NCBI RefSeq assembly: GCF_006345805.1
Contig: NC_043000.1
Coordinates: forward strand, 162,440,001 to 162,504,000
Direction of reading: 5' to 3'
DNA length: 64,000 nucleotides
From: Octopus sinensis
Lineage: Eukaryota
Shown here: one piece after another, positions 1-64,000 of the stretch
How positions within the stretch are numbered: the first letter of the stretch is position 1
Layout: every line of letters starts with the position of its first letter
Program-made: the position numbers and the translations under genes
Notes under the pieces: model-generated
What the model saw: only the letters and a program-made list of their open reading frames with translations
What the model was told of the DNA's origin: nothing
Databases searched by the model: none

Positions 1-264
1 GAAGTGAAGATAATGAAGAGAAATGGAGAGGCTGGGGGAAAATTGTAATTGATAAAGATGCAGGAAAACGGAAATGGTAAATGGTGGTAAGAGTCTGATA
101 TAGAGAGGATGAGAGTGAAACGAAGAATAAAGTATTAGAAATATAGATTGAAGGGATAAGGAGGAGAAAAAGAGTAAAGATATAAGACAAAAAGAGGAAG
201 GGAAAATGTGAAAGACTCAAAGAAAAAGAGCAGTTGATATCATGAAAGAGAATAAGAAGTCAAA

Positions 265-1010
265 CTGGCAGAAGGCTGAGCGGCATTTCGTCCGTCTCTG
301 CGTTCTGAGTTCAAATTCCGCCGAGGCTGACTTTGCCTTTTATCCTAGGGTCGATGTAATCGACTTATCCCCTTCTCCGAAATTACTTGTCTCGTGTCAA
401 AATTTGAAACCACTATTATGAGAGAGAATAAGGCGGCGAGCTGGCAGAATCGTTAGCACGCCGGGCGAAATGCTTGGCAGTATTTCGTCTGCCGCTACGT
501 TCTGAGTTCAAATTCCGCCGAGGTCGACTTTGCCTTTCATCCTTTCGGGGGTCGATTAAATAAGTACCAGCTATGCACTGGGGTCGATATAACCGACTTA
601 ATCCTTGTGTCTGTCATTGTTTGTCCCTTCTGTGTTTAGCCCCTTGTGGGTAGTAAAGAAATAGGTATTTCGTCTGTCGTTACGTTCTGAGTTCAAATTC
701 CGCCGAGGTCGACTTTGCCTTTCATCCTTTCGGGGTCGATTAAATAAGTACCAGTTACGCACTGGGGTCGATATAATCGACTTAATCCGTTTGTCTGTCC
801 TTGTTTGTTCCCTCTGTGTTTAGCCATTTGTGGGCAGTAAAGAAATAGGTATTTTGTTCGTCTTCATGTTCTGAGTTAAAATTCCACTGAAATCAATTTT
901 GCTTTTCATCTTTTCAGAGTCGATGAAATAAGTACCAGTTACGCACTGGCGTAGATGTAATCGACTTTCCTCCTCCCCTGAAATTGCTGGCTATGTGCCA
1001 AAAATATCAA
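265..1010 (+). mobile_element. Cluster of four tRNA-derived SINE copies/bodies (family A)
   Basis: Head GGCGGCGAGCTGGCAGAATCGTTAGCACG at ~432. The block TTCTGAGTTCAAATTCCGCCGAGGTCGACTTTGCCTTTCATCCTTTCGGGGTCGAT recurs at ~303, 500, 686 and 870. The core resembles the Meta-SINE domain (from recall). Confidence 0.8.
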
Positions 1011-1061
1011 TATTATGAGAGGGAGAGAGAGAAAGAGAGTTAGATAAACAGGAGAATAATA

Positions 1062-1325
1062 AGCATTATTTACATTATTTACATTCAACGGATATTTGTC
1101 CTCATCTTGTTTGTTGTTAACACAACATTTCGGCTGATATACCCTCCAGCCTTCTTCAGGTGTCTTGGGGAAATTTCGAACCTGGGTTCTCATTCCTAAG
1201 GTGTTTTCCGATGTTGCTGTTGTTATTATTATTATTATTATATTATTATTCACGTCACTGCTTGGAATCGAACTCGGAATCTTGGGTGTTAGTAGCCCGC
1301 GCTCTTAACCACTATGCCATATGCG
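1062..1325 (-). mobile_element. tRNA-headed SINE-like element with (AAT)n linker and hammerhead-containing tail
   Basis: Minus strand: A-box TGGCATAGTGG (1309-1319), B-box GAGTTCGATTCC (1264-1275), (AAT)n ~1222-1250, HHR motif 1120-1163, tail ending GTAAATAATGTAAATAATG. Confidence 0.7.
1120..1163 (-). ncRNA. Minimal type I hammerhead ribozyme motif
   Basis: ACAC-CTGAAGA-A-GGCTG-GAGGGTATAT-CAGCC-GAAA-TGTT-GTGT. Helix I ACAC/GTGT, helix II GGCTG/CAGCC. GAAATGTT is probably a decayed GAAACGTT. Confidence 0.65.
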
Positions 1326-1600
1326 TCTAGCGGAGCGGTGTTAGCTTTAAGGTTGTATCCTGTAAAATTTATAGTTTAGCGTCTGACCTGTTCATTGTCG
1401 GCTTTTAAATAATCAGAACGACCTAATAAAATCAACACGACTCATCTTAATATTTCTTCTCTCTCTTCTTTGACTTTATGTTTTTACCATTTTAAAAAAT
1501 TCGTTATATTAATGTATTTGTCTGCATGCGTTTACTTTATGCGTACTTCAGTATCATGTATACCTACCATGCATTTATGTACATCATTAATATATAAATA

Positions 1601-1710
1601 GTGGAGGCGCAATGGCCCAGTGGTTAGGGCAGCAGACTCGCGGTCATAGGACCGCGGTTTCGATTCCCAGACTGGGCGTTGTGAGTGTTTATTGAGCGAA
1701 AACACCTAAT
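1601..1710 (+). mobile_element. 5' part of tRNA-derived SINE (family B)
   Basis: A-box TGGCCCAGTGG and B-box-like GGTTTCGATTCC. The same head occurs at 16213 (+) and 47782 (-). Confidence 0.75.
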
Positions 1711-2294
1711 TCAGAATTCGAACAGAATGTCAAATTATCTGCATCACCCAGAGTTTCTTTGTTCTACGATATCACTTTCAGTTCCTGCTAACTGGGCTAA
1801 ATTTCGGTGAAGATGTTGAAATATGAAGCTAACAGTTTAAGAAATACTCCTAATTAAAATTTGTTATGAATAGAATTAACCTAGTGAAATCATAAATTCC
1901 AGCTATCTGAGTGAATGAGCCTCTAAAATATATGAAGTGAAAAATATGTAAAAATACTAAGTGTGAAAAAATCAACATAGACAACAGTGGCACAGACAAC
2001 AGCGAACCACAACAAAGCGTGCGGTTGTCATGGTAACAAGCTGCTAATGCGGTCTGTTGATTGGCTAAAATTACCCAATTTCCAAACTTTAATGCGAAAT
2101 AGCACCAGATTCTTTAATTTATATAAGATACACTAAAATTGAAAGCTATTTGAGCAAAATTAAAGGGGGCATATTTTGCGAATGAGAAAAACTAGATCCT
2201 GTTTATAAGTTCTTGGAATTGTTTATCTCAGGTTTCGGGCAATTGTGAAAATTCTTCTTGACAAGTTGAAAAGTATATTGATTTTAAGTATGCT

Positions 2295-2378
<84 letters not shown>

Positions 2379-3002
2379 ATACCTACATACATATGTGCGT
2401 GTGCATTTATATTTATATACACACATACACACACACATATTCGAGTTTGTATGATGATGGTGATAATAATAAGTACTACTGTTATTACAGTCTACCACCG
2501 CCACCACTAACAACAACAATAATGAAGGGGACGGTGAGGATGGTAGTAGCTTTGACCATATGAACATTGACTCCAATTAGAATTTCTGGAATGATAACAA
2601 TAGAACTTAATGAAAACAGGAATGTTTTTTTTTTACAACATTCCAAAATATAGCCAGACAATTATTCATTTAGCAGCGGTCGAAGTAAAGAATCCTTGAC
2701 ATTTCCACCAAACCGTGACGTCTAAGACACATACCGATTGGTCGAAATATATTTAGAACTTAGTTGGCGCGCGCACCAGCCTATGACATGTAAGTCCCAT
2801 GCTAGTTAGTCAAAATACAGATAATAAGATTCAACCTACTGGAGCCTATTGGAGGATCATTTAAAGGATAAGTCTAACTATTTCACTACAGTTGCCAATT
2901 TTAGAACACAACTCTCACTACATAAACCTGATGATTGCTGGTTTCTTTCAATATTGTAAAATTATAAAAATTGCAAATAATAAAACGTGAAAATCAAACT
3001 TA

Positions 3003-4266
3003 GATGGCTCATCCCATAAATAATGCGGTTTTTTCAAATGTATGAACTAAAAGTTCAAACGGGATAAACTAACTGCATCAACTTGCTATAAAAACAGGTA
3101 GTAATTTTACTTTGTACTTATTCTTAGTGCAAGTTTTGAAAAGTGCAATTCAATTTTAACAATTATTTTTTCAAAGATATAATAGAGGTGACAAAGGAGC
3201 ATATTCGGAATATTTTGCTTTATGAGTTCAATTAAGGAAACAACACAACAGAAAGTGCAAGGAATATTAATGCAGTATATGGGTATCGGACAAGAAGCGT
3301 AAGCCAGTGTCATCGGTGGTTTCAGAAATTCCGAACCGGAAGAAGACGAACCTCGTACTGGAAGTTCTGTAGCGCTCAACAAGGACGCCCTGCAAATCCT
3401 GGTGTTGCATAATCCCATCGTAACTGTTGAAGAACTAGCAGAGAAGCTTGGATTTGGTCATTCAACCATCCATCGATAACTGCGTTCTATCGGAAACGTC
3501 AGAAAATGGGGTCAATGGGTTCCTCACAAACTTTCCAACTCAAATTGCGCAGAGAGTGAATGACTGCTCTTCTTTGCTGTCACGTCTCAGGAATGAACCA
3601 TTTGGGGACCAAATAATGATTGGTGAGGAGAAATAGGTTTTCAATAAAAATGTGAAGCGCCGAAGACTGTGGGTAGGGAAAAGAGAAACACCGTCACCCC
3701 AGGCTAAAGAAGGTTTTCACTCACGTAAGGTGTTGTTTGTTTGATGAGATGTACAAGGTTTAGTCCACTTTGAACTTTTAAGCCCAAACCAAACGATAAC
3801 AAAAGAGATCTACTAGAAGCAGCTTGAGCGGCTTAAGTCAGCGCTGGCAGAAAAATGATCAACTTTGGTTTCAAGACGAAAGGTGTTCTTCCATCAGGAT
3901 AGTGATCGACCACATACAGCGAGTATGAGATTCCAAAGGCTTCAACAGTTTGAATGAGAAACAATGTCCCATTCACCATATTCGCCGGACATTGCTCCAT
4001 CTGATTATAATTTATTCCACACTCTTCAAAATCTTTTGGACAGAAAAAGTATGAATTCTGTAGACAAGGTCAGAACAGTAGTGGAGGAGTATTTTTCGTC
4101 ACGGACAAGTGAATTTTGGAAGAGGGCCTTGCAAGTCTACCAGAGATAGATGGAAGAGCATTGTAGAAAATGAAGGAGAGTATATTTTAGATTTAAAAAG
4201 AACTTTATTTTAGTTTCGAAAAATAAAAGAAGTATAAAAAACCACATTATTTATATGATAACCCAG
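3003..4266 (+). mobile_element. Full-length degenerate mariner transposon
   Basis: Imperfect TIRs (..ATCCCATAAATAATGCGGTTTTTT / AAAAAACCACATTATTTATATGATAACCCAG), TA at both flanks, ~1.26 kb. Confidence 0.85.
3182..4195 (+). pseudogene. Mariner transposase pseudogene
   Basis: WVPHKL motif at ~3516 and HSPYSPDIAPSDYNLF in ORF 3964-4149, with multiple stops and frameshifts. Confidence 0.9.
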
Positions 4267-6179
4267 TATATGTATGTATATGTATGTACACACACACACA
4301 CACACACACACATCTCTAAACAGCAGATAAATAAAAGGATTAAAAATATATTACTTTCATATTCCATTTTCGAAGGGAGGCATTCCAGGAACTAACCGAA
4401 AGCGACCAGAGATCAAAATCCCCGGTAAATAGCTAAAATGACAAAGCATGAGGGTCATCCACAAGCTCTTGAAAATTTAGGGTATAGGTAAGAATGATAA
4501 TTGAGATTCTTAGTATAAATTTTCTTCTAATGTTGTGACTAACTGTTGTCTAGTGTTATCTCAGTTAAATGAAAGTCATGGTTATCAAGAAAGAATTTAG
4601 CTGTTATGGGTTTTTTTCGTTTGTTTTTAGATGTGGCATGTCATATCTGAAAGACTGTTGTCGAGTCAATAAAAGTTTATCAGAAGGTATGTAACTGTGG
4701 AATGTCATTGTTTTGTGGGAATATTTATGACCTGCCGAAGAAGAGATGAAAGACTAAGTTGGTACTGCTTTTATTTCAATGTAGAACGTAAACTAATGGA
4801 AATAAGTATTGAATGTTTCAAGAATTTTACTCCCCCTGGCGCTATTTTGACTGGTACCGTAATAATCTAACATCTGCGTAAAAGTATTCCAATAGGAATG
4901 CAGTAACCATAAATCTATTTATTTTATAATTTGCAAAAGTTCCCTAAAGAGAAAGAAATAGTTCTCTTTCGCTTTATTAATTTTCCTAAAATTTCCTGTC
5001 ATTATTTTCTAAGTATTTTATCTTCCGAAAAATCTTTGTATTTGTCACTGCACAGATCTTCATATTGATAGAGTACTGGAATAGTAATGATTATGAGCAC
5101 AAATATTGCCCTGTGGTACTGAAATTCGTATTGATATCGGATAGTTTCGTGTTCAATCTCACTCTTCGGATCATTAAGTTAGTGTCATCGACCCTACCAT
5201 TTTGTTAGTAAAATTTAGCAGACAGGCGTTACGTAGAAGCCCAGCAAGAACCATTCGTGTTCTTAGGTGGCAGGCTTAATCCATCACCTATTTAAACAAC
5301 ATCACCTTGTTGTTGGGTACCTTTAGCAGAGTACAATCTGATTCATGCATTCAGATCAAGCCTCTGCTTAGAATATGAATACAATACCATCTCTTCTTCT
5401 CAACGATCTCGGAGGCATTGACGCTGTCCTCTCATATATCGTTAAAAAACAATCATAATACCATTGTAGATAATTTATCACTAACTTGATTTAATTTAGT
5501 CAACGTAGCTTAAAGGAAGCAATCATAGTGATGCATAAGACTAATTTAACTGGTGCTTTTCAGAGTTATTCTCTACATAATTGAAAAGTCTTTTTTACTT
5601 TATTTAGTGATGTATCTAAATCCCACGCAATGCATGGAGTAGATAAAAATGTATTATCTAAATTACTGAAGTGCTGATCTTGAAAATAAAATAGGTAAGA
5701 TCGTTAGAATTTCGATTTTGTGCTCAGGCTTCGAGGCATAAACTGGTACACAACAAAATAAATATTTTCTGGAATCTTTTAATCAAAGATGTGTGTGTAT
5801 ATATACACACGCACGCACGCACGCACGCACGCACACACGCACGCACACACACACGTACACACACATGTACGCACACACATCTGCAGTCATACGGGCATAC
5901 GTGGGAAGTATTATAGTAAAGGAAACCGAGAGAAACAAGCTTAAAAACCAATTTGAAAAATTCTCCGTCATCAGTTGAATTCATATAACGATTAAATTAA
6001 GAGGTTGTTGTCATTAAGGCCTCTGGGGAGGTGAAAAAAGAGAAATTGACTGTATACAATATTCTACCACTTTCTGTCTCTCTGTTTAGCTGCTTTAAGA
6101 TTAAAAAAAATTGTGGCTGCATTCATTATTCTATCATTCTCTTTCTTCCTACTTTTCTGATTTGGAAAACATTCTAATG

Positions 6180-6345
6180 TGAGACTGCGGTCATGCTGGA
6201 GCACCCCTTGAAAAGTTTTAGACGAACGAATCGAACCCAGTACTTGCCTTTTCTTAAGCCTGATACTTATTCTATCGGTCTCTTTTGCCGAACGGGGGCG
6301 TAAACACACCAACACCGGTTGTTAAGCTGTGCTAGGCAACAATCA
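6180..6345 (-). mobile_element. 3' fragment of SINE family C
   Basis: GACTGCGGTCATGCTGGAGCACC...GTAAACACACCAACACCGGTTG matches the copies at 10510 and 15720. Confidence 0.7.
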
Positions 6346-6479
6346 TCCACACACACATATACATACATACATACATACATACATACATACATACATACAT
6401 ACATACATTATTGGGGCACTCTGATATGTAACACTCTGCCTGAATACCAGTCTTGAGAAATTAGGCTTCTCAAAACCAT

Positions 6480-7480
6480 AAAGGAGAAAGCTGATTCGAA
6501 GACTATAGATCCACTCCATCAATGGAACTGTAAAATTCTGTAAAACTCTCTAAAAGTTGGGTACTATCAAGTAATGTCTCCACTAAATCCTTGTAGTTTG
6601 CAGCCTTTTCACTCCCCGCAAAATCCTTTCACAACTGTTACAAATGAAGCGCATGTTTTTTTTTCTATGTCAGCCATGAAGCTCGAAAAATTCTGGCATT
6701 TCGTTAACTTTCTGATTTGTGGCCCATCAAAAACATCAACCGTTATTTTATCATAACTTAGGCCAGGAAATATACAAATGAATATGAAACAGTTACCTTC
6801 CACATTAAGAACTTTGACAAATTATTTCATTAGCCCTAGTTTAATATGAAGGGATAGAAAGATGATTTTCTCTCGGTCAACAAGTGGCTGGTGTATAATA
6901 TTCTTCTCCCCAACAGTCAAACTTTTCCTAACTGGCCACAGTTTCTGTTCCCAATGTTTTTCTCTCGCTTGGCTATCCTATAAACACAGGAAACACGGGT
7001 ATTTCGTATACCCTACTTGCTGGCCAAGTAAAAACTTGACCATTTTTAGATCTCTACATATGGCCAATCTGTGTTCATCATACTTAAGTAAATCTAATAC
7101 ACCTTTTATGTGATCATAATTCTGTTTTAAGTGTACAGAGTGATCAATAGGAAGCGCACCAAACAATTTTCCTTTATAGAGTAATACACATTTTAGACTC
7201 CTCTTTGAACTATCTATAAAGAGTCTCCGTTCACTAGGATTTAACAGTCCCGCCACGTCACAACAGTAAACAGAATTTTTCCAATTGTAAAGCATGTCAA
7301 AAGACCTTTTTCCTTGTTCTGATAAAAAGTCACGTTTTTACTTTTCTGTAACAAATTCTTCTCTTTAAGCCTCGAAGCTAACAGTTCTGATAACTCTTTT
7401 GACATTCCAAGATCTCCAAGTTCTGCTCGGTTGGAGTTTTCACGTTTCTTGGGATGTTTCTACAAAGTCTATATCACTGT
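6480..7480 (-). pseudogene. Degenerate DNA transposase, Chapaev3/CMC-like
   Basis: RLFIDSSKRSLKCVLL, ICRDLKMVKFLLGQQVGYTKYPCFLC (6978-7295) and VFDGPQIRKL (6609-6803). Superfamily assigned from motif recall. Confidence 0.75.
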
Positions 7481-7569
7481 AATGTTTATGATTGACATCT
7501 ATTAAAATAACTAAATTATTTTTCAGGGAGAACGTACAAAAACCGTAACAACAGAGATTTTTACACACG

Positions 7570-7994
7570 ACTAATCGAAATACACGGAAGACAATTTGTA
7601 GTCAGAAGTTAGTGTGTGAGTTAAAGAGAGAGAGGGTGAAAGAAACAGACATAGACTAAAAGAGAGGAACTATTAAAAAAGGGTGAGAGCGAATATGTGT
7701 AAGACAGATAAATGGGAAAAAGGGAGAGAAGAGAGAAATAAACAGAGAAAGAGAGAGAAAGGGGAGAGAATCGACTGAAAACTCCAGAAGTTTTTAGAGA
7801 AAAACACGTGTAAAACACTGTTTTTCCCGGGTTCTCGTTTAACACGGAGGTCTGGGCAAAATGTTATAGAGCATGACCATCCTTGGCACATAGTAATATG
7901 TGTGTAAAGTTTGGTGAAAATCGGTTAAAAACTGTAGAAATGCATACATACCACACACACAGACACACATACACATCCTTTCTTATATATAGAT
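7570..7994 (-). mobile_element. Non-autonomous Helitron-like element
   Basis: Minus strand begins ATCTATATATAAGAAAGG, then (GT)n and CCGATTTTCACCAAACTTTACACAC, paralleling the start of the element at 31994. The 3' end is approximate. Confidence 0.5.
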
Positions 7995-8770
7995 ATATAT
8001 CCAAGGATGATCCTTATTTTTTGCCTCAACGTAAACGACGCAGACATTCAAATATTCAAAATAGTTTTATTAGTGAAAGAATCAAAGATATAAAAAACAT
8101 TAAAAAAATATGTTCTCACAGCAAATGCAACGTGATAAAATTCAAATTTACGAAGAGCAATCTCGAAGACGGCATCAGATTTCTAAATATGATAAGAAAA
8201 TAATAGTTTCAAATTCTAGTACAAGGCTAACAGTTTTGCAGGGGGAGGGGGGAAGTCAATGACATCGACTGCTGTGCTCAACCGCCATTGTTTTACCGAA
8301 CCCGAAAAGTTAAAAGGAAAGTCAACCTTGGTAGCATCTGAACTGTCAATGTGAAGCCGGAAGAAATGCTGTTAAGCATTTTTCCGTGGTGCTAACTATT
8401 CTGCTAACGAACCCTACAAATCCCGAGCTGCCCTGTTCACTGGGAGAGTACCATGACGAATGCTTCTCTACGCTCCGTACTCTTCAGCCTCTAGGCATGA
8501 GCTTAGAGCTGGCCACCTTACTCGAGCCATCCTATCCACATTCGCCCACCTTTAACAAATTTACAAGGGAGAAGTAAATTCCTTTCTATCCTCACTTTCT
8601 TTTTCAGATGAAATTTTGAAAAGTTAATGAAGCCTTGACCGAAGATGATAATAACATGAATATCGACAACAACAACAACAACAATAACAACGACGACGAC
8701 GTTGATGATGATGATAGGTGTAGAAGTACAAGAAAAAAAGAAAGCTTGAGAGGGGGAGGAGGAGGTGGGA

Positions 8771-8850
8771 GAAGAAGAAGAAGAAGAAGAAGAAGAAGAA
8801 GAAGAAGAAGAAGAAGAAGAAGAAGAAGAAGAAGAAGAAGAAGAAGAAGA
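8771..8850. repeat. (AAG)n microsatellite
   Basis: Direct reading. Confidence 0.95.
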
Positions 8851-9365
8851 AAATTGAAGGACCTTTATTACTAAAACGTTGACAACACCATCACGGTACA
8901 AGTAACAAAGCCACCACATCAAATTCCCTCCGATAAATTTATTAAACAACAATAACATCAGCTCGCGCTATTTTAAGATATTTCTCAAATTCTCAGAGAG
9001 CTTATCTTCTGATAAGATACAGCATCATCCGCAAGGTTAGAAAACAATAAAGGATACATTGCATACATTGTGATGATAAGGGCTTTTTTCACAAGCCTTT
9101 CACCATTAAAAAAAAAAACTTTATTGTGAATATTCTATTATTATTGTACAAGATTTCGTAGGAAGAACTATTTAGACAGAAGATAGTCCGATAGGAAGTA
9201 GATGAATATGGCAACACGACTGGGTTTTTTTTTTTTTGTGTGTGTTAGAGAAGGATGTGAAAACTTACAATAAGAAGAGAAAAAAATATCCAAACCCTGT
9301 CCTTGAATGTTTCTATGAATTTTACACATGTGTGTTTGTGAACGTATATGAAAGGGAAAACAAGT

Positions 9366-9389
9366 ATAATAATAATAATAATAATAACG

Positions 9390-9478
<89 letters not shown>
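9366..9478. repeat. (AAT)n microsatellite
   Basis: Direct reading. Confidence 0.95.
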
Positions 9479-9481
<3 letters not shown>

Positions 9482-10494
9482 GTGGAGAAGGACAGCATAG
9501 CAGATAAAGGAACAAAGAAACGAAAAGATGCTGATGTATGAAGATTTAATGACGTACCATTTATTCATACACACACACACACACACGCACAACACACACA
9601 CATACTATTTTGTGTTGCTGTATATGCGCAGAGACATATTCGTATGTGTGTGTGTGCGTGCGTGCGTGTGTGTGTATGTGTATATAATGTTGTGTGGCAT
9701 GTGGGTGCTGAGTAGAACGGTGTACGAGTGTGTAGGAAGGAGGAGGAGACGAGTGGACGGTGTCTGGTGTATGTGAATGTGTGTAGGGGTAGGTTTCGAT
9801 GAAGAAACTCGACGAGTTAAGACCATTTGGAGCAGAGCAATGAAGTGAGAAAATCAATTCCTGCTCTCGGCGGAGGCGGGAGTCCGAGTGTCTGCTGAGC
9901 GAGGACAGTCCAAACACAACAAAAATGGGATCAGAGAAATAACTCCAAGTGCCCAGGGGCATGTGTATTAACACTATAAACAAATGCAGATATATAAAAT
10001 ACCATACAACATGAATTATTGATTTATTAAAAGTATATCGGCATCTAAAGGATGTTACAGTTACCAAGTGGTAATTTAAAACAGCTCTATAATGGAGAGG
10101 GAAATAATCTCAAGAATGAATATCCCTCCAAAGTTTACTGTGTGCGCGTGTGTCCGTGTTTATGTATGATGTGTTTATAGGTGTGTATATTTTTGTGTGT
10201 GTGAATATGTACAGCTCTATAGATTTTAATGAAAGAAAATTCAATGTTAAAACTACCTGGTGTCTACTGTAAATTTATAAATATGCAAATCTCTATGCAT
10301 GTGATATAAAAGTTTATGTGTGTATGTGTACACTTGAACACATCCAGACACACACACACCACACACACACACACACACCAACACACCAACACACCAACAC
10401 ACTATGTATGTGCATGCCAATGCTTGCACGTTCTTGCAATACGTATATGTGCGTATGTCTTATGTATGGTTGTATATTTTTTTTCTTCTTTTAC

Positions 10495-10680
10495 TTATTT
10501 CAGTGATTTGATGGCGGCCATGCTGGAGCACTGCCTTGAATGGTTTTACTCGAGCAAATCGACCCCAGGACATTAGTACTTACTACATTGGTCTCTTTTT
10601 CCGAACAGCTAATTTACAGGGACGTAAACACACCAACAACGGTTGCCAAAGGGCGATAGCGGGACAAACATAGACACAAA

Positions 10681-10744
<64 letters not shown>

Positions 10745-10920
10745 TATATAAATGTATACGACGGGACTCTTTCAGTTCCCATCTATCAAATCCACACACA
10801 AGGCCTCGATCGGCCCGAAGCTAGAGTAGAAGACACATGCCCAAGGTGCCACACAGGACTGAACCTTGAGCCATGTAGTTAGGAAGCAAACTTCTTACCA
10901 ATTAGCCGCGCATGCGCCTA
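10495..10920 (-). mobile_element. tRNA-derived SINE family C with internal (CA)n
   Basis: Minus head GGCGCATGCGCGGCTAATTGGTAAGAAGTTTGCTTCC...GGTTCAGTCC, then GGCACCTTGGGCATGTGTCTTCTAC. Homologous to 15700-16056 and 11283-11450. Confidence 0.8.
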
Positions 10921-11282
10921 TATGTATGGCTAAAGGGAGTTTAGCATTGTCACTGGTAAAGTTGAAATGGCAATAATGACGCTGTTTGTGAATTTATTTG
11001 TTTTGGTAGCGGTGAGGGTGGGGCAGTGATATTAATAATACTGGTAACATGGGCAGTACTGCCGCTGCTGGATACCAGTGTATAGGCTGAAGTGTTTGTG
11101 ATGAATTGGTTGTGTAATTGTTGGTGAGAATGTCGGTGATGGTACGCTGGTGATGTTTGTAAGTAGCTGAGGCTCCAGATATTGTGTGATGGTACTAGTG
11201 GCAATAGGTAGCGATGGATTCGTGTGTAAGATGTTAGATATGCAGAGACACGGTAGGATTTAATATAAAATGATACTACTTA

Positions 11283-11450
11283 GGCGAAGACATGGCTGTG
11301 TAGATAAAAAGTTCGATTCACAATCACATGGTTTCGAGCTCAATACTGCTGTACAGCATCTTGGGCAAATGTCTTGTATTATAACCCAGATCAACGAATA
11401 AATTGCGAGAAAATTTGATAGACGGAAATTGTATGGAATTCCGTGTGTAT
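11283..11450 (+). mobile_element. Diverged 5' half of SINE family C
   Basis: ATGGCTGTGTAGATAAAAAG...CATCTTGGGCAAATGTCTT...GATAGACGGAAATTG. Confidence 0.6.
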
Positions 11451-12011
11451 CAGAGCTTCAAAACTGAGCACTTGGGGTGATTTAGTCGGTCCAATGAATG
11501 AAATACCTAAAGGAACAAGTACATAATCAGGGAAACACTTAGCAACTGTGAAAGCAGTGATGATATAAGTGTGGGTAAAATTAGATTTTAGGCAAGGTTT
11601 TCCTGCAAGAGTATCCAGTTATAATTTACCTATTTCTGATTTTTTCTCACCCAGTGTGTTTAAATTCAATTTTGCCCACATCTGCCTCAAAACTGACTTC
11701 AGTGTATTTCAAATTTGTCGTGTGTAAATATCTCCCTTTATCGAAAAACGTTGCGCGTGCGGGCGTGCATGCGTACGTATGACCACCGTGGGCCACATGC
11801 AGTCAATAAGCCTTTATTACTAACCAATGAGATTTCAACCACGCCACCGAGCGGTCATGCTTTAGAAAAAAGCTATCCTAAAGCGGCTCAAGTTTTTTCT
11901 CTCAAGATATTTTATTCTAGTGCTTTATACGCTCAAACGGGATTTGCAATTTCTGTTTACAAATTGACTCCCTTGTGTATGTATACACACACACACACAC
12001 ACGCGCGCGCG

Positions 12012-12097
<86 letters not shown>

Positions 12098-14779
12098 GTG
12101 TGTGGGGGGTTAATATATATATGTATATGTATGTAAATGTATATATATATATGTCAATACATGTATATATATATATTATATATATATATATATACAGTTG
12201 AATAATCTCACAGGAAATAGCTCTTTTCTGACCAACCATCCATTGCATTTCAAGTGAAACTTGAAAAAGTCGGTGGAACTCTATTACAAAGATGTTTGTC
12301 CTCAGATCCTTCAATCTGATCCATCATGCCACCTCTTTCGTTATAGCCACTAGAGAGAAGAAAACTGTTTTCCTTGCAAATTTAAAAGAAGAAGGACCGA
12401 GTGATCATTACGATCGACGCAGCTGATCGCCAGATTCGTTCTATATGTGACAGTAGTTGTTCAACATATTACAAGGCAGCAATGCTCTGACTGTTAACCA
12501 ACGCTTGCTAAACAGTTTCGTTACCCTATGCTCATTTCGGACATGCTCCTTTGACAGTTCTTCAATTTCTGTAGAGTTTATCTCAAATCAGTCGAGCCTT
12601 TTGAGAGGCCAAAGACTTTGGAAGTTATTCATAGTAGTCGCCAACTCGAAAGTTCACCGAAACAAACCAGTTTAGGGCCTTTTTATCAACATCCAGAGCT
12701 TTTCAGATGACATCGCCGCTCTTAACCTTCATTAAGCATTTATAAAGCGCTAGTGTCGAGCAATCACTGAAATCGTTAAAATGTTACCAGGTCCCTTTCA
12801 TACTAATAACAAAACATACATAGCGGTTAAGGATGGACGATAGCAAGAAGTTATATCAAAACGAGTGGAGGTGAGAGACGTTACGCAATATATAAAATAT
12901 TAAAATATTTAAATCGCATGAAATATATCAATATTATAAGCACACATAATAATTCTAAAAATAGAGATACAGTTTAAGACTATGCTACATGCACTTCAAG
13001 AACACAAAGGTGCACCTTGTAATGCGCTAAAGGGCAATACATTCTCTACCAATAAATTTGATTGTATTGACTTAGTACAAAACGGCAAATTGGGAAAATT
13101 TCAAGGAAGTTGACGCGTTACGAAAACGGTAAGATCTTTACATCGAATGATAGGAAAAATCATGATGATGATGTCTAACTTTGGCACCAGGGCACACATT
13201 TCTATGGAGGGGTGAAGTATACAGAATTGCCCCCCCCCCCACTACTAGGATTTGAAAGTATGAAAGTCAAAGATGACCTTGGTGTCCCAAATGAGTTAGT
13301 GGAGAAATTTATTTTTCTTGATTACAAATATCAGTAGAGAAGAAAAGAGATAAGGAAAAAAAAAGCAAAGAGTCGCAAAATTGCAAGAATACACAAACCT
13401 AGTGGAACTATTAACCGATTAACCACATGTTCGTCTCTTGTACTTGTCTTATCTTTCAGGTCAGCACATCTGCGAAAAGGTATCTGGCTGTCTGGCTTTA
13501 TGGCGTCAAGTGACTTACATAGATAGAGGTTATGCTATGCACGTGAGCGTCATAGATTTACTATTTTATCAGTGTTTTAGGAAGATAAATAGAATAATAG
13601 GCACGGTGAAACACCCCACTGAATGTTTTGGTCAATGTGTCAGTAATAGCAGAATGATGGATTGACAGAATCGCCAGATCGTCGGAACAAACTTTGCTAC
13701 AATAATTAGTTACGGTCCTTTCTGAATTAAAATACTGACGAGGCTACCTCGTGACCTCGTTTAAAGGAAGTAAAATAAAATAAATACACTGAGGTTATTT
13801 TAATCAATTCAAATGTGTGCTCTTGTGCCTATGTTAGAAATCAATAGTAATAATCAATAACGAAAAAATCCATTTCCTGCCAATAAAATCAATTCTATTC
13901 ACTGCGCTCCTCTGTCACAAATATTGACTTTTCGCTTGACAAAAATATTCTTAACGCTAATTACTATCCATGAACTGATTTCAAATCTCGTCAGACTTGA
14001 CTGTCAATTATCTTATTATCTGGGCAAAAAATTAGTAGTGACATATTAAGAATGATTCAATCCACTACAATTATTTTCTAAAAAGTTTTTGCTCCGAACG
14101 AGTATAAGTTGCTATTATTTATATGATATGAAATTTTGCCAAATTATAATCACAAATTTATTAATATTCCAGACGAGCGAAACTGACGTGACTTATGCCC
14201 AGCCTAAACATTAAAAGCAACGGTGTGTTTCGAACACTTGCAATGTTAGACCAGGCAGTATGAGAGGTCCTTATTTGAAATGCATAGTATTTTTACTGTT
14301 CTGATAACGAAAGAATATCGTTCGAATTAAAGAAACAACCGTAATAATTATTATTCCTATCTTTATTACAAAATGTTATTATGACATATATATATGTATT
14401 AATATATAATATAAGGTTAAAATTATAGTCATCTATATAACTGCAATATTCTTTTATATGCTTCAGCCCTAAGGTTGTGGCCATGCTGGAGCACCAACAT
14501 ATTCTTGTAAATTTTGTACAACGTTTATTAGAGTGGAAGGCAGTGACCGAACATAGTCAATAAAGAGTAGGTTAGAATGCCTTCCAGTATTTCATTACGC
14601 TCCTTTGCTCCTTCATATTTTGAGTTTAGATCCATTGGTCAAGACTTTCAATTTTATTGCAGTGTAATCAATAAAAGAAATTATCAATCAAGTTATGCGA
14701 AAACTAATAATCAAAGCATTCCCAGCGGTAACCGTCTCGTCTTTGTAGTCGGAATCTGTGTCTTCAGTATGAAAAAATA

Positions 14780-14920
14780 ATTGCAGCGTGGAAGGTGTTT
14801 GTAAGCCATTTAAGAAACACACAAAAGCTGTTCGATTCACTTCAACATTTAAGTTTAATTTGTCAAAATATTTTCGTCGCTATAAGACCGCGACCTGTTC
14901 ACTGAAAAACATCCGTGCCA
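14780..14920 (-). mobile_element. Short repeat carrying a hammerhead-like motif (probable PLE-type 3' end)
   Basis: Contains the HHR-shaped motif at 14861-14905 followed by an AT-rich tail. Boundaries are approximate. Confidence 0.45.
14861..14905 (-). ncRNA. Hammerhead-like motif with G3-C8 core variant
   Basis: TCA-GTGAACA-G-GTCGC-GGTCTTATA-GCGAC-GAAA-ATAT-TT-TGA. Helix II GTCGC/GCGAC, palindromic AAATATTT in the helix III position. Confidence 0.55.
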
Positions 14921-15699
14921 AAAATGTTTTCTTTTTAAAAGACAGTGATGCAGGATTTGAGGAAGATTTGGTTATTATTTCTCGCAAACTGAGCGACCAC
15001 GTTGAATCTTTCTAGTAGACTTGTTGTTGTTGTTGGTATTACTACTACTGCCGTTATCAATATATTCTTGCCAAATAGTATAATACAAAAATATTTTGAG
15101 TCAAACGCACGTATGGAAAGGCATTACACAGACTAGATGCATATGTCTAACACATGTATGTGGCTGGGGCAAAAGGTATCTCTCAGGATGTCTGCACCGG
15201 ATGTCAACTTCCTCTGCGCGTCGCTTCATTCACTTAAACTGTTTTCTTTGTAACTGGAGCTTGATGACATTAGTTTATGATTTCTTTTTTTCTTTTTGTT
15301 TTATTACCTTTGACTCTGAAGAAAGTAATTTGAAAAGAAAAAGAAAACAAATAAGAAAGAGAACAAAGACGTTATAAAATAATAACCTGTTACATCGACA
15401 AAATGTTTGAAAAAAATCGTTTTCAAATTCAGACCCTCCAAAACCATGATATTTAGAAAGGAAAGCCAACTGCGAAGTTTTTTTTACAATATACAACAGC
15501 GTTCATTTACTTTGGGCATAATTTACGGGGTCGTATAAGTCCAGATCACAAGAACATTAGTTTTCTAAATGGAGTCAGTTGGATTCGTCATAACTAAATC
15601 GGATACGATAAATTATAAAATTCAATATATCAAACACAATAGATCAAATACACACACACACACACACACGTGTGTGTGTGTGTGTGTGTGTGTAATCTT

Positions 15700-15869
15700 T
15701 CATCTTGTACTTGTTTCAGTCGACTGCAGCCATGCTGGGGTACTGCCTTGGGGAACTTTTTAGTCGAATGTATCCACCCCAGTCCTTATCGGTTCCTTTT
15801 GCCGAACCGATAACTTAAGGGGATGTAAACACACCAGCACCGGTTGTCAAGCGATGGGTAGGGAATACG

Positions 15870-15916
<47 letters not shown>

Positions 15917-16056
15917 TCACATATACACGATTAGCTGTTTTTAAGTTTACGTCTACGAAATCCACTCGCAAGGCTTTGGTTGGCCAGAGGCAAGAAGAAC
16001 ACGCAGTGTGACAGGAGCCGGAACCATGTGGCAAGCTGCTTGCCACACAGTCACGC
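15700..16056 (-). mobile_element. SINE family C copy
   Basis: Same blocks as 10495-10920, including the internal (CA)n. Confidence 0.8.
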
Positions 16057-16110
16057 TTATATATATAATCATATATAAGTATACTGGATACATATACTCA
16101 TACATATGCA

Positions 16111-16154
<44 letters not shown>

Positions 16155-16212
16155 CTGACATATATAATTATATCAAACACACACACACACATATATATAT
16201 GTGTGTGTGTGC

Positions 16213-16591
16213 ATGGAGGCCCAGTGGTTAGGGCAGCGGACTCGCGGTCATAGGATCGTGACTTCGATTCTCAGACCGGGTTTTGCAAGTGTCTATTGAG
16301 CGAAAACATCAAAAGCTCCACGAGGCTCCGGCAGGGGGTGGGGTGGTGGTGGCGAACGCTGCTGTACTCTTTTTCACCACAACTTTCTCTCACTCTTTCT
16401 TCCTGTTTCTGTTGTACCTGTATTTCAAAGGATCAGCCTTGTCACACTCTGTGTAACGCTGAATCCCCCCGAGAACTACGTTAAGTGGTACACGTGTCTG
16501 TGGAGTGCTCAGCCACTTGCACGTTAATTTCACGAGCTGGCTGTTCCGTTGATCGGATCAACTGGAACCCTTGTAACAGGCGGAGTGCCAC

Positions 16592-16592
<1 letters not shown>
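16213..16592 (+). mobile_element. Near-full tRNA-derived SINE (family B)
   Basis: Head matches 1601-1710. The body ends ...GATCGGATCAACTGGAACCCTTGTAACAGGCGGAGTGCCAC before (TA)n. Confidence 0.8.
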
Positions 16593-16656
<64 letters not shown>

Positions 16657-19600
16657 ATATAATCAATTACATTGAGAACAAATATCAATAATGGCTTCTT
16701 GTTTGAGTGTCTCACAAGTAAATTTTAAAATAATCTGTCATCCGGATTAAGAAAAAAAAAACATATAAAACAGATCAAGCCTACGTTTGAGCAACAAGAG
16801 AATATGTACTATACGGAAATAGGTCACATAAAAGAATCATTTACTGATCGTATTATGTGGACGGTAGATATATTCTGTCTGTTCAGTTTCTCGAATCAAA
16901 TCACAACATGCTAAGAATATGTCAAACATTAGCTTGTGTAAAATATACCTATCGACATAATAATATGGCGAAGCTGCTATTTACATCTAGCCAACCACTT
17001 GTCCAAAAGTGGTCTGTGTAAAAACATTAAGAAAAAAAAAACGTAAAGTGTAATGAAAGAGAAATCATAGTGATCAAGAGAAAGAAGGATGATCATTTCT
17101 GAAATCAATACACGAAATTACAAATGGTAGACATGAAAGATTCTTAGAATAGAATGAAGAAAAGAGCAAAAGAAAAATCTCAAAATTGAACAAGAAATTT
17201 AGACTGAAATTGACATTGATGTTAATAGAGAAAATAGAAGGTGTTCTGTTGTTGCTGTTTAGTCCCACGCCAGTTCGATTCGATCAGACTATTATGAAAG
17301 GCGTTCCAGCCATAATCATCATGTTTTTTCTCTGTGTAAGGAAACAAGAGACCATTTATCTATTATGTCACTTTCTAACGACTATATATTTAGGGTGCGA
17401 ATTGTAGGAAGTTTGACTGCTTTTTGTAGCAAGTCCAGCAACCATTAGCTCGAAAAGTGTTTAGTAGTAATAGAGGGGGGAATAAAAGCGGAGCAAAATG
17501 AAATCCGTACACAAACAAAATCATCCTCAAATCACACTCTATTCATCTTATTACTACAAAAGAACAAAAGATTGGATATTATAATCGTAGGTACACTATT
17601 CTTGTGAAAAATGAATGGCGGCCATTGACTGCTCGATCAAGCCAGACCACGACTACAAAGCAAAACATTAAGTAGTCACGAAGAATGATATAATAACGCA
17701 GGAAATCATGGTGGATTGCAATCAGTATATAATTGCGGCACTTGTTGTTTTGCACTCGATAAACCCTAGCCATGCTGATATATTAATTAAAGGCAATCCG
17801 GCAGTCACTCCTTGTCTTTTTTTTTTTAGGGTTATCTAAATTATGACTAATTTATCTAAATCTGTCTTTAAAAAGGGTAGGATATGATTAAGCAAAATTT
17901 TGTTGCTATCTCTAGCAGCAGATGAAAGAAATGTGTAGAAATTCCTTTGACTAAGTCTTTTTTGTTTCCGATGTCATTTCAGACTCAATGTTTGCCTTTA
18001 ACAGCATTTAAGAAGGTATACCGTAAGTTAGCTGTCGAATTACAAAAAATGACGATAGAGAAATGAAAATGACTCGATTTCTAGCGCCAGTAAATGTGTC
18101 CCAATTCAGTCAGTCGATCTTGTAGAAATAACAGCCAAATTTTACTCAAATTCTTATCTTAAAAAAAAAGGACAAATTGGATAATGTAGTATTAAATACT
18201 TTATAGCGAAAATATAAGATGATGGGATGGCCACCGCTATAAGGGCTTTGAGAATCATAAAAAATCCAAAAGTCATAATTAAAATATGATAATTGGTGTT
18301 TTAATCGTGTTTGCAATAATATTATAATGTCGGAATGTCTAAGCTGTCGTACGAATTATTAGATATAACTAATAAATGTCTCTGCAAGGATAACCTACCA
18401 TTTAAATAAAAGGAATAACATATATAAGACTGTAAGAAGCAGGATGGTCGTGACTAAAACGAATTTGGCCATAGGTTGCCCGACCAGTGATGCGCAGGCG
18501 TTAAGCAAGGACATCAACCTTAATAGAAGGCTTTTTCTCTCGAAATCGTTGAAGTAATTTAACGAAAGGGAAAGATTACTCTAAAGAAAATGGCCGCTAG
18601 AAAAAATCGATGACAATTCAAGTAAATGTAAATATGTGACAGCAACTATAAGTAAAACAGTAAATATTAGCTTTAATACACTCTCTCCTAACTCACATAC
18701 ACTCGTGAATATGCACGCACTCAGACATACACACGCAGAAATACATGCACAAACACACACATAAACGCACACACTCACACACACGCACACACTCACATAC
18801 ACACACACATACGTACGCAAGGAGGCACGAATATACATATTTGAATTCACACAAGAGGAGTTGAAATATGGATTTTTGTCCACTGATTAATATAACTTTA
18901 TAATATGCATAAAAACAAACTGAAACTATATATATATATATATATATTCTTTCAATATGTATAACGTCGATATAACTTAATAATAAATCTGGAGTTTAAT
19001 AATTTCATCAATATCTAGCTATAGATTTAAATCACAAATTTGTTACATTTTTTAATATACAATTTCATAGTTTATTATCAATAGTTTTGATGCAAATATA
19101 CATTTATTTTAACTATATTTGACAACGTCGTTTTTTAAAATTCTTAATATATTTCTTATAAATGATAAGTTTGGGAAAGTATATCGTTAAGAAGCGTCTC
19201 ATATGCATGTATATTTTATAGTTATGTACAATTTCAGCAATTTTTCTTTAACGATTTCTACAAACTCAGTTGTAATTTACGTTATGAAATTCAAGTTTGT
19301 TTTCATTTAATCAAAACTGGCGCAGCAAATTTTGGTTATACACTGTCTTTAGCATCGCAGGCCCATAGTTTAGAGTTTCTCAGACCGAGCTACATCTATC
19401 CTGAGGAATACATGAGAAAAACAGAAAAACACCAGCATTTTTGAAGCAGTCACAACCTACCATACGCAACTCGAGAGCCTTTTTCTATCCTATCCACTTA
19501 TCATTATGAACAAGGGTCTTCAGCAATGTCTATAACGAAGAATATTTTTGTGCAAGACTGTTTATTGAGAAACGTATGGGGATGTGCCTCTCTGACACTA

Positions 19601-20021
19601 AGCCCAGAAGTGAGTTATTGTAGAAAAGAGCGAAGCTCGTCCATTGCGTTAAAATTATGACGTTAAATAAAACTGTTTTTTACAAAGATACAAGACCAGA
19701 AATTCTGGCATCAGTACTAGACTTATTTTATTAAATCCAGGGGGATAAAACGTAAACTTGACACAGGGGATTTGAAATCTTTAATGAAATTAACTGATTA
19801 AGCATCCAACTACACTAAGGATACCTAATGGTTAAGCATCCAACTGCGCTTGGGATATCCAATGCAGAATTTCGAAACAACAACGCACGTAAGGAACAAA
19901 TAATATATATTTGTGTTTGTCATAATCTTTCCATTTCCTTCTCATAATCAGTAATACTACTAACTGTACACACACACACGCACACACACACACACACACA
20001 CACATACACACACACACACAC

Positions 20022-20214
20022 ACATTCGCAACTTCGGTGGTGGGTATGTCAATTACATCGACCACAGTGCTCAACTGGTACTTATTTTATAGACCCTGAG
20101 AGAATGAAAGCAAAGTCGACCTCGGCGGAATGTGAAATCAGAAGGTAAAGGCGGACGAAATACTACCAAGCATTTTGCTTGGCGTGTTAACGATTCTGCC
20201 ACCTCACCGCCTTA
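20022..20214 (-). mobile_element. SINE family A copy
   Basis: Reverse complement of the 432-600 unit (AAAGTCGACCTCGGCGGAAT...ACGATTCTGCCACCTCACCGCC). Confidence 0.8.
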
Positions 20215-20608
20215 CGCTCATTATATATTAGCCTTTAGTTATACCACTAATAGACATGTATCGTTGCCCTACTTGATAGCAGTTCCAAATAACTTCTGCT
20301 GAATTTATTGTTTTGATCACGGAAACTTATGAACTATATGTTACCGTAAGACCTATCAACAACGAACTTCTTCTTAAACTCCCGTTATATTTTTACCTCC
20401 TCTTTATGCCACCATCACCCTCTTTGTCAATCAAAGTAGATGAAGCAGACATTAATTTTTACCGTTTAAATTCGATCGTTACTATCTTAAAATTTCATAC
20501 CTATCTTAACTGTCATTAGAAATATTGATTTTGCCACAAAACTTCTAGAAGTGTCTTTTATGCAGCATTTTCCTTTTTTTTTTCATTTCTTTTCGGTGAT
20601 AGTACTTT

Positions 20609-20652
<44 letters not shown>

Positions 20653-20812
20653 CTGTCTAAATGTATAATTTAGTTTTATTTTTACTTATTTCTGGCATCA
20701 GATGCAATACGGCAAGTATTGAATTAGTTTATGTGTGTTGTAAGGACTTCTTTAATATATGCATGAACACACATACAACCGCACACGTACATACATATTC
20801 ACATACATGAAC

Positions 20813-20896
<84 letters not shown>

Positions 20897-21039
20897 ATGT
20901 ATGTATGTATGTATATACCTACTTACGTTGTTGTGTATTTACACATAAATATGTCTTCTCTCCACTTACATGTACTGACTATTGAGCTACTATTACGGAA
21001 ACAAGAGACGTTGAGACATATCCTGCGCGAAGTAAGATG

Positions 21040-22680
21040 GAAGAATACGCAGACAACGTCATTTTTATAACGTCAGACACCATCGAGGTGATCATCACTG
21101 TTCGAAAGTACTATGAAGCGATGAAAGGAGTACATATTAATCAAGATAAGTCAGTGGTCACGCAGTTTGGTCAATAGAGCGACAGCTTCATGTCATCCAT
21201 TGGTGCTGGACGGACATACCGGTTAAATTGCTGATTAGAACGAGGTGACGATCAGAGTGGCTAATCTTACTCAAAAACTGGCCAAGACAAAGCTATCCCT
21301 AAATGGTCGGGTAGATGTGGCGAACATCTATATCGTCATATATTATAGCTTAATCATCGTGTCTTGTTTCAGTTCAGATCTTGCTGGCTAGAGCGCCTTC
21401 TCTTCCACTTCCTGTGGAGGAAACACGTTCCACTAGTTTGGGGCTCCGTTTATTGTCAACGTCTGCTGAATGGGAGGCTGGACATTCCATAATTGATGAT
21501 GCGGAGACATGTCCGATTTTCCTGACGGTGAACATTTGAGATCGCCGTTTGTCAGACTCACTTTCCCACAGCTCGTATCTCCGACAGAATTGCAGTTCTG
21601 AATTGAGCGTAGATCGAGGTAGGGTGTCTGGTACTTCGAGTATTGTCAGGCGCTTTAAGAGACCTCCACCAGTCAGGCATTCTGTAATGGGTTACGTGTG
21701 GGCAAGAACGATGATGTTTTTGAAGAATCTATAGGTGTCGACGAAAATCAACAGACTGGCCATTTACTAGGGAGTTCGGACCGGATAATTCGTGAGATTT
21801 CTGACTTTTCGATGTTACTGGTGAGAAGAGGTGACATTACCGGTCAGAGATATACCGTAAATGTATGGAAGTGCCGAATCAGACCGTACCGAGATGCAGA
21901 CTGAGTAACGAAACTGTTTTATACGTACTTGTTCAGTGTCCGAACATTGTTAACTTGTGAAGTTAGATGGAATATCTGGTGTCGCTTTTAAGACAAATCC
22001 AGCTCTCAACTGAATCAGTTGTGAAGATCGCATTGCCGTCTACTTTTATTCGAGAACGACAGGAAAGCTTTTAACTGTCTGGTGGTCTTAGTGAAAAAGT
22101 ATATTCGGGGCTCAGACTGACATGATTGAATGTAGATACATTCTTCTATGACTAAGCTCTCAATATTTTCAAATTTTACTTGAAAAGGAGAGTGAGGGTG
22201 GTGAAGAGAGTGCTGTTTTCTAGCAAATTTGTTTAAAGATACAAGTGGGTGCTGAAAAGTTCCTGGTTTTAAGGGTGTCTCGAAAGGCTTGGTTCGAGTT
22301 TTTTTGCAGGACTTAAAAAAACTGAAGAACCACAGCAATATGTGAATCTCAGAAGGGAATATATGGAATAAAATCATGCCTGGTCTCCATGTATTTTCTT
22401 TACCCAAAATTAGGAACTTTTGTGCAATCCCTCGTACATCAGAATGCCAAAGATGATTCGAATATAAAGGCTTGCTCTGAGCCTGCACCTGAAGACCGAG
22501 GGAAGAGAATGGGAATAAAGCACTTACTTTAGTGGTCAAGGTGACCGTGGTTTTGTGGGGTTTCCGCAAGCGGCACTTTTGGAAAGGTTTACTTTGTTTG
22601 ATTTCTTTGTTTCTTTATTTAGTTATTGTATTGTTTACATTATTTTATGTAACCCGAATTGTAATGTATCATTTTGTACC
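21040..22680 (+). mobile_element. 5'-truncated, degenerate non-LTR retrotransposon (L1/Tx1-like)
   Basis: YADNV (YADD-like) at ~21046 and KLSLNGRVDVANIYI at ~21290, a typical L1/Tx1 post-RT motif. Heavily frameshifted. Confidence 0.6.
22242..22434. mobile_element. Mariner-derived MITE inserted in the LINE relic
   Basis: Left TA-CAAGTGGGTGCTGAAAAGTTCCT; right end reads TA-CGAGGGATTGCACAAAAGTTCCT on the minus strand; TA duplication. Confidence 0.65.
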
Positions 22681-22726
22681 CTCCTCGATTTTCATCGAAA
22701 CTCTTAGTAGTAAGTAAAGAAAGCAT

Positions 22727-22950
<224 letters not shown>

Positions 22951-23178
22951 GACACAATTCTGAGACTGCGTGAAGTACTAATCTGATTTTCTCTTCTCGG
23001 GGCTTTAGTCGCCTAAACACAGTGGCACAACAAGCACCTTGTTGCGCCAGGCACAGCCTCAGCTTTGTACAAATAATAATATTCTAATCTACTTAACAGT
23101 GTTTTATAGTTTCTTTTAGCTTAATTGCAATTTTTAACAGCGTGAAACCACTGTACAATATGTATGTATGTATGTATG

Positions 23179-23212
<34 letters not shown>

Positions 23213-24305
23213 TGTATGTATGTATGTATGTATTGATCTGTGCACAGATATGTATGTATACATAAACATGTAGGTAATAGTAGGCTTTGTTTTTAGTGAT
23301 ATGTTTTATATTTAGTTACACCCAGTTTTAATTTAAGACTTACGATAAAACACAACTGGCCGAGTGTAATAATGTTTAAGCGTGTAGTTTATGGACGACA
23401 TATGTTAAGCATCGCCGCATACAGTCACACGTATCGTTTCATTTACTCACACTCCAATAATACATAGGGAACCATGTAATATATCGTAGTTTGTATTAAA
23501 TTCAACTTATCTTAGACAAATCTAACATGATGCCTGTAATACACATTAAAAACCTGCCAGTAATTATGAAATCCTTATTTAACTGCTGTGTTAAAGAAAC
23601 TAATATAGAGAAAAGATGGTTGTTTAAACCGTTTTGTCTTTATTTCTGGTTAACGGCAGTTGTACACTTATAGAAACTTCCAATAAATTTTCATGACAAT
23701 ATATACTGAATAATTTTGTTTTTCTCTTGCTTAAAACTCTAAATATGATTTCTCGATTGATCACGCGGTTGAAGAGTTCACTTCCACAAATTCTAGATTC
23801 CATCCAAAAATATACTACTGTGGGTAAGCAACGTTTGATATCGCTTCGGCATGCCCACAGGCCCGCGAGCGAAATTTGGTAAACGGAAACTCTGAGGAAA
23901 TGCGTGTGTATTGTAATTTAATTCGCCAGCGTTATTACATGCTGTATTATAAGGGGAGGATCAGAGAAAGTGTTCCTCTCTTCTTAAAACTAGAAAACAA
24001 AAATGATATGATGATGTTCATAATCTAGATCCAAGTACAGAAAGTTTAAGGTGAAGAGATTAGTCGAGACCATCGTCCCTATTACATGACTGGTACTTTA
24101 TTTTATCGACTTTCGGGGATGAAGGTAAAAGTTGAGTAAAGCGAGTTTGATCTCAGAATCTAAAGGGCCGGAAGAAATGCTGTTCTACCATTCTGCAAAA
24201 GATATCTTTGCGGCGTTCACAATCAATATTCCCACCAATATCACATACAACAGAGTAATTGCAGTCCATTTCCATTTTCACCTACACATTACTCTCCTCC
24301 AGCTC

Positions 24306-24360
<55 letters not shown>

Positions 24361-26135
24361 TAGCTCCTCCATTAGCTACTGTAACGTTGATATCATTTAA
24401 TTATAGGAAGTGATAAAATAGACTTTATTGATAATTTATTTCCTAATTAGATAAGATGAAATAAAATAAGTAAATAAAAGAAAAAAATGAAAAAAGACTT
24501 CAAAACCAAAAACAATAAATTATAGTAAATTTACATCGATTTTTCATAATGCTAAAAGAAAAAAAAATCCTGGAAAATTGTTCTTCATGAACACGCATGT
24601 ACGAAAATACTCCGCCAATGCATGGGAACATTTGCATACATATATAAATATTCACAAGCATACAAACATACATGCATATATACATATACAATACATCGCA
24701 CACATATACACATACACATACACGTACTATAATATAACCATTTTAATCAATATCTAGTATTTTTCTGTAAGTGTCTGTGAATTTATATACATATCGCCTC
24801 GGAAACCTAGTCTACATAAAGGCATGCATTCTCTCATATATACATGTAACTCATATGAATTATTCATAAGAGGAAAGAGTTGGTTTGTAACACGGAAATA
24901 TCGCTCCATCTTTGGAATATAGACAGCGAGAATAACATGTTAAATATTAGATTATGTCGAAGTTTTATATAATTTACTGCTTCTGTTTACTATCTGAATT
25001 TGTGAAACTCCCAGTCGTTCAAGATTTTATTAAAAAATCCTAGCAACATAAACATCTGCACATATGTACGTATCTCTGTTCTCGTTTGCTCATAATTATT
25101 TTGAAGTCTTCCTTACAGAAAGGAGTTGCTTTTAACAAAGATACAAAGCTCCATCGCTGGAATGTAGTTAATAAACATAACACATTTTAAACTTGAGAAA
25201 AGTCTTGTATATTTTTATTACTCCCCTTACAGATTGTATATTTAACGTGCATACTAACTAGTTGATTTACCTTCCTCAAAACCTTTACCAATTTGTCGTT
25301 TAAGTATTTACTAACACAGCTATGTGTACCGATTATTATTATCATTATAAATGTGAATCTATAGTCTGGAGGTTCCAAGCAGAGAAATATTCAGACCATT
25401 AATAGAAATGTTACTAGATAGGTCTAGCAGTGTTTCTATTAATCCAGAAACATTTACTCCGGCTTAACTCTAACACTATATGCTCTGGGAATGTCGTAGC
25501 TAGTTCAATGTTTTCTTCAAAACACTCATATTCATGTATGCGTTCATATTCTATGCACGTATGTATGCCTGCATGCATGTATATATGTATGTATGTAATA
25601 TATATACATGTGTGTGTATGTACGTCCGTCTGTCTGTCTGTATATTATATATATATATACATACATACATGCACATACACATACATACATATATACATAC
25701 ATACATATACACATACATACATATATATATATATACACACAAACACACACACACACACACACACACATATGCATATGCTTTTATGCATGCATTTATGCTT
25801 GCATGGATGAACGTATGTGTATATAAATATATGTACATCTGTCTATCTGTCACGTGTTCTTTCCGCTTGTACACACACAAACACAGAAACAACACACACA
25901 CACACAGAAACAACACACACACACAGAAACAACACACACACACAAACACACACACACATACACTCATATATACATATTTGCAATAAGTGGTTGAGTAAGG
26001 ACTGCATAACTGGAAGATGTACGGAGCACCTACATATTTTTGAACCAGAAAATAAAGCAAAAATAGTACATACACACAAACACACATAAGCATATACAAA
26101 CATAATTATGTATGCATACGTGTGTATTTGTGCTT

Positions 26136-26231
26136 GTGAATATACGTGTATCTATATCTGTGGTTTTGTGAATATACGTGTATCTATATCTGTGGTTTTG
26201 TGAATATACGTGTATCTATATCTGTGGTTTT
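26136..26231. repeat. 32-bp minisatellite x3
   Basis: GTGAATATACGTGTATCTATATCTGTGGTTTT at 26136, 26168 and 26200. Confidence 0.9.
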
Positions 26232-27087
26232 GCACTTGCGTGACTTAGCAATAAATGCTTGGCAGAACGATAGAAGCATTCACATTCATATACACACATA
26301 TACGAAATAATGTGAGCGATTTTTCTCCTTATCTCTCGCACTCCTCCCCACCCCTGTTTTTCTGCATGCTTGTGTGTGCGAGGTTTTGTATTTTGCGTGT
26401 AAATGGTTTCCGCGAGAGTGTAAATTAGGCAATAATGCATAAAAAACCCCAAAGCATTGGCATACACATTTATGTGATTCAAATGCAAGTACGATTCTAT
26501 GCATCCATGATTTTTACCTATTTACTCGAATCAGTTGGTGCATCCTCTGTCGATTTCAACGGGTAGCATTCATTTACGGGATCAACTAAACGACTCACTA
26601 GTTAAAACAATTTGTAAGTAGCTGAGTATTCCACAGATATGTGTGTAATTAAAGTAATTCTTTATGTTGATACACGCAACTTGCCTGGAACTATGGATGA
26701 ATTTTTGATTTCTATCCATTGGACAGAGTGTAGCTATGATTCCAAAGCCGAGTTATTTTACATACTTGGGCTTCTACATAGTAACCGTCTACCCAATTCT
26801 ACTCATAAAGTTTGGTACGAACTCGCGACATCCTGATTACAAAGCAAATAGATATTAGTCATTCAACCATAACTGCTTAACTATAACGACATAACCATAT
26901 ACAAATATATAATTCTAAAGTTTAAAGAATAGTCGCGGGTATGACCGTGGTATTAAGGAGCTCGCTTTGCAACTACGTTATTTCGGGTTCAGTCCCACAA
27001 CGTGGCATCTTCTATATGTGTTTCTACTATTGTTACGTGCGATCAATTCTTTGTGCGTGAATGTGGTACTATTTGTGAATGTCTGTC

Positions 27088-27293
27088 ACATACATACATG
27101 CATACATACATACATACATACATACATACATACACACATACATACATACATACATACATACATACATACACACATACATACATACACACATACATACATA
27201 CAGACATACATACATACATACATACATACATACATACATACATACATACATACATGCATACATACATACATGCATACATACATGCATGCATGC
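27088..27293. repeat. (CATA)n microsatellite
   Basis: Direct reading. Confidence 0.95.
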
Positions 27294-27294
27294 A

Positions 27295-27900
27295 TCAAAT
27301 TTGGCCAGAGGCCTACGCAAAGTTTTCAGAAAGTTTCCATCGTTCTCGACACAATCAAAGAGATCTTGTGCAACTGAAACCCAAGTGTCATTTTGGTCAA
27401 CTGAAGGCAGTTCTGGCACAATCTTGGCAGATACACGGCTCATACCCAAATCTTAGCAGATACACGTCTCATACCCAAATCTTGGCAGATACACGTCTCA
27501 TATCCAAATCTTCAGTGATTATGGAGCGAATTGGATCGTAACTAATCTACATATCCTCTGATAACTCACGGATAATGACTCGATAATTTCACCTCACAGT
27601 TGCACGCACATCTGAGATGTTTTTCTCAGTTCTGCTGGTTGCAGGTCTCCCAGAACGTTTGTTAATATCGACATTTTTCGGCTATCTTGAAAACGTCTGA
27701 ACTAGACGTACACTTGTGTGCAGCTCATACACACTTCTCCATACACTTTCTGCAACATTGCATAGATCACTGAGCAGGTGTCACCATGACAACTTTCTCT
27801 GTCATGATCAAGGCGACGATCACATGCTACACACCTTCCCTCCAAGCAGTGCTGTAAACAACAGAAGTGAGCTAGAACATTAAAACTTAGTGCGCTTGTA
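27295..27900 (-). pseudogene. 5' fragment of a second mariner-type transposase
   Basis: IYAMLQKVYGEVCMSCTQVY (HTH region) followed by RSGRPATSRTEKNI. Internal ~29-bp triplication at 27420-27510. Confidence 0.7.
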
Positions 27901-27954
27901 CAGTAGAGTTTACTTACGGTCAATCTTTGCCAGGCGGTTTTAATTTGACATTCA

Positions 27955-28690
27955 GGGCTACCCACCATCTTTAGCTAAACAACGGCGCCTAAAGAACGTC
28001 AAAGTCAATAAACCCCGGAAGAACCATCATACTCCCGTGTCCGGCATATGTTTCCTAAAGCTACCACACTTTGACGACAGAACTACTGCAACGATACAAC
28101 ACGCAGTCCGCAGGAAAGACTCGACATACAGATAGTTGACACCGGCCCTTCCCTAAGAAAAGCTCTGTCCAAGAACAACACCTCTCACTACTCCGAGGAG
28201 TGTACATTATTGAACTGTCCCAACAATGACCCTAAAGTGCGCCAGAGGACCTATGTTTTGTATAAGATCATTTGTAGCAAATGTGGTACATCCTACATAG
28301 AAAGCACAACAAGAAAACTGCATATACGCATTAAGGAACACATGTAGGCAGACACTTCCGTGAAGAAACATCTACGGAAATGCCGGATCCGGGAATTCAC
28401 AGGGCACATCAAAGCAACACAGCGGAACAGGGGCAACCTTAGAATCTCTGAGGCCATCCTCACACACCAAAAGAAAATTAAGATCAATAATAGAAGGGAG
28501 TTACAGGAAGCTAGCTGGTTGTTATAGCAACACCTTTCTGCGCATGACCACTCCACACACGATCACACACACGCACATCGGTAGCATTCGTTTATTTTCT
28601 TGAAAATGGGGTCATAGCTCCGAAATATTGAATACAAGGTAAGTCTGCAGAAATTCATATATTTGTTTTCTTGTTATTTACCTTTCATTT
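27955..28690 (+). mobile_element. 5'-truncated Penelope-like retroelement (GIY-YIG pseudogene plus 3' end with HHR)
   Basis: Frame from 28201 reads CTLLNCPNNDPKVRQRTYVLYKIICSKCGTSYIESTTRKLHIRIKEHM*ADTSVKKHLRKC...LRISEAILTHQKKIKINNRRE, showing GIY-YIG-type Y, R, H, E and N residues with one stop. Confidence 0.85.
28597..28632 (+). ncRNA. Hammerhead-like motif with U3-A8 core variant
   Basis: TTC-TTGAAAA-T-GGGGT-CATA-GCTCC-GAAATATT-GAA, about 70 nt after the GIY-YIG stop. Confidence 0.5.
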
Positions 28691-29185
28691 ACTTATACAT
28701 ACATACCCACACGTGCACGTCCACATGCACATTTGTTTGTCCTTTAACACCGATTGGCAACCAGTGTTGGTTTGATTACATGCCTGCAACTTAGAGGTTC
28801 GGTAAAAAGAGAGAAGCCGAAAGGATATATATGAAAACTTGAATATGTACTACGGTCGATTACTTTGACAAAAACAGCCCAAGGTGCTGCACCAACATAC
28901 CCGCAGCTTAATCACGGGAAAAACTTTTTTAAAAAAAGGTTAAAAATAACGTATAAAATATTGTGTTTAAAAATAACAATTTTTTAATAATTAATTTACT
29001 GTTGCCTTAATTACAAGTTTGCATGAGTTTAACTGATCGAGAAACTGGAATGATGTCCTACATTCTCTTGGTTGGATTCAAACAGAAAGTCCAGTAAGCG
29101 AGGGTCTTTTTATCTATGTGGATGATAAAACAGCTGTTGTATTCAATTCGAAACAGTTTGCTTCATTGTCATAAGTAACGTGTGT

Positions 29186-29223
<38 letters not shown>

Positions 29224-29726
29224 GGTCATATATTTTTGGGAATGTACGTGTGACCTTCTTACTTGTATGAATATGAATCAATAGCACATGATCACACGGC
29301 AGAGTGAAACGAGATACCCCACTTCATAAAATAATTTTTCACGTATAAAGGTCTCTTGGCGGAATCGGTTGAGTACCTACAACAGGCATTATGGTATTTA
29401 GTTACGTCCATTTAGATTTTAAGATTAAAATCCCGCTGTGGACGAAATTGCTTTTCAATAAGTTCTGAGATCGCTATAACCGATTGTTCACGCGCCATCA
29501 AAAATATCTGCCCTTGGACCTATAAAAGAAATCCTAACAAATACTTTAATATACATATATATTAAGCCTGACTGCGTATCTGAGAATGTGTGTGCGATGT
29601 GTGTGATGTGCGTGTGGTGTGTGCGTGAGTGAGGTAGAAATATCTGTTATAATGCCCGGTTTCACGTTAAGAAACTTTAGAAACGAATATGTATGTATGT
29701 GTGTATGTATATTTTTGCATGGTTGA

Positions 29727-29803
<77 letters not shown>

Positions 29804-29862
29804 CCTATCTATCTATTTATCTATCTACCTATCTATCTGTGTGTGTGTGTCTCTCTCTCTCA

Positions 29863-29928
<66 letters not shown>

Positions 29929-29966
29929 TCAGACAGGCAGAGAGAGGGAGATAGATAGATAGATAA

Positions 29967-30007
<41 letters not shown>

Positions 30008-31277
30008 CAAACGAACACACATATGTATACTCACATAATTACACACACACGTTCACACCCACACATATATTTTATATGGCTTATAGGTATTCAAAAAATA
30101 CATGGGGTAAATGTAGTTGTTTTGATCGACTCACTGTACTTGACCAGAAATATATGTTAGCGACCCTGAAAGAATGAAATTAACTTAATCAGTGCTATAC
30201 AGAGACTAGCTGTGCAGGCTTTGAGAAGACAAATACGATATCTAATTTAGGCATAAGGGCAGACATTTCGGAAATGGCTTAAGGTATAAATTTTATTAAT
30301 GTGACAGGTATAAATTTTATTCATATAAACAGGATGGAAGCTAAAGTCGTCATCAGTGCTTTAACAAAAGACCAGAAGCCTTTTTATGACACACTAATGC
30401 GTTCTTGGCCTAAGTCATGACTTATCAAACTCAATGCAATCACAGTTACATTGCTAAATGGTATAGCGTAATGAAATAAAAGAAGGAACACAACGAATAT
30501 GAAAAGTAGCATTGTCAAATACAATAACGAAACACGTTCACTGGCAACATAAATTATGGTCTGTTAGAGTGTGTTTGTAGGATAAAAATGAGGCTGCTAA
30601 TATATCTGAGAAAATAACAAAAACGAAACATTATGAAAGTAAAGCGAAAACAAAAAATTCAATATCAAACTAACATTAAGAGAAAACCATATTTTGCTAG
30701 CTGAGATGTTGAAATCCAAATCAGATAACGAGAAAATATTAGCCGGACTGAATGTGTCATACGTGCTACTACGAATATCTTAACATGTTGTTATATATAT
30801 ATATATATATATAGATAGATAGATAGATAGATAGACAGATAGAAAGACAGACAGCGAGAAAGACAGACAGATAGAAAGAGAGACAGACAGAAGGAGAGAC
30901 AGGCAGGCAGACAGGCAGACAGGCAAACAGATAGAAAGAGAGATAGACAGTTAGAGACATTTAGTAAAAGACTAAAAGAATATATATCATATTTGTCCAT
31001 AGGAAAAAGGTAAACTTCAAAAGAAATTTTGAACTGTTATAGAGTTATGGAGTGTTATTTCGTTGGTTGTGGCAACCAGAAAGTAATCATTGGCTTCACA
31101 TCTGCAGTTGCATTGGGTAATGTACATGATTCATCAGACGAGCTGATCGGAGGCACATAGTTTCTTTACTGATGGAGGTATATATACAGTCTTGGCCAAT
31201 TTGGTGTTGAAAACAAACCTGAAGCCAGCAATTGTAGACGCGAAACCGATTAAATGCCATAACCGCGGATATACTGT

Positions 31278-31318
<41 letters not shown>

Positions 31319-31340
31319 TACTCTACTATATACTACTATA

Positions 31341-31394
<54 letters not shown>

Positions 31395-31412
31395 TACATA
31401 CACGCGCGCGCA

Positions 31413-31478
<66 letters not shown>

Positions 31479-31537
31479 CAGATAGATAGATATATACAAA
31501 AATCTGTGTGTATATTGTGTGTGCACTCTGTGTGTGT

Positions 31538-31598
<61 letters not shown>

Positions 31599-31993
31599 GT
31601 GTGTGCTTGTGTGTGTGCTACCGAAAAATGATTTTTAAATAAAGTACGAATAATATTTCTTAAAAGCAAAATGAAAATCTACTTCGACAGGTAAAAATGA
31701 AAACTTGGAAAATACATTTCTTTGAATGACGGATTCAATAATTGTTGCGAAATAAAGTAACCAGAGTTATGTGCTCTCAAGTTTTCCTTTTCACTTCTCT
31801 AATTGCGGTTTGTGTCTAGGATATATTGTTTGCCTTAATTTATTTTCAAAAAGTATTTCTCTAACATTATACTGATAATATTTTAGCCATTCCTACCTAT
31901 ATGTGCACGTGCACAAACACTCAGAAACACACACACACACATACACACACACACGCGCACACACACACACACACAATCACTCACTCACACACA

Positions 31994-33256
31994 ACTATAC
32001 ATATAAAACTGAGAATGTGTGTCTGCCTGTCTGTGTGAATCCCTAAAACTGAGAATTACACAACCAATTTCATTCAAATTTTACACATGTCTTACTTAGG
32101 GTCCAAGGAGAGTCATGGGCCAAATAAAGTTTTAACTGCTTGTCTAGGGCGAGCCCATAGCAATATCATATCTTCTCCACTATGCATCCCTAAAACTTGA
32201 GAACTACACAACCAATTTCATTCAAATTTTGCACATGCCTTACTTAGGGTCCACGTAGTGTCATGGGCAATAAAAAATATTTAACTTCAAGCCTAGGGCG
32301 AGCCCACAGCAATATCTTATCTTCTTCACTATATTTCAGTATTACGTGTTAAATGTGAAACAAAAGCATGTATTGTATGTATATGGATGTATATATATAC
32401 ATATATATATAATGATTAAATTAGAGATAGAACCACTATTAGGCAAATCAAACAATGAAAAACATAAACCAAAACATAAAAATAAACATTTAATATAATA
32501 TACAAAATATATAAAATATAAAATTTAAAATTTAAATTATTTAAATTAAAAAATTTTATATTTCAAAAAAATATTTTTTAATTTTAAATCAATAAATGAA
32601 TAACTCCAGAGGTGACTCTTTACTTTCTCCTTAGCCCTCACGTCACACAGTTGTTAATGTTGATTTCAGTTGGGTCACGCCCTTCCAATTGCTATAGATT
32701 CGTAATGTATCTTACGGCTGTGCCTGTCACCTAGATGGTGAGGAATCCTACATTGGGAGTGGTAACGACTAGGGTAGGGTAACTGACTGCTTATAATGAC
32801 CATTCGTCTTTTGGTTTCCTGTAGCTTTGCTCTCTTTTACAAACCCAGTGAACATGTATTTCCTATTTCAAAGAAATTCAAACAATAGATATAAGACCCA
32901 AGTTAAAAAGATTTTCAACAATTCAACTTCTCTGGCTGACATTAAGATGCCCACCCCCAACAGGAGCCTTAACTCTCACATTTTAGAGCTCCATGACCTC
33001 CATTTTTCAGGAGCAAAATCTTTTTAACAGGTTCGATAAGACTGGAATTTTGGAATATGCGCATAAAAATCAGTAGTATGGGATACATGTGGCACAATTA
33101 CAATATTTTTTAGGTTGTGTAAAGAGGGAAATAACCCTCATCTGCAATTTTGAGGAAATTGGAAACATAGATATTCCAGTTCATTACAGAAGATATAACA
33201 GAAAAGTCTAATTTTTCAATTGAATGTAACCGTGCAACGCCGGGTATCTCTGCTAG
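31994..33256 (+). mobile_element. Non-autonomous Helitron-like element
   Basis: 5' ACTATACATATAAAACTGAG. 3' hairpin CCGTGCAACGCCGG then CTAG followed by T. Internal ~147-bp tandem duplication (32039-32185 / 32186-32333). Confidence 0.7.
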
Positions 33257-33299
33257 TATATATATATGAAGGACTCCCCCATCGAAGACGACGTATGAG

Positions 33300-33532
33300 C
33301 GAACAGTTTTTTTTTTTTTTGCCGAATGACCTACACAAGTGATTTGTTTATAGTGATCAAATGTTCGTGCTCAACCAAATTGACGTCGTCTGAAGTGGTT
33401 CACGGTGTACCACGCGTCAGGGGAAGTGCTTTATTCAAGAACAACAACGCAGCACCCGGTCTAGGAATTGAAATCACAATCGCAAGATCGCGAGTGCAAT
33501 ACCCTACCCTAAATGCTAAGCCATGCGCCCTC
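33300..33532 (-). mobile_element. Diverged tRNA-derived SINE related to family B
   Basis: Minus head GAGGGCGCATGGCTTAG...GATTTCAATTCCTAGACCGGG. Confidence 0.55.
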
Positions 33533-33547
33533 ATTATATAAATATAT

Positions 33548-33643
<96 letters not shown>

Positions 33644-33682
33644 ACACACACACACACACATAAACATATATATATATATACA

Positions 33683-33928
33683 CATTCGCTGCTTTCTTCC
33701 AATGAATCTAATGCCGTTAGTTTAGTTTTTCCTTGGGGCTGGCCAGATTGGATCAATTTCGAGTCTAACCAGCCGAAATTGCAAAGACAATCTGGAACTC
33801 GACTGAGGAAAGAAAACTCCGAATGACCCGTCTTCGTTTTCTTTGTATCGTGTATCTTGATGATTTTGCTGTCCCTTTTTTGTATCACCTAATTGTCTGG
33901 AAGTGTTGTGTTCTTGTCCCATTTTGTA

Positions 33929-33930
<2 letters not shown>
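33683..33930 (+). mobile_element. Probable PLE 3'-end fragment between microsatellites
   Basis: Hairpin GGCTGG...CCAGCC followed by GAAATTGCAA. The CUGANGA core is not recognisable. T-rich tail runs into (TA)n. Confidence 0.4.
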
Positions 33931-33959
<29 letters not shown>

Positions 33960-36649
33960 CATATGTTTGTATGTATGTATGTATATATTTCCCCAAAAGA
34001 CTTCGCATGCAACATAGCAATGTAACAAAGGCGAAAGCGTATTGAATCGACTCGAAATGCGAGCACAATCCCAACACTTAATACATATGATTGGGTGTTT
34101 ATATGATCGTTTAGACTGATTTAAGTGATTCACTGGAATGTCATATAAGAATGTAAATTCTGCAATATTTTCCACTTTCTGTCCATTCTGCTTTTCTTGT
34201 ACAAAACCATGACATAATAAGTAAGAAAACAGCTAGCGTTGGTTACAACGGAATCAACTAATACCAGATACAAACATTTGGCCGCTATTCAATTTTAGAA
34301 GGCAGCCGATTGTAAGAATCGTCAGACTCTTGGATAATTACCTTGCAGTATCTGTTCTGGCCCTTTGCGCTTTGAAGTCAAATTGTCCCACTAAATTACT
34401 GGCCTTGTGCATAAGTTAGACACAGTTATTCTTAAGCGCATTGCATTAGCTAAATCGTTAGAGCGGCGGACAAAAATAGCTTTCATCGTTTTTTCACTGA
34501 CTTAAGATAAGCGCAGGCATGGGCTATTATGAAGATGTTCGCTGTGCAAATAACATGATACCAAGTTTAGTCCCAATGCGCAGCACCTAATGACTTGTGA
34601 AAGAATTTGTCGGCGGTAACTGTGTGGAAGCCCCCTCGAATATGTACGTGTATGTACGTATGTGTATGCATATGTAACGCGTGGTTCTTTGTGCTTCTTT
34701 ACGCTACTATAACATAGCAGTTGGGCAAAAATTTATTTTTAAAAATAACTACATGAGTCGATTTGTTCAAACATCCAAGATGGTGTCATACAACAGTTAC
34801 AGTCCAATAACTGAAACGTGTAAAATGGAATAAAAGAAACAAAGAAAAGAAAAACAGAGCCCAGAAACATTTTGCAGGATAGTGTTGTACATGGCAGTAA
34901 ATGCTGCGTAGCACAAGATAAACTAAGAAATTAAAGATGAATATACGAAAATTCTTCTTACCTAATGAGTAGACAAATCGTAGACTCACAAGATGTATCA
35001 ACATCTTTTCAAGAGACAAGTTCAAATCAGGCAGGGGCCAAGATTTTTGTTAGTTCGACAAAATGAATACTAGTAAGTAAACGTTTCGATTAATTAGATT
35101 TTATGTCCTTAAAAAGATAAATTAATAAATAGATTTAAAAAATAGGCAAAAAACGAAAATAAAACCATAAAATGCCCTGTGTAAAAGCTTAGAATGATTT
35201 ATGTGTTTAATATTAATAAAGTAATTTAATTATAGTACTGTAATGAATTTTATTGTGATTTTTATTGGTCTATCAAAGACTAATGTTTTGTGAGGAGAAA
35301 TGGAATGTCGTAGGAGTCAGCCATTTACCAAAAGCATTGTGGAGTGAATAAGTTTGCAACAATGCATCCAGTGATACATTGTAGAATACTGATTAGCAGT
35401 AGCATCCTGCCCCATTTTTGTCACTACACACACACACACACACAAAGACAAACATATACATACACCCATACACACACAAAGACACACTCACAAAACACAC
35501 ACACACACACTCTCTTTCACACTCATATACAAGATTATAAATTCTGATTTTGGCATGAGGTTGTGTTTATGCTTCTACATACACACGTACAGAAACACAG
35601 ACACACACGTGCGCGCGCACATACACACAGGCAAACACGTGGCTGTGTGGTTAGTGTTAGAAGTTTGATTCCCGATCACATGGTTCTGAGTCCAGTCCCA
35701 CTGCGTGGTGGAACCTGTGGCAAGTGTCTTTCCCTTTTAAGCGGTTTTGACAGACAGAATCTGAATATATGTATATATACTATATATTCTATATTCTACA
35801 TTAATATTATAAAGAATATAAATAAAACATAAAAAACAGACAGAGTTGGAATTCTTTTGAATAATATATATCCTTATTTACACAATCATACAAAACCCTT
35901 GGATAGATTCCTTCAAAGAATACCAGATAAACCACCCATAATTGGATACAACTCACCCAACAAGAACTCACTACTTGAACAAAACTTGACTTAAACAGGA
36001 TTCGAATAATCCTATCAGGTGGTGCTATTAAGTTAGACATGGCCTGGACCAATCTTTGGTCGAAACATATCTAAGTTTTATCTAAGTTTTATATATATAT
36101 ACACATAAACGCACACAAACACACAACATACTAACTATAAATGTTGAGAAATTTCGAAAATAAAACTAATGTATACATACATACATACATACATACATAC
36201 ATACATACATACATACATACTATACATGCGTCGTCGTAAAGTGTCGTAGAGATATGATCAAATTTGGGGATGATTCGATTATTAATGTTTATGAGTCGAG
36301 ACATGCACGCTTTTGAGTTTTGGAATGTTGTGCTAGTAGTAGTAGTAGTAGTAGTAGTAGTAGCAGCAGCAGCAGCAGTATCAGTACCATTAGACGTGTA
36401 CATTTTTGTATTTGGTTGTGTTGTTGATGCTGTCATTGTTCTTGGAATGTTTTTAATTTTCTTTTTTTTTTCCGTTCTTTTCGTTTAGTTGTGGTGTGGT
36501 GGAAGTCTTGGTACGAAATCAATAGGAACTATTTCTAGCGAACTTCAATCAATCATTCTTGCTCATTTCTCAACTATCACCATTCATGTTAATTCGTTAG
36601 ATGAGTATATATATATGCACATATATATATATATATATATGTGTGTGTG

Positions 36650-36686
<37 letters not shown>

Positions 36687-37387
36687 ATGTACATATATTA
36701 GTTTTATTGGAGGGCTGGCGTGATCTAGTATCTAGATTATCGAAATTACTACGATGATCCGGTGACTGAAGACTGAGGGGTCGAATGTCCTGTCCTGTTA
36801 TGTATGTCTTATATGAGTTAAGTTCTTGTCCATGTTGTATTTTTCTACATCCTTAATATATTATATATATATTGAGAGAGAGAGAGAGAGAGAGACAGAG
36901 AGACAGACATAGGGAGAGGGGTTATTCAGGTGGGGGCGACAGAGATGTTTTTGTCAGACGATTTTAATCAGTGGAGACATTACTATATAAAACGACTCCT
37001 CCATAGCAATTGCAAAGACTACAGCCATTATTGTCACTGTTGTTGTCTAGTTATTGTTGCCGCTTTTGTAGCTCGTCGTGGAGGTGGTGTTGGCGGTGGT
37101 GGTCATGGTGATGATGATGGTGGTAGTCGTTGTTCTTGCTGTTGTTGTTGTTGTTGTTGTTGTTGCTTTTCTTGTGGTGAAAGTGGAGTTGGAAATGGCC
37201 CTGATGGTGGTAATGATGGTTGTTGTGGTTTTGATAGCAGTAGTGGTGGAACTGGTGATAATGATGTTGTCGATAGTAATAGTAGTGGTAGAAATAGGGG
37301 TAATGGTGACGGTAGGGTCATTATAATTGTGTATGTGGTGTGCGACTGCTTGCGTGTGTGTTTAGTGTACGTGTTGTGCAATGAGTT

Positions 37388-37419
<32 letters not shown>

Positions 37420-37433
37420 CATACATACATACA

Positions 37434-37472
<39 letters not shown>

Positions 37473-37563
37473 AGCTGTATTTATATATATATATATAAAT
37501 ACAGCCTTGGATTTTTTATCGCATTCTGTTAATTTATATATATACATATATTATATATTTTAT

Positions 37564-37596
<33 letters not shown>

Positions 37597-37950
37597 CACA
37601 TCAAATAACAGAATGAGATTTAAAAAATCCTACGCTGTGAATATATATTAGATTGCGTGTATTTAGTTAAATCATCACAAGTATATTTCATTAACAGGGT
37701 AATTATTAAGTTCATAATGTAAATAGCACGATCAAGTCTTCTACTCAAATCGGTAGATTCGAGCGTGACCGGCCTTATGAGAAAGAAATGTCTAGTAGGT
37801 TATGAAGACACACACATATGGAGAGAGAGGTTGATAGATGGACGCATAAACAACTATCTAAACATAGTGATCACACTCATATACAAACTTCCACTCGTAC
37901 ATTTGCATACATACATACATACATACATACATAATACATACATACATACA

Positions 37951-37982
<32 letters not shown>

Positions 37983-37984
37983 AT

Positions 37985-38157
37985 AATGGTTTCAAATTTT
38001 GGCATACAGCCAGAAAGCTCCTAGGAGGAGGCTTAGTCTATTACATAAACCTCAGTACTCTACTAGTACTTATTTTATCGACCCCACAAAGGATGAAAGG
38101 CAAAGTCAACCTTGGCAGAATTTGAACTCAGAACATAAAGACTGACGAAATGCCGCT
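37985..38157 (-). mobile_element. SINE family A copy
   Basis: ATCGACCCCACAAAGGATGAAAGGCAAAGTCAACCTTGGCAGAATTTGAACTCAGAAC. Confidence 0.75.
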
Positions 38158-38171
38158 ATATATATATATAT

Positions 38172-38396
38172 ACATTCCTTCCAGTCTTCCAAATAGTGAC
38201 CTCGTGTGTACCGTTGTCGATTTTTTTTCCTCTGTCTTCCCTTCTCTGGATCTTTCCTTCTCCTATGTTTCCGACGAAGAGCTCCGCTCGAAACGTTAAA
38301 CCCTCCTTCTTTCCTGAGCATCCAATAATACTATATTTGTTCCACGTCCTCGCGTTGTTGTGTTTTTTTTTGTGCTTTCTTGTTTGGATTAACTTT
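38172..38396 (+). mobile_element. PLE-type 3'-end fragment flanked by (TA)n
   Basis: Pyrimidine-rich segment, HHR motif at 38267-38301, T-rich tail, (TA)n on both sides. Confidence 0.6.
38267..38301 (+). ncRNA. Minimal hammerhead-like motif (U4C)
   Basis: GTTT-CCGACGA-A-GAGC-TCC-GCTC-GAAACGTT-AAAC. Confidence 0.6.
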
Positions 38397-38409
38397 ATAT
38401 ATATACAAC

Positions 38410-38480
<71 letters not shown>

Positions 38481-38842
38481 CATATATATACAACCACATA
38501 TATACATCATATCTGTTTGTGTATTAAGAGAGGATATAGAGAGACAATGAAAGTCAGACAAGCCGATATGTAGGGGGTTTACATATATTTAGTTTCCATC
38601 ACACATCAAAGGAATGTGATCGATATATCAAATATGTGAGTATGTTATGAACACACATACACAGACACGTGCACAAACACACGTGCGCACATACGCACAC
38701 AATCACACGGCATTCTCCTAAGTACAGCAAATTTGCAAACTCCATTATCAGATTTTTTTCACTCACCATCTCTACCCCCATAAATGCATACATCTGTCTT
38801 TTTCTCTCTCTCGCTCTCTCACTCTTTCTCTCTACACATATA

Positions 38843-38877
<35 letters not shown>

Positions 38878-38878
<1 letters not shown>

Positions 38879-39440
38879 TGCGAATGGTTTTTTAAAAGGT
38901 GTCGCGTTTTACGATTCTGTAAATAATAATAATAGTAATTTATTATTGATCACCATGGAAAAGGAAAATAGTCTAATAATGGGGCATATAAGACTGCGAC
39001 AGAAAAAAGTAGGCTTTCCCGGAAGCATGAGACTCGAACACCCATCACTTCGTTAACGCGACTAAGTTTGTTACCGGTTACACAACCGAACCAGCCGGAT
39101 CCTTTCTGTCAAACTTAAGAACTAATTTGCAGTTGTTTTTATACAACCTTTATATGGTTTCAGTGAGAATGGTTTTCTTAAGCGGTGTCGAGTTTTACAA
39201 TTCTGTAAATAATAATAATGGTATTTTTTATAAGCTTAAAGCGATCACCGTGCAAATAACTAAGGAAAAATAGTTTAATAATGAGGCATATAAGCCCTCG
39301 ACAGAAAAAAAGATAGCTTTCCCGTACGCGTGGGACTCGATCCCACATCCCTTTGTTGATGTAAGTAAGTGTATTACCGATTAAACCAGCGAACTAGCCT
39401 GCTCCGTTCTGCCAAACTTAAGAATATATTAGTTCTTAAA
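38878..39440 (-). repeat. Two diverged tandem ~285-300-bp units, each with a tRNA-like sequence and an oligo-T run
   Basis: Both units share GAATGGTTTT...GGTGTCG...ATTCTGTAAATAATAATAAT. tRNA-like segments at 39021-39091 and 39324-39394. Confidence 0.75.
39324..39394 (-). pseudogene. tRNA-like pseudogene, isotype not assignable
   Basis: Acceptor GTTCGC/GCGTAC, A-box TGGTTTAATCGG, T-arm GTGGG-ATCGAGT-CCCAC, downstream T7 run. Anticodon arm poorly paired. Confidence 0.55.
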
Positions 39441-39684
39441 CACACCTACACACACACACATACCTATATATGTATATATATATGTCCTGTATATATTATG
39501 TATATATATAATACATATATATATATATATATATAATATATATATATGTGCGTGTTGTATGTATATAATATGTATATGTATATATATATATATATGTATA
39601 CTTTATATTGCATATATATGTATATATGCATGTGTGGACATATATATATATATATATATATATATCATATATATATATATATAT

Positions 39685-40560
39685 TAGACAGAATGAGATA
39701 ACAAAACCAAGGCTGTGAGGAGTTTTGAGGACATTTATAATGAAATAGTCTTACAGCTGGGATATTATTCATATCCCTTCATGAGAGACGGTGTGAGACA
39801 ATATTTGAGTTCGATTGGGGAAAAGGAGGAGATAGGGAATATAGAGGGATATAAGAGAATGAAAGTAGAAATAAGATATATAAAGTCACTCTAGTTGCAG
39901 TTCCATTATTCCAGAATAATGGTGCAAAGAAGTTTCCTGTACATGGTATGTAACCACCAATAGCAGTTCATGTTTCGTCATTTTAAAGTAGGGAGCTGTG
40001 GAATCAGTGACGCTCGTTCGAAAGTGTTTTGTGGTGTGAATGAAAATTTGAAAATGTATTGGCATATTTGTGAATAGATGGGGGAAAGACAGATGTGAAT
40101 GATTAGAAAGAGGAGATAGGTCGACTATAAAGCAAGAAGAGAAAATGAGAGGAAGAAATGGAGAAAAAAGAAAAAAAAGGAAAGAGGAAAAACAAAAAGT
40201 GAAAAGAGTGAAGAAAAATGTGAAGAATGGGTGAAATAAGTGAGAAAAGGTGTGTTAAGTGGTGGCCACGATAGTGTAATGGCAGGATGGGAGAAGTGTA
40301 GGGAGATAGGAAGAGATGAGAAGGTAAGGAGTAAAAGATTGTGATATGTGTAAGTAGAGGTGATATGATAGTGTTGCAGTAAGTGATGGGTAGAGAAAAG
40401 GTGAGAGAAGGTATGGGTGGGGTGATACCGAAGTGAGTAGAAATTTTGGTAGTAAAATTTAAAGTGGAGGGAAGAATACAAGGATATCAAATTACTATAA
40501 ATAGACGTATGCGATAGGTTAGTGATAGGTTAGTGATCAGAGAGGGGGAAAGAAGGTATA
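39685..40560 (-). mobile_element. Probable PLE 3'-end relic with a decayed hammerhead
   Basis: Minus 39748-39789 reads GTCT-CTCATGA-A-GGGATAT-GAATA-ATATCCC-[no GAAAC]-AGCT-GTA-AGAC. The element ends at (TA)n. The right boundary is approximate. Confidence 0.5.
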
Positions 40561-41047
40561 ATGACATACCTATGCATGCACTCACATACGTATGTATGTG
40601 AGAATATGTATACATGCATATAAGCACACACACACATATATAAACAGACATATAAATACGCCTACAAAACACATGCATATATATATACATGCATGCCCAC
40701 GCGCATCCGTAAATGTATTCATACACGCATATGCGTGCGCATACATGTATATATACATGCACATGCACATACGTGCGAGCAGGTTCATCCGCATGCGCGC
40801 ATACAGATACTTACGTATACTTATATACACATATACATGATCATTCATATATATTTGTATATATATGCCCGTACACATACATACAGACACACGCATATTA
40901 TAGATTATATATATAATATATATATATATATATATTATATATATTATATATATAAAATATTATTAGAGACAAAACCACTATTTTGCAAAAACAAACAAGG
41001 AAAGACTTAATCAATACATAAAATGTTAAAAATAGTCAAAAAAACGC

Positions 41048-41090
41048 CCACTACAATCGTTTCTTGTCTTGATCGACAATCTTCAGGTGG
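41048..41090 (-). ncRNA. Type I hammerhead ribozyme (inverted copy)
   Basis: Reverse complement of 41142-41184. Confidence 0.8.
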
Positions 41091-41141
41091 ACTTCCAATA
41101 AGTCAGTTCAAATTATAATTTGAAACTGACTTATTGGAAGT

Positions 41142-41184
41142 CCACCTGAAGATTGTCGATCAAGACAAGAAACGATTGTAGTGG
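41142..41184 (+). ncRNA. Type I hammerhead ribozyme, minimal PLE type
   Basis: CCAC-CTGAAGA-TTGTC-GATCAA-GACAA-GAAAC-GATT-GTA-GTGG. Intact core with a GUA cleavage triplet. Confidence 0.85.
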
Positions 41185-41357
41185 CGGTTTTTTTGACTAT
41201 TTATTAACATTTTATGTATTGATTAAGTCTTTCCTTGTTTGTTTTGCAAAATAGTGGTTTTGTCTCTAATAATATTTTATAATATTTTACTATAAAATTG
41301 GATTTAATCCTAATTGATTTTTTCCCTGTAAATTTGGATTTATCCCTAATATTTATT

Positions 41358-41415
<58 letters not shown>

Positions 41416-41924
41416 GTATATGTATAAATATATATCAATAGATAAATAGATACATACATACATACATGCATAAATACATACATATATACATATACCCACA
41501 TACAAATATGTACATACATAAAATGCCTGTACACTCATTTACACGCACACACATGTATCCGCTTGTATGTTCATATATGTAGTATTAAATGAATTTGATC
41601 CTTTAAGTAAGATGGGAAATGAATTAATCATTAAAAATTAAAATGGAAATAAGTAGATTTGCTGTGGATATACACTGTGTATTTATTTAGGCTGCATTTA
41701 GATTTGTGGTAAAATTTGAAGGTATTAAAAAAGCGGTCTTTGCGTGTACTTAGGCATTCTAGATATTAAAACACAACTCCTCAACACTACTAAACAAATA
41801 TAATGGGGTCCTCCTAAAGGTGCAACTTACAGGCTAAGCATTGACTGAATCTATTATGGACCATGATAAAGTTTAGAGGATATTTCTGTTTTTGAGGTGA
41901 TATATGTGACTGGCGATTGTTGTG

Positions 41925-42024
41925 NNNNNNNNNNNNNNNNNNNNNNNNNNNNNNNNNNNNNNNNNNNNNNNNNNNNNNNNNNNNNNNNNNNNNNNNNNNN
42001 NNNNNNNNNNNNNNNNNNNNNNNN
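41925..42024. other. Assembly gap (100 N)
   Basis: Run of N. Confidence 1.
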
Positions 42025-42123
42025 AACTGCTTTTGCCAATTTGTAAGAATTATTATTTTGTTGTTGCTTTTGCTATTTTTGTCATTTATAGCAACAGTAG
42101 TAGTAGTAGTAGTAGTATAGTAT

Positions 42124-42160
<37 letters not shown>

Positions 42161-42319
42161 TAGTAGTGGCGGCAGCAGCGACGGGGGCTGTGTGTGGTGG
42201 TAATTTTTTGTAGTTTTTGAAAGTAATTATTTCATTGTTGCTGTCAGGGTCATTATATGTGTTATTGTTCTTATTGCTGTCAACGTCAACGTTTTCTTCT
42301 TCTTACTTTATTATTATTA

Positions 42320-42393
<74 letters not shown>

Positions 42394-42933
42394 GTTATTA
42401 TTATTTCTTTTTGTTGTTGTCATTTATTGTTCTTCGTATTTCCATTGTTGTTATTGCTGTCAGCGCGGTTGATGTTGATGGTGTGTATTTAGTCTCCAGT
42501 ATCCAAGCGTTGTGACTTGTCATCGCCTTGTAAATAACTAGTTAAGAGCTGGGAAACAAGCTGTCAAAACGAAGAACCCGGAATTTTATTACGACTGCTA
42601 TTACGACCATGGGATTCTGAATCAATTAGTTCCCGTAAAGAAGGGATCGTGTTCCCTTCAGATGTAAAAACAAATAAGTACATAAATCATGGAGACTAAT
42701 TACTCCGAGACGCCATCCATACGAAAAACAAACCATTAAGTTAGTATTGGTACACATAATGCTGGTAGCATATAGAAACCATATTTGAAATATCAACGAT
42801 TTGTAAGGATCAAGTACTTCGTTATGCAACCATGATATACCGTAAAAGTATATTAAACGTTTTCTTTTAAGTCAATACCGTGTTCTACTGTGTTAGCAGT
42901 GCGCTTTTCATCACTTGCTAAGGTTATCTCTAG

Positions 42934-43246
42934 AGATATTCTATAGAAATTTGTAGCCAGCACTGATTTTTGTGACGACGTTTCGTATCCGAGACGTCAG
43001 ATGTAAAACAATGAAAGCGAAGATGAAAAAACGGCAATGGGCCTATATGTCATATTTCGGGATTTTTTGTTTCTTTATAATTACCCATCCAACCCCTTAA
43101 TCATCCACGAATGCTCACGATATATGGCATATACGCCTATTACCATTTTTTTCATCTTCGATCTCATTGGTTGTTTACATCAGACGTCACAGATACGAAA
43201 TGTCGTCCCAAAAATCAGTGCTGGCTATAATTTCTATAGAATATCT
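42934..43246. mobile_element. MITE-like element with ~125-bp imperfect terminal inverted repeats
   Basis: AGATATTCTATAGAAATTTGTAGCCAGCACTGATTTTTG... pairs with ...CAAAAATCAGTGCTGGCTATAATTTCTATAGAATATCT. No clear TSD. Confidence 0.75.
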
Positions 43247-43289
43247 GTTTAGACAACGTTAAGTCACATTTGAAATATATATTAACCTC

Positions 43290-43460
43290 TGTTACAGAAT
43301 CTTTAGCACGCCGGCTACAATGCTTAGCGGCATTTAGTCCGACTTCAGGTTCTAAGTTCAAATTTCCCCGAGATCGACCTCGCCTTGAATCCTTTCGGGT
43401 CGATGAAATAAGTACCAGTTTCGTACTGGGAGCAATTAATCGACTAGCCCCCTCCCCTAC
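43290..43460 (+). mobile_element. Diverged SINE family A copy
   Basis: CAGAATCTTTAGCACGCCGG...ATCCTTTCGGGTCGATGAAATAAGTACCAG. Confidence 0.7.
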
Positions 43461-44416
43461 AATTTCTACGATAAAACAAGTTTATTTTTTTATCCTTTCG
43501 GGTCTACAAATAAAGTGCCAGTACTAAGGTAGATTCTTATGGACTGAAATTAGTATGGAGTTGTCTCACGTACTCACTGACATGATTAAAAGAATATTAG
43601 TCATGGAAATAATGTCCTTTCCTCACCGCATAAGCATTTTTTATTTGATTTTTATTGCGTAGAATACAATTACGCAACCCTTCAATAATACTGAAACGGT
43701 TGAAAGAGATTTCTTGATTCGGATTTATTTATAAATGCAGATGTAACGTGACTATTCTATTTATTAATTATTGGAAATTTATTACAATGGATTAATTGCT
43801 GAAATTATAAAAAACAAAAAAAAAAAACAATAGATTAAAAAAAATTCGTATCATAAGCAGTAGGTATAGCTGTTTATGTAAATGCACTTGTCAATGAAAA
43901 TGAACTTCCGTATTCAGTGAGTGCTGTGAAATTTGAAGCTACTTTTCGGCGTATATTTTATATATAATTTACGGAATAACACCTGGGTTTCGACTCACCT
44001 AACCATACCCGAAAGCTTTGGTATGATTGTTAAGTAGCCCTCTGTTGTTATTGTTAAGTAGCCCTATATCTGCTCTGATGGATTAGACCTATAATCAAAG
44101 CTTTCCCACCCATGACCACCGCGAAATTCTCTCAGGTATAGCATATCTAGGATTACAGGAATACGTTATTTAGTTATAAGATGTTAATCAAGAGAGATTT
44201 GGCTGTTGTTTCTAATATATAATGTGACCGCGTAGAGTAGCTCGATAATAGCTCCTGTTGCTTTATTTGATGCAATTCACGTTGGTTATATTTTCGTTGA
44301 CGTCCTTCTTATCGTTGCAGTCGAAGTTTTATTGTTTTTGTTGTTGATGCTGTTACTGCTGCTGTTTAGACGCAGATCTACTCTGACTGAGATCTATTGT
44401 CGAAGTTGTTCTAGAC

Positions 44417-44733
44417 CAAGGGTTCTCAACCAATTTTTACCTATGGACCCCTTTGATTACTATTCTATTCTGGTGGACCCCCTTAGCCAAATTGACGTTT
44501 AAAAAATAGTTTTACAGAAACTTCTTTGAAAATTTCTATTTTGCTTTTTCATCCATTAATTTGTGTAGATTCAACTGTGTAAAATACTAAAGAAAGAAAC
44601 CTAGCTGTTTCTTGCAATACATACCAGTTGATATATCCGAAGCAAATTTTTCTCAGGGTCTCTCAAAATATTATTGTGGATCCCCAATTTACTATTTTGC
44701 TGTGTGGACCCCACAAAATCTTGAGAACCACTG
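44417..44733. mobile_element. hAT (Charlie-like) MITE
   Basis: TIRs CAAGGGTTCTCAA / TTGAGAACCACTG, 8-bp TSD TTCTAGAC/TTCTAGAG, subterminal TGGACCCC repeats. Confidence 0.85.
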
Positions 44734-46121
44734 TTCTAGAGAATCCCATCTCTTTTCTTTCGTTTTTCATATATAATCTTCAACCATATAATAGAATACG
44801 TTCTTCTTTTTACGATAATAGATACGATTTGAGGGAGATTTGGCAGCTAATTCGATAAAGTTTCCGGTGTTGGTTTGTATAGCTATAGCAAATGTCGTTC
44901 TTTTTAAGGAATCTTGTGACGGATACCCATCCAAAATAGAAGGCCAACTAAAATGATAAAACCACGCTCAGAGATTTGTATCCAGGTTAGCGATGTTCTC
45001 TGTTCTGTACACAGGCAAGTTATATCACTGTCTATGGTCTAATCCATCTACTTGTATCGAGTTGGCAGGATTAGTAAAGCTCTACAGTTGACCAATGTTG
45101 GAAGTTTGGATTATTTTATAATTGACAGATGTATCATTAAAAAGCCAGAGGGTGATCCTTTCATTCAGCCACAATTAGTCCAAATGACAGTTGTGCTTGT
45201 AGAAGATTAGATAAGCTCTGTTGACCTGAGGAGTAAAAGCTTTAACATTTCAGATCGTTACGTTTCGTAGAAGAGACAGAAAATATTGCCACTTTCCACA
45301 CAGTAGTAACAACATCGAATAGATAGCCTTGTGTTTTCCTTCTGCTTCACTATGCTCTAAGATAAATCAAGTTTTTTATTATCCCTTCGGGTCTATAAGT
45401 ACTGAAGTAGATTATTATGGCTATCGTCAAACCTAGTGAGGGATGTGCTCCGCTAAGTATAAATGCGTATTACACGATGTATAATAACATGGCAGTGTTC
45501 CTAGGTCTCCTTCGGGAGCCAGGCAAGATATTTGCTTTCTGTACAGTTCCCCATTAGGCTTAAAGCTGTCAAACGAGAAGGCATGCTGCACATTCTTTAC
45601 AATAGAAGTCTGTAACTTACCTCATGCGAAAATCTCATAAAAGCGAAGAAACCAACGGATATCTTTAAAAGAAATAACAAAATTTCAAAATATTTCCTAG
45701 AAACAAGTTTATATTATTGGATCTTTGTCACAAATTGTGTTTCTAGAGTTTTTCTTTCTTCCCTAAAGATGAAAAGATTACTTATTAGAGAAGAAGTAAA
45801 CAGCAGCGAGAAATATTATCTGAATGCAATAATATCGTTAAATAGCAGCGAGTATATAAAGAAAATACCAATACTTATTGATTTGTTAGTTACTGCAGCA
45901 TTCTAAGTATTAAAGCTAGATTTTTATTTTGTTTTGGTAAAACAATTTCATTTTCATTGGGGAAAAATAACTTAGATTTGGTGATAAAAAGAAGTTTCAA
46001 AACCTCCCACGTGCATATCAATACATACACACAAAATGCACAAATTCACACATACTCACACACGGATATATTTTTGCACATACATCTGTCTGTCTGTCTC
46101 TTTCTCTTTCTCTATGTATGC

Positions 46122-46156
<35 letters not shown>

Positions 46157-47176
46157 ATTATATATATATATATTATATATATATATGTGTATAAATTCAA
46201 GACCCTGAAGTTATGTATCTTTCACTTACTCCTTAACTTTGTTATATATGTACAGGTACATAAATGTATACATACACGCCACATACACAAACACATATAC
46301 TCTCACTCTCTCTCGTTCTCTCTCTCTCTCTCTCTCTCTCATGCACACACACACGTACACACACACGCACACATACACATATAGTAAAAATTATAACAAA
46401 TTTGTTTTAAATTCTCACCGAAATACATTAGATATTGTTTTGAAAACAAATATATATTATGGACATTGCCTTTATGACCACACACACACTCACTCACACG
46501 CACACACACACACACACACATACAACAACAACAACAAATATTCATAACAGAATGCAATAGCGTATCTCATGCTAAATGTTTCTACAGTTTGGGAAGCAAG
46601 TCGGCATTGTTATGTGTATTCTAATGAGAGCTCGGATCGATTTGTAACAGAAATAATAATAAGCAGGCCTAGAAAATAGTAAACTGAAAAATGGATAACA
46701 AACAATAAAATTATATATCTTATTGTTCGTTTAGTTTATATTATTTATTTCGTGAATAGTTTTATGCTGTAATTCATCACCAGACAGACTTGTACTTCTG
46801 ATAAATTGAAAGACATGGCGATTACTTTTAGGGTCAGTGAAATTGAAGCAGTATCACCCGAGTATTCAACTTTTCCAGTCTTTAAAGTTCATTGCTGCTT
46901 CTTTATGAATTGTGTATTATGTCACTGTATTATGTTTGTACATACAAACATACATACATACAGATAGATAGACATACAGACAGGTAATAACTATATACGA
47001 GCACGTCTTGATATGCAAGTATACGCATAAAATAAAACATACAAACCTGTACGTATACATACATACAAACAAAAACGATCTGTCCTCGTTGTTGAGATTC
47101 CAATGAAGCAGCCTTGTATCTAGTTTAGAAATCAACACTTTTTTCTACTGGCAAAAAATTCTTGAAGTAAACTACA

Positions 47177-47219
<43 letters not shown>

Positions 47220-47599
47220 TGTCTATATTTATGTATGTATATATGTATGTACGTACGTGTGTACGTGCATGTGTGTGTGTATGAGTATATTCATATGTAT
47301 ATACACTAATATCTACCAGTAAGAATAGCTGCACATTGGCGGCCAATATTCACTCTTTATGTGTTAACAAGGCAACCAATGGTTCTAGGTGAATCAACTG
47401 GTCAATGTTGGAACTAGTATCCATATGATCCATGGCAATGTTGGAACTCGTATCCATATGATACGCTTGTACAATTGGGACGATTTCTTCACATGAATCA
47501 TTATTTACCTTGTGTTTAAATGTTTGTTGTTGTTTCATCCTTTAGAAAGAACTGTTGTTTGTTCCTTGGAGTATAGGGTCCCCACCAGGACGGGATGAC

Positions 47600-47782
47600 A
47601 GGAAAGAGTGAGAGAAAGTTGTGGCGAAAAAGACAGCAGAATTTCGCCATTACCTTCTGCCGGAGCCGCGTGGAGCTTAGGTGTTTCACTCATAAACACA
47701 CACATCGCCCGGCCTGAGATTCGAACCCGCGAACCTTCGACCGCGATTCCGCTGCTCTAACCACTAGGCCATGCGCCTCCAC
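47600..47782 (-). mobile_element. SINE family B, 5' half
   Basis: Minus GTGGAGGCGCATGGCCTAGTGGTTAGAGCAGCGG...GGGTTCGAATCTCAGGCCGGG. Confidence 0.8.
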
Positions 47783-48844
47783 GTGTATAAATAAAGTATA
47801 TAATGTATATGTGTGTGTGTCTGGCTGTGTGTGTGTGTACGTATAAACACGCGCACTCACGCATACACACACATACATGAATTTAATAGCATCAAACGAT
47901 CCAATCTTAAGCGATTCTAAATAAAACGACATGACAGGTCTCGATTGTTAGGATAGTATTGAGAATCTAAAACTTTATTCCATCCCACACTGCCGTGAGC
48001 GCCATACCATTTGTATGACATGGAAAATACTCCATCAGCATTGCTCAACTGATGTTGGTATCAACTTTAAACTTCACTCTAGGCTTGGTCCCCGTGCCAC
48101 CCGTCCTCTACAAACATAATGCTCGTATCACTATTTCACCTCAATTGGCTCCGCTCTCATTAACAACATGCCAAAACAACAATATCCGGCCTGTTAAGCT
48201 TGCACTTGACAGATTTTAAGTTTGCACTTGACACAGTATTCCTTGTGTTGATGTTTGTATGTGTTCAATAACAAAGGAATTCTCTATGTTTATTTCAGGA
48301 CAATCATTTTTTCTAATGGCATTGTATATTATTTCCGTCCTATACGGTCGCATAGGTGGTACTATCTTCATGACATATTTGGGCAGCTGTTAATCATCTG
48401 TGCAACGTATTACACAGAAAGATGGCAATCTACATTTTCGGTTGTCTTAGAGTTCCAAGGGCGTCACCGTCTCTTTTGTCTAGTGTATGTGTGCTTCTGC
48501 GTATTCGTTCGTGCTTGAAACTGAAGGTTATTTATGTCGCTACTTAAAGTTTTTTATACGATGCAATGCCCTAAGTTAGAACAAAGCGAATGGTACATTG
48601 GGTAGTACAGGATGTTACTAAAATGTCATACATTATGTTATGTAGTTTGTTAGTTCTGTAACATGGTGAAGATTGCGTATAGCTACCGGCGAATAATTGT
48701 TATTGTTCCTAAGAAGGATTATCCAATATTTGAATTTCACTATGAGAACTTATAAGAATGTTTTTTTGGGGGTTTTTTTTTTACGACAGTAGATTACTCT
48801 GGGGTTTTATATTTAAATTTTAATGATCATTATTTTACGAATAT

Positions 48845-49063
48845 AATCCTTTCTACCATAGGCACAAGGTCTGAAGTTTTGGGGAAAGGACCAGCCGATT
48901 AGATCGAACTCAGTACGCAATTGGTACATAATTTATCGACCCCGAAAAGATGAAAGACAAAGTAGACATCGGCAAAATTTGAACCCAGAACGTAGCGACG
49001 GGCGAAATATTGCTAAGCATTTTCCCCGGTGTACTAACTAACGATTCTGCCAGTTCGCCACCT
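48845..49063 (-). mobile_element. SINE family A copy
   Basis: ATCGACCCCGAAAAGATGAAAGACAAAG...ACGATTCTGCCAGTTCGCCACC. Confidence 0.8.
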
Positions 49064-49757
49064 TGATTTTTACGAATATAATGCCGATTCTTCTGCATTT
49101 GATGTATATATACATGAACTGAACAGCAGTGTTAAATTAGTCATATCTCCCTGCAGTGTATATTGAGCTTTAATATGCTATCACTGAGTCCGGTGTAGAT
49201 CATATAAATACCATATACTAGTATTACTCGTGCTTTGTACAGAAACATCTACGGAAACCATTTTCCATTATGTAGGCATATCGATGTGTTTCTATAGTTA
49301 AATCGAGCTACAGAACATTTTATCTTAGAAAGTAGCCATCGTAGAGAGTAAGTTCAAAACTCTTTGAAAAGCAGCCTGTGTTTTCTTTAGTAACTGAAGC
49401 TGGTTTAGATTCATTCTTAGCCATTGATTTTATGTATCTTCTCTACAAATATAATCCTGAAAAACATTTTTTTTATTTGTACGTGTGCAGCATCATCGCC
49501 CGTAGCAATGAGGCAGGTTGGTTCTTGAATCAGAAATATTTATGACCCATTTCTCGTACAACAGCGACTTGATAGCTCTAAAGTAGGTACATGAAACAGT
49601 TAAAAGAAGAATATAAAACCGAGAAATCCTCAACGTCAGGAATTGTGGACAGGCAAATTCTGTATGGATACCTGTCTACTCTCTTTCTGATTGAGCCAAA
49701 CTTTCCTCCACACTTCCGCCTTCTGCTGATGGAAGCACACACACACACACAGACACG

Positions 49758-49844
<87 letters not shown>

Positions 49845-49855
49845 TATATATATAT

Positions 49856-50282
49856 CTGTTAAGAACAAACTTACTTAGAAATGGATGCGTGCGTTCTGTC
49901 GTGTAATAACAAATTAATAAATAAAGCATATGCATATATTACATACATATATGTACGTACCTACCTCTACATGTATATATACATGCATATATGGGTACAG
50001 GACACCAAAAAAACGTCGAACACAATGAGGAACGAAAACATAAACACAAAACCAGGGAACTGGACATTTTTCTTAAAGAACGAAGTCCTGTACTCTATTT
50101 TTTCGTTGTTTAAGAAAAATGTCCAGTTCCCTGGTTTTGTGTTTATGTTTTCGTTCCTCATTGTGTTCGACGTTTTTTTTTTGGTCTCCTGTACCCATTA
50201 ATGCTTGTATATATACATGTAGAGGTAGGTACGTACATATATGTATGTATTTATACATATGTTTTATTTATTAATTTGTTAT
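49856..50282 (-). mobile_element. Foldback element in (TA)n: ~172-bp inverted arms, short loop, 50-bp unpaired tail
   Basis: 49906-50077 pairs with 50109-50282. Tail 49856-49905. (TA)n on both flanks. Strand inferred from the tail side. Confidence 0.8.
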
Positions 50283-50911
50283 ATATATATATGTATAAGT
50301 CGTTGTTTTTGTGGAGAGTCTGAAGGCGCCGTAGATTCATATGGTAAACGCAAATTTTGGCGTGACTCTCAAATGAAGTAAACTTCTGGCTTCCAGAGGA
50401 AAAGTTTATATATAAAATAGAAACTAACTTAAAAAATACGGCAGAAATATAAGTTGTATAGTCGAAGACACATATTCGGTTTCCCAAGCAATAAACTTAC
50501 GTAATATCATGTTTACGATTCGTGGATAATCGATGCAAATACAATTCTTCTGTCTGACAATGTGTTGTAAGACGAATGTGCTCACAGATAAAGTAATAAA
50601 ATTTATGGCAGCAACAAGGTTTCATTCACATAGTTAATGTATTTTATTTTATGCTTTACTTATAGACTTGTTTCTTAATAACTTCATCCGCTTACTTGGT
50701 ATTGTTATTAGTTTACCTATATATTAGTCTCACGTAGTACACAAACACATACTCACATATATTTATATATATATACATACACATATACACATTCATGTAT
50801 GTATCTATGTCTATATATATATATATATATTTATATACATACATACATACATACATACATACATACATACATACATACATACATACATACATACATACAT
50901 ACATACATACA

Positions 50912-50945
<34 letters not shown>

Positions 50946-51029
50946 CACCACCTCTATCCGGCCTTCGCGGTGATTGATCGCTAGCCACTAAACCGTTTTT
51001 ATTTTCCCTCTCTGCTTATTTCTGTGTTC

Positions 51030-51065
51030 CTTTCTGTTGAACAGCGTAGGCTCGAAACGTAAAAG
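51030..51065 (+). ncRNA. Hammerhead-like motif (A6U, weak helix II)
   Basis: CTTT-CTGTTGA-ACAGC-GTAG-GCTC-GAAACGTA-AAAG. Confidence 0.45.
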
Positions 51066-51989
51066 ACTTTTTCACCTAGTTGATATTTTTTCCTTCTCTA
51101 TTTTTTGTTTGAAGCCACTTCTTGATAATAGTTATGCAGCAGTTCCACCACAAGCCCACTAAACGGTCACTAAAAGTGTAAGAAAGAGGCCAACGCGTAT
51201 GAAGCGGAGGTAGTACCGAAAGATCCTGGCAGGACGACGCAAGTACAAAGAAATGTGCGTGCAATGGGAGACCTCGTCAAGTTCAGATAATCGCAAATCT
51301 TCTTTTGAAATTCACCTGAGACGTAATGTCACAACGTTGGTGAGACGTGAGAATAAACACTTTACTGATGATTAACGTAAAAGTGCAGTTCTTACCTCAA
51401 TGGCAGTAAGAGCTGCATAGTTTGTTTCGCGGAGAAATGAATTATATTGAAGATGTCCTTCTTCCCAGTGACCTACTTTCTTCACCTCATTTCATTATCA
51501 CATGTACCAAAAAAGACATGCAATACAATTCACTAAAAAGACCAGTTCAGCAAACAGAACTCTAATAGGCTTAAAGGCCAGCTTCGTTTTTTTATACCTG
51601 TTTTCGTTCGTTTACTTTTAATGTATCTATCACTCATAAACTGGATTTAGTGTTTTCCAACTTCCACTCAAGCTGTAATCTTCCGTTCAGCTATTCATGA
51701 AACATAATTTACCTTTCTATACTTGGGAGATTCATTAATACGGCACTGTTCGATACTATGAACCGGCTGGCAAATATGTAAAAGTGTAAAAATAATATAC
51801 CAACTTTATTACTAATATACGATTGCCTGTTTTCTTTCAGACTTATATTGGATAACAATGTTTGTGTGTATATATATGTATATGTAGTTTTTATGTATGT
51901 ACATACGTACATACATAAACACACACGCACGCATAGACATGCACGTACGATCACACAAACATACAAACATGTTTGTAGATACATATTAA

Positions 51990-52041
<52 letters not shown>

Positions 52042-52542
52042 GCACACAGACCACCGGCACATATTCCTATCATGAAGTAATGGATATTTTAATCTGAAAC
52101 CTGTTGCTGAAATCGATGCAATTATTACCATGTGCCCTTCAGCGATTTGCAGTCATGCTTCGTACATGTACGAAAATATCTGCTTCTCTATCTATCTCTT
52201 ACCAATTAACAATCTATATATAATAGGAACGCTATGGTGAAAGTGGATGTGAAGTCATGTAAATACAGAAGAAAATGATTTCTTCTCCAGGCAAGAGATT
52301 TAGATTTATTTGTTTGCTGATGCGAATTGGAAATGATAAAGTATTTTTCAGTATTTAGTTCAAGTTAGAAGCCTGAATCGATAATTTATGCTCTTCCGGA
52401 AGCACTAAGTATTTAGATTTATTTCATGACGTTTAATTACAGAAATACGACAAACATTAACTAGAAAACCTGAACCAAATTATATATTTAATTCTTGAGT
52501 TTTATTATGTTCAATACATGTAAAGAGTTAGATGTAAAGAGT

Positions 52543-52614
<72 letters not shown>

Positions 52615-52623
52615 CAGATAGAC

Positions 52624-52662
<39 letters not shown>

Positions 52663-52700
52663 CATGGATAGATAGATAGATAGATAGATAGATAGACATG

Positions 52701-52750
<50 letters not shown>

Positions 52751-52760
52751 CAGACAGATA
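52543..52760. repeat. (GATA)n microsatellite
   Basis: Direct reading. Confidence 0.95.
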
Positions 52761-54926
52761 TGTAGCCAGCTCTATCGTTTTACATTATCTAGTTACACTC
52801 ATATTTTACATTTTACGTTCTAATTTTGACAGCATGATTGACTTTGCATGCTTATTTTGACGGCGTGATTAGCTTTAATTGATAATGTAAAATATTAGTC
52901 GAGCACAACAACTCCATAGCTGACAGTCGCTGATGAGTATAAGCTAGTTGCATGTACCGCGTTTTTGCTATTTGTGTTAGTTACCTTATTTAATCGCGAA
53001 GCAACATTATCACCGTCTTGGCTTTCCACCCTTGACCCAGCGGAACATCAAGGATGTCATATTTGGCACAAACTCGAGAAACTTAAGTGAGGAACCGCAC
53101 TGGACGGCACAAAGTGCCATCTTGTCCAGATATCGATCTCAGTGCTTGTGATCGTGTAGCTCAACACGCATCTTCAAAATAAGGTGCTGAGGTCAATGTT
53201 ATCAGCTTTGTGTTCCTCTGCAAAGTGTGTAGACGTGTATGCCTGTATTATAAATTAATATCTTGGATAGTTAAATGGCATTAGGTAACAGAATAGGAAT
53301 AGCACTGGATTAAAATGTCTTCCGGTTGAAGTAATATACATAGTTTTATGTTCTGAGTTCAGATCTTGGTAGAAGTGCGTTTGTTATCTTAACCTTCCTG
53401 ATTAACACGAAGTACCGGTCTAGAACTGAGATAAGTATAATTTATTGATCGTATCCCCATAATTTACGGTCTTAAATATATACATATATACTGGATACTT
53501 AAGCAGTAGAAAAGATTAGAAACGTTATGCATTCTTCGCTGGATTCGATCGTGAGTATTCGTTTATTAGATAAACTGAACCACCTACTGGTTGAATTAAC
53601 ATGTATATGGCTGAGAATACCAGAGACGTGTGTTTTTAACGTAATTCTCAGGCAGAATCAACATAGTACAATATGTGTCAAAGCTGAACCTCTGAATTGC
53701 ATACAAAGTTCTTCCGACAGATTACCGCACTGTTTTCGTCTACTCAGTTTTATTCACAAAGTTTGGATCGACACAAAGTTATGACAAAAGACACTCGGCG
53801 CGGGGTCGAACACGAAGCCTCATGAATGTAAAGCTTATTTCTTAAAAACTCAATTGAAAACGTAAAGAAGCAGGTTATAATGCTCACTGGTACTTTTAGT
53901 TTGTTCCCGATATTTTCTGAGTTCAAATGCCAGGACGGTAGAAACGAAAGCACACGGGATTAAATCTAGTTCAGGGTTTAATTCAGACTCTCTACATCTC
54001 GGTAGATGTTCCACTTTTACTTAACTCTCTGGAGATTCTGCTTTGACTTGCATTCCATTGGAATCGGTAAAGCAGTACCAGATATGTGCTAGAATTGATT
54101 CAGCTGTATAGCTCCGCAGTCTCGAGTAAATATATAAAACTTAATATTTGATGTATATAGAGCGTTACTGCAGCAAACTCAGCAATAGACAATACTAAAG
54201 CAATTTAAAATATTTAGTTTCGTCTTTTAACTTTTTCATATGAAATCTATGCCAATGCAATTCTTTCAATCAAATAATCCAATCCTATATCATATTCAAC
54301 TGAATAGTGAACACCAATTTGAAAATATTTGTTCCTGTGTCCTTATGAAAAGTCAATATTTTCGGAAATCAATCCCATCCATGAGACACATTTTTATGTG
54401 TCATTGGTCTCGATTTCAGATTTGTATTTTACGGGGAATGATTGCAAACCAACGTTATCTGTTGAAACTTCTTATCAATACTCAGCACCTCAGTCAATAC
54501 AAGACATTTCTATTGTTTTTATTCAGCGCAAGTCAGTTATGATCGATGAGATTTATAATCACGAACGTTCCAGTGTCTAACACATCGTCTGTATTTTCCC
54601 AGATGTAGTGAAGACTAACACGTCGTATGCATTAACACATCGTATGCATTTTCTCAGAAGCTGTGGCGCATAGCGTTTGGAAACACGGATACAGTTGAGT
54701 GCACGTGATAAAATACGACTCGCTTTGTTGTAGGCAATCTATCTGGTAGTCTATATATTTAGAAACGCTAGGATTTACAGTTATTCCACATCTCTCATTT
54801 GAAAGTTCTGAGAATTGAATAACTAGAGTATTGCTAAAAAAGTCCAAGAAAATCAGCCGTATAATATCATCAGCATCATTTTACACGCCTGATTATGATG
54901 TTAGTTGGTACTGAAATACTGGCGTG

Positions 54927-55150
54927 TCCTATATTAATTATCGTGTCTTATCGCTCCTCTTTACACTGCTAATAACCCTAGGAGAGGCTAATTTTGATCA
55001 AAAGACAGAACTCCGAATAATCGAGTTCACCTAATTTTGATGAATATTGGTATTAATATATTTAAGATAAAGGCAGCGAGATCCTATTTCAATTATCGTT
55101 TCTTATCGCTGCACTTACACCGCTAATAATCTTAGGAAAAGCTTAATTGT
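54927..55150. repeat. Diverged ~70-bp direct duplication, 155-bp offset
   Basis: TCCTAT..AATTATCGT.TCTTATCGCT...TTACAC.GCTAATAA..CTAGGA-like block at 54927 and 55082. Confidence 0.7.
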
Positions 55151-55962
55151 CACATATTCTTACGCTATATTTCCTATATATTGGCATAGATCCTTAGATT
55201 TATAGAAAAGAAAGGAAGACCATGTAAAGATATTCTTACAACTTCCAAAAGTGCCAATAGGGTAAGTGCTATAAAATAGCAATAAACGTGCAATCATCAT
55301 TCGGACATCTTGCTAATCATCCACTCTTGGATGTAAGAGCATTTCATTTTAATTACCTGCGGGTTAATTTCCATACACTTCAGCACTCGCTATTTGTCAT
55401 CTATTAATTTTGGATTTCTCGGTTTTATATTCTTCCTTTAACAGTTTCATGGATTCACTTTAGAGCTATCAAGACACTGTTGTACGAGAAATGGGTCATA
55501 AATATTTCTGGTTCTCCAAGAGCCAGCCGAAAATAGCACGCCAATATTGATTGGTAATAAAAATTAAAATGAAAATAGACGTCGATTTCGTTTGAGTAGC
55601 TTTCGTTCACATGTCAACAACATCTCACATCTTTTTCAACACACTTTTATTGTTTCAAGCTGCAAGAAAGTATTTTCGTTTTGTTTTGGTTGTTTTTTCG
55701 TTTCACTATTAGAGAAAGTGAGTTGTAATGTTATTGGTCCAGCAATCAATAAACATTGTGACACTACAGAGAAAGCAAAACGCGAATTTACCTTTTGCAA
55801 GGAGCCTGTGAGAAACTATACTCACGCAGACACATGGACATATACGCATGCAGATAAACGTATGCACACATGAGCGCGCGCGTGTGCGTTCGTGTGTGTG
55901 TGTGTGCGTGTGCGTGTACTTGCTTTTGTGTGTGGGCGTACCAGTAGGTATGCCAGTATATG

Positions 55963-56006
<44 letters not shown>

Positions 56007-56260
56007 CACACATTTTTGCCTGCGTGAGCGTATACGTGCGTTCATGCATGCGTGTATATGTGTGTTTGTTAGTGCGCGCGCGTGTGTGTGCAGTTCTAAT
56101 TTTTTGTGCAAATATATTGTGAATAGTTTCGTGAAAATCCTGCCAAGTTGCTTTATAAACCTGAACATAATGTCAAATTAAAATCTATAATAGAACAAAA
56201 TCATGTAAACAGAAGGGACTGTAAGATGTAGCCAACCATTCAACCACACATCATCTAGCC

Positions 56261-56280
56261 ATCAATCAATCAATCAATCA

Positions 56281-56347
<67 letters not shown>

Positions 56348-56349
56348 AA

Positions 56350-56397
<48 letters not shown>

Positions 56398-56399
56398 AA

Positions 56400-56482
<83 letters not shown>
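56261..56482. repeat. (ATCA)n(ATCT)n microsatellite
   Basis: Direct reading. Confidence 0.95.
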
Positions 56483-59400
56483 ACACACGCACACATCCAT
56501 ATTTACATATATGCATTCTTCATTATTTCCGCAACGCTGATTTATGTATCAAGTAGCCTATTGGTTATAAGAAAATAGACGCATTTGTTGCCTTCATTGT
56601 CAGGTCCTAAGGAAATAACCTCAGAAACCTACTCGTTCTATATATTCTTGTAATTGTTAAAGACTTGTAAAATCTAATAGGGTACTTATTTTACTTGGCT
56701 ATAATAATGAAGCACGTTAAAGTTAGAGGTTACATCATAACCTCACTGTATTGTTATTCGGAAATTTAACCTAAGATTTTCCCTTTTCCCCATTTACAAC
56801 GACTTGAGTTAAAACCACCTCAAAATAGAGAATATTCTAGATGATAGAGCTGGGTACCAGCCATGCACATCTCAGAATATGGAAGTGTCTGTTTTGAGAT
56901 TCATTCCAGTGAAAGACCATATATGTTGAAAGCATAAATACATGTTGGTGAACTGATTTAGTTTAATTTTCATAGGGTGCAGGTGTGCTAGTAATTATTT
57001 AACAATTATTAGCAAACTAACAACTATACTAATTATCTACCGTGAGACAAGGAGCAGTCGCTAACTTTACAACAGATGAAAACCAAACCACTTTCAAATT
57101 TTGCAGAGGCGAAAGTCTCGTTGTATTTTGTGATTCTGTATCACACAGTTTGTAAAAGAAAACCAAAGATTGGTAACAGCACTAATTTCTATTATCGTAA
57201 ATCTTTTAGCTTTTCGTATGAACAATAGCAGTGTGATTGGATAACGTAAACCTTGATATTCAATGTCCAAGAGAATAATAGGACGTGGAGAGTAATATAG
57301 CTGGAATGCCATTCATTGCAAGATCGAGATTGACCACGGATTAAACAATAACAAAGATGATGACAGCTTTGCAACAATAATAATAATAATGCCAATGAAC
57401 TATACAATGCTAATGGTTATTCCATTTTAGCATATTATCGATTGAATCTAAAGAAACTAAGATATATATATAAAACAAAACGTTGTTCTTTGCACATTTG
57501 CTTAATGCTACTTAGAAAGACATATACATCAAGCAATCCCATTTTTGAACTGCTATAAACCTGATTATCATCCCTCTACCATGTTTGCTATCACTGGAAT
57601 TCTTGGAATGTTATTACATTACTAAAAGTTTGGTGAATTAGCAGAAATGATAGAGAATCAGGTAATGTTTTACACCCTTATATTTCATGTTGCTAATTAT
57701 CTGAAAGATTATGTCGTGAAGAAAAAAAAAAGTCAGCCGTTCCACAATCCTGAAGGCATATTGCTAAAACAAACGAATCTCACTGATCCTCTAGATAAAT
57801 TAAATGTTTCTCATGGAGTTCTCATGATCAGACTGGAAAACCCTTATGATCATCAATAGATGCTGTTTAAGTATAAACTTTTGAAGATGCAAACGGCCAA
57901 TCGCAACTGCATATTGTGAAAATCGATTCCTCTTAGTTATGTAGCATTATCAACAATATTATCGCTAATATACTTTTACTAAATTTGATTGTATCTATCA
58001 CAATTTCTTCTCATCCACAAATGACACCCTGTATCAAAGGAACACATATAAATTATGTATGTACACCCACTCACAAACAATTGCATATACATATTATATA
58101 TAAAATTCTCCCAATAAGCATATTTATCACATGTACGTATGTATGTACGTATGCATACATTCATGTATGTATGAATGTATGTATGTATTTATATATATAT
58201 ATGTATATATGTATATATATATAATGATATATACACACGCGAACACATATACATCCATGCCTATATATTGCATATAGGTACGTACTTCTGTATATATAAT
58301 ATACACACACATATATGTATACAGATATGTATATGTGTGTGTGTTTGCCTCTCTGTATGGGTGTACCGGTGGGTGTGCCAGTATATGTGTGTGCGTGTGT
58401 ATGTGTGGGCGTGTATGTTTATTTGTGTGTGTGTGTGTGTTTATCTGAGTCAGAGACTAGATACAGAACGTGTGCAACATTTAGTTCAGTGCAGTATCGA
58501 TCAGTTTTGGAATGCCATCGAAATCATTTGTGGTAGTCCTTCCTTGTTTCTTATTCCAGTAAGTTTTAGCTCACACAGATTCAATCGATTTCGCACCAAT
58601 TAATAACTGTGGAAAGGTAACACATTCTGAATTTCTCACAGGAACACATTAGATCTCGCTGCGAAGCTGGTGAACTATATTAAATTACAAAACTGTTTGT
58701 CTCCGTTACAATACTTGGTTTCATTTCATTTATATTTTTCATTTTCATACAGCTTTTCATATAGTTGTGACAATTGGTTTGTCAGATATTTGGGTGTCAA
58801 AAGAAGATCCACTCTCGCCAGTCTATAATTTATTGATATTGTGAGAGAAAGAGAAATAGAAAGTTAGTGCGTGCGTGTGTGTGTGTGTGTTTGTATATGC
58901 AAGAGAGGGGAGGAATGAGAAAGAGGAGAGAGAGAAGAGTGAGAGAGAGAGAGGAGACAGAGAGAGTGGAAGAGTGATACTCGGATTCCTAATATTATAT
59001 ATCTATCTATATATTATTTATCTCACGGGACGGTGAAAACAAACAGGAAGGGCTACTAAGCCTAACGAGGTTGTGGTGGCGTACGCGTATACCAAGTATG
59101 GACACTCTCTCTCCCTCACTCCTCCTCTTGCTCACGTATCTCCCACGTGACCATCGACCATCTTTCTTCTAACTTGTGTTTCTTTCTCTCTGTTGTAGCT
59201 GGAACAAGGAAGATGTGTTCTTGTCTGTCTCCTGTCCAAGCTTGATTTACGCATTTGCCACCACAATCACGTGTAAGCTTAGCAGCCCATCCTGTTTGTT
59301 TTCACTGTTCTGCTTGTATTACCAATTCCGACCTCCCGCAAAATCTCAAATTTTCTTTTATTTGCTTTACGAGAGCAACTGTTTCATCGAAAGCGTATAT

Positions 59401-59584
59401 TGTTGTTAAATGCTCGAAATACGCGAGTGGAAAAACAGCCAACAACTGTTGAATGGTCGTTCTTTATGTTGTTTGCTTTGTGTTTCATTTGTGCCTTTCG
59501 TTGTTCAAAAATAGTTCATATTCCATGTACTCGTACTTCGTATTTTTTTGTTGTACACGTCTGATGAGATCCTGTGCTCACATA

Positions 59585-59624
<40 letters not shown>

Positions 59625-59651
59625 TATATATAAATATATATATATAAATAT

Positions 59652-59715
<64 letters not shown>

Positions 59716-59988
59716 TGTAACTACGTACATATACATATACATATGTATATATGCAAATTATATATATATATATATGTAATGTGAAATAGAAAGATGAATA
59801 ATCTTGTAGTAGATTAATCAAAAGTTTAACCGATACCTTAGTAGCAAAAATCACAGCAGTAAACAGCACGGTTGGAGGTACAACCATCTGGCGTTACAAC
59901 CGTGCGTTGGTGCGGATAATTAAAATTTAAACATTATTGGTGAATTGTAGAAATGGAGCTGAACGCAGATTGAACAGAAATCGTTTTA

Positions 59989-60077
59989 TTTCATTCTACA
60001 CGTGTTTCGAAAGGCACAAATTACCAAAATCCGATTGAATAATGGGACCATATTGTGTCTTTCTCTTCAGGAAGAAA
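59989..60077 (-). ncRNA. Type I hammerhead ribozyme, sense to the GIY-YIG ORF
   Basis: Reverse complement of 61675-61763. Confidence 0.85.
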
Positions 60078-60678
60078 AAAGGAAATCCGTTGGAAACACA
60101 AAAACAGAACAGAGGCGGAGCAAAAAACAAATCGAACTGTGCTCCTAAGAGCCCATGGCGAAACTGTTTATCAGTGTATGTTGAGAACCGGTGGCTGAAG
60201 AATTCAACGGGTCAGGCATCGGTCAATCATGTGGGTGAGGGTGTATAGATGTTCTTTGTGACCGAGAATAAAGTTCTGACTATTTAAGGAATATTGGATG
60301 TTTTATAAGGGGCGAGAAAAAATCTACTTAGAGACGTGTGTGTGTGTATACTGTTCTATATATGTGTGTGTTGCGTAGGGGTAGAAAACATTTTTTGTGT
60401 ACGTGTGTGCGTTTGATCGTTCGGCTGTCAGTGGCTACTGCCGTGATAACCGTTGGGTGGCAGAAAGAAAAAAATAAAAAAATATATATATATTATGTTT
60501 TATGTGTGTGTGTGTTCATCTGAGCCTGCCTTGTCAAGGAAACCCCCCGCTGTGAGAAAACCAAGCCCCGTTTGTCTTACAGGAGTAATTCCCCTTGCAG
60601 TGGTTAATCGTAGATATCTTAAAGGCTATTTCAGAATTTGTTACCAAGGGCTATGGGTGCCGGTATTATTTATAAACG

Positions 60679-61113
60679 CTATTTAAAGGCCAGGAAAGTG
60701 TAACGCCGCCAATGGGGGCATCGAAAAGCCGACTGTAAGAGCCCGTTTACCATCCGGCCTCTGGCAAACAAAATATGGAAGAGTTCGGAGACACAAAGGT
60801 TGCACTGTCTTCTGCCCCTATCAAATGGGAGGGCCACCGACAAAATTGACCATTCCAGCCTATAGCTTAAGTTCGCATCCTTCAGTCGCCATATTAGCTT
60901 ACTGAGTCCCGTGGTCTGGCGCTTGTTCACGTCCCGAAAAGTTGCGTAATGGTTGGAGACACGCAAAGACAATCTTGAGGATGATGCCCCTACATAAGTG
61001 AAGGCATCTGAGTCCGTGTAAACCTTGCATTGGTAGACGGCGTTTTTGATCTTGGAGTTCGCCTTTAAATAGCGTTTATAAATAATACCGGCACCCATAG
61101 CCCTTGGTAACAA
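60679..61113 (-). CDS. GIY-YIG endonuclease domain of a Penelope-like element (144-aa open frame; first ~18 aa come from the inverted arm)
   Basis: NAVYQCKV...TYVGASSSRLSLRVSNH (GIY-YIG plus R..R..H), LSKLIW, WSIL, CNLCVSE, RCPH. No stop codon. Expression unproven. Confidence 0.8.
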   Translation of the reverse strand: MLPRAMGAGIIYKRYLKANSKIKNAVYQCKVYTDSDAFTYVGASSSRLSLRVSNHYATFRDVNKRQTTGLSKLIWRLKDANLSYRLEWSILSVALPFDRGRRQCNLCVSELFHILFARGRMVNGLLQSAFRCPHWRRYTFLAFK

Positions 61114-61674
61114 ATTCTGAAATAGCCTTTAAGATATCTACGATTAACCACTGCAAGGGGAATTACTCCTGTAAGACAAACGGGGCTTGGTTTTCTCACA
61201 GCAGGGGGTTTCCTTGACAAGGCAGGCTCAGATGAACACACACACACATAAAACATAATATATATATATTTTTTTATTTTTTTCTTTCTGCCACCCAACG
61301 GTTATCACGGCAGTAGCCACTGACAGCCGAACGATCAAACGCACACACGTACACAAAAAATGTTTTCTACCCCTACGCCAACACACACATATATAGAACA
61401 GTATACACACACACACGTCTCTAAGTAGATTTTTTCTCGCCCCTTATAAAACATCCAATATTCCTTAAATAGTCAGAACTTTATTCTCGGTCACAAAGAA
61501 CATCTATACACCCTCACCCACATGATTGACCGATGCCTGACCCGTTGAATTCTTCAGCCACCGGTTCTCAACATACACTGATAAACAGTTTCGCCATGGG
61601 CTCTTAGGAGCACAGTTCGATTTGTTTTTTGCTCCGCCTCTGTTCTGTTTTTGTGTTTCCAACGGATTTCCTTT

Positions 61675-61763
61675 TTTCTTCCTGAAGAGAAAGACACAAT
61701 ATGGTCCCATTATTCAATCGGATTTTGGTAATTTGTGCCTTTCGAAACACGTGTAGAATGAAA
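61675..61763 (+). ncRNA. Type I hammerhead ribozyme with extended helix II
   Basis: TTC-CTGAAGA-GAAAGACACAA...TTGTGCCTTTC-GAAAC-ACGT-GTA-GAA. Palindromic ACGT loop, GUA triplet. Confidence 0.85.
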
Positions 61764-61819
61764 TAAAACGATTTCTGTTCAATCTGCGTTCAGCTCCATT
61801 TCTACAATTCACCAATAAT

Positions 61820-61861
<42 letters not shown>

Positions 61862-62029
61862 GAGACGACCCCAGTTCATCAACGTCACTCGGGCTCATCA
61901 CAGATTTCGCATAAGACACAGGTATACAGGTATAAAAGAAGGTAAGAGACGTATTGCACACCACAGACTTATAGGTGCTCGGATAATTTAACAATGTAAC
62001 AGAAATATAGTTTAAATATAACAATTACT

Positions 62030-63050
62030 TCATTTATCTATGAATCCCAGTCGTCTGGGTTTGATGCCTCGTGCGTGCAACACATTCTTGTTGTCCAAGT
62101 CGCTTAAAATGGTTTTCTCGATGGAAATACGAGCCAGTCAAGACAGCCATCCTTGGGCCATTGTGCTTCTCAGATATGAGCGGATTCTATACAACTTCTC
62201 TCATTAGAGACTGATGTTAAGGGGTGGGACCGCACTAGCTTAAAAAGTCAAATGGTTTCCAGCATAGCGGGTGTAATTAATTTATGCACCTCTGACTCTT
62301 TTCTTGGAGGAGGATCGGACTCATCTGCCTGTACAATGACAGCAGCTGTATCGTGCAGAATGTTTTCCTTACGATAACCTTCAGCACAATGAATGAAGTC
62401 ATTGAGTTTACTCTGACCATGCTTTATATCGAGTAGCTTTCACTGCAGGATATCAAAGATTTTTCCAGCTTGAGAAAGTATGTTACGAAAGCAATTGATG
62501 AAAAATACGTGAAATCATTCAACTTTGTCAATAGATTGTCTGTTTGACAAAGTGTATCTTCATCCTACTTTTCACAAGAACCTAGAATACTTGTGAGGGC
62601 ATTTTTCAATTTTTTATGCAACAGTTTTATGGATGACACATTTCTTGATCTATAGCACCATCTTGTTTCGCACAGTAATGGAATACTGACGTTAAACTGC
62701 CTAAAAGCGTTTTTCCACCTGGTGCTGGAAGATGTAAATTTACTACATGCTCGTAAATGAGAAAAAAATCATTTTTACTCCACCCACCTTCTCGGCACTT
62801 TTACTCAAGACTAACTTAAGTCTATGGGCATAGCAGTGAATGAAGAACGCGTATTTAAATCCTTTGTCCTTTAGCTTGCTCTGTACTTCGTTTAGCGTTC
62901 CTGCCATTGCAGCTGCTCCGTCGTAATTCTGGCTCATTAATTCATCTGTAGCATCACTGAAGGAGTTCAACGCTGTTGCGATCACGTCAGTCAGTCTTGT
63001 AACACTTTTATCGTCACCGACTTCATAGAACCCAAGAACTACGACGCCTG
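62030..63050 (-). pseudogene. hAT transposase relic (Tip100/ZMYM1-like)
   Basis: QNYDGAAAMAG...FIHCYAHRLKLVL and the C-terminal dimerisation-like RIRSYLRSTMAQGWLS at ~62140-62190. Frameshifted. Confidence 0.85.
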
Positions 63051-63109
63051 ACAGCAAAAGTGTGCCTCCCTCAGTTTCTAACCGCCTGACCGAGGATTTT
63101 CCTCTATTT

Positions 63110-63300
63110 AGCAAGGAGTGGGTACTATGCTAGGTTCTGTGGCTGCTGTTCATGCCACAGCTTGCTCTGTGAGTCATCAAAAGTCATTCTCAAACTTGAC
63201 CTTAAGAACGCTTTTAACTACATCAGTCAAGACGTCATCCTCCGCGTAGTAAGGGAGAATTCACCACCATTTTATCACTTTGCTTGGCAAGCCTATCGGC
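63110..63300 (+). pseudogene. RT fragment of a CRE-like non-LTR retrotransposon
   Basis: GVGTMLGSVAAVHAT then (frameshift) VILKLDLKNAFNYISQDVILRVV...AWQAY. Confidence 0.65.
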
Positions 63301-63575
63301 ATGGTCACCCGGAGGCGCCCTCTGCGGGAACGGTCTGCAGTGCTGTTGGTGTTGTATCACTGTTGCAGGCGATTGATGGCGCTGACATGGATATTGTAAG
63401 CTTTTGGAACAACCAGAGAACGCTGTCGTACTTGCAATCGGCCAACACCCTGAAATTTGGGTCTCAGCCATAAACCAGCAGGTCTTGAAAAATTTACGCT
63501 TACATCCCCGAAATAAATGTATACCACATAAAAATGATTTTTAAAAATATCACGTTTCTTTTGCTGTTCAGTGTA

Positions 63576-63610
<35 letters not shown>

Positions 63611-64000
63611 ATAGTCAGAGATTTCCTTTTACAAGAACGTAATGTACTTTAATGCAGTTGATTTACAATAACAATACTGATATCCTGCATTTAGGATGTT
63701 TACTTGGTACATCAGATATGATCTTCTCTTACAAAATCAGTAAAAAAAGACAATATTTGTGGACAATTGCTTGAAAATCTAGGGATTCTCTATCTAGAAT
63801 ATTAATTATATTCATAATTTATTTAACAAATTTATAGCTATATTTGTTTGTGCATTTGATGTTAGCAAATGTTTAAGAGTTGTTTTCGAAAATCTCGGCT
63901 TTTCAGATAAAGAATGTGACCAGCTAGTCCCCATTTTACAAATACAAATTCGAAGCAGAAGGGTTAAAATGTGCTACAAAAGTTTCCAGGGCTCGATTTA

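What the first reader, a model, noticed from the sequence alone, without database searches (positions are those of the whole stretch)
59777..61824. 1.9-kb near-perfect foldback: GIY-YIG nuclease in the loop, hammerhead in each arm
Seen: ~763-bp inverted arms with about 2 differences, a 370-bp loop that is almost exactly an uninterrupted GIY-YIG domain with C-terminal CxxCxxE...CxH, an intact HHR with palindromic ACGT loop in each arm, a 150-bp tail and (TA)n flanks. The inner arm boundary falls in the last four codons, and the inverted arm supplies an in-frame N-terminus with Met, giving a stand-alone 144-aa frame. Known: PLEs have a C-terminal GIY-YIG, HHRs and sometimes inverted 5' pseudo-LTRs; the Cys pattern recalls the Naiad clade (tentative). 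Inference: a very recent insertion from an active family. If the same junction recurs, it would be an RT-less nuclease-plus-ribozyme mobile unit.
Basis: partly seen in the sequence, partly recalled or inferred. Interest (0 to 1): 0.85.

Follow-up and report, generated by a model that had tools for sequence, protein, structure and literature searches.

The report
Truncated Penelope retroelement with inverted copy
This is a little-diverged, 5'-shortened copy of an abundant Penelope-like retrotransposon family, joined head-to-head with a shorter inverted copy inside a TA repeat, a layout already described for these elements, and it is most likely an inert one-off insertion rather than a new nuclease-plus-ribozyme mobile unit.

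Summary
The anatomy is real: arms of 762/763 nt with 2 differences, a 370-nt loop holding a complete GIY-YIG domain, one hammerhead per arm, a 153-nt tail and (TA)n flanks. The Met frame is 139 aa, not 144. The nuclease is Hydra-type (C-terminal, CxxC/CxH, no CCHH), not Naiad. Public contigs show a very abundant family whose nuclease continues upstream in frame, on one contig for 1.9 kb more. They show four other inversion joints, all different and each in one contig, and an end point shared with the short arm. An inverted 5'-truncated copy is the described PLE layout (Penelope-13_HM). An unrelated nuclease-free foldback lies at 41 kb in this window. 41% of possible breakpoints would supply an in-frame Met, and the predicted hairpin buries both ribozyme and start codon. 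Recurrence of this junction was not directly countable, but the copy's own alleles are rare or absent in four runs. What is new is modest: the family appears to lack the CxCX5C linker proposed to aid (TA)n targeting, yet inserts in (TA)n.

The parts
59588..59775 (.). Left (TA)n-rich target tract (imperfect)
   Evidence: sequence
59776..59928 (-). 153-nt one-sided 3' tail of the sense copy
   Evidence: covered by family contigs in all four runs laid from 59780 on
59929..60690 (-). Left arm: last 4 codons and 3' UTR of the sense copy
59989..60077 (-). Type I hammerhead of the sense copy (predicted cut after 59997)
   Evidence: descriptor hit and folds; no Rfam hit
60691..61060 (-). 370-nt loop: GIY-YIG nuclease domain of Hydra type; 61060 is the 5' truncation point
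   Evidence: native continuation seen
60679..61098 (-). Chimeric 139-aa frame: Met and 12 further residues come from the inverted arm, the rest is the native nuclease domain
61061..61823 (+). Right arm: inverted, more strongly 5'-truncated copy ending at the family's short terminus
   Evidence: four X2 contigs end at the mirror position 59929 in (TA)n
61675..61763 (+). Type I hammerhead of the inverted copy (predicted cut after 61755)
61824..61859 (.). Right (TA)18 target tract
   Evidence: sequence

Best explanation
It is a 1,285-nt 5'-truncated copy of an abundant Penelope-like retroelement family with a Hydra-type C-terminal nuclease, joined head-to-head to a 763-nt inverted copy of the same 3' end inside (TA)n, and it is likely an inert one-off product of retrotransposition. 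Shown: the anatomy, the nuclease fold and motifs, the family's abundance, the in-frame native continuation past the junction, other inversion joints, and the shared short terminus. Inferred mechanism (about 0.55 within this reading): the parent's RT-nuclease protein cut both strands of a (TA)n tract. Each nick primed reverse transcription on family RNA from one of two start points 153 nt apart. One cDNA stopped just upstream of the nuclease domain and the other just inside the stop-codon region, and their ends were joined with little or no microhomology. The loop is only the length difference between the two cDNAs. Any read-through RNA is predicted to form a 762-bp hairpin that buries the single sense hammerhead and the borrowed start codon.
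For: Parent: X8 contig 31 (2,534 nt) matches 60516-61063 with 8 differences and no gap, then continues about 1,925 nt upstream. The X1 loose end at 61060 (2 contigs) translates by hand in frame to NPNRIRFTSV, 8 of 10 identical to P0072 at that place. P0151 (named Octopus sinensis) carries RT motifs, thumb, linker and nuclease in one chain and is 64% identical to this nuclease over 58 aa. Its RT region retrieves 97 proteins; 71 of them also match this nuclease, 69 of those 71 have YRDD, 65 CxxCxxE and 67 CxH. Abundance: 8,005, 2,523, 1,414 and 107 contigs laid in four runs. Four other inversion-type joints, all different, each in one contig at depth 5-58 against family depths of 1e4-1e6 in the three DNA-type runs. 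This copy's letter at 60694 is at most 0.2% of depth in X1 and 0 in X2, X12 and X8. 303 of 731 arm breakpoints give an in-frame Met. MFE of the unit pairs 762 arm bases, hammerhead included. Precedent: inverted 5'-truncated copies, tails and (TA)n targets in PMC8557442, with Penelope-13_HM carrying such a copy and hammerheads on both strands. Two-strand cutting and two RT start sites bounding the tail in PMC11167929. In-window control: an unrelated hammerhead foldback without nuclease at 40946-41365.
Against: No listed contig bridges 61060/61061 and the piece table hid 12,123 records, so neither the junction's existence in reads nor its uniqueness was counted directly. The 1.9 kb upstream on contig 31 was not readable, so RT there is inferred. 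The private letters at 60694-5 could postdate formation of the unit, which weakens them as a marker for siblings. Three of the four other joints have a breakpoint at mirror positions 60631-60684, near this one; that may be a hotspot or an effect of the stretch I laid. The nuclease keeps Y32, Y45, G47, R56, H60, E115 and N128, so the chimeric frame could in principle give an active protein. The tail (153 nt) is longer than the described 30-40 nt. None of the four runs is shown to be the window's own individual.
Confidence: 0.87

Rival explanations
1. The foldback is itself a mobile unit: an RT-less nuclease-plus-hammerhead element copied in trans by the parent's RT, with the inverted arm supplying a start codon.
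For: The truncation leaves the whole catalytic domain intact and in frame with a Met. The cis-acting 3' end and tail are present. Non-autonomous PLE derivatives exist (MRC1 passage in PMC8557442; retrozymes). Junction recurrence was not directly countable.
Against: An in-frame Met arises at 41% of breakpoints. Other joints in the family are all different and at single-contig depth, and this copy's own alleles are at or near zero in four runs. Each strand carries only one sense hammerhead, transcribed after its own antisense and paired with it in the MFE fold, and the Met lies inside the same duplex. The same geometry occurs without a nuclease at 41 kb.
Confidence: 0.04
2. Same truncated PLE, but the inversion arose by copy-back: one cDNA folded or switched template onto itself at 60690 and was copied back to 59929, instead of two separately primed cDNAs. 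The confidence given is for this step, within the best explanation.
For: Both arms share alleles that are rare in the family (60097: 0.5-1.7% of depth in the three DNA-type runs; 60556: 0-7%), so they come from one source locus. The native bases after 61060 match the arm at 2 of the next 3 positions. Self-priming was proposed for head-to-head PLE inversions (PMC3846280 passages). The 41-kb foldback has essentially no loop.
Against: There is no exact microhomology at the junction. The short arm ends exactly where other copies end in (TA)n, as expected of an RT start site rather than of a copy-back stop. Two RNAs from one locus would also share alleles.
Confidence: 0.35
3. One arm is an assembly or chimeric-read artefact.
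For: The arms are 99.7% identical and no listed contig bridges the junction. The window is a scaffold with a 100-N gap. PLE inversions are known to trouble assemblies.
Against: The flanks are not mirrored and the tail is on one side only. The right arm stops at a terminus used by other copies, and the arms differ at two sites. Inversion joints of this family occur in independent runs.
Confidence: 0.05

Closest known systems
Hydra clade of Penelope-like elements (Craig et al. 2021, PMC8557442), especially Penelope-13_HM
   Same: C-terminal GIY-YIG without CCHH; CxxC and CxH around the conserved E and N; canonical type I hammerhead near the 3' end; (TA)n target. Penelope-13_HM has a 5'-truncated inverted copy at its 5' end with hammerheads on both strands.
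   Different: The family's linker lacks CxCX5C. The 3' UTR is 903 nt and the tail 153 nt. This copy has lost all of RT.
Hydra-1_Obim (Octopus bimaculoides consensus in the same supplement)
   Same: Hydra-type nuclease, CUGAAGA hammerhead, (TA)n target; octopod, like the closest named protein relatives here.
   Different: By eye a different family: its nuclease and hammerhead sequences differ and it keeps CxCX5C. Two 16-nt window motifs had 0 hits in the supplement.
Naiad PLEs
   Same: GIY-YIG, (TA)n targeting, inverted 5' copies.
   Different: Naiads have an N-terminal nuclease with CCHH and no canonical hammerhead; all three differ here.
Penelope/Poseidon PAc (Frangieh et al. 2024, PMC11167929) and Adineta Penelopes (PMC3846280)
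   Same: Two termini bounding a one-sided tail, head-to-head inversions, AT-rich targets; Asn-rich inserts between RT and nuclease, as in relative P0151.
   Different: Canonical PLE nucleases carry CCHH and tails of 30-40 nt; no ORF start was recognised in this tail.
Non-LTR retrozymes
   Same: Type I hammerheads, PLE-related, no RT.
   Different: Retrozymes are same-strand tandem repeats without coding sequence; here the hammerheads lie on opposite strands.

Membership tests
C-terminal EN+ Penelope-like element | GIY-YIG nuclease with conserved R, H, E, N at the end of the ORF | tested here: met
   R56, H60, E115, N128 in the 149-aa frame, stop follows; I-TevI Z 10.0
C-terminal EN+ Penelope-like element | RT upstream in the same ORF | tested here: inconclusive
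   Absent from this copy (tblastn). Family continues upstream in frame and for 1.9 kb, letters unseen beyond 30 nt. Relative P0151 has RT motifs and nuclease in one chain
C-terminal EN+ Penelope-like element | 5' truncation, inverted 5' copy, one-sided tail | tested here: met
   tail is 153 nt against the described 30-40 nt
Hydra clade | No CCHH (two Cys between GIY and YIG) | tested here: met
   One Cys only between Y32 and Y45; 1 of 151 relatives has two
Hydra clade | CxxC before E and CxH after N | tested here: met
   C109-C112-E115, N128, C137-H139; 131 of 147 and 118 of 137 relatives long enough to score
Hydra clade | Canonical hammerhead near the 3' end | tested here: met
   Descriptor hit, 0 of 2000 shuffles; same layout as the supplement table; Rfam no hit; cleavage untested
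Hydra clade | Insertion into (TA)n | tested here: met
   Both flanks; AT-repeat loose ends in X2 (4+1 contigs) and X12 (1)
Hydra clade | CxCX5C linker upstream of the nuclease | tested here: not met
   The 10 native residues seen hold no Cys where the third linker Cys sits, and Ser stands at the next conserved Cys. The 7 closest relatives with enough upstream sequence lack the motif, against 67 of 71 RT-linked relatives that have it. Hence filed as a Hydra-type variant
Hydra clade | RWK and DKT motifs in RT; placement by RT phylogeny | not testable with these tools
   Parent RT not retrievable; among 71 RT-linked relatives 37 have RW[KR] and 47 DK[TS], many being partial
Naiad | N-terminal nuclease | tested here: not met
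   Stop and 3' UTR follow the nuclease
Naiad | CCHH motif | tested here: not met
Naiad | No canonical hammerhead | tested here: not met
   Hammerhead present
Non-LTR retrozyme | Same-strand tandem hammerheads, non-coding | tested here: not met
   One hammerhead per strand, coding loop
   No direct count possible; indirect evidence against

The most novel reading that the evidence does not exclude
The foldback is a self-contained RT-less mobile unit: a stand-alone 139-aa Hydra-type nuclease between two hammerhead arms, copied in trans and recurring with the same junction. A milder and much likelier novelty (about 0.7; interest about 0.4) is an octopod-like Hydra lineage that lost the CxCX5C linker yet still targets (TA)n, using two 3' termini 153 nt apart.
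Probability: 0.04. Interest if true: 0.75.

Novelty: new variant of a known kind. Interest (0 to 1): 0.27.

Why it matters
The structure itself is ordinary for Penelope-like elements. Two side results have some value. First, Craig et al. tied (TA)n targeting to the Cys-rich linker; this abundant family appears to lack that linker and still inserts in (TA)n, so it is a natural test of that idea. Second, near-identical copies with two defined termini and many different inversion joints are good material for telling two-strand priming from copy-back, an open step in PLE transposition. Such foldbacks would also be sources of long double-stranded RNA; one RNA-like contig shows clustered A>G changes, a lead only.

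Tried and rejected
No whole genome is held, so copy number and junction could not be counted in the source assembly. Pfam had no hit for the nuclease and nothing significant for six RT-bearing relatives. Foldseek had no match at E<=0.001, though GIY-YIG enzymes were in its weak rows. Rfam found no hammerhead in the window or either foldback; its miRNA-like rows reflect hairpins and TA repeats. Word-index searches with the nuclease found nothing among 119 longer and 3 similar-length candidates, which is weak evidence. A junction pattern scan of metagenome contigs contained a typing error and is void. The protein scan of that collection found no relative among 158 pattern matches; it is unlikely to hold the host. 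The careful tree did not finish. The quick tree used 80 rows: the window's nuclease plus relatives among the top 75 hits and four chosen extras. It has few columns and no non-Hydra outgroup, so it shows grouping (10 rows, SH-aLRT 99) but not clade placement. 43 of 100 hits with long upstream sequence lack the linker motif, most apparently through unrelated or frameshifted N-termini; only the close group shares a homologous replacement. Four look-ups of earlier scan findings returned nothing. Literature searches listed no paper on an RT-less nuclease-plus-hammerhead PLE unit or on a linker-less Hydra family; this rests on titles and abstract starts in an open-access library. Repbase and Dfam were not available and may hold this family under another name. 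Naiad, retrozyme and DNA-transposon TIR readings were rejected; the last because one side carries a tail and the family shows many different truncation points.

Full report
Observation. The foldback is as described. The arms are 59929-60690 and 61061-61823, with one indel and one substitution. The loop is 370 nt, the one-sided tail is 59776-59928, and TA repeats lie on both sides. The minus-strand frame 61128-60682 has 149 aa; from the arm-derived Met at 61098 it has 139 aa, not 144. Pfam has no hit. phmmer finds 2,664 relatives at E<=0.001, and the predicted structure (pLDDT 80) matches I-TevI at Z 10.0, rmsd 2.4 over 89 residues. Each arm holds a type I hammerhead core with a long stem II and a self-complementary 8-mer at stem III; 0 of 2000 shuffles reproduced it. 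Rfam does not detect it, and activity is untested.

Which clade. PMC8557442 (passages, section 11 and supplement parts 2, 52 and 58 seen) defines Hydra elements by a C-terminal nuclease without CCHH, CxxC and CxH motifs around E and N, a CxCX5C linker, canonical hammerheads and (TA)n targets. Naiads have an N-terminal nuclease with CCHH and no canonical hammerhead. The window's protein has C109-C112-E115, N128 and C137-H139, one Cys between the two Tyr motifs, and ends the ORF. Among 151 relatives scored, 131 of 147 long enough have CxxCxxE, 118 of 137 have CxH and 1 has two internal Cys. The closest named relatives are Octopus sinensis predictions. One of them, P0151, joins RT motifs, thumb, an Asn-rich stretch and a nuclease 64% identical over 58 aa. 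Its RT region retrieves 97 proteins; 71 also match this nuclease and 67 of those have the Cys linker. The host is therefore likely an octopod; this is inferred and was not determined.

The family. Nineteen runs, under 8 organism labels and 8 studies, hold at least half of the sampled words. I laid 4 of them, all contig sets, on 59780-61160: 8,005, 2,523, 1,414 and 107 contigs. Summed depth is no copy number, but it reaches 1e5-1e6 in two runs and is highest toward the 3' end, as 5' truncation would give. X8 contig 31 matches 60516-61063 with 8 differences and runs on for about 1,925 nt upstream of the nuclease; those letters were not shown. Two X1 contigs give the native bases past 61060, which read in frame NPNRIRFTSV, 8 of 10 identical to P0072. 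So 61060 is a truncation point of a longer ORF. Four X2 contigs end in (TA)n at 59929, the mirror of the right arm's end, so the family has a short terminus besides the tailed one. Four other inversion-type joints appear: 60737 to mirror 60684, 60126 to mirror 60670, 59860 to mirror 60631, and 59865/59980. All differ and each is in one contig at depth 5-58. This copy's letter at 60694, four bases from the inner boundary, is at most 0.2% of depth in X1 and absent in the other three runs. Against my reading: no listed piece bridges the junction, 12,123 pieces were hidden, three of the other joints have a breakpoint near this one, and the private letters may postdate the unit.

Is the stand-alone frame meaningful? 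With the truncation fixed, 303 of 731 inverted-arm breakpoints give an in-frame Met without a stop. The MFE fold of the whole unit pairs 762 arm bases, including the hammerhead, and the Met lies in the paired arm. On either strand the single sense hammerhead is transcribed after its antisense copy, so the two-hammerhead dimer described for short stem III motifs (PMC4209133, part 1 of 4 read) cannot form in cis. That paper also notes hammerhead pairs on opposite strands 100-700 bp apart, ascribed to truncated PLEs. The window holds its own control: at 40946-41285 an unrelated 170-nt-arm foldback with a hammerhead in each arm, a one-sided tail of about 80 nt, TA flanks and no nuclease.

Mechanism. 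Shown elsewhere (PMC11167929, parts 1-2 of 4 read): a PLE protein cuts both strands of AT-rich DNA and starts reverse transcription at two internal RNA sites that bound the tail. Inferred here: nicks on both strands of (TA)n primed two cDNAs, from 59776 and 59929, which stopped after 1,285 and 763 nt and were joined head-to-head. The arms share alleles rare in the family, so both came from one source locus. Copy-back from one cDNA (self-priming, PMC3846280 passages) remains a fair rival: there is no exact microhomology, but 2 of the next 3 native bases fit. The copy differs from contig 31 at 7 of 545 bases and its arms at 2 of 763, so it is young; polymorphism was not tested.

Comparison and novelty. 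Inverted 5'-truncated copies with tails are the described PLE layout, and Penelope-13_HM in the Hydra clade has it with hammerheads on both strands. By eye the family is not Hydra-1_Obim; Repbase and Dfam could not be checked. It works like a Hydra element but fails one defining feature. The native residues seen hold no Cys at the linker's last positions, and the 7 closest relatives with enough upstream sequence lack CxCX5C. These 7 group with it and two shorter rows at SH-aLRT 99 in a quick unrooted tree. It is filed as a Hydra-type variant. Since it still inserts in (TA)n, it bears on the proposed link between linker and target. The retrozyme preprint 10.64898/2026.07.22.740005 (part 1 of 5 read; its supplements are closed) concerns same-strand tandem units, which this is not. 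My searches listed no report of an RT-less nuclease-hammerhead unit.

Verdict. The RT-less unit is not excluded (0.04), nor an assembly artefact (0.05). Interest 0.27.

Noticed in passing
window 40946-41365: A second, unrelated head-to-head foldback: arms of about 170 nt, 96% alike, almost no loop, a type I hammerhead in each arm (41146 +, 41086 -), a one-sided tail of about 80 nt, TA flanks, no nuclease; likely another PLE family's truncated inversion.
   Followed up: partly
window 60133-60257, run X8 contig 28: One contig (depth 7.4) of a run guessed to be RNA has five A>G changes on the antisense strand that are absent from the three DNA-type runs; 5 of its 6 listed changes are A>G (P about 3e-4 to 5e-3), 9 more are not listed. 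Possibly ADAR editing of family double-stranded RNA; no matched DNA.
   Followed up: partly
window 59780-61820: The family is near-identical across 8 coded organism labels, and three of them share most variant sites; a tandem-type joint 60637 to 60352 occurs in both X2 and X12. Close relatives or recent transfer, not resolved.
   Followed up: no
window 60694-60695: Two adjacent letters private to this copy lie 4-5 nt from the inner arm boundary (Phe here, Tyr in the family); they may be a scar of junction formation.
   Followed up: partly
window 59853-59907 (tail): A stem-loop is predicted in the 153-nt tail; a candidate protein-binding or RT start signal.
   Followed up: no
window 1125-1159 (-): A further isolated hammerhead descriptor hit.
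   Followed up: no
window 62743-63129 (-) and 63090-63473 (+): A frame resembling a hAT transposase fragment (by eye, recalled; no Pfam hit) and a weak RVT_1 match (E 0.04) on the opposite strand.
   Followed up: partly
window 59561-59582: A CTGATGA motif just outside the left TA tract without a following GAAA core; possibly the cut half of another hammerhead.
   Followed up: no
P0004, P0072, P0151, P0153, P0156: Octopus protein records named as kinase-like, myb-like or GATA-like are fragments of Hydra-type PLE ORFs with Asn-rich inserts.
   Followed up: partly
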